A stretch of 49,997 nt of DNA from Minisyncoccota bacterium (GTDB taxonomy: Bacteria; Patescibacteriota; Minisyncoccia; Phycocordibacterales; UBA9973). Shown here in pieces: positions 1-49,997 of this stretch. Under the pieces are notes generated by a model. The model was not told the origin of the DNA. It worked only from the letters and a program-made list of their open reading frames with translations, and searched no databases. How positions within the stretch are numbered: position 1 is the stretch's first letter; each line of letters begins with the position of its first letter. Location of the stretch: the NCBI GenBank assembly GCA_031972835.1, contig DALYDX010000002.1, positions 1-49,997 of the forward strand, written 5' to 3'. The translations under genes were made by a program, and so were the position numbers.

Positions 1-749
1 TTCGCTTTTGTAATCTTAACGCGTTTATTATTCTCATCAAAGAAATATATTCCAGGCCAAGTGAAATACGCTTTGTATTTTGCGTAGTTTAATTTACCAT
101 CTCCATCCAGTTTTATTTCACCATCTTTTTTATTAATTTTCTTGCAATATGTAGCTAAGTCTCCTTGCTGTTCGATTGGGATTATTTCTCCGTTAGTCCA
201 CCGAGGGATTGTGTCTGCCAGCAGCTCAGCTCCGATATGTGTTAGGCGCTCGCGTAGGTGTGGTGTGGTTTCATCTGGGCCGATTTCAGCGCGAGACATA
301 GCAAGTATTGGTCCTGTGTCCATCCCTAGTGCCATCTTTTGGATTGTCACACCAGTTTCAGTTTCAAGGTTTAATATCGCAGATTCGACAGGTGATGCGC
401 CTCTGTGTTTTGGGAGTAGTGAGTAGTGTATATTTAAAATTCCAAGAGGGAACATGCCTATTAGATCTTGTGGAAATATTTTTCCATACGCGACGACGAT
501 TGCAAGTTCTAAACTATAAGTTTTTAGTTGTGAGAAAAATGCGTCGTCGATTTTTTCTGGAGTAAGAACTGGAATATTGTTTTCTTCTGCCCATACTTTC
601 ACTGGAGTAGGTGTGATTGTGAAGTGTCTACCGATTGGCTTGTCGGGAGATGTGACTATAAGCTCAGGTAAAAATCCATGACCTTTCAATATCTCAAGGG
701 TAGTGCTGGCAAGTTCTGGTGTACCAAAGAATACAAATTTTTTATCCAT
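1..749 (-). CDS. fmt: methionyl-tRNA formyltransferase, 3' end cut by window edge
   Basis: Own reverse-strand translation from ATG at 749: MDKKFVFFGTPELASTTLEILKGHGFLPELIVTSPDKPIGRH...ILNIHYSLLPKHRGASPVESAIL. This carries the formyltransferase HxSLLPxxRG motif. It overlaps the def stop by 8 nt, the classic def-fmt pairing. It is absent from the ORF track because it runs off the window. Confidence 0.85.
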   Translation of the reverse strand, partial: MDKKFVFFGTPELASTTLEILKGHGFLPELIVTSPDKPIGRHFTITPTPVKVWAEENNIPVLTPEKIDDAFFSQLKTYSLELAIVVAYGKIFPQDLIGMFPLGILNIHYSLLPKHRGASPVESAILNLETETGVTIQKMALGMDTGPILAMSRAEIGPDETTPHLRERLTHIGAELLADTIPRWTNGEIIPIEQQGDLATYCKKINKKDGEIKLDGDGKLNYAKYKAYFTWPGIYFFDENNKRVKITKA

Positions 750-1281
750 TGTGTTTCTCGGGGATTATTTCTTCTATATGCTCTGCGTGGTCTATAAAAA
801 GTATTCCGTCCAAGTGGTCAGTCTCATGTTGAAATATCTGTGCGAGTAGACCTCCACCTCCGCGAGTAAACTTGTTGCCACCTTCATCGTAGGCTTCTAC
901 TGTTGCATTTTTGTAGCGTTTTGTTTTTCCATATAACCAGCGTACAGAGAGACATCCTTCTGGAACTTTTTTCTTTTCTTTGGAATGTTTGATAATTTTT
1001 GGATTTATAAATACTAAGTCCTTTGGCCAGCCACCAGCAGGTTCTATAGGTTCATCATTTTTTATAAAATCTGGATGAAATATTTTCCCAGAGACGATAA
1101 ATATACGTAGAGGTATCCCAATCTGTGGTGCAGCCAAAGCCACACCGTCATCTTCGCGATGCAGTGCTACGCTCATGTCTTTTAGGATTTTCTGGATCTT
1201 CGGAGAAGCGATATCTTTCTGGTCTACCGCTTGGGCAATCGTGCGAAGTACAGGATCATCTTTTTGCACAATTTTTACCAT
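742..1281 (-). CDS. def: peptide deformylase
   Basis: All three deformylase motifs are present: LAAPQIG, EGCLS and QHETDHLDG (HExxH). Confidence 0.95.
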   Translation of the reverse strand: MVKIVQKDDPVLRTIAQAVDQKDIASPKIQKILKDMSVALHREDDGVALAAPQIGIPLRIFIVSGKIFHPDFIKNDEPIEPAGGWPKDLVFINPKIIKHSKEKKKVPEGCLSVRWLYGKTKRYKNATVEAYDEGGNKFTRGGGGLLAQIFQHETDHLDGILFIDHAEHIEEIIPEKHNG

Positions 1282-1286
1282 AGTTT

Positions 1287-2594
1287 TTATTTTAACTCTT
1301 TTATGTATTCGAGAAGATTTTTGATTTTTACAGTTTCTTGGGATCGTGTAGCCATGTCGCGTACGAGTACTGCATCTTCAAGTGCTTCCTTTTGTCCGAA
1401 TAGGATTGCGTAAGGGATAGCTAGCTTCTCTGCGATTGCGAGCTGTTGAGAGAGTGTGTCTTTTGATAGAGATTGTGCGATAGGGATGTGAGCTTTACGA
1501 AGTATCTCGATCACATTCAAGCTTTTTAGTTTTGCATCTGCACCAAGCTGGATGAAATAGATCTTCGGTTTTTTCATGATGCGAGGAGTGTGTTTTTTAT
1601 ACCAAGGCATAGTCAGTATTCTGTCTACTCCCATAGCCATACCCATCGCAGGAACATCTCTTTTTCCGCCGATTTGTTTTGCTAGGTAATCGTATCTTCC
1701 GCCCCCTGCGATAGTGATAGGTGATCCATCTTCAGATCCACTTGGTTCAATCACTTCAAAAACAGTACGTGTGTAATATGATAGTCCTCGCACTAGACAT
1801 TTATTTATATTGTAAGCAATTCCCATTTCTTCTAGATATTCTAAAACTTCTTTGAAGTGTTTTTTACAATCGTGACATAGATATGCGACGGCATCCGGAG
1901 CGCCTTCGTTGAGCTCTTTTGTCTTTGGATCTTTTGAATCAAGTATGCGAAGAGGGTTGGTCTTCAATCTCTCACGGTCTATTGCAGGTAAAACATTGAT
2001 ATGTTTTTTGTAATAGTTTGTGAGTTCGCGAATATATGTACCTCGACATTCTTTGTCTCCGATTGAGTTTATATCTACAGACAGGTTTGTTGCTCCTGCA
2101 TCTTCGAGGATTGTTACAGTTGTTCGTATTACAAGTGCATCGATAATACTTTTCTCACTTCCTATGGCGTCGAGATCAAATTGGTAGAACTGTCGGTAAC
2201 GGCCTTTTTGCGGTGTGTCGTGACGAAAAGATGGGCCGTATTGGTAAAACATGACTGGCTGAGGCAAGTTCTGCATTCCGTGTTCTATATATGCACGCAT
2301 GAGTGATGCAGTGTGTTCTGGACGCATAGCAAGCTTGTCACCGCCTTTTGTTTTCAATGTGTACATCTCTTTGTCTATAATATCTGTACCCTCACCAATA
2401 GATGAAGTGAAAACTTCTTCGTGTTCAAGTATTGGGGTCTCGATTGGCTTGAAGCCGTAATACATCGCAACCTCTTGAGCTTTTTCGAAAAATCCTTGAA
2501 ATAGATAATAGTCGTCACCGATTATATCGCGCATTCCTTTTGGGCTTGTAGGAGTTTCTTTCTTTACTTTCTTTTGTGGTTCTTTTGTTGTCAT
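1287..2594 (-). CDS. hisS: histidine--tRNA ligase
   Basis: Class II aaRS motifs typical of HisRS: FRHDTPQKGRYRQFYQFD and AGGGRYDYL. 435 aa. Confidence 0.95.
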   Translation of the reverse strand: MTTKEPQKKVKKETPTSPKGMRDIIGDDYYLFQGFFEKAQEVAMYYGFKPIETPILEHEEVFTSSIGEGTDIIDKEMYTLKTKGGDKLAMRPEHTASLMRAYIEHGMQNLPQPVMFYQYGPSFRHDTPQKGRYRQFYQFDLDAIGSEKSIIDALVIRTTVTILEDAGATNLSVDINSIGDKECRGTYIRELTNYYKKHINVLPAIDRERLKTNPLRILDSKDPKTKELNEGAPDAVAYLCHDCKKHFKEVLEYLEEMGIAYNINKCLVRGLSYYTRTVFEVIEPSGSEDGSPITIAGGGRYDYLAKQIGGKRDVPAMGMAMGVDRILTMPWYKKHTPRIMKKPKIYFIQLGADAKLKSLNVIEILRKAHIPIAQSLSKDTLSQQLAIAEKLAIPYAILFGQKEALEDAVLVRDMATRSQETVKIKNLLEYIKELK

Positions 2595-2597
2595 ATA

Positions 2598-3212
2598 TTA
2601 GTTAGATAATTCATAATTGTGATAAATACCTGGTGTGATTGAAGCATTTGAAAAGGGGAAGAGGCGTAAAAAAGTCTTCCCCACGATATGGTCTTCTGGT
2701 AGAGTTCCCCAAGAACGTGAATCAGAACTTGCTGGACGATTGTCACCCATTACGAAATATTCATCTGCGCCGAGAGTACTTCTCGTTTCAGACTGTTTTG
2801 GTACGTTACCTTTTATATATGGTTCATTGAGTTCGAATCCATCCGGGTGATCTTCGTTTGTGATTGTTACTATTCCATCGGCTGCTACATGTACAGTTTC
2901 ACCTGGAAGTCCGATGATTCTTTTTATAAAATATTTCGTCTCATCTTTTGGGTATTTGAATACGATTACATCACCGCGTACTGGTTCGCTTACTCGGTAC
3001 GAAATCTCGTCTACGATCAGATATTCTCCATCTATAAATGTTGGAACCATAGAGCTTCCAGAAACTATAAAAGGCTGTGCAACAAAAGTACGTACAGGTA
3101 TCACTATAAGGAGTGCAATGATTGCAAAACGTAAAATATCCCAGAAACTTTCTTTCTTCTTTTGAGGTATAGCACCTTCGGTATTTTGAATATTTTCTTC
3201 AGTTTGATCCAT
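2598..3212 (-). CDS. lepB: signal peptidase I
   Basis: Contains SGSSMVPT (catalytic Ser box), KRIIGLPGE (Lys box), GDNRPASSDSR and an N-terminal TM helix. The track ORF extends to 3287, but that extension overlaps a hairpin repeat and a TTGTGT-17-TACAAT promoter. The start is therefore moved to the Met of MDQTEEN at 3212. Confidence 0.85.
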   Translation of the reverse strand: MDQTEENIQNTEGAIPQKKKESFWDILRFAIIALLIVIPVRTFVAQPFIVSGSSMVPTFIDGEYLIVDEISYRVSEPVRGDVIVFKYPKDETKYFIKRIIGLPGETVHVAADGIVTITNEDHPDGFELNEPYIKGNVPKQSETRSTLGADEYFVMGDNRPASSDSRSWGTLPEDHIVGKTFLRLFPFSNASITPGIYHNYELSN

Positions 3213-3262
3213 AAAGTGTATTGATTGTACTATGGATAAGGGCTTGACACAACGGCTCGCTT

Positions 3263-3354
3263 GATGGCGTTTTAAAAACCCATACATAAAATGTTGCTAC
3301 ATTTTTGCTTTTCTCGCCTCGCCAGGCTGCGAAGAGGGTTTTTAAAACGCCATC
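3263..3354 (+). repeat. solitary three-helix hairpin module (repeat family member U1)
   Basis: Perfect 19-bp outer stem: GATGGCGTTTTAAAAACCC pairs with GGGTTTTTAAAACGCCATC. Inner hairpins are AAAATGT-tgct-ACATTTT and GCCT-cgcc-AGGC. Layout and loops are shared with modules at 4870-4961, 5000-5091, 36101-36192 and 36230-36322. Confidence 0.8.
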
Positions 3355-3424
3355 TGCGCTCGCTGAGGAAAAGAATTCAGTTAGTTGCGCTCCCTTAGAA
3401 AAATTCGGACTGACACTTATTTTT

Positions 3425-3433
3425 TGCTATACT
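3425..3433 (+). promoter_or_regulatory. extended -10 (TGC TATACT) ending 6 nt before the pth ATG; leaderless architecture
   Basis: The sequence reads tgcTATACTccatacATG. Confidence 0.5.
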
Positions 3434-3439
3434 CCATAC

Positions 3440-4027
3440 ATGAAAATTATTATAGGACTAGGGAATCCTGGGACGGAATACGAAGGTAGTAGGCATAATA
3501 CTGGGCGTTCAATTTTGCTTGCGCTCGCGAAAAAGCTTGATTTTTCAGATTGGAAGACTGATGTGAAGCTGAAAGCCCTGACTTCAACTGGTAGTATTGA
3601 AAAGAAAAAAGTTATGTTTGTATTACCTGAAACTTTTATGAATCTTTCGGGCAAGAGTGTTGCTCCACTTATCACTTCAAAAAAAGCTCTCGATGACTTA
3701 CTCGTCATATATGATGATTTGGATTTACCGCTTGGCAGAATAAAGATTTCTCACAACCGTTCCGCCGGCGGGCACAATGGAGTTGCTTCAATTATCAAGT
3801 CTGTGAAGTCCGAAGCTTTCACTCGTGTACGTGTCGGAGTGTCACCGGAAACTCCAGGAGGTAAATTGAAGAAACCCTCGGGCGAGAATGCAGTGATAGA
3901 TTTCTTGATGAAGAAATTCCGTGAGCCGGAAATGATAGAGTTCAAAAAGATTATTAAAAAAACTGGAGAAGCTATTGAAACTTTTGTGACAGAAGGTCGC
4001 GAGATGGCTATGACCAAACATAATTAA
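3440..4027 (+). CDS. pth: peptidyl-tRNA hydrolase
   Basis: Starts MKIIIGLGNPGTEYEGSRHNTG, the canonical Pth N-terminus. The track ORF starts at 3305, but that extension covers the hairpin repeat and the -10 box. Confidence 0.9.
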   Translation: MKIIIGLGNPGTEYEGSRHNTGRSILLALAKKLDFSDWKTDVKLKALTSTGSIEKKKVMFVLPETFMNLSGKSVAPLITSKKALDDLLVIYDDLDLPLGRIKISHNRSAGGHNGVASIIKSVKSEAFTRVRVGVSPETPGGKLKKPSGENAVIDFLMKKFREPEMIEFKKIIKKTGEAIETFVTEGREMAMTKHN

Positions 4028-4036
4028 ACAAATAAT

Positions 4037-4774
4037 ATGGAAGACAAAGAATATATTTTCGGAAAACATCCAGTAGAAGAATTTTTATCACGGACACCGA
4101 AACGTGTGCAGAAGATTTTTATAAAAGAGGGAATTGAGCCAAGATTTGGTTCGTCACTTAAAATAGTCGCAAAGAAATATAAAATTTCAGTTGTTGAAGT
4201 TGACCTAAAGAAACTTGCGCTACTCTCTGGTGGCGAACAGCATCAAGGTGTTGTGGCGCTTGTCACAGAGACTCCGATGCTTGATTTGAAGGAATGGATT
4301 GCTACTGTAAAGCTTGAAAGAAACCCGTGTGTAGTGCTCATGGATGAGCTAGAAGACCCACACAATGTAGGTGCAATCATCCGTTCTGCGGCAGGGTTCG
4401 GTGCTAGTGCAATACTCATGGCCAAGCACCGTCAGAGTCCTATTACAGGTGTGGTTACGAAAGCTAGTGCAGGTACAACAGACCGAGTACCTCTCGTGCG
4501 TATCGGAAATATCAACGACACTATCGTAAAACTAAAAGAAAAAGGTTTCTGGATTCTGGGACTTGATGGAGAAGGTGATCAGTCACTTTTTGAAATAGAT
4601 TTGAAAATGCCGATATGTATGGTTGTCGGCGGAGAAGGCAAGGGAATTCGTGAGAAGACTCTGGAGAATTGTGATATCAAAGTTCGTATTCCGATGGAGA
4701 ATAAAGTTGAGTCTTTCAATGCATCTGTTTCTGCTGCACTTGTGTTGTATGAATGGAGGAAGCAAAACAAATAA
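4037..4774 (+). CDS. rlmB: TrmH/SpoU-family 23S rRNA 2'-O-methyltransferase (RlmB-like)
   Basis: N-terminal L30e-like substrate-binding segment (IFGKHPVEEFL) plus SpoU motifs DELEDPHNVGAIIRSA, VVGGEGKGIR and ESFNASVSAAL. Confidence 0.8.
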   Translation: MEDKEYIFGKHPVEEFLSRTPKRVQKIFIKEGIEPRFGSSLKIVAKKYKISVVEVDLKKLALLSGGEQHQGVVALVTETPMLDLKEWIATVKLERNPCVVLMDELEDPHNVGAIIRSAAGFGASAILMAKHRQSPITGVVTKASAGTTDRVPLVRIGNINDTIVKLKEKGFWILGLDGEGDQSLFEIDLKMPICMVVGGEGKGIREKTLENCDIKVRIPMENKVESFNASVSAALVLYEWRKQNK

Positions 4775-4786
4775 GAAAACAAATTT

Positions 4787-4803
4787 AAACCCGCAAGGGT
4801 TTT
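4787..4803 (+). terminator. intrinsic terminator after rlmB
   Basis: AAACCC-gcaa-GGGTTT hairpin followed by a T-run. Confidence 0.7.
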
Positions 4804-4835
4804 TGTTTTTTTACAACCCATACCAGGTACTCGGT

Positions 4836-5119
4836 AATCTAGAGTGTAGTTACAGGAAAAATCTTTTTCATCTCCACTATTTAAAAGCACGGATATTTTC
4901 TTGCTAGAAAATTCCTCGAGCTCGTGTCGTTACACTCGCTAGTCTTTTAAATAGTGGGGATCTTTGTGTTTTGAATTCAAGAATTCCTAAATAACTAAAT
5001 CCACACTTTCTAAAAAGCCTTGCGCAGTGCGACGGCACGAGCAGAGCAAAAATCCAGCAGGATTTTATGTGTGCTTTTTAAAAGTGGTGGATAAAAGAAA
5101 ATTTTTCTAGAAACTAGAC
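4836..5119. repeat. about 280-bp composite element A: two hairpin modules (4870-4961, 5000-5091) in opposite orientation
   Basis: The reverse complement matches 36078-36357 at roughly nine positions in ten, by eye. It lies between the convergent 3' ends of rlmB and rpsA. The right end is TTTTCTAGAAAC. Confidence 0.85.
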
Positions 5120-5151
5120 AATAATTAACCACTAACGAGATAGGAGTTGTA

Positions 5152-5176
5152 GACAAAAGAAAACCCCCGAAGGGGA
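5152..5176 (-). terminator. intrinsic terminator after rpsA
   Basis: The minus strand reads CCCC-ttcg-GGGG followed by TTTTCTTTT. The stem is short. Confidence 0.55.
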
Positions 5177-5187
5177 ATTCTTTTAAA

Positions 5188-6288
5188 TTACTTTTTTTCT
5201 TCTAGAAACGCTAGAGTCATGCGTTGCTCCTTTGGTTCAAATAGAGTGATTTGGAAATTATAAGTTTTTCCAAGCTCTAGAACTTCACGAAGTTTTGCTT
5301 CTGATCCAAATAGGGAATTGTGGACAAGTCCAGCAACACCTTCTTTAATAGAAACAAGTGCACCATGACGATTGTATTTGATTACAACACCTTTGATGAT
5401 ATCTCCTTTTTTGAGTTTACCTTCAAATTCATTCCATGGATTTTCTTTGAGTGCTTTGATAGATAGAGAAATTTTTCCATCTTTGATTTCGATTATCTTT
5501 GCTTTTACTTGTTCTCCGATTTTAAACATTGAACGTAAGTCTTCTACGAGACCCCAGTCGATTTCAGAAATGTGTACGAGTCCTTCAAGCCCCTCTTCAA
5601 CTTTCAAGAATACTCCGAAGTCTACGATACCAGCGACAGTTGCATCAAGCTCATCTCCAACTGTGTATTTACCGACGATTTCTTTGCGTTCTTCTGGGTT
5701 ATTGTCTTTTTCAGAGAATATAAGCTTGCCTTCTTTTGGAAGAGCAGAGATTATGATTACTGATATTTTCTTGCCAACAAGTTTTTTGAGTTCTTTTAGA
5801 ATTTTATCCTTGTCAGAGTCTTCAACGCGTGGATAATGTTCTGGTTTTAGTTGTGATGCTGGTAGAAATCCTTGGATACCTTGCCATTCCATTATGAGAC
5901 CGCCTTTGTTTGCTTCTTTTACCAAGATCTCCATAATTGTCTTTTCTTTGATTGCGACTTCAGCTTCGTTCCATAGAAGTGCTTGCTTTGCTTCTTTGAG
6001 TGAAAGTTCTGTATATCCGTCTTCATTTTCAGATTCAACAATCTTTGCTTTTATAACATCGCCAATATTTATTTTCTTGATTATGTCTCGAGCATTGTTG
6101 AATTCGCGTCCGTAAATAACACCAGTTCCATATGGTTCTAGTGCAACATACACAGCTGCTTTTTCTATAGCTATAACTGGTCCTTCGATCAGTGAATCAA
6201 CATCTGGTCTAGGTATACTAGTATCTAGTAGTGCGTCTGTGCCAGTCAGCACGACCTCTTCTTTTGTTTCAATTGTTTTCTTTTTCAT
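5188..6288 (-). CDS. rpsA: 30S ribosomal protein S1 (four S1 domains)
   Basis: Repeated S1/OB motifs (G.V..V..FG.FL/V..EGL.GLVHISE) occur four times. 366 aa. Confidence 0.9.
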   Translation of the reverse strand: MKKKTIETKEEVVLTGTDALLDTSIPRPDVDSLIEGPVIAIEKAAVYVALEPYGTGVIYGREFNNARDIIKKINIGDVIKAKIVESENEDGYTELSLKEAKQALLWNEAEVAIKEKTIMEILVKEANKGGLIMEWQGIQGFLPASQLKPEHYPRVEDSDKDKILKELKKLVGKKISVIIISALPKEGKLIFSEKDNNPEERKEIVGKYTVGDELDATVAGIVDFGVFLKVEEGLEGLVHISEIDWGLVEDLRSMFKIGEQVKAKIIEIKDGKISLSIKALKENPWNEFEGKLKKGDIIKGVVIKYNRHGALVSIKEGVAGLVHNSLFGSEAKLREVLELGKTYNFQITLFEPKEQRMTLAFLEEKK

Positions 6289-6449
6289 AAAATAAAAAAT
6301 CCGCCGCAGCGGAAAATCCTTTTTGAATATGGGTATTTCGGGTTTTATCTCCCAAAAGGGTTATTCCATATTACTCGCTCCGCTCTCTTTCGAGATTAAC
6401 GGCGCGCCTGCTAATAGACACATACTAACAGATTTCTTTTAAAATGCAA
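6289..6449 (-). promoter_or_regulatory. rpsA promoter plus structured leader of about 125 nt ending in a hairpin and U-tract just before the ATG
   Basis: Minus strand has TTGCAT-16-TAGTAT (6422-6449). The leader is GC-rich (agcaggcgcgccg..gagcggagcgag). It contains an ATATGG..CCATAT stem enclosing CCC-tttt-GGG, then CCGC-tgcg-GCGG followed by ATTTTTTATTTT and the ATG. Confidence 0.4.
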
Positions 6450-6515
6450 CTCACTAATTCTACCTACACAGGTAGCTTTTAGGGCCTAAAAAGACTGGTA
6501 AAGATTCGATTTTTC

Positions 6516-6524
6516 TGCTATACT
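6516..6524 (+). promoter_or_regulatory. extended -10 (TGC TATACT) ending 6 nt before the ATG at 6531; leaderless architecture
   Basis: The sequence reads tgcTATACTtcctccATG. Confidence 0.45.
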
Positions 6525-6530
6525 TCCTCC

Positions 6531-7148
6531 ATGATTATCACATATTATGGTAAGCAATTTTTCAAAATCACTCAAGGCGACCTTGTGATTGCTTATAACC
6601 CTATTTCAAAATCAGGTTCTAATTCTCCGTCTCGTTTTGGTTCTGATATTGCACTATCCTCAATCTCACTTCCAGATTATTCTGGTATAGATACAGTTAC
6701 ATATGCAGGCAAAGAACCTTTTGTGGTCAGTGGTGGAGGGGACTATGAAGTAAAAGGTGTCTCAATAAAAGGCTTGGGTGGAGAGATTGAAATCGACAAG
6801 AAAAAATATATCAATACAGTTTATACAATAACTCTCGAAGGTATAAAGATTGCGTTTCTAGGTGCCCTCACAGATTTGAATGATGCATCCAGAGAAATAG
6901 TTTCAGGTTCAGATATATTGTTTGTTCCTGTTTCTGATAAGTTTCTCACACCTGCCAAAGCATACAAGATCGCACTATCGCTAGATCCTATGATCATAAT
7001 CCCAATGGAAGATGCGAGTGGTGCACCACTAAAACAATTCTTGAAAGAGGGAGGTCAGGAAGATGCCGATATTGTCGACAAGCTAACACTCAAGAAAAAA
7101 GATTTTGATGGTAAAGAAGCTGAGATTATAGTAATAAAAGAAGCATAG
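6531..7148 (+). CDS. MBL-fold (UPF0173/Lactamase_B_3-like) protein, metal-ligand motif apparently lost
   Basis: The N-terminus MIITYYGKQFFKITQGDLVIAYNP mirrors the MKITWLGHSCF..I.DP opening of this family. SDIALSSISLPDYSG sits where the HxHxDH motif is expected. Confidence 0.5.
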   Translation: MIITYYGKQFFKITQGDLVIAYNPISKSGSNSPSRFGSDIALSSISLPDYSGIDTVTYAGKEPFVVSGGGDYEVKGVSIKGLGGEIEIDKKKYINTVYTITLEGIKIAFLGALTDLNDASREIVSGSDILFVPVSDKFLTPAKAYKIALSLDPMIIIPMEDASGAPLKQFLKEGGQEDADIVDKLTLKKKDFDGKEAEIIVIKEA

Positions 7149-7412
7149 ATGTTAAACCAAATAGAAAAGTTAAGACATAAACCTGAAGGTGTGCGAAAAA
7201 ATATCTTACTGATTACCACTTTCATCATAACAGGATTTATAGTTTTAATTTGGGCTTATACTTTGCAATTTAGATTCAATAGCGTGGCAGCAAAAAAACC
7301 TGATAGTAGTATAGAGTCACCAAAACCAATTACACTTATCACTGGGTCTATACAGAAATCAATATCAGATATAAAATCAAATACATCTGTGTATTTCAAT
7401 AAAGAACAATAG
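7149..7412 (+). CDS. hypothetical small membrane protein (1 TM)
   Basis: Its ATG abuts the upstream stop. It has one hydrophobic helix, NILLITTFIITGFIVLIWAY. Confidence 0.5.
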   Translation: MLNQIEKLRHKPEGVRKNILLITTFIITGFIVLIWAYTLQFRFNSVAAKKPDSSIESPKPITLITGSIQKSISDIKSNTSVYFNKEQ

Positions 7413-7424
7413 TTAAAGATATTT

Positions 7425-9890
7425 ATGCCAAAACCAAAAGACAAAAACATTCCTAGCCCAGAACCAATCGCTCGTCAAAACGTAGTGCCTATAAATATCA
7501 CCACTGAGATGAAGGACTCATACATCAGTTACGCGATGTCCGTGATCACATCACGTGCACTTCCTGACGTGCGTGACGGACTCAAACCAGTACACCGACG
7601 TATTCTCTTTGCTATGCATGAAATGGGTCTCACGGCGAGTGCAAAGACACGAAAATCTGCGACGGTAGTCGGAGAGGTGCTCGGAAAGTACCACCCACAC
7701 GGCGACGTGGCGGTGTATGACTCGATGGTTGGTATGGTGCAGGATTTCTCTACTCGATATCCACTTATAGTAGGTCAAGGTAACTTCGGTACCATAGACG
7801 GAGACTCTGCGGCTGCTATGCGTTATACCGAGGCCAAGATGTCTAAACTTTCAGGAGAGCTTTTGCGTGATTTGGACAAGGAGACTGTAGACTGGAATCC
7901 AAACTACGACAACACATTGAAAGAACCAAAAGTATTACCAACTGCAGTACCAAACTTGCTTTTAAATGGCACGCTCGGTATCGCTGTAGGTATGGCGACA
8001 AATATTCCTCCGCACAACTTGGGTGAGGTTATAGACGCTACACTTCACTTGATCGATAATCCTGATTCAACAACTGACGACTTACTTGAATTTATAAAAG
8101 GTCCAGACTTTCCAACTGGAGGCATGGCTTTCAATCAAAAAGATATTTTGCACGCATATGCTACAGGTCGCGGTGGAGTTGTGTGTCGTGGAGAAGCTGA
8201 GATAGTTGAACAAAAATCTGGAATGGCCCAGATAGTGATAACCTCTATTCCATATCGTGTTAACAAACAAGATCTCGTAGTTGCAATTGCAAATCTAGTT
8301 CAAGAAAAAAAGCTTGAAGGTATCAAAGGTCTTCGAGATGAATCAACAAAAGATATTCGCGTTGTGATCGATCTCAAAAATGGAATTCATCCACAAAAAG
8401 TTTTGAACTATCTATACAAACACACTCAACTTGAAAACTCTTTCCACTTCAACTTGGTAGCACTCGTAGACGGAATTCCACAAACACTCGCTTTGAAAAC
8501 ATTTCTTTCAGAGTTCGTATCTCACAGAGATGTAGTAGTACGTCGTCGTACTATATATGATTTGCGTAAAGCAGAAGAGCGTGAGCATATATTGCTCGGG
8601 TTGAAAAAAGCCCTTGATCATATCGACAAGGTTATTTCTGTTATCCGCGCTTCAAAAGATACTGCTGTTGCGAAAGCAAATTTGATGAAAGAGTTTAAGT
8701 TTTCTGAAATTCAAGCGACTGCAATCTTGGAGATGAAACTTCAGAAGCTCGCAGGACTCGAACGCAAAAATGTTGAACTCGAACTCAAAGAAAAGCAGGA
8801 GCTTATTGCCTTCCTAAAAGACTTACTCGCACATCCTAAAAAGATTTTGAAAGTTATTGCCGAGGAACTTGCAGAGATAAAAGAAAAATACAACGACGAA
8901 CGTCGCACAAAAATTATAAAAGGTGGAGTCAAAATGATCAACGACGAAGATCTCATACCTGAAAAAGATTCTGTACTTGTCTACACAGCTGGAGGATATG
9001 TAAAACGCACTGACCCTAGTGAATATCGCGCTCAGAAGCGTGGTGGTGTGGGAGTTGTAGACTTGGAGACAAAAGAAGAAGATTTCATAACTCAACTTTT
9101 AAATACAAACACACATAGTGATCTACTATTTTTTACCAACTTAGGTAAGGCGTATCAGATAAAAATGTATGAGATACCTGAAGGTAAGCGCGCTACAAAA
9201 GGTAAATCAATCATGAACTTCTTGGCATTAGGATCTGACGAGCGTGTCATGTCTATACTTCCAGTTTCAAAAGAAAAGAAAGCAAAGGAGCAGTATCTGA
9301 TACTTGTAACTGAAAACGGCACTGCAAAGAAAATGGCGTATTCACATTTCAAAGATGTTCGTAGAAGTGGTCTTATAGCTATCAAACTCGACAAAAATGA
9401 TTCACTCATGGCTGCTCGCCTTGTAGATAAAGGTGACGATATGATGCTCGCTACAGCAGATGGACAATCAATCAGATTCAAGGAAGGTGATATACGCGAG
9501 ATGGGACGTACAGCTGGAGGTGTGCGTGCGATGAAAGTAGACAAAGGAGATACGATTATCGGCGTGGATGTTGTCTCAAAAGATGCGCTTGGTGCAACAC
9601 TTCTTACTATGAGTTCAAATGGTCTCGGCAAAAGAACAAAACTTTCTGAATACAAAGTACAGAAGCGTGGAGGTTCTGGAATCAAAACTGCGAAAGTTAC
9701 AACAAAAACAGGAAAGCTGATTGTGGCGAAGATTGTTACGACCGAAGAAGAGCTGATATCAATGTCTAAAAAAGGCCAAGTGATCCGAGTAGAGCTCAAA
9801 TCAATCCCAGTTCTCGGACGCGATACACAAGGAGTTACTATTATGAAGCTTAGAGCAGGTGACGGTATCGCTTCGCTCACATGTTTTTAA
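7425..9890 (+). CDS. gyrA: DNA gyrase subunit A
   Basis: Contains [11 protein letters not shown], the active-site segment AAMRYTEAK, and C-terminal beta-pinwheel repeats. 821 aa. Confidence 0.97.
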
Positions 9891-9903
9891 TTAAATAAAA
9901 ATT

Positions 9904-10437
9904 ATGGAAATAGATTTCTCATCTCCTTCTCACAATCTAAAACAATTTGGTTTGGGTGAGACACTACATATAGCTGATCTCGGCGCGGGGAGTGGACACT
10001 ACACCAGAGAACTTGCTCGTGTATTAAAAGCGGGCAAGGTATACGCAATCGAAGTGCAAAAGGAAATATTGGAACGTCTCAAGAACGATCTATCTCGTGA
10101 GGGTATAACAAACGTAGAATACATCTGGGCAAATATGGAGAAACTCGGAGGCACAAAACTTGCCGACGGATCACTCGATGCAGCAGTGATATCAAACGTA
10201 CTTTTTCAGATTGAAGATAAAATCACTTTCATACGTGAGGTAAAAAGAATATTGAAGCCTTCCGGACGAGTACTCTTGATCGATTGGTCAGGGTCTCATG
10301 GAGGTATGGGGCCTGTATCGGAGTCAGTGGTAACCAAAGACTCTGGAGTGTCTATGTTTGAGCGTGAAGGATTCAAGTTCGAGCGAGAGATAAATGCTGG
10401 CGCAAATCATTGGGGAGTTAGTTTCGTGCGCAACTAG
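9904..10437 (+). CDS. class I SAM-dependent methyltransferase
   Basis: Motif I is ADLGAGSGHYT, with post-I and motif II-like segments. 177 aa. Confidence 0.75.
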   Translation: MEIDFSSPSHNLKQFGLGETLHIADLGAGSGHYTRELARVLKAGKVYAIEVQKEILERLKNDLSREGITNVEYIWANMEKLGGTKLADGSLDAAVISNVLFQIEDKITFIREVKRILKPSGRVLLIDWSGSHGGMGPVSESVVTKDSGVSMFEREGFKFEREINAGANHWGVSFVRN

Positions 10438-10487
10438 GGTTTTTCTATTGTTTTAAATATCTGACAAGGTATAATTATCTATACAAA

Positions 10488-11792
10488 ATGTCCAATTTTC
10501 AAATCGCACTTTCAGTAATATTTGGTTTTGCTTTCCTACTCGCAGTAGCGATATTTTCTGGTTTTATAAAAATCCCTGAGAAAACTTCTGGTGTTGCAGG
10601 TGCGACAGGTTCTGTGGTGATGTGGGGAACCATAGACGATGGAGCTTTTAGAGATACGATTGAAGATTTTAATAGAGGCAAAGACTATTCATTGCGTTAT
10701 GTAGAAAAGAAATCTGCAACTTTTGACGCAGAATTAATCGAAGCACTAGCTAGTGGTAAAGGTCCTGACCTAGTTGTTGTGCCACAGGATTTACTTTGGA
10801 AATACAAGAACAAGGCATATCTCATTCCGTATGAAGGATACAGTGAGCGTGTGTTTTTAGATACGTTTATTCCAGAATCCGAAATGTATTTGATGAAAGA
10901 TGGCATACTCGCACTACCATTTACAATTGATCCGCTAGTTCTCTATTACAACAAAGACACATTTACATCCTCTGGTATTGTTGGAACTCCAAAAACATGG
11001 ACTGAAGTTGTGAACTATGTACCTCTACTAGTTGAAAAAGATGCTTCGGGCAATATTATACGTGGCGCACTTGGCATAGGAACTTTCAACAATACAGAGC
11101 ACGCAAAAGAAATCCTATCAACACTACTTTTACAATCAGGTGTGAAAATTACATCTTACAATCGTGCGACAGATATATTGGATTCTGCTATATCTACAAA
11201 CAATTCAACTGGACCTGCTGAGCAAGCATCAAAGTTTTTTGTAAACTTTACAAACCCTACTCTAACAACTTATACATGGAACACAGCACTACCGCTTTCT
11301 CGTGATGCATTTATAGCGGGGGATTTGGCAATGTACATAGGATACGCGAGCGAAGTCTCATCTATTAGAGCAAAGAATCCAAATCTAAATTTTGATATTT
11401 CCGCGATGCCACAACTCGACAAGGCTACAACTAAAGCCACTTACGGAGACATGAGAGGTATTATGATCATGAATTCTTCAAAGAATAAAAATACAGCATA
11501 TGTCGTAGCTGCACTTCTATCGGGCAATGAATTCCTCGCTTCATTTACTCCGAACTTACTACTTCCACCGGTGCGTCGAGACTTGCTCGCTATCCGCCCA
11601 ACGGACCCTAAACTTTCTGTTTTTTATGATCAAGCGCTTATCTCCAAGGGTTGGATTGATCCAAGTAGTACAAAGACTACTGATATCTTGAGTCGTCTTG
11701 TTCGCAATCTGACAACCGGAGTATATGATCCTGGTCAGGCTGTATCGCTTGCAAACCAAGAGTTAGCATTGTTTCTAAAAAGTGGAATATAA
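10488..11792 (+). CDS. extracellular solute-binding protein (ABC-type, family 1-like) with N-terminal TM anchor
   Basis: N-terminal helix IALSVIFGFAFLLAVAIFSGF. Sugar-SBP-like segments are GPDLVVVPQDLLW, PFTIDPLVLYYNKD and TPKTWTEV. No permease or ATPase gene is adjacent. Confidence 0.7.
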   Translation: MSNFQIALSVIFGFAFLLAVAIFSGFIKIPEKTSGVAGATGSVVMWGTIDDGAFRDTIEDFNRGKDYSLRYVEKKSATFDAELIEALASGKGPDLVVVPQDLLWKYKNKAYLIPYEGYSERVFLDTFIPESEMYLMKDGILALPFTIDPLVLYYNKDTFTSSGIVGTPKTWTEVVNYVPLLVEKDASGNIIRGALGIGTFNNTEHAKEILSTLLLQSGVKITSYNRATDILDSAISTNNSTGPAEQASKFFVNFTNPTLTTYTWNTALPLSRDAFIAGDLAMYIGYASEVSSIRAKNPNLNFDISAMPQLDKATTKATYGDMRGIMIMNSSKNKNTAYVVAALLSGNEFLASFTPNLLLPPVRRDLLAIRPTDPKLSVFYDQALISKGWIDPSSTKTTDILSRLVRNLTTGVYDPGQAVSLANQELALFLKSGI

Positions 11793-11795
11793 ATT

Positions 11796-12197
11796 ATGAA
11801 AAAAATACCTTTTATTATTTCTGGAATTTTACTCGCTTCTTTTATGTTTTTATCTTCGGGTATATTGTATCCAGCAGGAGTTTCTGCAGATCCACTTATT
11901 CCATGTGATGGAGGGGAGACGAATCCATGCGACTTCAACGATATCATGACTCTTGTAAACAACGTGATAAATTTCTTGATCTTCACACTTGCTCTACCAC
12001 TAGCAGCTATCGTGATAGCGTGGTCAGGATTCTTGTTTCTCACAAGTGGCGCTGAGCCAGGTAAGCGTACTAAAGCCAAGAAGATGCTTACAGATGTAGT
12101 CATAGGTCTCGTGATAGCACTCGCTGCGTGGCTCATAGTACAAACTATACTCACGTCACTCGGTTACGACGGCCCAACCTTTCTTAGTGGAATTTAA
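11796..12197 (+). CDS. TrbC/VirB2-like (T4SS-pilin-like) two-TM protein, paralog 1, with signal peptide
   Basis: Signal peptide MKKIPFIISGILLASFMFLSSG..VSA. A Cys pair is followed by helix, charged loop (GAEPGKRTKAKK) and helix. It is paralogous to the next four genes. Confidence 0.6.
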   Translation: MKKIPFIISGILLASFMFLSSGILYPAGVSADPLIPCDGGETNPCDFNDIMTLVNNVINFLIFTLALPLAAIVIAWSGFLFLTSGAEPGKRTKAKKMLTDVVIGLVIALAAWLIVQTILTSLGYDGPTFLSGI

Positions 12198-12216
12198 TAA
12201 GATATAATCAATAAAC

Positions 12217-12702
12217 ATGAAAAGAAAAATTTTTATACTAACACTACTTACTGCGATTATTTTCTCTATATATCCTACTATTAGAGTTAGTGCTACTCAC
12301 AGCGTTGATCATAAAATAGATATCACAGCAGGAGGCGATGGAGATATTACAGCTGGTGGCGATGGAGATATCACAGCAGGGGGAGATACTGATACAGCAG
12401 GCTCCGATACAGGCGACTTCTCTCTTGATGTGACTATAGACAACCCACTCAAGACCGACATAGATACATTGCCTGAGTTCATAGAGGAAGTATTGCGTAT
12501 AGTTTTGAAAATAGGTATTCCTATAATAACTTTGTTTATTATCTATGCAGGTCTTTTGTTTGTCATGGCTGCCGGCAATCCTGAGAAACTTAAAAAAGCA
12601 AAAGAGACACTACTGTGGACACTTGTGGGAGCAGCAGTGCTGCTCGGTGCATGGGTCATAGCTGAGGCGATACAAGGTACACTTACACAATTGGGCGCTT
12701 AA
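12217..12702 (+). CDS. TrbC/VirB2-like two-TM protein, paralog 2, with signal peptide and ITAGGDGD repeats
   Basis: Signal peptide, then the DITAGGDGD repeat region, then the helix-NPEKLKKAKE-helix core. Confidence 0.6.
   Translation: MKRKIFILTLLTAIIFSIYPTIRVSATHSVDHKIDITAGGDGDITAGGDGDITAGGDTDTAGSDTGDFSLDVTIDNPLKTDIDTLPEFIEEVLRIVLKIGIPIITLFIIYAGLLFVMAAGNPEKLKKAKETLLWTLVGAAVLLGAWVIAEAIQGTLTQLGA
12319..12414 (+). repeat. in-frame 24-nt tandem repeat, about 4 copies (GATATCACAGCAGGAGGCGATGGA)
   Basis: Copies at 12319, 12343 and 12367, plus a degenerate fourth. They encode DITAGGDG units. Confidence 0.8.
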
Positions 12703-12727
12703 TATTAATTTAGCTTAATTTAAATTT

Positions 12728-13045
12728 ATGGGAGGCACAGCAACAGCAACATCATCATTTTGTCCACTTACAATACAGTCACTTGCTGACTTCTTGAATT
12801 TCTTTACATGTCTCATCAGTAAGTCTGTCATACCACTTCTGATTGCATTGGCTTTAGTCTTGTTCATATGGGGAGTGCTCAAGTTCATAATGAATGCAGA
12901 TGATAGTACAAAACGCGAGGAGGGAAGAGAGTTCATAGTGTGGGGGCTCATAGGACTTTTTGTCATGGTGTCTATCTGGGGGATTGTAAATATATTGAAC
13001 AGCACATTTGGAGTAAGTAATGTTATTCCACAGCTACCTATGTAG
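12728..13045 (+). CDS. TrbC/VirB2-like two-TM protein, paralog 3 (short form)
   Basis: Core sequence: LIALALVLFIWGVLKFIMNADDSTKREEGREFIVWGLIGLFVMVSIWGIVNIL. Confidence 0.6.
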   Translation: MGGTATATSSFCPLTIQSLADFLNFFTCLISKSVIPLLIALALVLFIWGVLKFIMNADDSTKREEGREFIVWGLIGLFVMVSIWGIVNILNSTFGVSNVIPQLPM

Positions 13046-13156
13046 GATGTGTTGTGTTTGGTTCTGGCTACTGTATAATTTACATATAGCAATTTGCGAC
13101 GCTCCCTGGTCTGGGACAGGCGAATATTATTAAATTAGTAAGTTTTAAATTATTTT

Positions 13157-13459
13157 ATGGATATTACAGATGTTTTAAATAAAATAGGAGATATATTAAA
13201 TGTTATAATCCCTATCTTAATCACACTCGGAGTTATCTACTTTATCTGGGGTGTTATCAAGTACGTAACAGCAAAAGACGAAGATGCACAGAAAGAAGGT
13301 CGCAACACTATCATCTCTGGAATAATCGGTCTATTCGTTATCGTAGCTGTATGGGGTCTTGTAGGTATTCTACAAGAAACATTTGATACAGGTAACAATA
13401 CTTTGAGTAACAACGATATTCCTTGTGTGCCTGGTGTTGGAACTAACGGAGACTGTTAA
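13157..13459 (+). CDS. TrbC/VirB2-like two-TM protein, paralog 4 (short form)
   Basis: Core sequence: ILITLGVIYFIWGVIKYVTAKDEDAQKEGRNTIISGIIGLFVIVAVWGLVGIL. It aligns closely with paralog 3. Confidence 0.6.
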   Translation: MDITDVLNKIGDILNVIIPILITLGVIYFIWGVIKYVTAKDEDAQKEGRNTIISGIIGLFVIVAVWGLVGILQETFDTGNNTLSNNDIPCVPGVGTNGDC

Positions 13460-13460
13460 T

Positions 13461-13784
13461 ATGTCGACCATGCCGACTCTTTTCCAAAAGGCTTTGGCGG
13501 CGACAACAGACTGTACTTCTAGTATCGATGGGTTGCTTGCAAAATTAAATCAGTATCTGATCAATCCACTTATAGTTTTCATGTTTGCGGTGGCGCTAGC
13601 ATACTTCATGTTTGGTGTAGTACAGTTTCTGTCCAATCAAGAAAAGTCAGAGGAGCGTACAAAAGGCCAGCAACATATGCTCTGGGGAGTTATCGGGATG
13701 TTTATCATGATTGCAGTATTTACAATCATGCGAATACTTGCGAACACTCTCGGTGGAGACACAACCTGTCTACCTACAATCTAA
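13461..13784 (+). CDS. TrbC/VirB2-like two-TM protein, paralog 5 (short form)
   Basis: Same helix, charged loop, helix core (FMFGVVQFLSNQEKSEERTKGQQHMLWGVIGMFIMIAVF). The start is taken at the ATG 1 nt after the paralog 4 stop; the track starts at 13425. Confidence 0.55.
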   Translation: MSTMPTLFQKALAATTDCTSSIDGLLAKLNQYLINPLIVFMFAVALAYFMFGVVQFLSNQEKSEERTKGQQHMLWGVIGMFIMIAVFTIMRILANTLGGDTTCLPTI

Positions 13785-13801
13785 TCTAGAAAGCAAATAA
13801 A

Positions 13802-13830
13802 AAAACCGCTCACAATTTGTGAGCGGTTTT
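13802..13830. terminator. bidirectional intrinsic terminator
   Basis: AAAACCGCTCACA-attt-GTGAGCGGTTTT lies between convergent genes. Confidence 0.85.
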
Positions 13831-13850
13831 GCGATATATATCGCAAAAAC

Positions 13851-14273
13851 TTAAAACGGGTTCCAGGTAACAGCAAGTATTACTCCGTCCTCATTGGGTT
13901 GGCATATTCCTGTGAAGGTATATGTGTAACCGATATGGTTGGCATCGTACAAAGCATCGAGCTTTGCATTGATGTTATCCCGAACCTGGCGACCTGCATC
14001 CTGCCAGAATTTAAGTTCTCCGGCAGTAACGAATCCTCCGGTGTATAAATCGAGAATTGTTGCACCTGTTCCTTCCTGAAGACGATTATCTTCCTTTGAA
14101 GGGGAGATAGTTACAATAAACGAGTAAGAATAGTCCTTACCGATCTGCATGTAGTTGTCGCCAACTATTACAGTGTTTTCTGGAGTAGGCGGTACCGCAG
14201 GTACCATGCTACAGCTAGTCATGGACATAACTGCAGAAAATAAAATTGCTGAAATCATCATATTTTTTTTCAT
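13851..14273 (-). CDS. hypothetical lipoprotein
   Basis: MKKNMMISAILFSAVMSMTSC has a lipobox (MTSC). The start is moved to 14273, because the track extension to 14327 enters the 5'-UTR hairpin. By eye it is more GC-rich than its neighbours. Confidence 0.55.
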   Translation of the reverse strand: MKKNMMISAILFSAVMSMTSCSMVPAVPPTPENTVIVGDNYMQIGKDYSYSFIVTISPSKEDNRLQEGTGATILDLYTGGFVTAGELKFWQDAGRQVRDNINAKLDALYDANHIGYTYTFTGICQPNEDGVILAVTWNPF

Positions 14274-14290
14274 TGTTTTGAGTTTTAGAA

Positions 14291-14344
14291 TTTGAATTGT
14301 TACTCTATAGTCCCGAGAGTGGGGCACTAAAGTAACAATTCAAA
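14291..14344 (-). repeat. nested hairpin in the lipoprotein 5' UTR
   Basis: Perfect 14-bp inverted repeat, TTTGAATTGTTACT with AGTAACAATTCAAA, enclosing TCCC-gagagt-GGGG. Confidence 0.6.
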
Positions 14345-14373
14345 TCAAAACTCGAAAGATCATTTCTGGAGTA

Positions 14374-14402
14374 AGTATAGCATATACTCTCCTAAATGTC
14401 AA
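14374..14402 (-). promoter_or_regulatory. sigma70-type promoter TTGACA-17-(TGC)TATACT for the lipoprotein gene
   Basis: Consensus -35, 17-nt spacer and an extended -10. Confidence 0.65.
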
Positions 14403-14467
14403 GTATTGGGACATGTCACATATAGGCTTAATCCCTGTAAAACCCTTATAAAATAAGACAAAAAGAA

Positions 14468-14490
14468 AAGGCGGGAATTTTCCCGCCTTT
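14468..14490. terminator. intrinsic terminator after the SPFH-like gene
   Basis: AAAGGCGGGA-attt-TCCCGCCTTT. Confidence 0.8.
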
Positions 14491-14501
14491 AAAAAAACTA
14501 A

Positions 14502-15572
14502 TTACTTCTTGCTTAGAGCTGCAGCTAACACTTGGATACTGTCGCTTCCGCCTGAGATGTTCATGAACACCTCTCCTGGACGCTGTCCGAGTGTACGTTG
14601 AGCTTGTGCTAACGCCTTTTCGTAATCCATACGAGGAACGATATACTTCCCAGTATCATCTTTCACGCCTTGCATGTAGCGGGAAACAATTAACATCAAC
14701 GTTTCAGCTTCAGTTTCCTGAGCCTTGCGTTGAGCTTCCTCTTTTGGTTTAGCACTTACTTCCTCAAGCAACTTTGCATCTACCGGTAAGATTTCTTTTA
14801 TTAATCTCAATTTGGACTGAAATCCAAAAATATTGAAATTAACCCAGTCATCTCCATCTACATCATCGGCATCTTTTTGCATTGCTTCCATGATGGATTT
14901 TTCTAGATCGTTTTTCAATTCAGCCTTACCTTGTCCCAGTGCCGATGTTCTCCAGTCACGAATCAAGATTTCATCTCTAGTTCCTGAATCAGCAAATGCA
15001 GTTAGTGCATTTTTAAGTAATTCAGGTGTAACCTCGAGATTATTCATGTAGGTGTATGGATCTGTAATCATGGAAAAAAATCCAAGATCTACGAACATCG
15101 GTACGCCATCAGAGCTGAGCATTCCAGAGATTTTCATATCCTGAAGTTGTACCGATATCGGTATAGCTTTTGCGGTTATGATTTTCTTTGGCGTCCAGTG
15201 GTTACCAGAGCTTAGTAAAAACAATTTTGTAGGTTTACCGAAAATCATCGGTACTCCAACATGCCCTGGTTTAATTTCAATCTTTGAGCCACCGCCTTCA
15301 AATATTTGTTGTACTATAGCTAGCACAACGAGAGCTATGATTGTGTAGGGGATAACTGAACTAAAAATATTTTCTCCTATAGCCATTTCAAATAATGGCT
15401 GGATTAAAAATATCGTAGCAATAAACCCAAGCGCTACCAGCGCGAGGATAATTGTTCCTCCGAAAATAATATAGCTTCGGATTGGATCCATAACAGATCC
15501 TTTTCCGAAAATACCTATACCAGTATCGTAAGGATTTACAAATTGAATTGTTGCATTTGTATTTGTTGCCAT
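14502..15572 (-). CDS. SPFH/band-7-like membrane protein
   Basis: Two N-terminal TM helices are followed by IEIKPGHVGVPMIFGKP...VQLQDMKISGMLSSDGVPMFVDLGFFSMITDP (SPFH-like pattern). The tail is coiled-coil and A/E-rich. The start is set at MATNTN (15572), downstream of a consensus promoter. Confidence 0.55.
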   Translation of the reverse strand: MATNTNATIQFVNPYDTGIGIFGKGSVMDPIRSYIIFGGTIILALVALGFIATIFLIQPLFEMAIGENIFSSVIPYTIIALVVLAIVQQIFEGGGSKIEIKPGHVGVPMIFGKPTKLFLLSSGNHWTPKKIITAKAIPISVQLQDMKISGMLSSDGVPMFVDLGFFSMITDPYTYMNNLEVTPELLKNALTAFADSGTRDEILIRDWRTSALGQGKAELKNDLEKSIMEAMQKDADDVDGDDWVNFNIFGFQSKLRLIKEILPVDAKLLEEVSAKPKEEAQRKAQETEAETLMLIVSRYMQGVKDDTGKYIVPRMDYEKALAQAQRTLGQRPGEVFMNISGGSDSIQVLAAALSKK

Positions 15573-15598
15573 AATTAGAACTTTATTTGTTTGATGAT

Positions 15599-15627
15599 AT
15601 TGTATCACAAAAATAAGAAAAAGTCAA
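15599..15627 (-). promoter_or_regulatory. promoter TTGACT-17-TACAAT for the SPFH-like gene
   Basis: Hexamers and spacing were read on the minus strand. Confidence 0.65.
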
Positions 15628-15663
15628 GCATTTGCCTGACTTTTAAAGCTCTTTTTGGGCTGG

Positions 15664-16071
15664 TTAAACCTCCACCCGGGTACCTTTTTTTATAGGTACT
15701 TTGGTTTTACCAATAGATGGGTCTTTAAACTTGAAATACATTTCTTCGTTTGGTTTATATCCGCCAAAATCCCCGTTGTTGCCGACATTTTCTCCGATTG
15801 TATTTTTTACATCGAGAACACTGGCCATACCTTCTATTTTTATATAGTCGGCGCTAGACATAAGTTCCACCTGTGGATTTTTAGGATATTCCCCTGAAAC
15901 CCAGATGTAGTCATCTTCCCAAACAATCCTGTATTCGGATTCATCTTTTCCGGAACCAGAATTCGCGGAATTGTTGGTGGATCTATTACCTCGGTAATAT
16001 CCAACGATAAGGAATATGGTTACCAAAAAAATGGTCCATCGAGCAATTTTCCATATGGTTATTTTCTTCAT
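15664..16071 (-). CDS. hypothetical membrane-anchored protein (1 TM plus beta-rich domain); possible NfeD-like partner
   Basis: TM helix WTIFLVTIFLIVGYY, then a soluble domain. It lies immediately upstream of the SPFH-like gene. The NfeD analogy rests on position and architecture only. Confidence 0.45.
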   Translation of the reverse strand: MKKITIWKIARWTIFLVTIFLIVGYYRGNRSTNNSANSGSGKDESEYRIVWEDDYIWVSGEYPKNPQVELMSSADYIKIEGMASVLDVKNTIGENVGNNGDFGGYKPNEEMYFKFKDPSIGKTKVPIKKGTRVEV

Positions 16072-16090
16072 ATTTGTACGTTTGATTAGA

Positions 16091-16119
16091 ATTATACACT
16101 AAATATACTCAAAAGTCAA
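16091..16119 (-). promoter_or_regulatory. promoter TTGACT-17-TATAAT for the 15664..16071 gene
   Basis: Hexamers and spacing were read on the minus strand. Confidence 0.65.
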
Positions 16120-16149
16120 GCTAAAACACTCGATAAAATAAGGGGATTT

Positions 16150-16158
16150 TGGTATGAT
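16150..16158 (+). promoter_or_regulatory. extended -10 (TGG TATGAT) ending 6 nt before the ATG at 16165; leaderless architecture
   Basis: The sequence reads tggTATGATttgcctATG. Confidence 0.45.
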
Positions 16159-16164
16159 TTGCCT

Positions 16165-16842
16165 ATGATCGTCTCGATTGTTATCCCTGTCTATAATGAA
16201 AAGAACACCATTTACAAGCTCCTAGAGCGTGTAAAAAATGCCGACACCGGCAACTTCACCAAAGAAATTGTAATTGTAGATGATGCATCTACCGACGGAA
16301 CAAAAGCTATACTGGAGAATCTAAATGATCCTAGTATCAAAGTCGTCTATCATGAAAAAAATCAAGGTAAAGGTACGGCGCTTCGTACTGGGTTTACTGA
16401 AATATCTGGGAATGCAGTAATCATCCAAGATGCAGACCTAGAATATGATCCGGGTGAGTACATAAAACTTCTCGCACCAATAGAAAGAAAGATATCAAAT
16501 GTAGTTTACGGTTCTCGATATATTTCCACGGACATGCGAAAAAGTATTCCATTTGGAACTTGGTTTCTGACATCTGTGACAAACTTGTTGTACGGGAGTT
16601 CACTTACAGACGAACCGACTTGCTACAAAGCTTTTAGAAGGGAAGTCTTATATGGACTAGATTTGAAATGTAAGAGATTTGAATTCTGTCCGGAATTTAC
16701 TGCAAAGGTTTTGAAATTGGGAATGAATATTTACGAGGTTCCCATAAGATACCACAGACGCACAAAAGCTGAGGGCAAGAAACTCAAATGGTTTAGAGAT
16801 GGGTTTGAGGCGTTGTGGACTCTAGTTCGCTATCGTTTCTAA
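16165..16842 (+). CDS. family 2 glycosyltransferase (polyprenol-phosphate sugar synthase-like)
   Basis: Contains IVSIVIPVYNE, VDDASTDGT and IIQDADLEYDP (DxD). The track starts at TTG 16159. Confidence 0.85.
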   Translation: MIVSIVIPVYNEKNTIYKLLERVKNADTGNFTKEIVIVDDASTDGTKAILENLNDPSIKVVYHEKNQGKGTALRTGFTEISGNAVIIQDADLEYDPGEYIKLLAPIERKISNVVYGSRYISTDMRKSIPFGTWFLTSVTNLLYGSSLTDEPTCYKAFRREVLYGLDLKCKRFEFCPEFTAKVLKLGMNIYEVPIRYHRRTKAEGKKLKWFRDGFEALWTLVRYRF

Positions 16843-18492
16843 CTTATACAGTTTCATATTTGGAAATTCACTGTCTGTGAATATGAGTTTGAAGCGTGGG
16901 TCTTGCTCTATAACTGTTTTTAAATTGGTTCCATTTGAATTTCTAAAATACTTTTCATTCATAATCATAAAGTTTGCTCCAAGTGTACGTGTGATGAAAG
17001 TGTAGGTGTCCATATCGGGTTCGATACAGTTTTTTTCTCCGCAGATATTTTCGGCGCGTGTAGCGTGGTACATCCGCCAGTAAATCTCCTTGTCATGTGC
17101 ATATGTGAACATTGGGTCCATCCCGCTCGTATATCTGTATTCTGGTGCATAAAAATACAGCTCAGGGAACATTCCAAAACGTGGGATAAACACAGTGCTA
17201 CCGATCGGTGCGTACTCTCGAAGTTTCTCGGTTGTAGCAAGTTGTATCGTATACTGTGGGGCTTTTTTTAATATATGAAGTAAGTTTACTGTCCGTGATA
17301 TAAAAAGTACTACGACGAAGAATATTATGAAGGTTATAAATATTTTTTTGTTTTTATGAAAAACACTTCGGACTTCAGATATTGTTCCATGAACAAAACT
17401 ATTTTCTCGCAATGAGCTATATAGATCTCGAAAAATATTATGTAATATTTTTATACTCGCCAGTAGTGTGAGTATAACCAAGGGTAGTGTGTACTCTACG
17501 GTTCTCTCTACCAAAAAGTAACCTACTACAAACGCAGTCGCTAGTACCCATAGAAACCAGATTTTGAAAGGAATATTTTTTAGATTTGATTTACGGATTG
17601 TGTATATCAGAAATACAATAAAACAAAATATAAATGGTACAAGCCACAAAAGCTCGCCTGAGACACTGCCCCAGCCATATCCAAGCTCAGAAGGCGTGCC
17701 ACTAGTCAGACCAAATATACTTGCTGATAGAGACTTGAAATGTACAAGATAGCCATTGTGAATATAGGCTAAGGTATCCGGACGAGCTAGAACTCCAAGT
17801 ATTAATCCCAGAAGTGTACTAAAAAATATTTTAATAGAAAAAAGTCTATTCTCACGATATATAAAAGCAGAAAAAATATAGATAAGCGGAGGAAGTAGAA
17901 TCAAAAAAGAAACTGAATAGAAGAAAGGGAACAGAAAGGCGATCAATAGAGCTAGAAGCATATTTCGCTCAACCAATGCAAAAACAATACCGAGCATAAA
18001 AATTATTGAAAATACATGGGGTCGTTCGAGGAATATTCTGAATGCAAAAATATTTGATAATAAAAATAGACTCGCACTGCCAAAGGCTGCGTATTGTAAA
18101 TATTTTTTGATATCTTGCCCTTTCAATATTCGTACAGAAAATAAAAAGAATATAGTTGTGAGAAGACCCACTACTGTAGAGTGATATATTTTTGATCCTA
18201 TTATGAGTGCGTTGAAATTGGTTCCGTCGAACTTGGAAACGAACGGGCCCATTGTCTTGTGGTATAGAGTGTACAAATCTACTGGTTTGTCAGTCTGTAG
18301 GGAAAATGCTGGAGGATAGGCAATTTCACCAGACCAGACACTGTATGATTTGCGTGCATGGTAATACGGGTCGTCTCCAGATGAAAAAGAAGCCGTTGTA
18401 AGTCGCAGAGTAAGCGTAAAAGAAAATACGAAAAGAAAAACAAATATAGATATAAGCCAGAGAGGATAGGTTTTTGAAATATTTAATTTCAT
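16822..18492 (-). CDS. GT-C fold polytopic membrane glycosyltransferase (ArnT/PMT/STT3-like)
   Basis: More than 12 predicted TM helices. The first-loop acidic motif is SSGDDPYYHARKS, and the C-terminal domain is soluble. The start is at MKLNISK (18492); the track extension to 18522 overlaps tRNA-Leu. The 3' end overlaps GT2 by 21 nt. Confidence 0.65.
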   Translation of the reverse strand: MKLNISKTYPLWLISIFVFLFVFSFTLTLRLTTASFSSGDDPYYHARKSYSVWSGEIAYPPAFSLQTDKPVDLYTLYHKTMGPFVSKFDGTNFNALIIGSKIYHSTVVGLLTTIFFLFSVRILKGQDIKKYLQYAAFGSASLFLLSNIFAFRIFLERPHVFSIIFMLGIVFALVERNMLLALLIAFLFPFFYSVSFLILLPPLIYIFSAFIYRENRLFSIKIFFSTLLGLILGVLARPDTLAYIHNGYLVHFKSLSASIFGLTSGTPSELGYGWGSVSGELLWLVPFIFCFIVFLIYTIRKSNLKNIPFKIWFLWVLATAFVVGYFLVERTVEYTLPLVILTLLASIKILHNIFRDLYSSLRENSFVHGTISEVRSVFHKNKKIFITFIIFFVVVLFISRTVNLLHILKKAPQYTIQLATTEKLREYAPIGSTVFIPRFGMFPELYFYAPEYRYTSGMDPMFTYAHDKEIYWRMYHATRAENICGEKNCIEPDMDTYTFITRTLGANFMIMNEKYFRNSNGTNLKTVIEQDPRFKLIFTDSEFPNMKLYKLETIAN

Positions 18493-18494
18493 TC

Positions 18495-18579
18495 TGGTGC
18501 CCGAGGTGGGGGTCGAACCCACATCCCGTAACAGGACACGATTTTAAGTCGTGCGTGTATACCATTCCACCACTCGGGC
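18495..18579 (-). tRNA. tRNA-Leu (anticodon TAA), CCA encoded
   Basis: Cloverleaf folded by hand: acceptor GCCCGAG/CTCGGGC, anticodon loop CTTAAAA, long variable arm, T-arm GTGGG-TTCGACC-CCCAC. Confidence 0.92.
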
Positions 18580-18733
18580 AAACAAACTCTTGGCTTTTTT
18601 GGTCACAGATAATTTGTTCGCCGTCGCTCGCAAATTTCCGCGACCCCGCCTCACAGTTTTGCGTGTTAGCAAAAATCGTTCCGGCTCACAATTGTGTATG
18701 AAAATATATAGCAGTATATATTTTCATCACATT

Positions 18734-18807
18734 GTGCCTCGTGAGGGGATCGAACCCCCGACCGTCTCCTTAAGAGGGAGCTGCTCTACCAGCTGAGCTA
18801 ACGAGGC
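18734..18807 (-). tRNA. tRNA-Lys (anticodon CTT)
   Basis: Acceptor GCCTCGT/ACGAGGC, D-loop AGCTGGTA, anticodon loop CTCTTAA, T-arm GGGGG-TTCGATC-CCCTC. Confidence 0.9.
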
Positions 18808-18837
18808 ATGGTATCTATAAAATAATTCTGCACAAAG

Positions 18838-18919
18838 TGCTGGAGAGGAGACTTGAACTCCTAACCCTTGCGGGACTAGTTCCTAAGACTAGCGCGTATA
18901 CCAATTCCGCCACTCCAGC
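18838..18919 (-). tRNA. tRNA-Leu (anticodon TAG)
   Basis: Acceptor GCTGGAG/CTCCAGC, anticodon loop CTTAGGA, long variable arm, T-loop TTCAAGT. Confidence 0.9.
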
Positions 18920-18956
18920 ACTCTATGCAGACCTAAGGTTGTTTGTGCACCTGTGC

Positions 18957-18985
18957 ATTGTAGGATAAATCAGGTTTTTTATCAA
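18957..18985 (-). promoter_or_regulatory. promoter TTGATA-17-TACAAT for the minus-strand tRNA cluster
   Basis: Hexamers and spacing were read on the minus strand, about 30 nt upstream of tRNA-Leu(TAG). Confidence 0.6.
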
Positions 18986-18995
18986 ATTTTTTATG

Positions 18996-19024
18996 TTGAA
19001 GCAAAGCCCTAATTTTGCTATAGT
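18996..19024 (+). promoter_or_regulatory. promoter TTGAAG-17-(TGC)TATAGT for tRNA-Cys
   Basis: Lies about 33 nt upstream of tRNA-Cys. Confidence 0.6.
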
Positions 19025-19056
19025 GTATCGACTTAAGATATTCTTTAAGTGAACAA

Positions 19057-19128
19057 GGCCTGGTGGCGAAGTGGTAACGCTGGAGTCTGCAAAACTCCCA
19101 TGCGCGGGTTCAATTCCCGCCCAGGCCT
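19057..19128 (+). tRNA. tRNA-Cys (anticodon GCA)
   Basis: Acceptor GGCCTGG/CCAGGCC, discriminator T, anticodon loop CTGCAAA, T-arm GCGGG-TTCAATT-CCCGC. Confidence 0.92.
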
Positions 19129-19133
19129 CAAAT

Positions 19134-19463
19134 TTATTCCTTTCCTAAAAGTAGCTCGTCGATTTTTTGACGATTCTTTTCTCCTTTGTCTATCATTACA
19201 TCCAAGTAGGGGATGCGACGAACTCTAATATTTTTCATTAAGTATTCACGCATTTCTCCTAGATTTCTTTTTACAAACCATAGTGACGAGTCTTCTTTTT
19301 CTGCAGGCAGCACACTTATGTACAAGATAGCGTTTGCCTCGTCGTCTGATAGATGTGCCCCTGTGATAGATATGAGTGCATCGCGGTTGCTCTCACGCTC
19401 AAGAAATAGCGCGCCATAGCGTTTGATTTCTTCTAGTAGTCTATCGTGGTGAGATGTATTCAT
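19134..19463 (-). CDS. rbfA: ribosome-binding factor A
   Basis: 109 aa and directly downstream of infB, the conserved infB-rbfA order. Profile is RbfA-like (...ISITGAHLSDDEANAILYISV...). Confidence 0.8.
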   Translation of the reverse strand: MNTSHHDRLLEEIKRYGALFLERESNRDALISITGAHLSDDEANAILYISVLPAEKEDSSLWFVKRNLGEMREYLMKNIRVRRIPYLDVMIDKGEKNRQKIDELLLGKE

Positions 19464-19467
19464 ATGT

Positions 19468-20976
19468 TTATTTGTAAGTGGTTATAAAAGATTCCAAGAC
19501 ATCACCTGCTGCGATCTCACTTTTAGATTCGATTAGTATTCCACATTCTGATTCTGCCAAGACCTCCCGAGCTTTTACTTTCCCGTGTTCTATACCGATT
19601 ATTTTCCCTCGTCCTATTTCAAAGTCTCGTCTAAGTATGCGCACTGTTCCATCAGAGACTATTTTGCCTTCAGTTACTTTTCCACCAACCACCTGACGTT
19701 CCTTTGTGGCACTGAAAAATTTTATAATTTTTACACGTCCTGTAACTTCTTCGATATTTTTTCTAGGCTTACGTTCCTCCATGAGTTCTTTTACAAAGTC
19801 ACTCATTTTGTATATAACATCAAATATTTGTATTGTGACTCCCGCACGTTCGTTTGCGTCGCGCGCTCGAGTATCTAGCTTAGTATTGAATCCTAGTATT
19901 ACGGCTTCTTTGTCAGATTGAGCAAGCTTGATATCGTTTTCATTTATAAGTCCCACATCGTTTGCCAAAATTTTGAATTTTACGCAGTCATTCTCAAGTT
20001 TCTTGATTTCTTTCAATACTGCTTCACCTACACCAGCTACATCTGCTTTTATAATTACCGGGATAACTTTTAGATCTTCTGTAGAACATAGAGATTCATT
20101 TTTGGTTACTTTGCTTTGGCTGTGTTCTTTGTTTTCTAGTATTGTCTTTTCCGCATCTTTTTTTGAAGAGAAAGAAACAAATGTACCACCTGAGGTTGGA
20201 AGTTTTGTAAATCCAGTAATACGTACAGGAGTAGAAATACCCGCTTCTTTTATAGTCTTACCTCTAAAATCTTCAAATATTCGGACAGGTGCAGATGAGT
20301 CATCTATAACAACAGTGTCACCTGAGCGAAGAGTTCCATTCTTTACGATTAAAGTAGCAGATATGCCACGCTTTTGATCGAGGTGTGATTCTATGACTAC
20401 GCCACTTGCAGGGAGGCTTATGTCACCAGTAAGTTCTTTCATTTCTGCTACTAGTAGTATTACATCTAAAAGTTCTCCTATACCAGCACCTGACTTTGCA
20501 GAGACGAGAGCAAAGGGAATATCTCCACCGTATCCTTCTAGATAGATTCCTTTTTCTGCTAGATCAAGTTTTACTTTTTCTGGGTTGGCGTTTGGCTTGT
20601 CGATTTTGTTGATAGCGACTACAAAAGGTACGTTACCTTCGACGATTGTATTCCAAGCTTCGATAGTCTGAGCTTTTACACTGTCTTCAGCTGATACTAC
20701 GAGTATTGCGATATCTGCTGCCACTGCACCACGCTCACGCATGTGTGAAAAAGCTTCGTGTCCTGGAGTGTCGAGGAATGTAATTTTCTTGTCCTCGCCA
20801 GTGTCACTTTTGTGATCAACTACATATGCTGAAATATGCTGAGTGATTCCACCAGCTTCTCCGTCCACGATATTGGTCTTTCGAATATAGTCTAGGAGAG
20901 TAGACTTACCGTGGTCGATATGTCCCATTACGACAACAACAGGTGGTCGTGGGATTATGTTAGTTTTTTCTTTCAT
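19468..20976 (-). CDS. infB: translation initiation factor IF-2 (short N-terminus)
   Basis: GTPase motifs GHIDHGKST, DTPGH and NKID, followed by IF-2 domains II to IV. Confidence 0.95.
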   Translation of the reverse strand: MKEKTNIIPRPPVVVVMGHIDHGKSTLLDYIRKTNIVDGEAGGITQHISAYVVDHKSDTGEDKKITFLDTPGHEAFSHMRERGAVAADIAILVVSAEDSVKAQTIEAWNTIVEGNVPFVVAINKIDKPNANPEKVKLDLAEKGIYLEGYGGDIPFALVSAKSGAGIGELLDVILLVAEMKELTGDISLPASGVVIESHLDQKRGISATLIVKNGTLRSGDTVVIDDSSAPVRIFEDFRGKTIKEAGISTPVRITGFTKLPTSGGTFVSFSSKKDAEKTILENKEHSQSKVTKNESLCSTEDLKVIPVIIKADVAGVGEAVLKEIKKLENDCVKFKILANDVGLINENDIKLAQSDKEAVILGFNTKLDTRARDANERAGVTIQIFDVIYKMSDFVKELMEERKPRKNIEEVTGRVKIIKFFSATKERQVVGGKVTEGKIVSDGTVRILRRDFEIGRGKIIGIEHGKVKAREVLAESECGILIESKSEIAAGDVLESFITTYK

Positions 20977-20982
20977 ATTTTT

Positions 20983-21441
20983 TTATCTGATTTTTTTTCG
21001 CGCATTTTCAAGCACTGTTGCTTCTTCTTCTGTAATGTCTTGGTTTGCAACACCTGCCTTTATATCTTTTGCGAACACACTCATACGATCACGAGCGTAT
21101 AGACTTGAGAATATAACTCCATCGTTTTCTTCATTTAAAAATGCAACAGCAAAACTTTGATTGCTACCTGCATCTTTGAACGGATTGAAACGGATCAAGT
21201 CTGTGCCTCGGATTGATTGCTTCAATTTATCCTCGTGAACTTTAGTTGTGTCCTCTATCTTTTTTAGACTTACTTCGAGTTCGCGCACTTCTTTGATTAG
21301 GTCGTTCATAAACACCTCTAGGTTGACAGCATTCTTTCCACGCCAGAATTTTCTTAGACGCTTTTCTGTACGAATATTCCATACAAGGAGTATAATTACA
21401 AGTAGTGCGAGCAAGATTATTATGATAGTGTTTATGTCCAT
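20983..21441 (-). CDS. DUF4446-like membrane-anchored protein
   Basis: N-terminal TM helix, a coiled segment, then IRFNPFKDAGSNQSFAVAFLNEENDGVIFSSLYARD. I recognise this from memory as the DUF4446 core; no HMM search was run. Confidence 0.5.
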   Translation of the reverse strand: MDINTIIIILLALLVIILLVWNIRTEKRLRKFWRGKNAVNLEVFMNDLIKEVRELEVSLKKIEDTTKVHEDKLKQSIRGTDLIRFNPFKDAGSNQSFAVAFLNEENDGVIFSSLYARDRMSVFAKDIKAGVANQDITEEEATVLENARKKIR

Positions 21442-21469
21442 AGAGATTAGGATTATATACTAAAAAACC

Positions 21470-22708
21470 ATGTTTAGCAAAGGCATTTTTAATTTTTCAA
21501 ACAAAAAAAATACACGTAAAAATCGTGTGTATCTTGACTATGCATCCAGAGCTCCAGTGGACAGAGATGTATTAGAAGAGATGACTCGAGCATATAGGAC
21601 ACTTTCAGGCAATCCGAATGCATTGTATGAGGAAGGGGTAGTGGCTCGTGATGCAATCGATCGATCTCGAGATGCTATCGCTTCTGTTTTAAATGCGCAC
21701 AAGAATGAAATAATTTTTACAAGCGGAGGAACCGAGAGTGATAACTTGGCAATACTTGGAACACTCAAAAAATTCAAAGAAAATAATCCTGGCTTGCGAG
21801 CGCACGTACTTGTGAGTGCGGTTGAGCATTCCGCGATTTTTAATCTACTAGAAGATTGCGAAAAAGAATATGTAGACATAGAAATCATACCTGTAGATAA
21901 AAATGGGATAGTAGACTTACAGGTTTTTTCCAAGATGCTTCGTACGGATACAGTGATCGTATCTGTAATGTTAGCAAACAATGAAATCGGAGTCATAGAA
22001 CCTGTATCAGAAATTGCAAAGATTATTCGTAAATTTAAAAAAGATTTTAAATCTGAATCTGATGATACATATCCGCTACTACACACAGATGCAGTGCAAG
22101 CCTTGAATTATTGTCCGCTTAATGCGGCCAAACTCGGAGTAGACTTGATGTCTATCGCTAGTGGAAAGATATATGGTCCATATGGCATAGGGGTATTGTA
22201 TGTTAGACGAGGCACTCCGATTGGGAATATGCTTGTAGGAGGAGATCAGGAATACGGCTTGCGTCCAGGTACAGAAAACACTCCGAGCATAGTGGGGTTT
22301 GCAAGCGCTGTCACGAAAGCAGATTCTATGCGTCAATATGAAGTAGAGAGAGTGTTGAAATTACAAAAATATTTATTTGATGAATTACCAAGATACTGGC
22401 CAGAGAGTGTAATCAATGGATCTATTACAGAAAGACTTCCAAACAACATACATTTTAGTGTTCCGAATTTTTCAAGTGAGCTTTTAGTGATAGAGCTTGA
22501 TGCACTGGGTATCTCTGTGTCTTCAAAAAGTGCCTGTAAAAGTACAGATGCCGAAGTTTCGCATGTACTTCGCGCACTTGGATCAAGAGAAAATACTACT
22601 GGAGATATCCGTGTTACATTGGGACGTTACACTACAAAAAAAGATCTATCTAGATTTTTAGATGGACTTAAAAAGATTAGAATAAAATACAATCTGGGCA
22701 AAAAATAA
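21470..22708 (+). CDS. cysteine desulfurase (NifS/IscS-type class V aminotransferase)
   Basis: Contains TSGGTESDN, HTDAVQA, the PLP-Lys segment DLMSIASGKIYGPYGIG, and the catalytic Cys loop SSKSACKS. Confidence 0.85.
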   Translation: MFSKGIFNFSNKKNTRKNRVYLDYASRAPVDRDVLEEMTRAYRTLSGNPNALYEEGVVARDAIDRSRDAIASVLNAHKNEIIFTSGGTESDNLAILGTLKKFKENNPGLRAHVLVSAVEHSAIFNLLEDCEKEYVDIEIIPVDKNGIVDLQVFSKMLRTDTVIVSVMLANNEIGVIEPVSEIAKIIRKFKKDFKSESDDTYPLLHTDAVQALNYCPLNAAKLGVDLMSIASGKIYGPYGIGVLYVRRGTPIGNMLVGGDQEYGLRPGTENTPSIVGFASAVTKADSMRQYEVERVLKLQKYLFDELPRYWPESVINGSITERLPNNIHFSVPNFSSELLVIELDALGISVSSKSACKSTDAEVSHVLRALGSRENTTGDIRVTLGRYTTKKDLSRFLDGLKKIRIKYNLGKK

Positions 22709-22786
22709 GTTATTTTAAAAGATTTAGAATTGTGCTAAAGTACAGAAGTAAGTCGTTATATTATTAACACTATTTAAACTAATACC

Positions 22787-25471
22787 ATGCCTCCATTTGG
22801 AAATTTCACAACTAAAGCAAAGGAAGCATTGAAGCGAGCCCACGAGCTCGCTATTGAACGTGGACAGAATCATGTGAATACTATGCATCTACTCGGAGCG
22901 CTAGTTTTACAAGAAGAATCCATGGTCATATCAATACTAGATCGACTAGAAGTTGATACTGTACTTTTAACTGATTCAATACTTGAATCAATCGAAGCTC
23001 CTGAAACAAAGAGCACGATGTCTCCGTCGTATCAGATATATCTGACTCCTGATCTTGCACAAGTAATCGAAAGTTCAGGCAAGATAGCTCAATATTTGAA
23101 AGATGATTTTATTTCCACAGAGCACTTACTCGTATCTATACTTGAGGTTCCATCTGAGGCTCGTGAGCTTATATCAAAATTTAGAATTACAAAAGATCAG
23201 ATATTGAAAGTGCTCGAAGAATTTCGTTCAAATAACATAAAAGATGTTGAGATGCCGAAAAAATTCCGAGTGCTCACAAAATACACTCGCAATCTTACAA
23301 AACTTGCTCGTGAAGACAAGCTCGATCCTGTGATAGGTCGTGATACAGAAATCATGCGTATCATGCAGATACTTTCTCGTCGTACAAAAAACAATCCGAT
23401 ACTTATCGGAGAACCTGGCACTGGTAAAACTGCAGTCGTAGAAGGATTGGCGCAACGCATAGCAAAGAGTGATGTAACTGAATCTCTAAAAGACAAAGAG
23501 CTTGTACTGCTCGATTTAGGCTCACTTGTTGCTGGTACAAAATACCGAGGTGAATTTGAAGAACGCTTGAAAGCGATAATGAAAGAAATCGAACGTGCAG
23601 ACGGAAAGATAATTCTATTTATCGATGAGATACATACGATAGTAGGAGCTGGAGCAAGTGAAGGTGCGATGGACGCAGCGAACCTACTCAAGCCAGCACT
23701 TGCGCGTGGGGAACTACGAGCAATCGGTGCAACAACTCTAAAGGAATACCAAAAACATATTGAAAAGGATCCTGCGCTCGCACGAAGATTTCAACCTGTG
23801 TATGTAGATGAACCGACTCCAGAAGATGCTATAGCAATACTTCGAGGACTCAAGGAAAAATACGAGGTGTATCATGGTGTGCGCATAACTGACGACGCGA
23901 TTATCGCAGCGGTAAATTTGTCGACTCGCTATATCACAAATCGTTTTCTACCAGACAAAGCTATAGACTTGATAGACGAAGCTTCCTCAGCTTTGCGTAT
24001 AGCGCTAGAAAATAAACCTCCAGTACTCGAAGATGCACATAGAAAAATCATGCGATTTGAAATAGAAAAAGAAGCTCTAAAAAAAGAGGTTAGTATCCAC
24101 GCAAGTAAAGAGACAAAAGATAGAATAAAAGCCATCGACAAAGAGATTGCAAACTTAAAAGAAAAAACTCGCGAGCTCGAACTCAAGTGGCAAAATGAAA
24201 AAGAAATCGTAAGTGAAATACGTTCTATCAAAAAAGAACTCGAGTCACTTCGCAGTGAAGCTGACGGTGCAGAGCAGAGAGCGGACTTGGGGCGGGCAGC
24301 GGAGATTCGATATGGGAAAATTCCAGAGCTCAACAAAGAACTTGATACAAAATTAACACGTCTAAAAAAATTACAGAAATCTCGTCGCATCTTAAAAGAA
24401 GAAATTATTGCAGAAGATATTGCAGAAGTAGTATCACGTTGGACAGGTATACCACTTGTAAAAATGATGGAAGAGGAGCGTGCAAAGCTTGCTCGTATGG
24501 AAGAGGAGCTCACAAAGCGTGTAGTTGGTCAGAATGATGCGATAAAGAGAATTTCAGATGTTATACGCCGTTCACGTACTGGTATTGCAGATCCGAATCG
24601 ACCTATAGGCTCATTTATATTCCTCGGTCCTACTGGAGTTGGTAAAACTGAGCTTACAAAGGCCCTAGCACAGTTTATGTTCAATGATGACAGAGCTCTC
24701 ATTCGAGTGGATATGAGTGAATATATGGAACGTCACAGTGTGTCTAAGCTCCTAGGTTCACCGCCAGGTTATGTTGGTTACGATGAGTCAGGGCAGCTTA
24801 CAGAAGCTGTTCGTCACCGACCGTATTCAGTAGTACTTTTCGATGAGATTGAAAAAGCTCACCCAGAAGTATTCAATGTACTCTTGTCAGTGCTCGACGA
24901 AGGACGTCTGACTGATGCAAAAGGTAGAGTGATAAACTTTAAAAACACTGTAATCATACTGACTTCAAATATCGGCTCAAGCTTTATAGATAAGATGGAA
25001 TCTATGGGATTCTCGATGAATGACAAGAAGAGTGAATATGCTATCACCAAAGAAAAAGTTCTCGAATCAATGAAAGACTTTTTCCGTCCAGAATTCTTGA
25101 ACCGTCTAGATGAGATAATCGTCTTCGATGTACTGACTCCAAAAGTAATCAGAGAGATTGTGGAGATACGTGTCGGAGTCGTGAAAGATAGATTGAAAGA
25201 AAAAGAAATTACTCTGGAGCTCACAGATGAAGCACTGGATCTACTGGGCAAGGAAGGTTACGACCCACACTTTGGTGCGCGACCACTCAATCGTTTGATT
25301 CAGACTAAAATCCTAAATCCGATCGCGATGTACTTGATACAGAATTCTGTAGGAAAAGGGGATACTGTAGTTGTAACTGTAGCGAATAATGAACTTGTGA
25401 TTGAAACCAAGAAGCCGAGAGGAAAAGTGAAAAGTAATATAAAAACTAGAACTACAAGATCGGCGAAATAA
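22787..25471 (+). CDS. clpB: ATP-dependent chaperone ClpB
   Basis: Clp N-domain repeats, two Walker A sites ([16 protein letters not shown]), and a long coiled-coil M-domain between the AAA modules. Confidence 0.95.
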
Positions 25472-25500
25472 AAAAATAACCTCCAGAGGAGGTTATTTTT
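25472..25500 (+). terminator. intrinsic terminator after clpB
   Basis: AATAACCTCC-aga-GGAGGTTATT followed by a T-run. Confidence 0.8.
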
Positions 25501-25559
25501 TTATTTTTGTACTTAAATACATATTGAGATTTGTATGATATACTCCAGAAAATAATTCT

Positions 25560-26003
25560 ATGAAAAAAACAATACCAGTATTGATTTCCGATATTATAAA
25601 CGGACTTCCGGAGGGAATGGAAAATTTGGGAACTTCAATCGAAGATTCTTATATCCATATTTCATCACTTTCAGATAATTGGGATGATGAAGGAGCTGTC
25701 GCACCAGATGCAGAAACGTTGATTGCTACTTTCACCTTTCTTTCAAAAGTTGCTCTGTTCGTACATAGAAAAACAAAGAAAGTTATTTCTTTTCCAGACG
25801 TACATCCTTTTTCAGATGGAAGTATAGACCTTTATTGGAAGACAATGGATCTGGATTTATTAATAAATATTGAAAATGATTCTCCGTACGCGTTTACATA
25901 TTGTGGACAGTCCAAGTCGGCAGGTAAGGTGGTAGTAGATGTACAAGGCGGTGGGTCGATTGATAATTTAGAAAGAGAAGACTTTATGAATATTTTCATG
26001 TAA
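25560..26003 (+). CDS. hypothetical protein (147 aa)
   Basis: An ORF with its own terminator. I recognise no motif. Confidence 0.5.
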   Translation: MKKTIPVLISDIINGLPEGMENLGTSIEDSYIHISSLSDNWDDEGAVAPDAETLIATFTFLSKVALFVHRKTKKVISFPDVHPFSDGSIDLYWKTMDLDLLINIENDSPYAFTYCGQSKSAGKVVVDVQGGGSIDNLEREDFMNIFM

Positions 26004-26017
26004 ATTCTTTTAATTAT

Positions 26018-26044
26018 AAAATCCCTGAGATAAGGGATTTTTTT
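26018..26044 (+). terminator. intrinsic terminator
   Basis: AAAATCCCT-gagataa-GGGATTTT followed by a T-run. Confidence 0.7.
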
Positions 26045-26124
26045 ATTTAAGCACTCGTTCCACTCGTCTTGTTTACCGCTTTCGTTTTTCAAATCCTGCA
26101 CGCGAGATAAACTGATGCCTCGTT

Positions 26125-26178
26125 CCGACGCACAATAAAAAAATCCCAAGTATTTGGGATTTTTTTATTGTGCGTCGG
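26125..26178. repeat. perfect hairpin of about 25 bp whose right arm includes the tRNA-Tyr 3' acceptor strand
   Basis: CCGACGCACAATAAAAAAATCCCAA-gtat-TTGGGATTTTTTTATTGTGCGTCGG. Confidence 0.85.
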
Positions 26179-26253
26179 GCAGGATTTGAACCTGCGTAGC
26201 CCGAAGGCGACAGATTTACAGTCTGTTGTAATTGACCACTCTACCACCGACGC
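26171..26253 (-). tRNA. tRNA-Tyr (anticodon GTA), long variable arm
   Basis: Acceptor GCGTCGG/CCGACGC, anticodon loop CTGTAAA, variable arm with GCC-ttcg-GGC, T-arm GCAGG-TTCAAAT-CCTGC. Confidence 0.92.
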
Positions 26254-26303
26254 ATAATTTAGAACAAAGTTATTATACTCAAAATATGAAAATTGTCTAA
26301 CTA

Positions 26304-26336
26304 GATAAAAAAATAATCCCCCGCAGAGTGCGGGGA
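26304..26336 (-). terminator. intrinsic terminator after the 26360..26791 gene
   Basis: The minus strand reads CCCCGC-actct-GCGGGG followed by a T-run. Confidence 0.7.
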
Positions 26337-26359
26337 ATATGAGTTTATGGAGATTAGAG

Positions 26360-26791
26360 TTATAAATCTCCGAGTTGTTTTTTTACGCCATTTGTTACAA
26401 AATCGCCGACTGTGGCCCGATGCTTGGCGTTGTCCACCAGTTTCACCGCGGCTTGGTCTGATCCACCTTTAGCAATCGCAATCTCTCGACGAGTCATACC
26501 CATCATTGGGTTTGACTTGAGTTTTTTTGCGATTTCGCGGGCTTTGTTTTCTTCCTCCTCAGTTAGCAATGATTCGGCTTCTGTGCCAATAAGACCTTTT
26601 AAGCGACCGTATTCATTGGTCGGGGGAAGGATCCCCATACTTAAAGTTTTTTTCCATACCAAGTACTTAAAGTCCTTTGTTACAAAAAAGCACACGCCAT
26701 GGAAATTCACAAAGAAATTTCCAGATTGAGTTAACAATTTTTTGCCAGGGTTTTTAAACACCTGTTTTCCAATATTCAATTTTTTTTCCAT
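26360..26791 (-). CDS. hypothetical protein (143 aa)
   Basis: An ORF bracketed by a consensus promoter and a terminator. I recognise no motif. Confidence 0.5.
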   Translation of the reverse strand: MEKKLNIGKQVFKNPGKKLLTQSGNFFVNFHGVCFFVTKDFKYLVWKKTLSMGILPPTNEYGRLKGLIGTEAESLLTEEEENKAREIAKKLKSNPMMGMTRREIAIAKGGSDQAAVKLVDNAKHRATVGDFVTNGVKKQLGDL

Positions 26792-26811
26792 TTGTCTTTA
26801 CGTTTGCTAGT

Positions 26812-26840
26812 ATTATAGCATATACAATACAAAAAGTCAA
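26812..26840 (-). promoter_or_regulatory. promoter TTGACT-17-(TGC)TATAAT
   Basis: Read on the minus strand, 21 nt upstream of the ATG at 26791. Confidence 0.7.
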
Positions 26841-26906
26841 ATAGTATTAAATCCCGGTATTATTGGTATAATTCGTCTGTAGATTATTACTTAATCAGAT
26901 AAACAT

Positions 26907-27137
26907 ATGGCATTTGATGGAGAACTTAAAATACGAAGTGGTTCAAACTATGAGCGTGCTTTAAAAGAGCTTCAGGAGGGAGAAAGTACGCTAGATTACA
27001 AAGAGAAAGATGGTCGTTATTTTGCCTATGGCCGAGAATTGACCAAGGAAGAATATGATAAATTTCTCGAAAAGGTAAATATGGCCTTGGATATAAAGAT
27101 AGAAGCTAAAAAGCAGGATCTAGAACAGGCTGCCTAA
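26907..27137 (+). CDS. hypothetical protein (76 aa)
   Basis: ORF only. The protein is charged and helical-looking. Confidence 0.4.
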   Translation: MAFDGELKIRSGSNYERALKELQEGESTLDYKEKDGRYFAYGRELTKEEYDKFLEKVNMALDIKIEAKKQDLEQAA

Positions 27138-27184
27138 GCCCGGACTTGCTTCACTAACAGCAATATGTTACATTCTTACTACTT

Positions 27185-27340
27185 ATGGCACAAGATAAAC
27201 TGATTAAAATCGTACACAAACCTACTGGAGAGGTGTATTGGACTCGCAAAAACAAGAAATTGGTGACTCGTAAAATCGAGCTCAAGAAATACTCTCGAAA
27301 GCTCCGAAAACAAGTAGTTTTCAAAGAAGCAAAGAAGTAA
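27185..27340 (+). CDS. rpmG: 50S ribosomal protein L33 (Cys-less form)
   Basis: Own translation: MAQDKLIKIVHKPTGEVYWTRKNKKLVTRKIELKKYSRKLRKQVVFKEAKK. It has the L33 signature T.KNKK....ELKKY...RK...KE.K. It falls below the 60-aa cut-off of the ORF track. Confidence 0.8.
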   Translation: MAQDKLIKIVHKPTGEVYWTRKNKKLVTRKIELKKYSRKLRKQVVFKEAKK

Positions 27341-27341
27341 G

Positions 27342-27369
27342 AAAAAACCCCACAGATGCGGGGTTTTTT
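27342..27369 (+). terminator. intrinsic terminator after rpmG
   Basis: AAAACCCCAC-agat-GCGGGGTTTT. Confidence 0.75.
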
Positions 27370-27371
27370 CT

Positions 27372-27400
27372 TTGACAAAAGATAAATTTTGTGCTAAAAT
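27372..27400 (+). promoter_or_regulatory. promoter TTGACA-17-(TGC)TAAAAT
   Basis: Lies upstream of the gene at 27424. Confidence 0.65.
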
Positions 27401-27423
27401 AGACTCAGACAAAATTTAAAAAC

Positions 27424-28788
27424 ATGAAGAGAATAAATACAGGCATTCAATACGGCTTAGCGGTCATTGGCAAAGGTATCGGAGGAACTTCGATAATAAA
27501 TGTATTTGCAAATTACACAAATGTTGAAAATATTATAATTTTCGACAAAGAAAAAGGAACTGCAAAAGGCAATTCCCACCCATCCCAGAATTCTCAAACG
27601 CTCCACACGGGAGATATTGAGACAAACTACTCTTACGGCAGGTCTGTAATTGTAGAAGCAGAGACGAGTGTAACTGCGAAACATCTAGAGCTTTTTGCAC
27701 CAGAGGCGTATCGTTTAGATCAAAAGATGGTTATCGGTGTAGGTGAGGAAGAGGTTAAGCTTTTAACAGAACGCTTCGCTTCTATAAAACATCTCTACCC
27801 GAAGCTCCGATTGATCGGAAGAGAGGAAATAGAAATCCTCGAGCCCAACGTTATAAAGGGAAGAGATCCGAAAATTCCAATCTGTGCCCTGCAGACTATT
27901 GGTTACACTGTGAATTTTCAAAAGCTTGCAATGTCGCTTTTAGCTCAAGCCAAAAAGACTGGTAAAAATATAAAAGTTTGCACTGGTGTTTTTGTGGAGA
28001 AAATTTACAAAATTGAGGGTGGCTATAAAATAGTAACTGCTCAAGGTAGTTATACTGCCAAAAAGTTGATAGTTATGGCTGCTGGTCGCAGTCTACTATT
28101 TGCAAAACAGTTAGGTTACGGTAATCATTTAGGTTTACTGCCCGTAGCTGGAAACTTTTATTTTGCAAAGGAATTGTACTTACTAAATGGCAAAGTATAT
28201 ACAGTACAGAATCCAAAATTGCCATTTGCAGCAGTGCATGGCGACGTTGAAATCGGAGACGAATCTATTACAAGGTTTGGTCCTACGGCAAAAGTATTGC
28301 CTGTACTAGAAAGACGTAAGGGGTTGAATAGTTTCTTTGCCTTTCTGAAAACTTCTGTATGGACAGTGAAAGGGGTTTTGAGTCTGTTCAAAGTTATCTC
28401 TGACAAGACTTTGTTCTTGTATGTGATAAAGAACATGCTTTATGATATTCCATATTTGGGAAAGTATTTATTTTTGTTGCAGGCAAGGAAAGTTGTTCCA
28501 AGCCTAAAATACAATTCTATCTACAAAGCAAAGAAAACCGGTGGTATGCGGCATCAGTTGCTCGACACTAGAACAGGCAAGATGGAGATGGAGAAAACGG
28601 AGATAATAGACAGAGATGTTATCTTCAATATCTCACATTCTCCGGGTGCATCAGTAGATTTCAAAAAAGCATATGACTATGCCAAATTGATCACAGAAGC
28701 TTCGAATGGAGAATTTACATTCGATCAAGAAGCCTGGGATGCAATATATGCGAAAAAAGAAATCAAAAAAGAAGAATTGGTTTCATAA
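27424..28788 (+). CDS. FAD-dependent oxidoreductase (malate:quinone oxidoreductase / L-2-hydroxyglutarate oxidase-like)
   Basis: N-terminal dinucleotide-binding motif VIGKGIGGTS. Its length of about 450 aa and the C-terminal SPGAS segment resemble the Mqo family. The assignment is from memory of family features. Confidence 0.55.
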   Translation: MKRINTGIQYGLAVIGKGIGGTSIINVFANYTNVENIIIFDKEKGTAKGNSHPSQNSQTLHTGDIETNYSYGRSVIVEAETSVTAKHLELFAPEAYRLDQKMVIGVGEEEVKLLTERFASIKHLYPKLRLIGREEIEILEPNVIKGRDPKIPICALQTIGYTVNFQKLAMSLLAQAKKTGKNIKVCTGVFVEKIYKIEGGYKIVTAQGSYTAKKLIVMAAGRSLLFAKQLGYGNHLGLLPVAGNFYFAKELYLLNGKVYTVQNPKLPFAAVHGDVEIGDESITRFGPTAKVLPVLERRKGLNSFFAFLKTSVWTVKGVLSLFKVISDKTLFLYVIKNMLYDIPYLGKYLFLLQARKVVPSLKYNSIYKAKKTGGMRHQLLDTRTGKMEMEKTEIIDRDVIFNISHSPGASVDFKKAYDYAKLITEASNGEFTFDQEAWDAIYAKKEIKKEELVS

Positions 28789-28793
28789 ATTTA

Positions 28794-28820
28794 AAAAGCT
28801 CGGATTAATTCTGAGCTTTT
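28794..28820 (+). terminator. intrinsic terminator
   Basis: AAAAGCTCGG-attaatt-CTGAGCTTTT. Confidence 0.7.
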
Positions 28821-28867
28821 CTTTTTGCTCGAGGATGCAATCTGGTGTATACTCAGCCAATAAATAA

Positions 28868-28938
28868 GGGCCTATAGTTCAGTGGTAGAATTTCGGTCTC
28901 CAAAACCGACGACAGAGGTTCGAATCCTCTTGGGCCCG
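28868..28938 (+). tRNA. tRNA-Trp (anticodon CCA)
   Basis: Acceptor GGGCCTA/TGGGCCC, anticodon loop CTCCAAA, T-arm AGAGG-TTCGAAT-CCTCT. Confidence 0.92.
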
Positions 28939-29011
28939 CAGAATCGTGATAGCACGAGATATGTTGTTTAAATGCATGTCGTACTAGCACAAATTAGAAA
29001 TAAGAAGATAG

Positions 29012-29042
29012 CAAAAAACACGAAATTAATTTCGTGTTTTTT
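29012..29042. terminator. intrinsic terminator (bidirectional shape)
   Basis: AAAAAACACGAAAT-ta-ATTTCGTGTTTTTT. Confidence 0.75.
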
Positions 29043-29056
29043 TGTTTATAAATTAG

Positions 29057-30268
29057 TTATTTAATCGACTCTTTGATTTTTTTTGCTAAAATTTGACTGT
29101 AACTTTTATTCTCTCCACCAACGACTTCGTCTTTCCCTACACTCTTTTGGTCTAGGTCTGTGCTAAAAAATTGTTCCGCAACCTGCAAAGCCAATTCTGC
29201 ATCGGCTTGTGAGCCACCGTGCATAACAATCTGATCATTTAATCTAACACCTTGCTCTGATAAATCTTGGAAAATTTTGATATCGCCGTTGTATTTTGCG
29301 TCACGAAGAGCTGTCATAAATTGCGTAAATCTTTCAGGGGTTAAAGTATTTAGGTCTTTCACAGAAACATATGACTTATAAGTTTCGCTACTCTTTTCTC
29401 CTGTTCCATTATTGATTCCAAAAAACAACCAAGAATTGGAATCCTTTGTTCCTTGTCGCACTCTTATATTTTCGGAAAGAAAGCGGTTTTCTTGCCCAGC
29501 CTTTTGTTGTATCTCATAACAAAATTTTGCAAAAGCTTTTTCTGATTCTTCTTTGATTTGTGCTTTTTTTTCTCTATTTGTTAAAACAATTTCTTCAACA
29601 GAAGTACCCATGCGCTGCCACGGGGCAACCCTCAATTGATCATCATCAATAGCTAACGAGTTTTGTATTGCAAAATCGACATATTCTTCTCTGGAAATTT
29701 TTGATAAATCTACACCTTGCTGTTTTGCAATTTTTGCCAATTCATAGCTAGCAGTCCATCCATGTAGCTTTTTCCTTTCTTCAATACTCAATGCCGGTAA
29801 TTTTTCTTGCTTAGAAACAGCGGGCAGTTTTTCTTGATTTTCCATAGTTTCAACTGATTTAGTCACTCCTAGCTGTTCTCTTAATTCTGCAATCTTTTGC
29901 TGATCAGATTGATGTCTTTCTTCTTTTCCTTTCTCCGCAGATTCTTTTTCTCTCAATACAGCAAGCGCTCTTGCTTTCTTTTCTTTTAATTCTTTCGTTT
30001 TCTCTTGATCGACGTATTCAGGAAATGTCCAAATAAAATCAAGAGTTTCAGAATCTAAACCTCGGTATTGTGCAGGAATTTCACTTATCTCTTGCTCTGG
30101 TTTTTCTTCTGATGTTTCGTTTAGTCTTTTTTCAATACCCGATTTAAAGGATTCTGGTAGACCTTGAAAAATCGAATCCTTAGATTCTCCCTTTTTAATA
30201 CGATTAACGTATTCCTCAATTTTTTGCTCCGCACCCAGTAAGGAGTTTTTATTGTCCAAGGATTCCAT
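29057..30268 (-). CDS. hypothetical protein (403 aa): E/K-rich low-complexity N-half plus globular C-terminal domain
   Basis: The N-half is charged and contains the tandem QEKLPAVSK/QEKLPALSI. The C-half (about residues 170-403) looks globular. No secure family assignment. Confidence 0.55.
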   Translation of the reverse strand: MESLDNKNSLLGAEQKIEEYVNRIKKGESKDSIFQGLPESFKSGIEKRLNETSEEKPEQEISEIPAQYRGLDSETLDFIWTFPEYVDQEKTKELKEKKARALAVLREKESAEKGKEERHQSDQQKIAELREQLGVTKSVETMENQEKLPAVSKQEKLPALSIEERKKLHGWTASYELAKIAKQQGVDLSKISREEYVDFAIQNSLAIDDDQLRVAPWQRMGTSVEEIVLTNREKKAQIKEESEKAFAKFCYEIQQKAGQENRFLSENIRVRQGTKDSNSWLFFGINNGTGEKSSETYKSYVSVKDLNTLTPERFTQFMTALRDAKYNGDIKIFQDLSEQGVRLNDQIVMHGGSQADAELALQVAEQFFSTDLDQKSVGKDEVVGGENKSYSQILAKKIKESIK

Positions 30269-30297
30269 AAAGTATTTTTACTTTACCATTTTTTGAT

Positions 30298-31617
30298 CTA
30301 TTTTTCAAGAGTAATTTCTTTGTTACTCAAAACTATCCTACTCTTCAAACACCCCAGCAATTCTCTTTTCTCAATATCACTTCCTTCCTTTAATACATAT
30401 CTAGCATATCCTCGAATATCAATATTTGATATTTTGGGTTTTTCCTTAGTTCCTAAGAAGAAATTTTGTAGGTTTGTAAATTTTTCAACATCAGCTTTTA
30501 TCTTTTCTTTAATTTGAATCTCATTAATATTTATTTTTTCAATTAATTCTTCAAATTGTTTGAGTATTTCTTTTTCTTCGGTATAGCCACATTTACAATC
30601 AGCTTTCTGAGATTTTGTACATCCGTAATATACATATCTATGAACATTCCCATTCTTCTGTTTTTTGAATTTTTCATCGGCTGTAATACTTGAACCACAT
30701 AATCCACAGGTCATCATTTTAGTAAAGGCAAACTCTTTGTTTTCTACACGGAGGACTTGGCTTCGTATTTGTACTTGAACTTGATCATATAGCTCTTTGG
30801 TAATAAGTGGCTCATGTTTACCAGTGTACCAATTACCACTTTTCCTTGGATATTCAAAGATTCCATGATAAAAGTGATTTCCCAATATTTTGTATATATT
30901 ACCTAGACTTAGATGCTTCTTCCCATAAGCAGTTCTAAAGTTTAAATCAAACCTTAGCCAGTTATATACCTTTCTTCCACTCCAATGCTCATAGGCTACT
31001 TTTTCAAACATTTTCTTGATTATGGGTGCTCGTTCTGGATCAACTAATGTCTCACACTTCCTATCCATTCTTTTCTCTTTTAAGTATCCAGTTGGTGCAG
31101 GGGCAGGCCATAGTCCCATCTCTACTCTAGTTCTTAACCCTCGTTTTACATTTACACTTTTGTTATCATTCTCTAGTTTTGCTTGAGAACATAAAATCAT
31201 TAGTAGAAATTTTTCATTTGGTGAGTTCTTAAAATGTTGTCCGTAAGTGCGAATCTCTAATAGTAACTTCTGGTCCATTAAGTCGACAACACTCCCTAAG
31301 TCGCCAGCGTTTCTACTTAATCTATCTGGTGCCCAAGTAAGTATTCCATTAAATCTCCCTCGCCTGATATCTTCCAGTATTTCTTTGTATACTGGTCGTT
31401 GCCCTGATTCTTTTGCTGAATGCGATTCTCGCCTTATCTCTACAATTTCCAAGTTTTCTCTTTCTGCTAATTCAAGCATTTCTTTAATCTGTGAATCAAT
31501 TGAAAGAACCTGCCGTTCTTCTGATTCAGTAGATTTACGAGCATACAGTACATATCTAATCTTTTGTATTGGTGCTAATATCTCTTTATTAATCCTAGCT
31601 GTTGTATATGTTTCCAT
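30298..31617 (-). CDS. large serine recombinase
   Basis: N-terminal resolvase catalytic domain (VLYARKSTESEERQVLSIDSQ, then R..L..R). It also has a recombinase domain and a zinc ribbon (CGLCGSS...YYGCT...CKCG). 439 aa. Confidence 0.85.
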   Translation of the reverse strand: METYTTARINKEILAPIQKIRYVLYARKSTESEERQVLSIDSQIKEMLELAERENLEIVEIRRESHSAKESGQRPVYKEILEDIRRGRFNGILTWAPDRLSRNAGDLGSVVDLMDQKLLLEIRTYGQHFKNSPNEKFLLMILCSQAKLENDNKSVNVKRGLRTRVEMGLWPAPAPTGYLKEKRMDRKCETLVDPERAPIIKKMFEKVAYEHWSGRKVYNWLRFDLNFRTAYGKKHLSLGNIYKILGNHFYHGIFEYPRKSGNWYTGKHEPLITKELYDQVQVQIRSQVLRVENKEFAFTKMMTCGLCGSSITADEKFKKQKNGNVHRYVYYGCTKSQKADCKCGYTEEKEILKQFEELIEKININEIQIKEKIKADVEKFTNLQNFFLGTKEKPKISNIDIRGYARYVLKEGSDIEKRELLGCLKSRIVLSNKEITLEK

Positions 31618-31880
31618 ATACCAATGGTGTCAGAGAAAGAGGGTTTTGCTAAGTCTATGCAGAACTAGGGATTCGTCGCATAGTCGTACCCAAAATAGTG
31701 ACATTTATGTGTAACTTTATATGTCGAAGTAGTGTCACTTTTGTCACTTTTTGGTTCGCACGAGGAGCGTCGTTGTGATAATATGGAAGATATCCCCAAA
31801 GCCCTACAGGTCTTATTACTGAAAGGTTCTAACACGAGGATCTCCGCTATAAATATATTTTAAATACTAAAATATCCTAA

Positions 31881-32348
31881 ATGTTTAAGTTTAAAGAAAT
31901 AACTAATGACGTTCATTTTTTGAAAGAATCTTCAAAAATTATTAGAGAGTATTCTTGGGGTTTGGATTATCCGGTTGATCCGCTATATGAACTTAAAGGG
32001 TCTGATTTTGTTATTGGTTGCTTTGATGATGATAAACTAATTGGATTAGCATCACTTAATCGAATTGCAAGTCCTGACAAGATAGACAACGGATTTATTT
32101 GGTTTGCCAACTCTGTGATTGTTCCTGGTTACCGTGAGAATGGAATATATACCGAATTTTACAATCGACGTGCTCGGTATATTAAAGACAGTAAAGAATC
32201 TATTGTATTTACATGTACAGACAATCCTATTGTTGAGAGGTTTTTAAAGAAAAGAGGTTGGGTTGTTCGACGTATAACAAAAGATGAGTCAGGAGGTGAA
32301 TGTAAAGTTTTCGAGATTAATCCAGATATATTGCTTAATTTTTCTTAA
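31881..32348 (+). CDS. GNAT-family N-acetyltransferase (probable)
   Basis: The size (155 aa) fits, and the motif-A-like segment VIVPGYRENGIYTEFYNRR sits in the expected position. Confidence 0.5.
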   Translation: MFKFKEITNDVHFLKESSKIIREYSWGLDYPVDPLYELKGSDFVIGCFDDDKLIGLASLNRIASPDKIDNGFIWFANSVIVPGYRENGIYTEFYNRRARYIKDSKESIVFTCTDNPIVERFLKKRGWVVRRITKDESGGECKVFEINPDILLNFS

Positions 32349-33174
32349 ACCAAGTTCTCTGGCGTTTTGCATATTGCCAGATCGCGGTTTCGAGCTCGGA
32401 GATCATTTGTTTTTTTGAAATTTTACCCTGCAAATACATAGCGGTATAACGACACTCAAGACCTAGTTCGTTCATACGTTTCCAAGACACTCCAGAATCA
32501 TGGAGTTTTTTTGCTTCACGGAGCATGCCGAGCTTTACGCGCTCGAGTAGGCGAGTATGAATATTCTTTTTCAATAATTCATCGGGTAGATCTATATAAA
32601 AATCAAACACTTCATATTTTGGCTTTGATTGGATTTTTGGGACAGAGCCGATTGATTTTGCGATTTCTATAGCGCGAACAAGACGCACTCTGTTTTTTGT
32701 ATCTATAGTTTTGAATCTTTTTGAATCAAGTTTCTTGAGGGTTTCGCAAAGTTTCTCGGTGGAATATTTTTCAAGTTTTTTGCGGAGCTCTGTGTTCGAT
32801 GGAACTTCAGGTAAAATAATTCCTTTTGTAACTGCGTCTATATAGAATCCGGTTCCTCCGACAAGTATTGGTAGATTGCCACGCTCGTGTATTTTATCGA
32901 TTGCACGTTCGGCATCTTTTTTGAAATCTGAAACTGAATAAACTTTTTTTGGATTCACAAACGAGAGTATGTGGTGGGGTATTGCACCCATCTCTTTTTT
33001 TGTAACTTTACCCGAAAGTAAATCAAGTCCACGATATACCTGTCTAGAATCAGCAGAGACTACCTCAGAAGTGATACTGTGCTTTTTTAGATACTTGGCT
33101 AAAGCAATACTAGCCCCAGTTTTTCCTGAAGATGTTGGACCTGATATAGAGATTATAGGGAGTTTTTTTGGCAC
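32335..33174 (-). CDS. miaA: tRNA dimethylallyltransferase
   Basis: P-loop ISGPTSSGKT, DSRQVYRGLD and PHHIL. The length is typical of short MiaA proteins. Confidence 0.92.
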   Translation of the reverse strand: MPKKLPIISISGPTSSGKTGASIALAKYLKKHSITSEVVSADSRQVYRGLDLLSGKVTKKEMGAIPHHILSFVNPKKVYSVSDFKKDAERAIDKIHERGNLPILVGGTGFYIDAVTKGIILPEVPSNTELRKKLEKYSTEKLCETLKKLDSKRFKTIDTKNRVRLVRAIEIAKSIGSVPKIQSKPKYEVFDFYIDLPDELLKKNIHTRLLERVKLGMLREAKKLHDSGVSWKRMNELGLECRYTAMYLQGKISKKQMISELETAIWQYAKRQRTWFKKN

Positions 33175-33282
33175 ACATTGATATTACGCAATGATTCATA
33201 AAGAATCAAATACCGTCTACCTAGGGTTGACTGAGTGAATATAAAAGTGTAGTTTTATAAAAAAAGTATTATATACGAAAAA

Positions 33283-33612
33283 TTGAAGAAAGATTTCTTT
33301 GAAGGTAAAAGCCTCAAAATATTGCTTAGTGAGCTTACTAGCCCAAGCCGAAGTATGGACGACAAGAGACACATCATGTCTTATATAGAAGATCGGTATG
33401 TTAGTATTGCTGATAATTTTGATCAAGCAAAAATAAAACTTGAGCAAGAAGGTCTGCCAAAAGACTCTCAGCAAAAGATATTAGCTGTCAGAAAAACAGC
33501 TAGGGATATGGCAACCGAATTAATAAACTTTGATTCTATAAATGGAATCGCAGATATCGACAAGATATTCAACCAACAAATGGAAGAACACAGGGATGTT
33601 GTAGAAGTCTGA
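33283..33612 (+). CDS. hypothetical protein (start uncertain: TTG 33283 or ATG 33355)
   Basis: ORF only. Confidence 0.4.
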   Translation: MKKDFFEGKSLKILLSELTSPSRSMDDKRHIMSYIEDRYVSIADNFDQAKIKLEQEGLPKDSQQKILAVRKTARDMATELINFDSINGIADIDKIFNQQMEEHRDVVEV

Positions 33613-33646
33613 TTTTTGAAGCTAAAATTGAGTAGGTTAAAAATGC

Positions 33647-33675
33647 TTGACAGGAGTATAGTGATATGCTATACT
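33647..33675 (+). promoter_or_regulatory. consensus promoter TTGACA-17-(TGC)TATACT
   Basis: Perfect -35, 17-nt spacer and an extended -10. Confidence 0.7.
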
Positions 33676-33681
33676 ACCCAA

Positions 33682-33931
33682 GTACTAAATACAGCACATG
33701 CCATATAACGTAGGAATTTTCAGGTTCTACGCGCTGGCCATTCAGCTGTTGTTCATTTTTAAAGGGGTAAGGCGTTGCACTTATTGCTACAGCCGAAACC
33801 CATTGCGCCGGATACTACACTCGATGCAAAGAACAACATCTGGTTGAGTTCCATCGATTTAACCTGAATAGACAGCGATTCCCCGTACATAGCCCTCTGT
33901 AAAAAGAGACATTGTGTACGGGGATTTTTTT
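33682..33931 (+). ncRNA. candidate transcript of about 250 nt: structured ncRNA or mRNA for a 49-aa membrane peptide (33698-33847)
   Basis: Bounded by a consensus promoter and a strong terminator (CCCCGTACA...TGTACGGGG followed by a T-run). It is locally GC-rich. It has a long-range TGTTGTTC/GAACAACA pairing. The ORF reads MPYNVGIFRFYALAIQLLFIFKGVRRCTYCYSRNPLRRILHSMQRTTSG. Confidence 0.45.
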
Positions 33932-33933
33932 AT

Positions 33934-33962
33934 TTGACATACAACAAGGTAGTCGCTATAGT
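33934..33962 (+). promoter_or_regulatory. promoter TTGACA-17-TATAGT
   Basis: Lies immediately after the preceding terminator and upstream of the gene at 33985. Confidence 0.65.
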
Positions 33963-33984
33963 TTAATTAAACAAATAGTATCTT

Positions 33985-34554
33985 ATGGGAAGACGAACAT
34001 TATCCCCGGAGTTTTTTCAAAAAAGAAACTACGAAGATTTATTGATGTATTTGACAGAGTCCATCCATACTCAGGATGAAAAAGATCAGGTTATAGAATA
34101 TCTAAGTATGAATTTCAAAAAAGATAACAATCTGCTTGATCCTCTAAATCTTGTTCCAAGTCCGCATGAATCAATCAATAATTTTGGCTGGCCAGAGAGA
34201 TATGGTTCTAAAACAAAATTGATGGATATAATTCAAGATTTAGTTTCTGGACAATTGGACAAGGAAGATAACGTACAGGTCTATAATTTCTTTTACAGGA
34301 ACTTTAAAACATCAACTGAAATTTTAGATGATATTTATACCAAAATAGAATCTTCGTTGCTTCCTAAAGATGAGGAAGATAAGAAAAAATTTGCAGTATT
34401 AATGGCTTTGTCGCTTGCGCAGAAGCTTACAAATGCTGTTCAAGAAGGAACAATGAATTCAGATTTGAATATCAAGTTTTTATCTAATCAAATATTAGAT
34501 GAATTTATTGAATTTGAAAAAATTAGACAAAGGTTAAGATCAAAAATAAAATAG
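33985..34554 (+). CDS. hypothetical protein (189 aa) with an internal duplication
   Basis: TQDEKDQVIEYLSMNFKKDNNLLD resembles LDKEDNVQVYNFFYRNFKTSTEILD. Confidence 0.5.
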   Translation: MGRRTLSPEFFQKRNYEDLLMYLTESIHTQDEKDQVIEYLSMNFKKDNNLLDPLNLVPSPHESINNFGWPERYGSKTKLMDIIQDLVSGQLDKEDNVQVYNFFYRNFKTSTEILDDIYTKIESSLLPKDEEDKKKFAVLMALSLAQKLTNAVQEGTMNSDLNIKFLSNQILDEFIEFEKIRQRLRSKIK

Positions 34555-34581
34555 AAAAACACCTCAGGATTGAGGTGTTTT
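34555..34581 (+). terminator. intrinsic terminator
   Basis: AAACACCTCA-ggat-TGAGGTGTTT followed by a T-run. Confidence 0.75.
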
Positions 34582-34588
34582 ATTTTTG

Positions 34589-34679
34589 TGCCCAGGGAGA
34601 CTCGGTCATAGATAATTTTCTGCTGAAAATTTATACGACCCTGCCTCGCATCGGCATGCTTCGGCTTTCGAATCTCTCC
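34589..34679 (+). repeat. duplicated tRNA-Leu(CAA) 3'-end fragment fused to a hairpin-family module (U4)
   Basis: TGCCCAGGGAGACTCG repeats the tRNA 3' end found at 34722-34739. It is followed by AATTTTC-tgct-GAAAATT and TGCC-tcgcatc-GGCA, the family P2 and P3 layout. Confidence 0.5.
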
Positions 34680-34681
34680 AA

Positions 34682-34721
34682 CAATAACAAAAAACAACCT
34701 GAAGGTTGATTTTTGTTATTG
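34682..34721 (-). terminator. long hairpin immediately 3' of tRNA-Leu(CAA)
   Basis: CAATAACAAAAAACAACC-tgaa-GGTTGATTTTTGTTATTG. Confidence 0.6.
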
Positions 34722-34804
34722 TGCCCAGGGAGAGACTCGAACTCTCACAATGTTGCCATCGAGGGATTTTGAGTCCCTTGCGTCTACCATTCCGCCACCT
34801 GGGC
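34722..34804 (-). tRNA. tRNA-Leu (anticodon CAA)
   Basis: Acceptor GCCCAGG/CCTGGGC, anticodon loop CTCAAAA, long variable arm, T-arm GAGAG-TTCGAGT-CTCTC. Confidence 0.92.
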
Positions 34805-34858
34805 AATTTCAAAAATATACTTCGTATTTTTGATATGTCTCACAATCACTGCCCAGGT

Positions 34859-34931
34859 GTCGGCCTCCTCGTTTCACTCGGATATAAAGCAAAGCAGTTT
34901 GCTTTATATCCACCTGGGCAGGTGTGTCTTA
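34859..34931. repeat. nested hairpin whose outer stem copies the tRNA-Leu(CAA) 5' end
   Basis: The outer stem is CTGCCCAGGTG with CACCTGGGCAG. The inner stem is GGATATAAAGCAAA-gcag-TTTGCTTTATATCC. Confidence 0.6.
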
Positions 34932-34982
34932 CTTTATATCACATTTTACTAACATAATATAGATTGTTTAAGACAGCAACTT

Positions 34983-34991
34983 TGTTACAAT
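34983..34991 (+). promoter_or_regulatory. extended -10 (TGT TACAAT) ending 7 nt before the ATG at 34999; leaderless architecture
   Basis: The sequence reads tgtTACAATgttgattATG. The track start at 34990 lies inside the -10 box. Confidence 0.45.
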
Positions 34992-34998
34992 GTTGATT

Positions 34999-36024
34999 AT
35001 GCAAGGACGATTTGAGAATTCTATATTTTTTGTAGATGTAGATAAAATACAACCGAACCCATATCAACCACGACGAGAGTTCGAAGAAGGTCCATTACAA
35101 GATCTTTCTTCTTCAATTCGTCAGTACGGAGTGCTGCAACCGCTTGTAGTCTCTCGTGTAGAGAATATAACCGAGGATGGCGGTATGGTCACATACTATG
35201 AGCTCATAGCTGGTGAGCGACGTCTGCGCGCTTCGAAGCTTGCGGGTTTGCCACAAGTTCCAGTAATAATCCGTACAGGAGATGACTCGATGGCAAAGCT
35301 TGAGCTTGCGATAATTGAGAACCTACAACGTGAAGATTTGAACGCTGTAGATCGAGCGCGGGCATTCTTGAAACTTCAAGATGAATTCAAATTTACTCAT
35401 GCACAAATCGGTACGAAAGTTGGCAAGAGTCGTGAATATGTTTCAAACACAATGCGCCTACTCGCACTTCCGCAAGAGATGTTGGACGCACTTTCTGGTG
35501 GGAAAATCACAGAAGGTCATACTCGCGCACTGCTCATGCTCTCAGATAGGGGTGAAGAGCAGATGGTTTTGTTCAAAGAAATTTTATACAAAAAAATCAA
35601 TGTTCGTGATGCAGAAAAATATGCTCGTAGAATCGCTGTAGATAGAATCCGTAACAAAGAGTACATACCTGATCCAGACATAATAGAAATGGAGTCTAAA
35701 CTTACTGATGCACTAGGAACACGTGTACATATAGAGAGAAAAGAAAATGGTGGTTCTATAACCATAGACTTCTTTACAAATGATGACCTGGCAACGATCC
35801 TATCATTAATCAAAGATAGAGAAGGGGAGATCAAGCCGACAATGCTCGATAACTTTATCGCCCAAAATGAAGTCGTAGAAAATATTGAAAATACAGATAC
35901 TGTAACAATACTCCCGGGTTTTATAGAAAAGATAGAAGCAGAGATTAATGAAGCGGAAGTAGAAGCTGAGAAGGAAAAAGAAGATGATTCTGATTTGTAT
36001 AATATTCAGAATTTCTCAATTTAA
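34999..36024 (+). CDS. parB: ParB/Spo0J-family partition protein
   Basis: Contains PNPYQPR, QPLVV, the IAGERRLRASKLAG box and an HTH segment. The C-terminus is acidic. There is no parA gene next to it. Confidence 0.9.
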   Translation: MQGRFENSIFFVDVDKIQPNPYQPRREFEEGPLQDLSSSIRQYGVLQPLVVSRVENITEDGGMVTYYELIAGERRLRASKLAGLPQVPVIIRTGDDSMAKLELAIIENLQREDLNAVDRARAFLKLQDEFKFTHAQIGTKVGKSREYVSNTMRLLALPQEMLDALSGGKITEGHTRALLMLSDRGEEQMVLFKEILYKKINVRDAEKYARRIAVDRIRNKEYIPDPDIIEMESKLTDALGTRVHIERKENGGSITIDFFTNDDLATILSLIKDREGEIKPTMLDNFIAQNEVVENIENTDTVTILPGFIEKIEAEINEAEVEAEKEKEDDSDLYNIQNFSI

Positions 36025-36077
36025 ATAAACTTTTGGTTGTCGTGGCTTCTACTATATTGCTTGTTGTTTAAAGTTTG

Positions 36078-36357
36078 GTTTCTAGAAAACCTTTCTTTTA
36101 TCCACGACTTTTAAAAAGCACACATAAAATCCTGCTGGATTTTTGCTCTGCTCGTGCCGCCGCACTACGCAAGGCTTTTTAGAAAGTGTGGATTTTATTA
36201 TTTATGAATTCTGAATTCAAAATACAAAGATCCCCACTATTTAAAAGACTAGTGAGCGCGACGGCGCGAAACTCGAGGAATTTTTCACCAGAAAAATATC
36301 CGTACTTTTAAATAGTGGGGATGAAAAAGATTTTTCTAGAAACTAGACTCTAGATAA
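36078..36357. repeat. about 280-bp composite element B: modules at 36101-36192 and 36230-36322; inverted copy of element A
   Basis: See element A. The terminal inverted repeat is GTTTCTAGAAAA / TTTTCTAGAAAC. It lies between the convergent 3' ends of parB and rel. Confidence 0.85.
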
Positions 36358-36385
36358 ACTATCTACAATATAGAAATTACATAAT

Positions 36386-37855
36386 TTATTTTCCCCCAAA
36401 AGAAAGGAATTTGGAGAGGAGACTGTTTTCACGTAAATACTTTTGAATTCTATGGCGAGCTAGAGTGGTCTTTGCATAATCGAGCCATTTACTAGAAGGA
36501 TTTATATCTTTCTTGGTCGTAACTTCTACTATGTCCCCACTACGTAGCTTTGTGCTAATCGATACGAATTTATTATTTATTTTCGCGCCAGCTATGTGGT
36601 CTCCAATGTCACTATGTATCGCATAAGCAAAGTCTATTGCACAAGAATCTTCAGGTAGATCTATAACATCTCCTTTTGGAGTGAATATAAATACTCTATC
36701 TTTGAAGAAATCACTTTTTAATGTATCGAGAAAATTATCAGTACCAGATATGGTTTCTTCGGCGACGCGGAGCTCTTCTACCCATGGATACTGTAGGGCA
36801 ATATTGTTTTTCTTTTTCTTGTTTAGATTTTCTTTGTATGCGAAATGAGCGGCGATACCGTATTCAGCCTGCTCATGCATGTCTTGTGTGCGGATTTGTA
36901 TTTCTACTACACCACCAGTTCCGGTGAAGATAGTGGTATGTATACTCTTGTAGCCGTTTGGTTTTGGAGTGGCAACGTAGTCTTTTATACGTCCAGGCAG
37001 AGGCTTCCAGAGGCCGTGGATTATACCTAAGACTTGGTAGCATTGTTCTACATTTTCTACAATCACACGTACTGCGATAATATCGTAGACTTTGTCGATA
37101 TCCATCTCGTATTTTTGCATTTTTTTGTATAGAGAATACAAGTGCTTTACTCTTTGTTCAACAGAAATATATTTCAAACCTTGCATCCTGAAACTTTTCT
37201 TTAGCGCACGCTCGACTTCTGTAAGATATTTTTCATTCACTTCTTTCTTTTCTCTGAGCAATTCTACAACTTGAGCGTATTCTTTTGGGTATGCATATGG
37301 GAATGCAGCATCCTCGAGTTCACCTTTGAGTTTACCCATACCGAGACGGTTTGCTAGTGGTGCATATATCTCAAGTGTTTCAAGTGCAATACGTTTCTGT
37401 TTGTCTGGTCGTACATGAGATAGGGTTTGAATATTGTGGAGTCTGTCTGCAAGCTTGATCACGATCACACGCAGGTCTTCTGCCATAGATACAAAGAATT
37501 TACGTAGATTCTCAACATTACGTTCAACTCCACGATACTTCAATTTTCCAAGTTTTGTAATTCCATGTACGAGGAACTGTATTTCTTTGCCAAAAACACT
37601 TTCTAGATTTTCCTCTGTTATCTCGGTATCCTCGACTGTGTCATGAAGTAGTCCTGAAGCCACTACAACGCTCGACATGCCGAGGTCAGCGAGGTTTATA
37701 GCAGTAGCATATACATGGTTGAAGTATGGTTCACCACTAGCGCGTTTCTGTGAGCTGTGAGCTTGTTCGGCAAATCCATATGCCTTTGTGACAAGGGCGA
37801 TATCTTTCTCGCTTGGAGAGCGCATGTGTTTTATGAGTTCTTTTACGCTTGGCAT
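36386..37855 (-). CDS. rel: bifunctional (p)ppGpp synthetase/hydrolase (RSH), no C-terminal ACT region
   Basis: HD hydrolase domain (HDTVEDT), synthetase domain (DYVATPKPNGYKSIHT) and a TGS domain. 489 aa. Confidence 0.92.
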   Translation of the reverse strand: MPSVKELIKHMRSPSEKDIALVTKAYGFAEQAHSSQKRASGEPYFNHVYATAINLADLGMSSVVVASGLLHDTVEDTEITEENLESVFGKEIQFLVHGITKLGKLKYRGVERNVENLRKFFVSMAEDLRVIVIKLADRLHNIQTLSHVRPDKQKRIALETLEIYAPLANRLGMGKLKGELEDAAFPYAYPKEYAQVVELLREKKEVNEKYLTEVERALKKSFRMQGLKYISVEQRVKHLYSLYKKMQKYEMDIDKVYDIIAVRVIVENVEQCYQVLGIIHGLWKPLPGRIKDYVATPKPNGYKSIHTTIFTGTGGVVEIQIRTQDMHEQAEYGIAAHFAYKENLNKKKKNNIALQYPWVEELRVAEETISGTDNFLDTLKSDFFKDRVFIFTPKGDVIDLPEDSCAIDFAYAIHSDIGDHIAGAKINNKFVSISTKLRSGDIVEVTTKKDINPSSKWLDYAKTTLARHRIQKYLRENSLLSKFLSFGGK

Positions 37856-37861
37856 ATATAA

Positions 37862-37912
37862 ACTATAGCCTATAAATATTTTTTTGACAAAAGTCGCTTT
37901 GGGTGGTAAATT
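37862..37912. promoter_or_regulatory. face-to-face divergent promoters sharing one -35 region
   Basis: The plus strand has TTGACA(37884-37889)-17-TAAATT. The minus strand has TTGTCA(37885-37890)-17-TATAGT(37862-37867), 6 nt before the rel ATG. Confidence 0.55.
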
Positions 37913-37929
37913 TTTTAAAATTGTTATTT

Positions 37930-38541
37930 ATGAATATATACATAGCCAGACATGGCGAAAATGAAGACAATGCAAAAGAAATATTGAACGGTCATCGTGA
38001 CCTACCTCTTACAGATAAAGGCTATGAACAAGCAAGGATTCTTGCGGGTAAAATAAAAGAAACCCGGATTAAGTTCGATGCGGTCTACTCATCTCCACTT
38101 GAACGAGCATATGAAACAGGGAGAGTCATAACAAGAGTATTGCGTTTGATGAATCCAGCAATCCACCCTCTGTTGATTGAAAGAGATTTTGGAGTCATGA
38201 CTGGACTTAAAGTTAGTCAAATTGAAGAAGTGTGCGGAAGTCGTATCATTAAAGCTGAGCATATTACATATTTTCTTGATCCACCTGAAGCTGAAACATT
38301 CCCGGATCTGATGAAGCGCGCAAGAGAATTATTGGATTTTTTAAACGAGACACATAGTGAAGATGAAAATATTTTGCTCACATGTCACGGAGATATCGGT
38401 AAAATGATATACGCAGAGTTCTATGGGCTCGACTGGAAAGATGTACTTGTAACTTTTCATTTCGGTAATTGCGACCTGCTTTTGGTTTCTAAAGATTCAC
38501 CAAAAGAAAATGCGCACGTATTTGAATTCAAGAATATTTAA
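37930..38541 (+). CDS. histidine phosphatase family protein (phosphoglycerate mutase-like)
   Basis: Contains the IYIARHGENEDN (RHG) motif and the second catalytic His in LTCHGD. The start is moved to the ATG downstream of the promoter. Confidence 0.75.
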   Translation: MNIYIARHGENEDNAKEILNGHRDLPLTDKGYEQARILAGKIKETRIKFDAVYSSPLERAYETGRVITRVLRLMNPAIHPLLIERDFGVMTGLKVSQIEEVCGSRIIKAEHITYFLDPPEAETFPDLMKRARELLDFLNETHSEDENILLTCHGDIGKMIYAEFYGLDWKDVLVTFHFGNCDLLLVSKDSPKENAHVFEFKNI

Positions 38542-38544
38542 CCA

Positions 38545-38570
38545 AAAAATCCCGCAATTGCAGGGTTTTA
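38545..38570 (+). terminator. intrinsic terminator
   Basis: AAAATCCCGC-aatt-GCAGGGTTTT. Confidence 0.65.
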
Positions 38571-38602
38571 AATTTTGTGTTATGATATGAAAAAGCAAAA
38601 AA

Positions 38603-38974
38603 ATGAAATCAACCAACACAATGTATATATTTAGGAATCAAAAAGGAGTTCTAGTATATATTTTTTCTGAAGATGAGAATGGATTGAAAAGATCATCATC
38701 TGAATTTGGGGATTATTACGATAATAATTCTAGAAAATTTTCTCCCATTACTAAAATTGAACATATTTCAACCGATAGAATGGCTAGGTATGATTTTGCT
38801 GCACGATTTCGTACATTTGAAAATATAAAGCAATATCAGCAAGATCTGACACCAATATCAAAAGAAGAAGTTTTGGAGGTTTATAGGAAAATAAAACTAT
38901 ATCCTCTCTTGAGAGGACTTGCAGAAACATGGCTTGATATAAAAATAGGAGCGAAAGATGGATTTACTTGTTAA
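38603..38974 (+). CDS. hypothetical protein (123 aa)
   Basis: ORF followed by a terminator. Confidence 0.45.
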   Translation: MKSTNTMYIFRNQKGVLVYIFSEDENGLKRSSSEFGDYYDNNSRKFSPITKIEHISTDRMARYDFAARFRTFENIKQYQQDLTPISKEEVLEVYRKIKLYPLLRGLAETWLDIKIGAKDGFTC

Positions 38975-39003
38975 AAAATTCCCGCAAATTGTGCGGGAAT
39001 TTA
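38974..39003 (+). terminator. intrinsic terminator
   Basis: AAATTCCCGCA-aatt-GTGCGGGAATTT followed by a T-run. Confidence 0.75.
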
Positions 39004-39075
39004 TTTTGTTTTATTTAATTTATCTGGACGATGGTTTAGCTCCACCTGCGCCTAGGCTTCGGCGAGACGAAGCAT

Positions 39076-41298
39076 TTATTTTTTCTCGAGTTTATGGGGA
39101 TTGTGATTTGGACAAGATTTATTACTACATCTCTCTGGTATGGTTTTGGTGCCTTCCATCATAAGGCTTCCGCACATGTCACAGATGCGTCCTGTTGGTT
39201 TTGCTTTGATCGCATTTTTACAATCTGGATAATTTGAACAAGAATAAAATATTCCAAATCTTCCTTTGCGTTCCATCATCTCACCTTTTTTGCATACTGG
39301 GCATTCTACACCAGTCATCTTTTTCTTGCGCTCCTCTTCATCTTCTTTTATGAACTTACATTTTGGATAACGTGAACAGGAGATAAACATTCCAAATCGT
39401 CCTTCGCGGATTACAAGCTTGCCACCACCAGACTTTGTAAGTTCTTTCGGTTTTCCATCTTTATCTACGCCACAGAGTGGGCACGGTTCGCCAATTTCTT
39501 TCGGTCCTTCCATGATCTTACCTTCGATAGTTCGGCCGCCCATACAGTTTGGAAAGTCGCTACAAGATAGGAACTTGCCATTTTTGCCTAACTTGATATA
39601 CATTTCTTTTCCACACACAGGACAAGGGAACTCCTTTGGTCCGTCACCAAGATTTGTGATCTTATCGATCTTGTCTTTTGCTTTTACATCTTTTGTAAAT
39701 GGTCCATAGAAATCTTTTAGGGTTTTTACGTATTCACGTTCTCCGTTTGCGATTTCGTCGAGCTTGTCTTCCATGTCTGCAGTAAATGTATCTGAGATGT
39801 AGTCCATAAAGTTTGCTTCAAGAAAACTTGAAACCACGTCGCCTGTGTCAGTAGGGAAAAGTGTGCGACCTTCTTTGGTGACATATCCGCGTTCCTCGAT
39901 AGTGCGCATGATAGATGCGTATGTAGATGGTCGTCCGATACCACGAGCTTCGAGTTCTTTCACAAGACCAGCTTCAGTATATCTAGATGGGGGTTGTGTT
40001 TCTTTTTCTGTGCTACGCAGATCGACAAGTGCGAGTGTCTCTCCGATAGAAACTTTTGGTAGTTCCACATCTTCTCCACGGGCATCTGTGTCTACAGTGA
40101 GCCAGCCAGGAGAAATAACTCGTGATCCGTTTGCGGTAAAATCTGGGATATCACTATCTATGTTTGCAGTAATCTTTGTGCGTAGAACTTTCGCATCTAC
40201 CATCTGTGATGAAACTGCTCTCTCCCAGATCAGACGATAAAGTTTTTGCTGTTCCTCGTTTGAACCTTCACGGATATTTTCAACATGAGTTGGACGGATA
40301 GCTTCGTGAGCTTCCTGAGCATTTTTGGATTTTGTTTTATATGTATGAGCTTCAGCGTATTCTTTGCCGTATTTTTTTACGATAAGTGCAAGTATTTGAT
40401 CTTGAGCTTGCTTACTCAAGTTGGTTGAATCCGTACGCATATACGATATGTGTCCAGCTTCATAAAGTTTCTGTGCGACTTGCATAGTGCGAGATGGTGA
40501 AAATCCAAGTCTAGTTGAGGCGACTTGTTGGAGTGTTGAAGTAGTGAAAGGTGCACGAGCAGATCTTTTTTGTTCGGTTTCTTTTACATCTATAACTTTC
40601 CATGTTCCTTTTTTACCTTCTGTAAGAATTTTCTCTACGATTTTTTCGTCACGAGGTTCTTCTGTGCAAGACAGAGTTAGGGCGTCTTTTTTTGTAGTTT
40701 TAAAATCTCCATCTATGACCCAGAATTTCTCGGGTATAAATGCACGAATCTCACGTTCACGTTCCATGATAATACGAAGCGCAGGGGACTGTACTCTTCC
40801 AGCTGAAAGTCCATAACGGACTTTTTTCCAGATTAGTCCTGATAGATCATATCCAACGAGGCGGTCCAGTACTCGTCGTGCTTCCTGAGCTTTTACGAGT
40901 TTGTCGTCTATGTCGCGAGGGTGTTTGAGTGCCTCCTCGATTGCTTCTTTTGTGATTTCGTTGAATGCAACGCGCTTGATACCACTTTTAACTTTTTTGT
41001 CAGCATCTAGAATTTGTTTGATATGCCAAGATATCGCCTCGCCTTCGCGGTCCGGGTCAGTTGCGAGTACTATAGAATCTGCCTTGCGAGCGAGAGCCTG
41101 AAGTTCATTTATAACTTTTTCTTTGCCAATAGAATTTTCATAATGGGGAACAAACCCCGCTTCTATATCTATTGCTTTTTTGTTTGATTTTGGAAGATCA
41201 CGAATATGTCCGACAGATGCACGCACGGTAAAAGCACCATCAAGATATTTCTCGATTGTTTTTGCTTTTGATGGGGATTCTACAATTAGAAGTTTCAT
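39076..41298 (-). CDS. topA: DNA topoisomerase I with four C-terminal zinc ribbons
   Basis: Toprim domain (LLIVESPSKAKTIEKYL), the active-site Tyr in HISYMRTDS, and repeated CPxCG...CS..P.C zinc fingers. Confidence 0.96.
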   Translation of the reverse strand: MKLLIVESPSKAKTIEKYLDGAFTVRASVGHIRDLPKSNKKAIDIEAGFVPHYENSIGKEKVINELQALARKADSIVLATDPDREGEAISWHIKQILDADKKVKSGIKRVAFNEITKEAIEEALKHPRDIDDKLVKAQEARRVLDRLVGYDLSGLIWKKVRYGLSAGRVQSPALRIIMEREREIRAFIPEKFWVIDGDFKTTKKDALTLSCTEEPRDEKIVEKILTEGKKGTWKVIDVKETEQKRSARAPFTTSTLQQVASTRLGFSPSRTMQVAQKLYEAGHISYMRTDSTNLSKQAQDQILALIVKKYGKEYAEAHTYKTKSKNAQEAHEAIRPTHVENIREGSNEEQQKLYRLIWERAVSSQMVDAKVLRTKITANIDSDIPDFTANGSRVISPGWLTVDTDARGEDVELPKVSIGETLALVDLRSTEKETQPPSRYTEAGLVKELEARGIGRPSTYASIMRTIEERGYVTKEGRTLFPTDTGDVVSSFLEANFMDYISDTFTADMEDKLDEIANGEREYVKTLKDFYGPFTKDVKAKDKIDKITNLGDGPKEFPCPVCGKEMYIKLGKNGKFLSCSDFPNCMGGRTIEGKIMEGPKEIGEPCPLCGVDKDGKPKELTKSGGGKLVIREGRFGMFISCSRYPKCKFIKEDEEERKKKMTGVECPVCKKGEMMERKGRFGIFYSCSNYPDCKNAIKAKPTGRICDMCGSLMMEGTKTIPERCSNKSCPNHNPHKLEKK

Positions 41299-41396
41299 AT
41301 ATTTATTGCTTATATATTAAACACATATAAGCATGTTGCTAAATTAGTACCACGCTTCAATTTTTTTAGCAAATATTATACCTTGAATAAAAAAAT

Positions 41397-41421
41397 AAAA
41401 AGCAGGAATAATTCCTGCTTT
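41397..41421 (-). terminator. intrinsic terminator after the 41428..41730 gene
   Basis: AAAGCAGGAAT-aa-TTCCTGCTTT. Confidence 0.7.
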
Positions 41422-41427
41422 AAAATA

Positions 41428-41730
41428 TTATGTTACACCGTACCAGTGTTTTCCTTCCACAATCATTTTTAACGTTTCATCGGATATTTCTATGTTTCCA
41501 ATTATTCCGTTTTCAGTAATATCTAATGCTCCTTCGACAATAACATGCTCATTTGAATCAAGTACTGGATCAAGGTACTCTGCACTAAAAATTATGCGGA
41601 TAGGCTTTGCTTTTATAATTTTTTTGAAAGTAACATTTTTTAAAGTAATAACCCTTGTGAGGTTTTCCTTTAACTTATCTTTTATTTCTACGTTTAAAGA
41701 TTTTAACGCAAGGATTTGTATTTTTTCCAT
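41428..41730 (-). CDS. hypothetical protein (100 aa)
   Basis: ORF with its own TTGACA-17-TAATGT promoter and a terminator. Confidence 0.45.
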   Translation of the reverse strand: MEKIQILALKSLNVEIKDKLKENLTRVITLKNVTFKKIIKAKPIRIIFSAEYLDPVLDSNEHVIVEGALDITENGIIGNIEISDETLKMIVEGKHWYGVT

Positions 41731-41809
41731 GTTAAATTTATTTGTTTTTACATTACAGGTACTTTATGAATTTGTCAAACAAAAATCACACATATTGTGT
41801 GATTTAAAA

Positions 41810-42193
41810 TTATGCTAATTTAAGAACTTTTTTGACTCTCATGTCGTATGAATAGAAGTCTTCATGTCCAATTCTTGACTCCAAGAAAAAGCTCAGTCTT
41901 TGCCAATAATCAGATACTTTTCCGTCGATATCTCCATTTTCTAGATATGCTAGCAAACTATCCAAACAATTCTTTCTTTGCTCGAGACTTATATCTGGCC
42001 ATCCCTGGTCTTTCGAAAATTTGCGTTTCAGATCTATGTATTTAATAAATTCATTATCGGCAGCTTCTGCCAACACACGCTTTCTTTTTAATTTCTTGAT
42101 TTTTGCAATACTTCCCTTTGTATATTGATACAATACGAGAAAAATTATAATTCCTGGTATTACATCTATAATAATGAAATCTGGTAAATGCAT
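41810..42193 (-). CDS. hypothetical membrane-anchored protein (127 aa)
   Basis: N-terminal TM helix FIIIDVIPGIIIFLVLY. A terminator hairpin at about 41775-41800 follows. Confidence 0.45.
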   Translation of the reverse strand: MHLPDFIIIDVIPGIIIFLVLYQYTKGSIAKIKKLKRKRVLAEAADNEFIKYIDLKRKFSKDQGWPDISLEQRKNCLDSLLAYLENGDIDGKVSDYWQRLSFFLESRIGHEDFYSYDMRVKKVLKLA

Positions 42194-42239
42194 AAGTAAC
42201 TTTTTTTACTTTTTACCATACCAAGTACTTTTTAGCAAA

Positions 42240-43100
42240 TTAGACCCTTCTGATCTCTCCCATCTCTTCTTTTATCAAACCTTTTATTTCAAGTACCGAG
42301 AGCAGTGCATTTGTTTCAGATATAGGTCTTGCTAGTGCACGAACAAGCTCGTCGCGTGGAATTGGTTCTCGGATTAGATCTAGTATTGAACGCTCTTCAT
42401 CTGAACAATCAGACAAGTCACGATCTACCGCCTTGTTTTCATCAGATGTGAATCCTAAGGCCTCGAGCAATTCCTTTGGGTTTGTAATTGGTGTTGCACC
42501 AAGTCTCAAAAGTGAATTTGTACCTTTAGACATTTGTGAAAATATAGAGCCCGGTATGACAAGTACGTCTCTATTGTATTCGGTGGCAAGCCTAGCTGTG
42601 ATACGAGTACCGGATTTGTCTTCAGCTTCTATTATAAGTACTGCGCGGGCAATACCTGCCATAAGACGGTTGCGACGAGGGAAGGTCCACATAGCAGCTG
42701 GTTGTTCAGGTTCAAGTTCTGAAAGTAGACAACCACCATGTTCTATTATTGTATCTGCCAGATTGCGATTGCTCGATGGATAGAGAAATTTGTTAGATAG
42801 ACCTGATCCCGGGAAGGCAACTGTCTTGAGTCCTGCCTTCATAGCAGATTTATGTGCGATGGTATCTATACCAAGCGCTAGACCAGACACTATTACAATA
42901 GGATAGCCTTGCATACCCGCTATGAGCATCTCGCATGCATCACGTCCGTAGGTAGTATATTTGCGCGATCCAACAATTGTGAGATATATAGATCCTGTTG
43001 GAGGTAGGGAGCCTCTTATATATAGAGTCTTTGGAGGTTCAGGAATTTCCGTGAGTCCGATTGGAAAATCTCTGGCTTCAATTTTTTTGATACTATCCAT
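42240..43100 (-). CDS. dprA: DNA-processing protein DprA
   Basis: Rossmann-like DprA core (IVGSRKYTTYG, SGLALGIDTIAHKSA) and a C-terminal winged-helix-like tail. Confidence 0.88.
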   Translation of the reverse strand: MDSIKKIEARDFPIGLTEIPEPPKTLYIRGSLPPTGSIYLTIVGSRKYTTYGRDACEMLIAGMQGYPIVIVSGLALGIDTIAHKSAMKAGLKTVAFPGSGLSNKFLYPSSNRNLADTIIEHGGCLLSELEPEQPAAMWTFPRRNRLMAGIARAVLIIEAEDKSGTRITARLATEYNRDVLVIPGSIFSQMSKGTNSLLRLGATPITNPKELLEALGFTSDENKAVDRDLSDCSDEERSILDLIREPIPRDELVRALARPISETNALLSVLEIKGLIKEEMGEIRRV

Positions 43101-43153
43101 AATGTTTACTTCGATGAGTTTTTTTTATACAATCAGACAAAAGTATAAAACAA

Positions 43154-43465
43154 ATGGTAAGGAAAATAAACATCACTCCTTTGCCAAAAAAGAAATTGGA
43201 AAGGATAAATGGTGGCGATGTTGTAGATTTTGTAGAAAAAGAGGGCTGGGTTGGTTTTTGTATCTTTGTAGAATTTGAGGATGGAAGAATTATAGATAAA
43301 AAGACTTCAGTTCCACTCAATTCTGAGACAGAGCTTACTCCAGCTTATTATTTTACGGTAGGTATAGAAGTACTCGCTTCTGTGCTCGGCGCTGAATACA
43401 ATTTTATTCATCAAAAAAAAGACTTTACAAAGTCTGGTAATATCCACGAAAATTATGAGAATTAA
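43154..43465 (+). CDS. hypothetical protein (103 aa)
   Basis: ORF followed by a terminator. Confidence 0.4.
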   Translation: MVRKINITPLPKKKLERINGGDVVDFVEKEGWVGFCIFVEFEDGRIIDKKTSVPLNSETELTPAYYFTVGIEVLASVLGAEYNFIHQKKDFTKSGNIHENYEN

Positions 43466-43488
43466 AGCTCCAAGCCCGGGAGCTTTTT
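43464..43488 (+). terminator. intrinsic terminator
   Basis: AAAGCTCC-aagcccg-GGAGCTTT followed by a T-run. Confidence 0.7.
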
Positions 43489-43503
43489 TATTTTGAAACA
43501 TTT

Positions 43504-43512
43504 TGCTATAGT
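43504..43512 (+). promoter_or_regulatory. extended -10 (TGC TATAGT) ending 6 nt before the ATG at 43519; leaderless architecture
   Basis: The sequence reads tgcTATAGTttgagaATG. Confidence 0.5.
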
Positions 43513-43518
43513 TTGAGA

Positions 43519-44835
43519 ATGCTAGATATAAAATTCATCCGAGAAAATAAAGATATAGTAAAAAGTGCAATACAAAAGAAACATGCTGATGTTGATGTAG
43601 ACGGCCTACTTCTACTTGATGAAAAAAGACTTGAACTTTCAAAAATATGTGAAGGATTGCGTGCTGAACAAAATACAGCTTCAAAACATATTGCTATTGA
43701 GCGTGATGAAGCCAAGCGAAATCAGATGATTGCTGAGATGAAGATAATCAAAGATGATTTTGAGAAACAAGAAGCTGAACTTCGAGAGGTTATGGATGCT
43801 TGGCAAAAGACAATGTTGAAGATTCCAAATATACCATCTGTAGATACCCCAGAAGGCGAAGATGATGGCGGTAATCTTGTAATAAGAGAGTGGGGAGAGA
43901 AGCCGGTCTTTTCTTTCACTCCAAAAGAACACTTTGAAATAGGAAAAGCACTAGGGATTATAGATACTGAGACCGCAACAGAAGTTGCTTCTTCTAGGTT
44001 TGCATACTTGAAAGGAGATTTAGTTTTGATGCAGTTTGCATTGATACAGATGTGTCTGGAAATTCTTACAAACAAAGAAACTTTAGAAAATATTGCAAAA
44101 TCTTCGGGTGTGTCGATCGATGTCAGTGCATTTACCCCGGTGATACCTCCAGTATTTGTGAGACCTGTTGTTCAGGCAAAGATGGCGCGTTTTATGGGCG
44201 CAGAAAATCATTATATGTTTCCAGAAGATGATCTTATGCTCGTAGGTTCTGCAGAACATACTCTCGGTAGTATGTATATGGACAAGATAATAGACGAGGC
44301 AGATCTTCCGATTCGTCTTGCTGGATACTCAACAGCATTTAGACGTGAGGCTGGAACATATGGTAAAGATACAAATGGAATATTACGTCAGCATCAATTC
44401 GACAAATTGGAGATGGAGATTTTCTCGCTACCAGAAAACTCTATGCAAGAACAGAATTTTTTGGTTGCAATCCAAGAACATATTTTACAAAAGCTAAATA
44501 TTCCTTATCAGGTACTTGCAGTATGTTCAGGGGATATGGGATTTCCAGATTATCGACAGATGGATATAAATTCTTGGATGCCTGGACAGGATAAATATCG
44601 AGAAACTCATAGTGCAGACCTAACAGGAAATTTTCAAGCAAGAAGATTAAACACTAGAGTAAGACGTGCCGATGGAAAGATAGAACCAGTACATATGAAC
44701 GATGCTACAGCGGTTGCTGTTGGGCGAACACTTATCGCTATTATAGAAAACTATCAGCAAGAGGATGGAACTATAAAAATTCCCGAAGTTTTGAAACCTT
44801 ACATAGGAGGTAGAGAGTTTATTGGAAAGAAATAA
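43519..44835 (+). CDS. serS: serine--tRNA ligase
   Basis: Starts MLDIKFIREN, as SerRS typically does. It has an N-terminal coiled coil and the motif 2 segment FRREAGTYGKDTNGILRQHQFDKLE. The track starts 6 nt upstream at a TTG. Confidence 0.95.
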   Translation: MLDIKFIRENKDIVKSAIQKKHADVDVDGLLLLDEKRLELSKICEGLRAEQNTASKHIAIERDEAKRNQMIAEMKIIKDDFEKQEAELREVMDAWQKTMLKIPNIPSVDTPEGEDDGGNLVIREWGEKPVFSFTPKEHFEIGKALGIIDTETATEVASSRFAYLKGDLVLMQFALIQMCLEILTNKETLENIAKSSGVSIDVSAFTPVIPPVFVRPVVQAKMARFMGAENHYMFPEDDLMLVGSAEHTLGSMYMDKIIDEADLPIRLAGYSTAFRREAGTYGKDTNGILRQHQFDKLEMEIFSLPENSMQEQNFLVAIQEHILQKLNIPYQVLAVCSGDMGFPDYRQMDINSWMPGQDKYRETHSADLTGNFQARRLNTRVRRADGKIEPVHMNDATAVAVGRTLIAIIENYQQEDGTIKIPEVLKPYIGGREFIGKK

Positions 44836-44846
44836 ATTGTTTTTTC

Positions 44847-45740
44847 ATGGACAATAAAAGAGTCGTATTGAAACCGTCTCATATAGCAATACGTGAACGG
44901 AAAGCCAGAAGACGCCGTTCGTATTTTTTTATTGCCAGCATACTTATATTTTTAGGTATTTTGTCTTTTCTTTCACATCTGCGTTCCATAAATATTTCAA
45001 ATGTGATAGTAGAAGGCAATCGTATAAGTAGTGTCCGAGATATAACCAAGTCTGTGAATAGTACTGTGGATGGAAATTATTTATTTATATTCTCTAAATC
45101 AAATATTTTTATATTCTCTAAATCAAATATAGAGAAGAGTCTGCTTTCCGAATACCCTCGACTAGAATCAGTTTCAGTATCAAGACTTGGATTCAATGGT
45201 ATAAAAGTGGATATAAAAGAACGTGAAGGTCAGTATCTGTGGTGTGGTTATTTGGACGAAGAGAATAACATAGACCCAGAATCAACATGTTATTTTGTAG
45301 ACCAGGAAGGCTATATATTTGGTACATCGCCATATTTTTCTGGTAATGCATATTTCAAATTTTATGGATCTGAAACTATAAATCGTACACTTAATCCAGT
45401 GGGTCAGAATGTGACAGAGAAGGCCAGGTTTATTGAGCTTATGCGTGTGGTTTATGGATTGGAAAGACTGGATATAATTCCTGAGTCTATAAAAATACAG
45501 GACAACGGAGAATACAATATAGTCTTGGCAAAGATAGACAACAATCAATCAACTAAAACATTTATTATTTTTTCACGAGAAAATAACCTAGAGGAATCTT
45601 TGGAAAATTTCCGCGTTGCTCTCTCATCTGTTGACTTTAAAAGACAGTTTGACGAAGAGCGTTCAAACTTGTTATATATAGACCTGAGATTTAAAGATAA
45701 AGTCTACTATAAATTTAGACCTAAAACAGCAACTTTTTAA
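44847..45740 (+). CDS. FtsQ/DivIB-like cell division protein (TM plus POTRA)
   Basis: N-terminal TM helix, then a POTRA-like segment INISNVIVEGNRISSVRDI. The size and architecture fit FtsQ. Confidence 0.6.
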   Translation: MDNKRVVLKPSHIAIRERKARRRRSYFFIASILIFLGILSFLSHLRSINISNVIVEGNRISSVRDITKSVNSTVDGNYLFIFSKSNIFIFSKSNIEKSLLSEYPRLESVSVSRLGFNGIKVDIKEREGQYLWCGYLDEENNIDPESTCYFVDQEGYIFGTSPYFSGNAYFKFYGSETINRTLNPVGQNVTEKARFIELMRVVYGLERLDIIPESIKIQDNGEYNIVLAKIDNNQSTKTFIIFSRENNLEESLENFRVALSSVDFKRQFDEERSNLLYIDLRFKDKVYYKFRPKTATF

Positions 45741-45741
45741 A

Positions 45742-46770
45742 ATGAAAAATAAAGATAAAAGTAAAAGTGAGAATTTTTGGCGTGACTTACCTCGTCCGTT
45801 TTTTTGTCTTGCGCCTATGGCAGATGTGACCGATGCTGCGTTTCGAGATATTATAGCCAAATATTCTAGGCATGGAGAGTCCGGCGGGGGGCCTGATGTT
45901 TTTTGGACTGAGTTTGTTTCAGCTGACGGGCTTATGAGTGAAGGCAGGGAAGTTTTGAAAGTTGATTTTCAATATAGTGAGCGTGAACATCCAATCGTGG
46001 CGCAAATCTTCGGATCAAATCTCGAAAATATGCGCGGTGCGGCAAAGCTCTGTGCTGATCTAGGTTTTGATGGAGTAGATATAAATATGGGTTGTCCAGA
46101 TAAATCGATCGAAAAGCAAGGAGCAGGAGCGGGTCATATGAAAGATCCAGATCATGCAGTGCTTGTGATCAGGGCTGTAAAAGAAGGCATTAAAGATAGC
46201 GGTAGAAATATTCCAGTGTCCGTAAAAACTAGAATTGGTTATAACAAGAATAGTATAAATGAATGGATACCAAAACTTTTAGGTGAGGGTTTGGGAGCTT
46301 TGACGATTCACGCACGAACCAGAAAAGAGATGTCTCTAGTTCCTGCACGATGGGAACATGTGCGTGAAGTTGTAGAGATCAGAGATAGGATGGGTGTCGA
46401 TACTCTAATCATAGGCAATGGAGATCTGAAAGATCTAGATGATGCCAGAGAAAAGGTTGGTACCTCACACGCTGACGGAGCAATGCTCGGACGTGCGATA
46501 TTTGGTAACCCTTGGCTTTTTGATTTAAATAAAAAATCTGTAAGTCTAGAAGAAAAATTACATGTCATGATGGAGCATACTGAGCTTTTTGAGCGTGAAC
46601 TTGGTGGGGTAAAGAATTTTGCAATTATGAAGAAACATTACAAAGCTTATGTAAATGGTTTTGATGGTGCAAAAGAGCTTAGGGTGAAACTTATGGATGA
46701 AGCAAAGGATGCGAGCATGGTGAAAGAGATTGTGGAAAACTTCCTTGCGGAGCATACAAATCTGCTATAA
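45742..46770 (+). CDS. dus: tRNA-dihydrouridine synthase
   Basis: Contains LAPMADVTDAAFR and GVDINMGCP, and looks like a TIM-barrel Dus. Confidence 0.9.
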   Translation: MKNKDKSKSENFWRDLPRPFFCLAPMADVTDAAFRDIIAKYSRHGESGGGPDVFWTEFVSADGLMSEGREVLKVDFQYSEREHPIVAQIFGSNLENMRGAAKLCADLGFDGVDINMGCPDKSIEKQGAGAGHMKDPDHAVLVIRAVKEGIKDSGRNIPVSVKTRIGYNKNSINEWIPKLLGEGLGALTIHARTRKEMSLVPARWEHVREVVEIRDRMGVDTLIIGNGDLKDLDDAREKVGTSHADGAMLGRAIFGNPWLFDLNKKSVSLEEKLHVMMEHTELFERELGGVKNFAIMKKHYKAYVNGFDGAKELRVKLMDEAKDASMVKEIVENFLAEHTNLL

Positions 46771-46833
46771 TAGTACCAATGTGCTATAAGATTTATCAAA
46801 AATGTTTTTGTCGACCGTTTTTGATTTTTCGCA

Positions 46834-46866
46834 AAAATACCTCCCAGTAACATGGGAGGTATTTTT
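46834..46866 (+). terminator. intrinsic terminator after dus
   Basis: AAAATACCTCCC-agtaacat-GGGAGGTATTTT. Confidence 0.75.
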
Positions 46867-46893
46867 GTATTATAAATATTAGAAGAAATAAAT

Positions 46894-47730
46894 ATGATGA
46901 AAAGTCACAATGGTATAGAAGATACCAAAAGTTTTAGTACGGTCGTAAATAGTTTGCGGTCGTTTTTTATAAGCAGAGGATTTTTGGAAGTGCATACACA
47001 AGACAGGCTTTCGATACTGGCTGCTTGTGAAGATCCAAGTACGGTCGCCGTTTACAATTATCTGGGAGATGTGTGGCCATTGCCACAAACAGGTCAAATG
47101 TGGCTCGAATATGAATTGTTGAAGAACCCCGAAGCTCCGGGGTATTTTTGTGTCTCAACTAGTTATCGCAATGAACAAAATCCAGTAGAAGGTAGGCACA
47201 AGTTTATTTTCCCGATGTTTGAATTTGAATCAAAAGGTAACATCTCTGACTTAATAAAATTGGAACGCGACCTCCTGGAGCATTTAGGATTTGCAAAAGA
47301 TAAATTTATCGAAAAAGATTATGACGAATTAGCGAAATATTACAAAGTAGATGATCTTTCATGGAAAGAAGAAGGAAAGATGTATGAGGAATTTACACCG
47401 ACGTTGTTCTTGAAAAGTTTCCCTGAACGGACTTCACCCTTTTGGAATATGAAAAAGAAGGGGGAGTATGCAGAAAAAATAGATTGTATTATCGCTGGGC
47501 ACGAGACGATAGGCTCAGCTGAGCGTAGTACAGATGTAGCAGAGATGCGAAAACAATTTCATACAATTAGTGAAGGTGGATATGCAGATAAGTTATATGA
47601 GCTTTTTGGAGAAAGCAGGGTAGAGAAAGAACTTGAAGAATTCCTCTCCTTTGAATTCTTCCCTAGGTTCGGTGGTGGAATCGGTATAGGTAGACTCATA
47701 GACGGGATGAAAAAAGAAGGATTGATTTAA
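46894..47730 (+). CDS. stand-alone class II aaRS catalytic core (AsnRS/AspRS-like; archaeal-type asparagine synthetase A-like)
   Basis: Motif 1-like LRSFFISRGFLEVHT, motif 2-like STSYRNE and motif 3 GGGIGIGRL. It is only 278 aa and has no anticodon-binding domain. Confidence 0.6.
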   Translation: MMKSHNGIEDTKSFSTVVNSLRSFFISRGFLEVHTQDRLSILAACEDPSTVAVYNYLGDVWPLPQTGQMWLEYELLKNPEAPGYFCVSTSYRNEQNPVEGRHKFIFPMFEFESKGNISDLIKLERDLLEHLGFAKDKFIEKDYDELAKYYKVDDLSWKEEGKMYEEFTPTLFLKSFPERTSPFWNMKKKGEYAEKIDCIIAGHETIGSAERSTDVAEMRKQFHTISEGGYADKLYELFGESRVEKELEEFLSFEFFPRFGGGIGIGRLIDGMKKEGLI

Positions 47731-47795
47731 ATTATCTATATCCATAGAAAGGCTCGAGATACACCCTTGGGCCTTTTGGTTTGCCAGAATATGAG

Positions 47796-47804
47796 TGCTA
47801 TAAT
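47796..47804 (+). promoter_or_regulatory. extended -10 (TGC TATAAT) ending 6 nt before the ATG at 47811; leaderless architecture
   Basis: The sequence reads tgcTATAATctgccaATG, with TTGGTT 17 nt upstream as the -35. Confidence 0.5.
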
Positions 47805-47810
47805 CTGCCA

Positions 47811-48848
47811 ATGACAAACGAGCACACATCACTATATCGTAAGTACAGACCCGAGTCCTTCAAAGATGTGGTTGGACAAGACCATATAGTAAAAGTCTTG
47901 GAGTCTAGTATAAAAGATGGTCGCGTTGCACATGCATATCTATTTTCAGGTTCACGCGGCACCGGCAAGACTTCTATTGCTCGTCTTATGGCAAGCTCAC
48001 TTGGTATAAGTGACAAAGATTTGTACGAGATAGACGCAGCTAGCAACAACAAAGTCGAAGATGTCCGAGAAATCCGCGAAGGTGTCAGCACTCTACCTTT
48101 TGATTCAAAATACAAAATGTATATTTTGGATGAAGTACACATGCTCTCAAAGGGTGCGTTCAATGCGCTACTAAAAACTCTCGAAGAACCACCAGCACAT
48201 GTGATATTTATTCTCGCGACAACAGAGCTCGACAAAGTCCCAGAGACTATCGTTTCACGATGTCAGACTTTTAGTTTCAAAAAACCAAACGAGATTCTGC
48301 TTGCCAGCGTGGTTAAAGACGTAGTTAAAAAAGAGGGATATGTAATATCAGAAGATAGTATTGAGTTGATCGCAATCTTAGGAGAAGGATCTTTCAGGGA
48401 TACATTGGGAATTTTACAGAAAGTTTTATCTTCATCAAAAGACAAGAAAATAAGTTCTGAAGATATCGAGTCCATAACAGGAGCTCCTAGTTCGACCTTG
48501 GTCAATGATTTTTTGTCTGCTTTAGCTGAAAAGAATATAGCTAGCGGGATTGCCGTATTGTCTGTTCTAAACGAGCGCAATATAGACACTAGATTGTATT
48601 TGAATCTTGTTTTGATAAAATTGCGGTATGCGCTAATGCTTAGGTATGCCCCTGACATGAAGTCTTATATAGGAGAACATATCAGTACTAAAGATCTAGA
48701 TTTCTTGGAGGATTTAGTTTCTAGAAAACCAGATACTATAACTTCACGTACACTAGAAATACTATTAGATACTTATCAGAAGTTGCGCAGTACAGTGATA
48801 CCTAGTTTGCCTATAGAGATCGCTTTGATTGATATATGTGATAGATAG
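47811..48848 (+). CDS. dnaX: DNA polymerase III subunit gamma/tau (short form)
   Basis: Starts with ...LYRKYRP. It has Walker A GSRGTGKTS, DEVHMLS and SRCQ. The track starts at TTG 47781. Confidence 0.9.
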   Translation: MTNEHTSLYRKYRPESFKDVVGQDHIVKVLESSIKDGRVAHAYLFSGSRGTGKTSIARLMASSLGISDKDLYEIDAASNNKVEDVREIREGVSTLPFDSKYKMYILDEVHMLSKGAFNALLKTLEEPPAHVIFILATTELDKVPETIVSRCQTFSFKKPNEILLASVVKDVVKKEGYVISEDSIELIAILGEGSFRDTLGILQKVLSSSKDKKISSEDIESITGAPSSTLVNDFLSALAEKNIASGIAVLSVLNERNIDTRLYLNLVLIKLRYALMLRYAPDMKSYIGEHISTKDLDFLEDLVSRKPDTITSRTLEILLDTYQKLRSTVIPSLPIEIALIDICDR

Positions 48849-48851
48849 TAT

Positions 48852-49817
48852 ATGAATTTTAATAAACATAAAAAAAGCATATTGATTGGCCTAGTCGCTT
48901 TTATAATTGGTGGATTGTGCGTATATTTTTTACACAATAACCATGTGGTAAATTTTTCTGAGGAAAGGTTTGATGATGATTACGAGTTCATCTCACCACT
49001 TTTGGAATGTGACAGTTTCGAGTCAAAGGAGTTAGCTTCATTCGATGAAAAGATACATAACCTTACAGATACTCTTATGCAGAATGGAACAGTAGAAGAT
49101 ATATCGTACTACTTTAGGGATCTAAATAACGGTGTTTGGGTTGGGGTCAATGAAAATGACAAATTCTCTCCTGCATCTTTGATGAAGTTACCGCTTATGA
49201 TTTCATATCTAAAAGAAGCAGAGTCTAATCCTAGTATAATAGAAAAAACATATGCCTTTACCAAGGAAGATGACAATTACAGCAAGCAAAATATAAAACC
49301 TGAAGAGTTGATGGAGATAGGTAATTCATACACAGTACAAGAGCTTATCAATAGGATGATTCAGTACTCTGACAACTCAGCACTACGAATTTTGTTTAAA
49401 AATAGTACAAGTTTTGGCTACAAAGTTTTCGACGACCTAGGTATTGAGTTGCCAGCAAATGACAATGAAGAGAACTTTATGGATGTAAGAACATACTCTC
49501 GATTTTTCCGTATTCTATACAATGGATCATATCTCAATTTTGCAAATTCTGACGTAGCTCTGCAAATACTTTCTATGACACAGTACAAGGACGGTATTGT
49601 TGCAGGTGTACCTGAGGGTACAGTTGTGTCGCACAAGTTCGGTGAAAGAAAAATAGGGGAGGAAGAACAACTTCATGACTGTGGTATTGTGTATTACCCA
49701 GAGAGTCCATACGTTTTGTGTATTATGACTAGAGGTAAAGATCTGGACAAGATGTCCAGTGCAGTGGAAGAGCTTTCTAGGTTTACGTATAAGGAGGTTA
49801 GTAAAAATTTTAAATAG
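48852..49817 (+). CDS. membrane-anchored serine hydrolase (class A beta-lactamase / PBP-like)
   Basis: N-terminal TM helix. SxxK (ASLMK), SDN (YSDNSA) and a KTG-like HKFG occur in the correct order and spacing. Confidence 0.7.
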   Translation: MNFNKHKKSILIGLVAFIIGGLCVYFLHNNHVVNFSEERFDDDYEFISPLLECDSFESKELASFDEKIHNLTDTLMQNGTVEDISYYFRDLNNGVWVGVNENDKFSPASLMKLPLMISYLKEAESNPSIIEKTYAFTKEDDNYSKQNIKPEELMEIGNSYTVQELINRMIQYSDNSALRILFKNSTSFGYKVFDDLGIELPANDNEENFMDVRTYSRFFRILYNGSYLNFANSDVALQILSMTQYKDGIVAGVPEGTVVSHKFGERKIGEEEQLHDCGIVYYPESPYVLCIMTRGKDLDKMSSAVEELSRFTYKEVSKNFK

Positions 49818-49828
49818 TTTAGAAAAAG

Positions 49829-49859
49829 AAAAAATAGAGATTATTAATCTCTATTTTTT
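49829..49859. terminator. bidirectional intrinsic terminator
   Basis: AAAAATAGAGA-ttattaa-TCTCTATTTTT. Confidence 0.7.
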
Positions 49860-49997
49860 CTTTTTCTTTAAAATCAATTCGCTCTTTTGTTCGCGAGTTA
49901 GCCTTTTTAGTTCTGCTTCACGAGCGCGGACTTTTGCGTAAGTTTTAAATTTCTCAGAATATTTCAAAACCACAGGTCTACGAATCTTTGTATAGTG
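49851..49997 (-). CDS. GIY-YIG nuclease family protein, C-terminal fragment (5' end outside the window)
   Basis: Own reverse translation: HYTKIRRPVVLKYSEKFKTYAKVRAREAELKRLTREQKSELILKKKKK. This matches the YT..RRPV.L.Y.E.F....A..RE..LK....K..LI tail of small GIY-YIG (UPF0213-like) proteins. Confidence 0.5.
   Translation of the reverse strand, partial: HYTKIRRPVVLKYSEKFKTYAKVRAREAELKRLTREQKSELILKKKKK

What the first reader, a model, noticed from the sequence alone, without database searches (positions are those of the whole stretch)
3263..3354. Three-helix hairpin module family with compensatory changes in all three helices (type copy U1)
U1 has a perfect 19-bp outer stem (P1): GATGGCGTTTTAAAAACCC pairs with GGGTTTTTAAAACGCCATC. 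The stem encloses an A/T hairpin (P2) AAAATGT-tgct-ACATTTT and a GC hairpin (P3) GCCT-cgcc-AGGC. The same layout recurs at 4870-4961, 5000-5091, 36101-36192 and 36230-36322, and with a weaker P1 at 34594-34679. Between copies the loops (TGCT, CGYC) and the linker ATTTTTGCT stay put, while the stems change as pairs.
- P2: AAAATGT/ACATTTT, AAAATCC/GGATTTT, AATTTTC/GAAAATT, ATTTTCT/AGAAAAT, ATTTTTC/GAAAAAT.
- P3: GCCT/AGGC, GTGC/GCAC, GCGC/GCGC, GTGT/ACAC.
- P1: unrelated flanks around a shared TTTTAAAA core.
This pattern points to selection on a fold (RNA or ssDNA) rather than on primary sequence, and a plain MITE would not behave this way. All copies are intergenic. I do not recognise it as any Rfam family or described REP/BIME.
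Basis: seen in the sequence. Interest (0 to 1): 0.72.

Follow-up and report, generated by a model that had tools for sequence, protein, structure and literature searches.

The report
Mobile three-helix palindromic repeat of Paceibacteria
The six hairpin modules are real. They belong to a large, apparently undescribed family of small palindromic repeats in Paceibacteria (candidate phyla radiation) that keeps a three-helix fold through paired base changes, and in other genomes it sits in frame inside housekeeping genes, much as Rickettsia palindromic elements do.

Summary
A covariance model finds exactly the six stated copies in the window. All fold as P1 enclosing two hairpins. No Rfam family matches.

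Two corrections apply.
- The six copies are only four independent types, because 4837-5129 and 36063-36355 are one 293-bp composite duplicated in inverted orientation.

A degenerate 43-nt core pattern, with about one chance hit expected, found at least 120 loci, nearly all in Patescibacteria. Covariation is very strong: 91% of cells pair against 66% when shuffled.

The family does not behave like an ordinary RNA gene.
- Orientation relative to neighbouring genes is near random.
- No neighbouring gene family is enriched, and no promoter or terminator is conserved.
- Copies are present or absent between sister genomes.
- One orthologous locus keeps its arms but carries different cores.
- About 10% of copies lie in frame inside TsaD, TruB, Fmt, RecG, RecJ, PGM and an M1 peptidase.
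- 106 of 120 TsaD orthologues carry an insert at one loop, in either orientation.

Best reading: a selfish, fold-dependent palindromic repeat like the Rickettsia RPEs. How it moves is unknown. I rate it a new variant of a known kind.

The parts
3262..3354 (-). Copy U1, between lepB and pth. On the + strand, P1 is 3263-3281 with 3336-3354, P2 is 3288-3294 with 3299-3305 (loop 3295-3298), and P3 is 3316-3319 with 3324-3327 (loop 3320-3323).
   Evidence: Sequence. Fold z -6.5 and -7.2. Covariance model 86.6 bits on the - strand. An orthologous copy with paired changes in all three helices is at L005 5179-5271.
4869..4961 (-). Copy A1, the left member of the inverted pair between spoU and the S1 protein gene.
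   Evidence: Covariance model 73.9 bits. Fold z -6.5 and -7.2. Absent from the sister genome L005.
5000..5092 (+). Copy B1, the right member of the pair. Its fold-sense 5' end faces that of A1 across a 38-nt spacer.
   Evidence: Covariance model 93.3 bits. Orthologous B copies in L130 and L132 differ almost only in P2, and those differences are fully compensated.
34590..34682 (-). Copy W, diverged. It is a core (P3 plus P2) flanked by the two halves of a tRNA T-arm, 133 nt downstream of the genuine tRNA-Leu(caa).
   Evidence: Covariance model 32.8 bits, E 2.7e-7. It folds at -33.1 kcal/mol on the - strand against -23.4 on the + strand. Repeat D8 duplicates the tRNA 3' end.
36100..36192 (-). 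Copy B2, paralogue of B1, between parB and relA/spoT.
   Evidence: Covariance model 90.8 bits. Inverted repeat I1 at 91%.
36230..36323 (+). Copy A2, paralogue of A1.
   Evidence: Covariance model 69.7 bits. Inverted repeats I2 and I3 at 87-88%.
4837..5129 (.). Composite palindrome 1: an inverted copy of the flanking 'tail', then A1, a spacer, B1, and the native tail GATAAAAGAAAATTTTTCTAGAAACTAGAC.
   Evidence: Inverted repeats I1-I3 and direct repeat D14. L005 has only the tail at this site.
36063..36355 (.). Composite palindrome 2, the reverse-complement copy of composite 1, 31 kb away.
3254..3261 (+). GGCTCGCT, the left copy of the direct repeat that flanks U1.
   Evidence: The same repeat separates units in L131 and L133.
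3357..3364 (+). CGCTCGCT, the right copy of the direct repeat that flanks U1. It is the only exact copy in the window.
34588..34604 (-). A duplicate of the tRNA-Leu(caa) 3' end (T-arm 3' strand plus acceptor) that forms the 3' flank of W.
   Evidence: repeat D8.

Best explanation
The modules are copies of a non-autonomous palindromic repeat family that is specific to Paceibacteria-type Patescibacteria and resembles the Rickettsia palindromic elements (RPE).

**Anatomy.** The conserved unit is a core of about 58 nt. On one particular strand it folds into two hairpins at a three-way junction. In fold sense it reads CUUGCGCAG-GNN-GNCG-NNC-CGAGCA.AGCAA-[7 bp]-AGCA-[7 bp]-UAUGYGUG. Fast-evolving complementary arms (P1, about 13-50 bp in most copies) close the junction.

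**Shown**
- The family is multi-copy and dispersed.
- Its fold, not its sequence, is what is kept.
- Copies differ in presence between sister genomes.
- A locus can keep its arms while its core is replaced by another subtype.
- Both orientations occur at the same site.
- Copies often form inverted pairs.
- Copies survive where they do no harm: intergenic spacers, tRNA-operon spacers, and protein loops. Every copy seen inside a gene is in frame and free of stop codons, which implies it is translated.

**Inferred**
- The fold is needed for the element's own propagation. The likely form is a folded single strand (most probably ssDNA) that an unidentified enzyme recognises in trans, and/or ectopic gene conversion between copies.
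- Intrastrand template switching may keep the arms perfectly complementary and extend them outward.
- No benefit to the host is required.
For: **Distribution**
- A core pattern of about 40 bits found at least 120 loci in GTDB species genomes. Almost all are Paceibacteria, Nomurabacteria, Kaiserbacteria, Yonathbacteria and relatives, often several loci per genome.
- The covariance model found 154 hits in 926 kb of those loci.
- The same pattern found only one hit in 2.9 million viral contigs.

**Fold and strand**
- Covariation is strong.
- The non-Watson-Crick positions are strand-specific. One pair is G-C in 67 sequences and G-U in 45. Another is U-A in 73 and U-G in 17. One subfamily has tandem G.A pairs.

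**Not a gene-linked RNA**
- Orientation relative to neighbouring genes is near random: 30, 20, 19 and 17 across the four classes.
- No neighbouring protein family occurs in more than 6 of about 120 loci.
- No promoter or terminator signal is conserved in the flanks.

**Mobility and conversion**
- At the spoU-S1 spacer the window has A plus B, L130 and L132 have B only, and L005 has none.
- At the lepB-pth spacer the 3' arm ...AAAAC(A/G)CCATCTGCGCTCGCT is kept in the window, L005, L131 and L133. The cores there are U1-type, B-like and A-like respectively (A-like in L133). L130 has a further A-like core with a more diverged arm.
- The tRNA-Lys/tRNA-Leu spacer is filled in L042 and L048 but empty in the window.

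**Copies inside genes**
- 11 sense copies and 1 antisense copy lie inside Pfam-confirmed housekeeping genes. All are in frame.
- Fmt orthologues without the element align across a gap of about 25 aa.
- 106 of 120 TsaD homologues carry an insert at one loop: 41 with the sense core, 19 with the antisense core, 5 with two elements in tandem, and several decayed forms.
- All five tightly flanked gene pairs that I tested are two complete, separate genes rather than one split gene.

**Known parallel**
- RPEs show the same combination of a palindromic stem-loop, intergenic copies, in-frame copies inside genes, and copies in RNA genes (PMC2229807, PMC10969869).
Against: - No transposase, conserved termini or unambiguous target-site duplication was identified.
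- The core is highly conserved across a whole class. Intact folds (79-99 bits) persist inside genes whose proteins are only 60-80% identical. That fits purifying selection for a host function as well as it fits continual re-homogenisation.
- G.U pairs and tandem G.A pairs are classic features of functional RNA.
- There is no expression data, and no complete-genome census of copy number or replication-strand bias.
Confidence: 0.62

Rival explanations
1. It is a structured non-coding RNA with a function for the host. It could be a trans-acting small RNA released from long processing stems, or a cis-acting element for mRNA or tRNA-precursor stability or processing. On this reading the gene family is merely multi-copy.
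For: - Covariation in all helices.
- Conserved junction and loop nucleotides, AGCA and GNCG.
- Strand-specific G.U and tandem G.A pairs.
- Conservation across a whole class.
- Two copies sit in tRNA operons in the same orientation as the tRNAs.
- The long P1 stems would be substrates for RNase III (inference).
Against: - Orientation relative to flanking co-directional genes is 17 sense against 30 antisense.
- No promoter or terminator is conserved, and no neighbouring gene is conserved.
- Copies are gained, lost and swapped between sister genomes.
- Copies sit in frame inside open reading frames in both orientations.
- Decayed copies are tolerated at the same sites.
Confidence: 0.2
2. It is an intervening sequence removed at the RNA level, so that proteins and tRNAs are made without it. 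The model would be a mini-intron, or an RNase III-excised sequence like those in 23S rRNA.
For: - It is found inside protein genes and tRNA operons and beside a tRNA fragment.
- It forms a long stem-loop like the rRNA intervening sequences (resemblance recalled from memory).
Against: - Every copy inside a gene is in frame and free of stop codons. Meanwhile 52 of 119 copies overall carry a stop in that frame. This is the pattern expected if the insert is translated, not spliced.
- All five tested tightly flanking gene pairs are separate complete genes, so no split genes were found.
- It is far smaller than any known self-splicing intron and has no Rfam match.
Confidence: 0.05
3. It is a DNA element with a chromosomal function, for example a binding or loading site for a nucleoid or replication protein. 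Alternatively, the fold is a pure by-product of palindrome maintenance by template switching, with nothing selecting for it.
For: - P2 and P3 are almost exclusively Watson-Crick, with about 0.2% G.T among the variable pairs.
- Several copies have perfect arms of 30-40 bp.
- The genome has other extended perfect palindromes, for example 26125-26178 over the 3' end of tRNA-Tyr.
- I first noted DnaA-box-like ends on A and B, and the parB gene is nearby.
Against: - Non-Watson-Crick features are conserved on one strand only. That argues against a symmetric duplex or cruciform role, and against unselected palindrome correction.
- There is no GC-skew switch in the window.
- The ends of P1 vary across the family, so the resemblance to DnaA boxes is local.
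- Copies are dispensable between sister genomes.
Confidence: 0.08

Closest known systems
Rickettsia palindromic elements (RPE)
   Same: - Small (about 100-150 bp), multi-copy and dispersed.
- Predicted long stem-loop.
- No transposase encoded.
- Found in a reduced genome of a host-dependent bacterium.
- Found in intergenic regions, in frame inside conserved housekeeping genes, and in or next to RNA genes.
- Mechanism of movement unknown (PMC2229807, PMC10969869).
   Different: - A different phylum. I did not test for sequence similarity.
- Here the conserved part is a central two-hairpin junction, and the arms vary from copy to copy. RPE families are described as conserved along their length, with 12-bp terminal inverted repeats.
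- Core swapping at a fixed locus, and one protein loop (in TsaD) occupied in most orthologues, are not described for RPE in the papers I read.
Bacterial MITEs and palindromic repeats (Correia/NEMIS, ERIC, RUP, YPAL)
   Same: - Non-autonomous repeats of about 100-170 bp that fold as stem-loops when transcribed.
- Some have open frames fused to genes.
- Filled and empty sites differ between relatives (PMC2229807).
   Different: Those have conserved terminal inverted repeats and usually a TA duplication of the target site. Some have a known parent insertion sequence. Here the termini are not conserved, and only a subset shows CGAG/CGCTCGCT flanking repeats.
REP/BIME/REPIN elements mobilised by RAYT (Y1 HUH) transposases
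   Same: - Recognised by structure rather than sequence.
- Single-strand hairpins.
- Often in inverted pairs.
- Mobilised in trans.
   Different: REPs are 20-40 bp palindromes with a GTAG or CGTC tag at one end (PMC3733652) and are extragenic. Here the unit is a 58-nt two-hairpin core with long arms and can sit inside genes. Whether a RAYT gene is present could not be tested.
Integron attC sites, and the ends of IS200/IS605 elements and their PATE derivatives (recalled from memory)
   Same: - Function depends on the fold of one specific DNA strand.
- Sequence drifts while the structure is kept.
   Different: - In attC the base of the stem (R/L boxes) is conserved and the tip varies, which is the reverse of this case. 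attC sites also lie in one-directional cassette arrays next to intI.
- IS200/IS605 ends carry two similar hairpins and no enclosing stem.
TIGR stem-loop arrays (PMC12045711)
   Same: Variable but consistently palindromic stems around conserved loop motifs, and presence in candidate phyla radiation bacteria.
   Different: TIGR units carry box C/D motifs and two variable spacers, and they lie in tandem arrays next to a Tas gene. None of these features is present here.

Membership tests
RPE-like / MITE-like palindromic repeat | Small (about 100-200 bp), multi-copy, dispersed, and encoding no protein of its own. | tested here: met
   Six copies in 50 kb. 154 covariance-model hits in 926 kb of related loci. 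No neighbouring gene family is enriched.
RPE-like / MITE-like palindromic repeat | The 5' and 3' ends pair to give a long stem-loop. | tested here: met
   P1 arms have a median length of 21 bp and reach 51 bp. Folds.
RPE-like / MITE-like palindromic repeat | In-frame insertions in conserved protein genes (the RPE hallmark). | tested here: met
   TsaD, TruB, Fmt, RecG, RecJ, PGM and an M1 peptidase. 106 of 120 TsaD homologues carry an insert.
RPE-like / MITE-like palindromic repeat | Filled and empty sites differ between related genomes. | tested here: met
   The spoU-S1 spacer, the tRNA-Lys/tRNA-Leu spacer, Fmt and TsaD.
RPE-like / MITE-like palindromic repeat | Terminal inverted repeats with a sequence shared by all copies. 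| tested here: not met
   The distal arms differ between copies, even within one genome. Only the core and the part of P1 next to it are conserved.
RPE-like / MITE-like palindromic repeat | Duplication of the target site. | tested here: inconclusive
   Roughly a quarter of copies are flanked by AGCGAG...CGAGCG in fold sense. U1 is flanked by GGCTCGCT and CGCTCGCT. W is flanked by CGAA...CGAG inside a T-loop. A and B lack such flanks.
RPE-like / MITE-like palindromic repeat | Sequence homology to the Rickettsia RPE families. | not tested
   No RPE sequences were available in the tools I used.
Rfam structured RNA families | A score at or above a family's gathering threshold. | tested here: not met
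   Only tRNAs passed. The best hits on the modules had E values of 0.3-7, and all were unrelated families.
REP/BIME-RAYT | A 20-40 bp extragenic palindrome with a GTAG or CGTC end tag. | tested here: not met
   The unit is at least 90 nt with two internal hairpins. CGTC occurs as the loop of P3, not as an end tag. Copies also occur inside genes.
REP/BIME-RAYT | A cognate RAYT (Y1 transposase) gene in the genome. | not testable with these tools
   Only fragments of the genomes were available.
Integron attC | Conserved R''/R' boxes (RYYYAAC / GTTRRRY) at the base of the stem, and one-directional cassette arrays beside intI. | tested here: not met
   The base of the stem is variable and the consensus boxes are absent (read directly from the sequence). 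Orientation is near random and no integrase is among the neighbours.
Self-splicing intron / RNase III-excised intervening sequence | Interrupts genes with no constraint on frame or stop codons. | tested here: not met
   All copies inside genes are in frame and stop-free. No split genes were found among the five tightly flanked pairs tested.

The most novel reading that the evidence does not exclude
The 58-nt three-way-junction core is the recognition module of a so far unknown mobility system that acts on structure. In this reading a recombinase, HUH enzyme or reverse transcriptase acts on one folded strand, exchanges cores between resident stem-loops, and seeds new stem-loops, including in protein loops and RNA genes. 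Alternatively it is a mobile small-RNA gene that rides inside mRNAs and tRNA precursors and is processed out of them.
Probability: 0.2. Interest if true: 0.85.

Novelty: new variant of a known kind. Interest (0 to 1): 0.66.

Why it matters
- **A second example of a rare phenomenon.** If this holds, Paceibacteria carry an abundant, lineage-wide counterpart of the Rickettsia palindromic elements. Reduced genomes of symbionts would then have acquired translated palindromic insertions independently at least twice.
- **A large natural data set.** There are hundreds of species and many filled, empty, inverted and swapped alleles. That makes it possible to attack the long-open question of how such elements move and why their fold is kept.
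- **Practical consequences.** The element adds 25-65 residues to core enzymes such as TsaD, TruB and Fmt. It breaks short-read assemblies: several contigs end inside copies. It also generates spurious short 'hypothetical proteins' in databases.

Tried and rejected
- **Rfam.** Searches at gathering score and at E<=10 returned nothing relevant.
- **tRNA or tmRNA identity.** None of the six copies is called as a tRNA or tmRNA; only the seven ordinary tRNA genes were found.
- **Replication origin or DnaA-box idea.** The ends of A and B look like TTATCCAC, and parB is adjacent. There is no GC-skew switch and the P1 ends vary across the family, so I dropped it.
- **Flanking promoters or terminators.** No positional signal in either orientation.
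- **A linked transposase or partner gene.** All-against-all clustering of 684 neighbouring open reading frames found no family in more than 6 loci.
- **TIGR stem-loop arrays.** No box C/D motifs, spacers or Tas gene.
- **Phage origin.** One hit in the viral contigs.
- **Protein searches with the encoded peptide.** The indexed search found 7 short open reading frames. The exhaustive profile search found 83 hits, mostly spurious 26-140 aa reading frames over intergenic copies and a few long repeat proteins. Neither was useful for listing host proteins.
- **More distant syntenic relatives.** Those with SpoU at 55-57% identity (L007-L009) have no copy in about 58 kb.
- **Split-gene (intron) test.** Five tightly flanked pairs were all separate complete genes.
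- **Literature.** Seven searches found no description of this family.

Full report
**1. Checking the observation**

- P1 is a perfect 19-bp stem, GATGGCGTTTTAAAAACCC with GGGTTTTTAAAACGCCATC.
- It encloses AAAATGT-TGCT-ACATTTT (P2) and GCCT-CGCC-AGGC (P3).

The copies at 4870-4961, 5000-5091, 36101-36192, 36230-36322 and the weak one at 34594-34679 are also there. Each folds far better than shuffled sequence, with z between -3.1 and -7.6 for the five good copies on either strand. Rfam has nothing for them, either at gathering score or at E<=10.

One correction matters for counting. 4837-5129 and 36063-36355 are a single ~293-bp unit duplicated in inverted orientation at 87-91% identity. A1/A2 and B1/B2 are therefore paralogue pairs, and only U1, A, B and W are independent. 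Even so, A1 and A2 differ by true double changes in P2 (CT/AG to TC/GA) and in P3 (GTGT/ACAC to GCGC/GCGC).

**2. The family is large and specific to one lineage**

The window comes from a Patescibacteria metagenome-assembled genome, GCA_031972635.1, contig DALYEG010000003.1. The local genes are housekeeping genes: hisS, lepB, pth, a SpoU methylase, the S1 protein, gyrA, parB and relA.

I searched the GTDB species genomes with a degenerate 43-nt core pattern, ATAWWWWNNTGSTNNWWWWTTNNNNNNYTCGNNNCGNNNNNCT. It carries about 40 bits, so about one chance match is expected. Almost all are Paceibacteria, Nomurabacteria, Kaiserbacteria, Yonathbacteria, Zambryskibacteria or Lloydbacteria, often with several loci per genome.

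A covariance model built from 119 of these sequences gave three results.
- It finds exactly the six copies in the window, at 93, 91, 87, 74, 70 and 33 bits. The next-best site that is not the opposite strand of one of these six scores 14 bits.
- It finds 154 copies in 926 kb of the fetched loci.
- It finds none in about 58 kb of more distant syntenic relatives, L007-L009.

**3. The fold is what is conserved, and on one strand**

Column statistics and RNAalifold agree on the structure: P1, an extended P3 and an extended P2 around a junction. 27 of 31 pairs show changes on both sides.

On the named structure:

| Measure | Observed | Shuffled | Partners slid |
|---|---|---|---|
| Cells that pair | 91.3% | 65.6% | 41-56% |
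| Covariation score | 0.651 | 0.196 (0 of 500 shuffles reach it) | 0.09-0.19 |

The variable pairs of P2 and P3 are almost purely Watson-Crick.

The positions that are not Watson-Crick are strand-specific.
- one pair is G-C in 67 sequences and G-U in 45;
- another is U-A in 73 and U-G in 17;
- a widespread subfamily has a UGAG/CGAG internal loop, that is, tandem G.A pairs.

Copy W also folds at -33 kcal/mol on that opposite strand against -23 on the other.

So the functional fold belongs to one single strand. In the window that strand is - for U1, A1, B2 and W, and + for B1 and A2.

**4. It does not behave like an ordinary RNA gene or a cis-regulator**

- Orientation relative to the flanking genes is near random. 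The four orientation classes hold 30, 20, 19 and 17 copies. Between co-directional genes, 17 copies are sense and 30 antisense.
- No protein family recurs among the neighbours. The maximum is 6 of about 120 loci.
- The flanks show no conserved promoter or terminator in either orientation.
- About a dozen copies form adjacent inverted pairs like A1-B1, mostly with their fold-sense 5' ends facing each other. Spacers are as short as 7 nt, which leaves no room for promoters between them.

**5. It is gained, lost and exchanged between close relatives**

Relatives whose SpoU protein is 90-92% identical to the window's show three kinds of turnover.
- *spoU-S1 spacer.* The window has A1 plus B1. L130 and L132 have only a B copy. 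L005 has none, only the native 'tail' sequence.
- *Orthologous B copies.* They are nearly identical except in P2: AAAAUCC/GGAUUUU in the window, AAAAUCU/AGAUUUU in L132, and AUUCGCU/AGCGAAU in L130. Every difference is compensated.
- *lepB-pth spacer.* The window, L005, L131 and L133 keep the same 3' arm and flank...AAAAC(A/G)CCATCTGCGCTCGCT. The core differs: U1-type in the window, B-like in L005 and L131, and A-like in L133. L130 also has an A-like core, with a more diverged arm. L131 in addition keeps a truncated remnant of the window type.

Some of the 'compensatory change between copies' therefore reflects whole cores being swapped or converted between resident copies, not stepwise evolution in place. 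In addition, the tRNA-Lys/tRNA-Leu spacer is filled in L042 and L048, with the copy oriented like the tRNAs, but is an empty 29-nt spacer in the window.

**6. The decisive turn: copies inside genes**

Twelve of 126 core hits lie inside long open reading frames. Pfam confirms these as an M1 aminopeptidase, RecG, RecJ, phosphoglucomutase, TsaD (three times), Fmt (twice) and TruB (three times). The element falls between domains or inside a domain alignment.

Eleven of the twelve are in fold sense and in one reading frame. They encode ...(S/L)(I/L)AQ(A/R)(D/V)(E/G)(P/A)S(I/R)A(N/K)(F/I)QQ(K/N)(I/F)M.... One TruB carries the element at the same site but in the opposite orientation.

The peptide varies exactly as the stems covary, so the constraint is on the nucleic acid and not on the peptide. 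Fmt orthologues without the element align across a gap of about 25 residues.

Among the 120 closest homologues of one TsaD (63-81% identity apart from the identical database entry), the loop between YPGGPxISKLAE and LPRPML looks like this:

| State of the loop | Number of homologues |
|---|---|
| Insert of roughly 10-70 residues | 106 |
| - with the sense core (including 4 that also carry an antisense core) | 41 |
| - with the antisense core, NFSAEKF..GRRPAES (including those 4, and 1 also carrying the type-2 form) | 19 |
| - with a decayed 'type 2' form (including that 1) | 22 |
| - with two elements in tandem (the 4 + 1 doubles counted in the rows above) | 5 |
| Empty | 14 |

The type-2 form still scores 33.7 bits. 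It has P1 and P3 intact and P2 lost.

Overall, 52 of 119 copies carry a stop codon in the 'coding' frame, whereas no copy inside a gene does. Five tightly flanked pairs of co-directional genes proved to be separate complete genes, not halves of one gene. This is the pattern expected from insertion followed by a translation filter, not from splicing.

**7. Interpretation**

Taken together, the family shows:
- small palindromic units, many dispersed copies, and no gene of its own;
- differences in presence between relatives;
- copies in intergenic DNA, in or beside RNA genes, and in frame inside conserved enzymes;
- a symbiont with a reduced genome as host.

That combination matches what is described for the Rickettsia palindromic elements (PMC2229807, PMC10969869).

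It differs from RPEs and from classical MITEs in its architecture. The conserved part is a central two-hairpin junction whose loops and junction nucleotides are nearly invariant. The arms change from copy to copy yet stay complementary.

I therefore read it as a selfish, fold-dependent repeat.
- *Shown:* the distribution, the fold, the strand asymmetry, the turnover, the core swapping, occupation of one site in both orientations, and in-frame survival.
- *Inferred:* the fold of one strand is required for propagation. It could be recognised in trans as ssDNA, by analogy with REP-RAYT, attC-IntI and IS200/IS605. It could also promote ectopic conversion. Intrastrand template switching may help keep the arms perfect and extend them. 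Two observations fit that last idea. The A-B composite has absorbed an inverted copy of its flanking 'tail'. The same genome also has a perfect 25-bp palindrome that extends over the 3' end of tRNA-Tyr.
- *Unknown:* the enzyme, the termini and the target. A CGAG/CGCTCGCT direct repeat flanks roughly a quarter of copies, U1 among them, and separates units in L131 and L133. W looks like a core inserted at CGAG in a tRNA T-loop. A and B lack such flanks.

**8. Rivals**

- *A structured RNA that benefits the host* remains possible (about 0.2). It is favoured by the deep conservation of the core and by the RNA-like non-canonical pairs. It is disfavoured by the near-random orientation, the absence of transcription signals, the turnover between relatives, and tolerance of either orientation inside genes.
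- *An intron-like excised element* is unlikely (about 0.05), because every copy inside a gene is in frame and stop-free.
- *A duplex-DNA function, or pure palindrome maintenance with no selection,* is unlikely (about 0.08), because non-Watson-Crick features are conserved on one strand only.

**9. Novelty**

I found no Rfam family and no paper describing this family. The library does not hold everything, so an earlier description cannot be excluded. I classify it as a new variant of a known kind: RPE-like or MITE-like palindromic repeats, in a new phylum, with a distinctive anatomy of conserved core and variable arms and with core exchange between copies.

Noticed in passing
window 4837-5129 and 36063-36355: A ~293-bp composite (inverted tail, A, spacer, B, tail) is duplicated in inverted orientation 31 kb apart at 87-91% identity. 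Each composite is itself a large palindrome. The pair could mediate inversion of the 31-kb segment between them. Gene order at the left boundary matches the sister genome.
   Followed up: partly
window 26125-26178: A perfect 25-bp palindrome. It consists of the 3' acceptor strand of tRNA-Tyr (CCGACGCAC), a terminator hairpin, and an inverted copy, GTGCGTCGG. A related terminator copy lies at 26012-26047. It looks like a palindrome that has been extended over the end of a tRNA.
   Followed up: partly
window 34588-34604 and 34721-34740: The 3' end of tRNA-Leu(caa) (T-arm 3' strand plus acceptor) occurs twice in direct orientation, 133 nt apart, each copy next to a similar terminator hairpin. Copy W lies between the two. 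This could be an att-like duplication or an insertion into a T-loop.
   Followed up: partly
window 3254-3261, 3357-3364, 3388-3395; L131 880-1110; L133 60-140: The 8-mer CGCTCGCT flanks U1. In close relatives it separates several short units in the lepB-pth spacer, including a 47-nt unit, tagacaaaatcagtcggtctgtgcgaggctttttattacacaacctt. The same motif flanks roughly a quarter of family copies in distant genomes. It could be a target or recombination site, or part of a subfamily.
   Followed up: partly
L130 1560-1770 and L132 910-1110: In relatives that have only the B copy at the spoU-S1 spacer, about 200 nt of other sequence with its own long inverted repeats occupies the place of A1. An example is cagtaccaagaatac...gtataatcttggtactg. 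It may be a different palindromic element.
   Followed up: no
L135 4627-4720, and TsaD homologues P0210, P0220, P0225 and others: A 'type 2' insert in TsaD, ...SQADGPRGSAPRARGDSDPEKI..., is length-conserved in at least 21 orthologues. It is a decayed family member with P1 and P3 kept and P2 lost. Further insert types, SGPRFSGSLSQPDHEKS and GSLSPRARGALPL, occupy the same loop.
   Followed up: partly
window ~11796-13600: A cluster of five small genes of the T4SS-pilin type (PF18895, as annotated on the identical contig L001). A 24-nt tandem repeat lies at 12318-12394 inside one of them.
   Followed up: no
L021 (SRR contigs), L130, L133, L018, L078, L120: Several short-read contigs end inside or right at a copy of the element. 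The repeat therefore breaks assemblies. Gene callers also produce 26-140 aa 'hypothetical proteins' over intergenic copies (P0121-P0127 and many hits).
   Followed up: partly
L007 8650-8960: In a more distant relative, the lepB-pth spacer holds a GC-rich segment of about 300 nt that does not match the family. I did not identify it.
   Followed up: no
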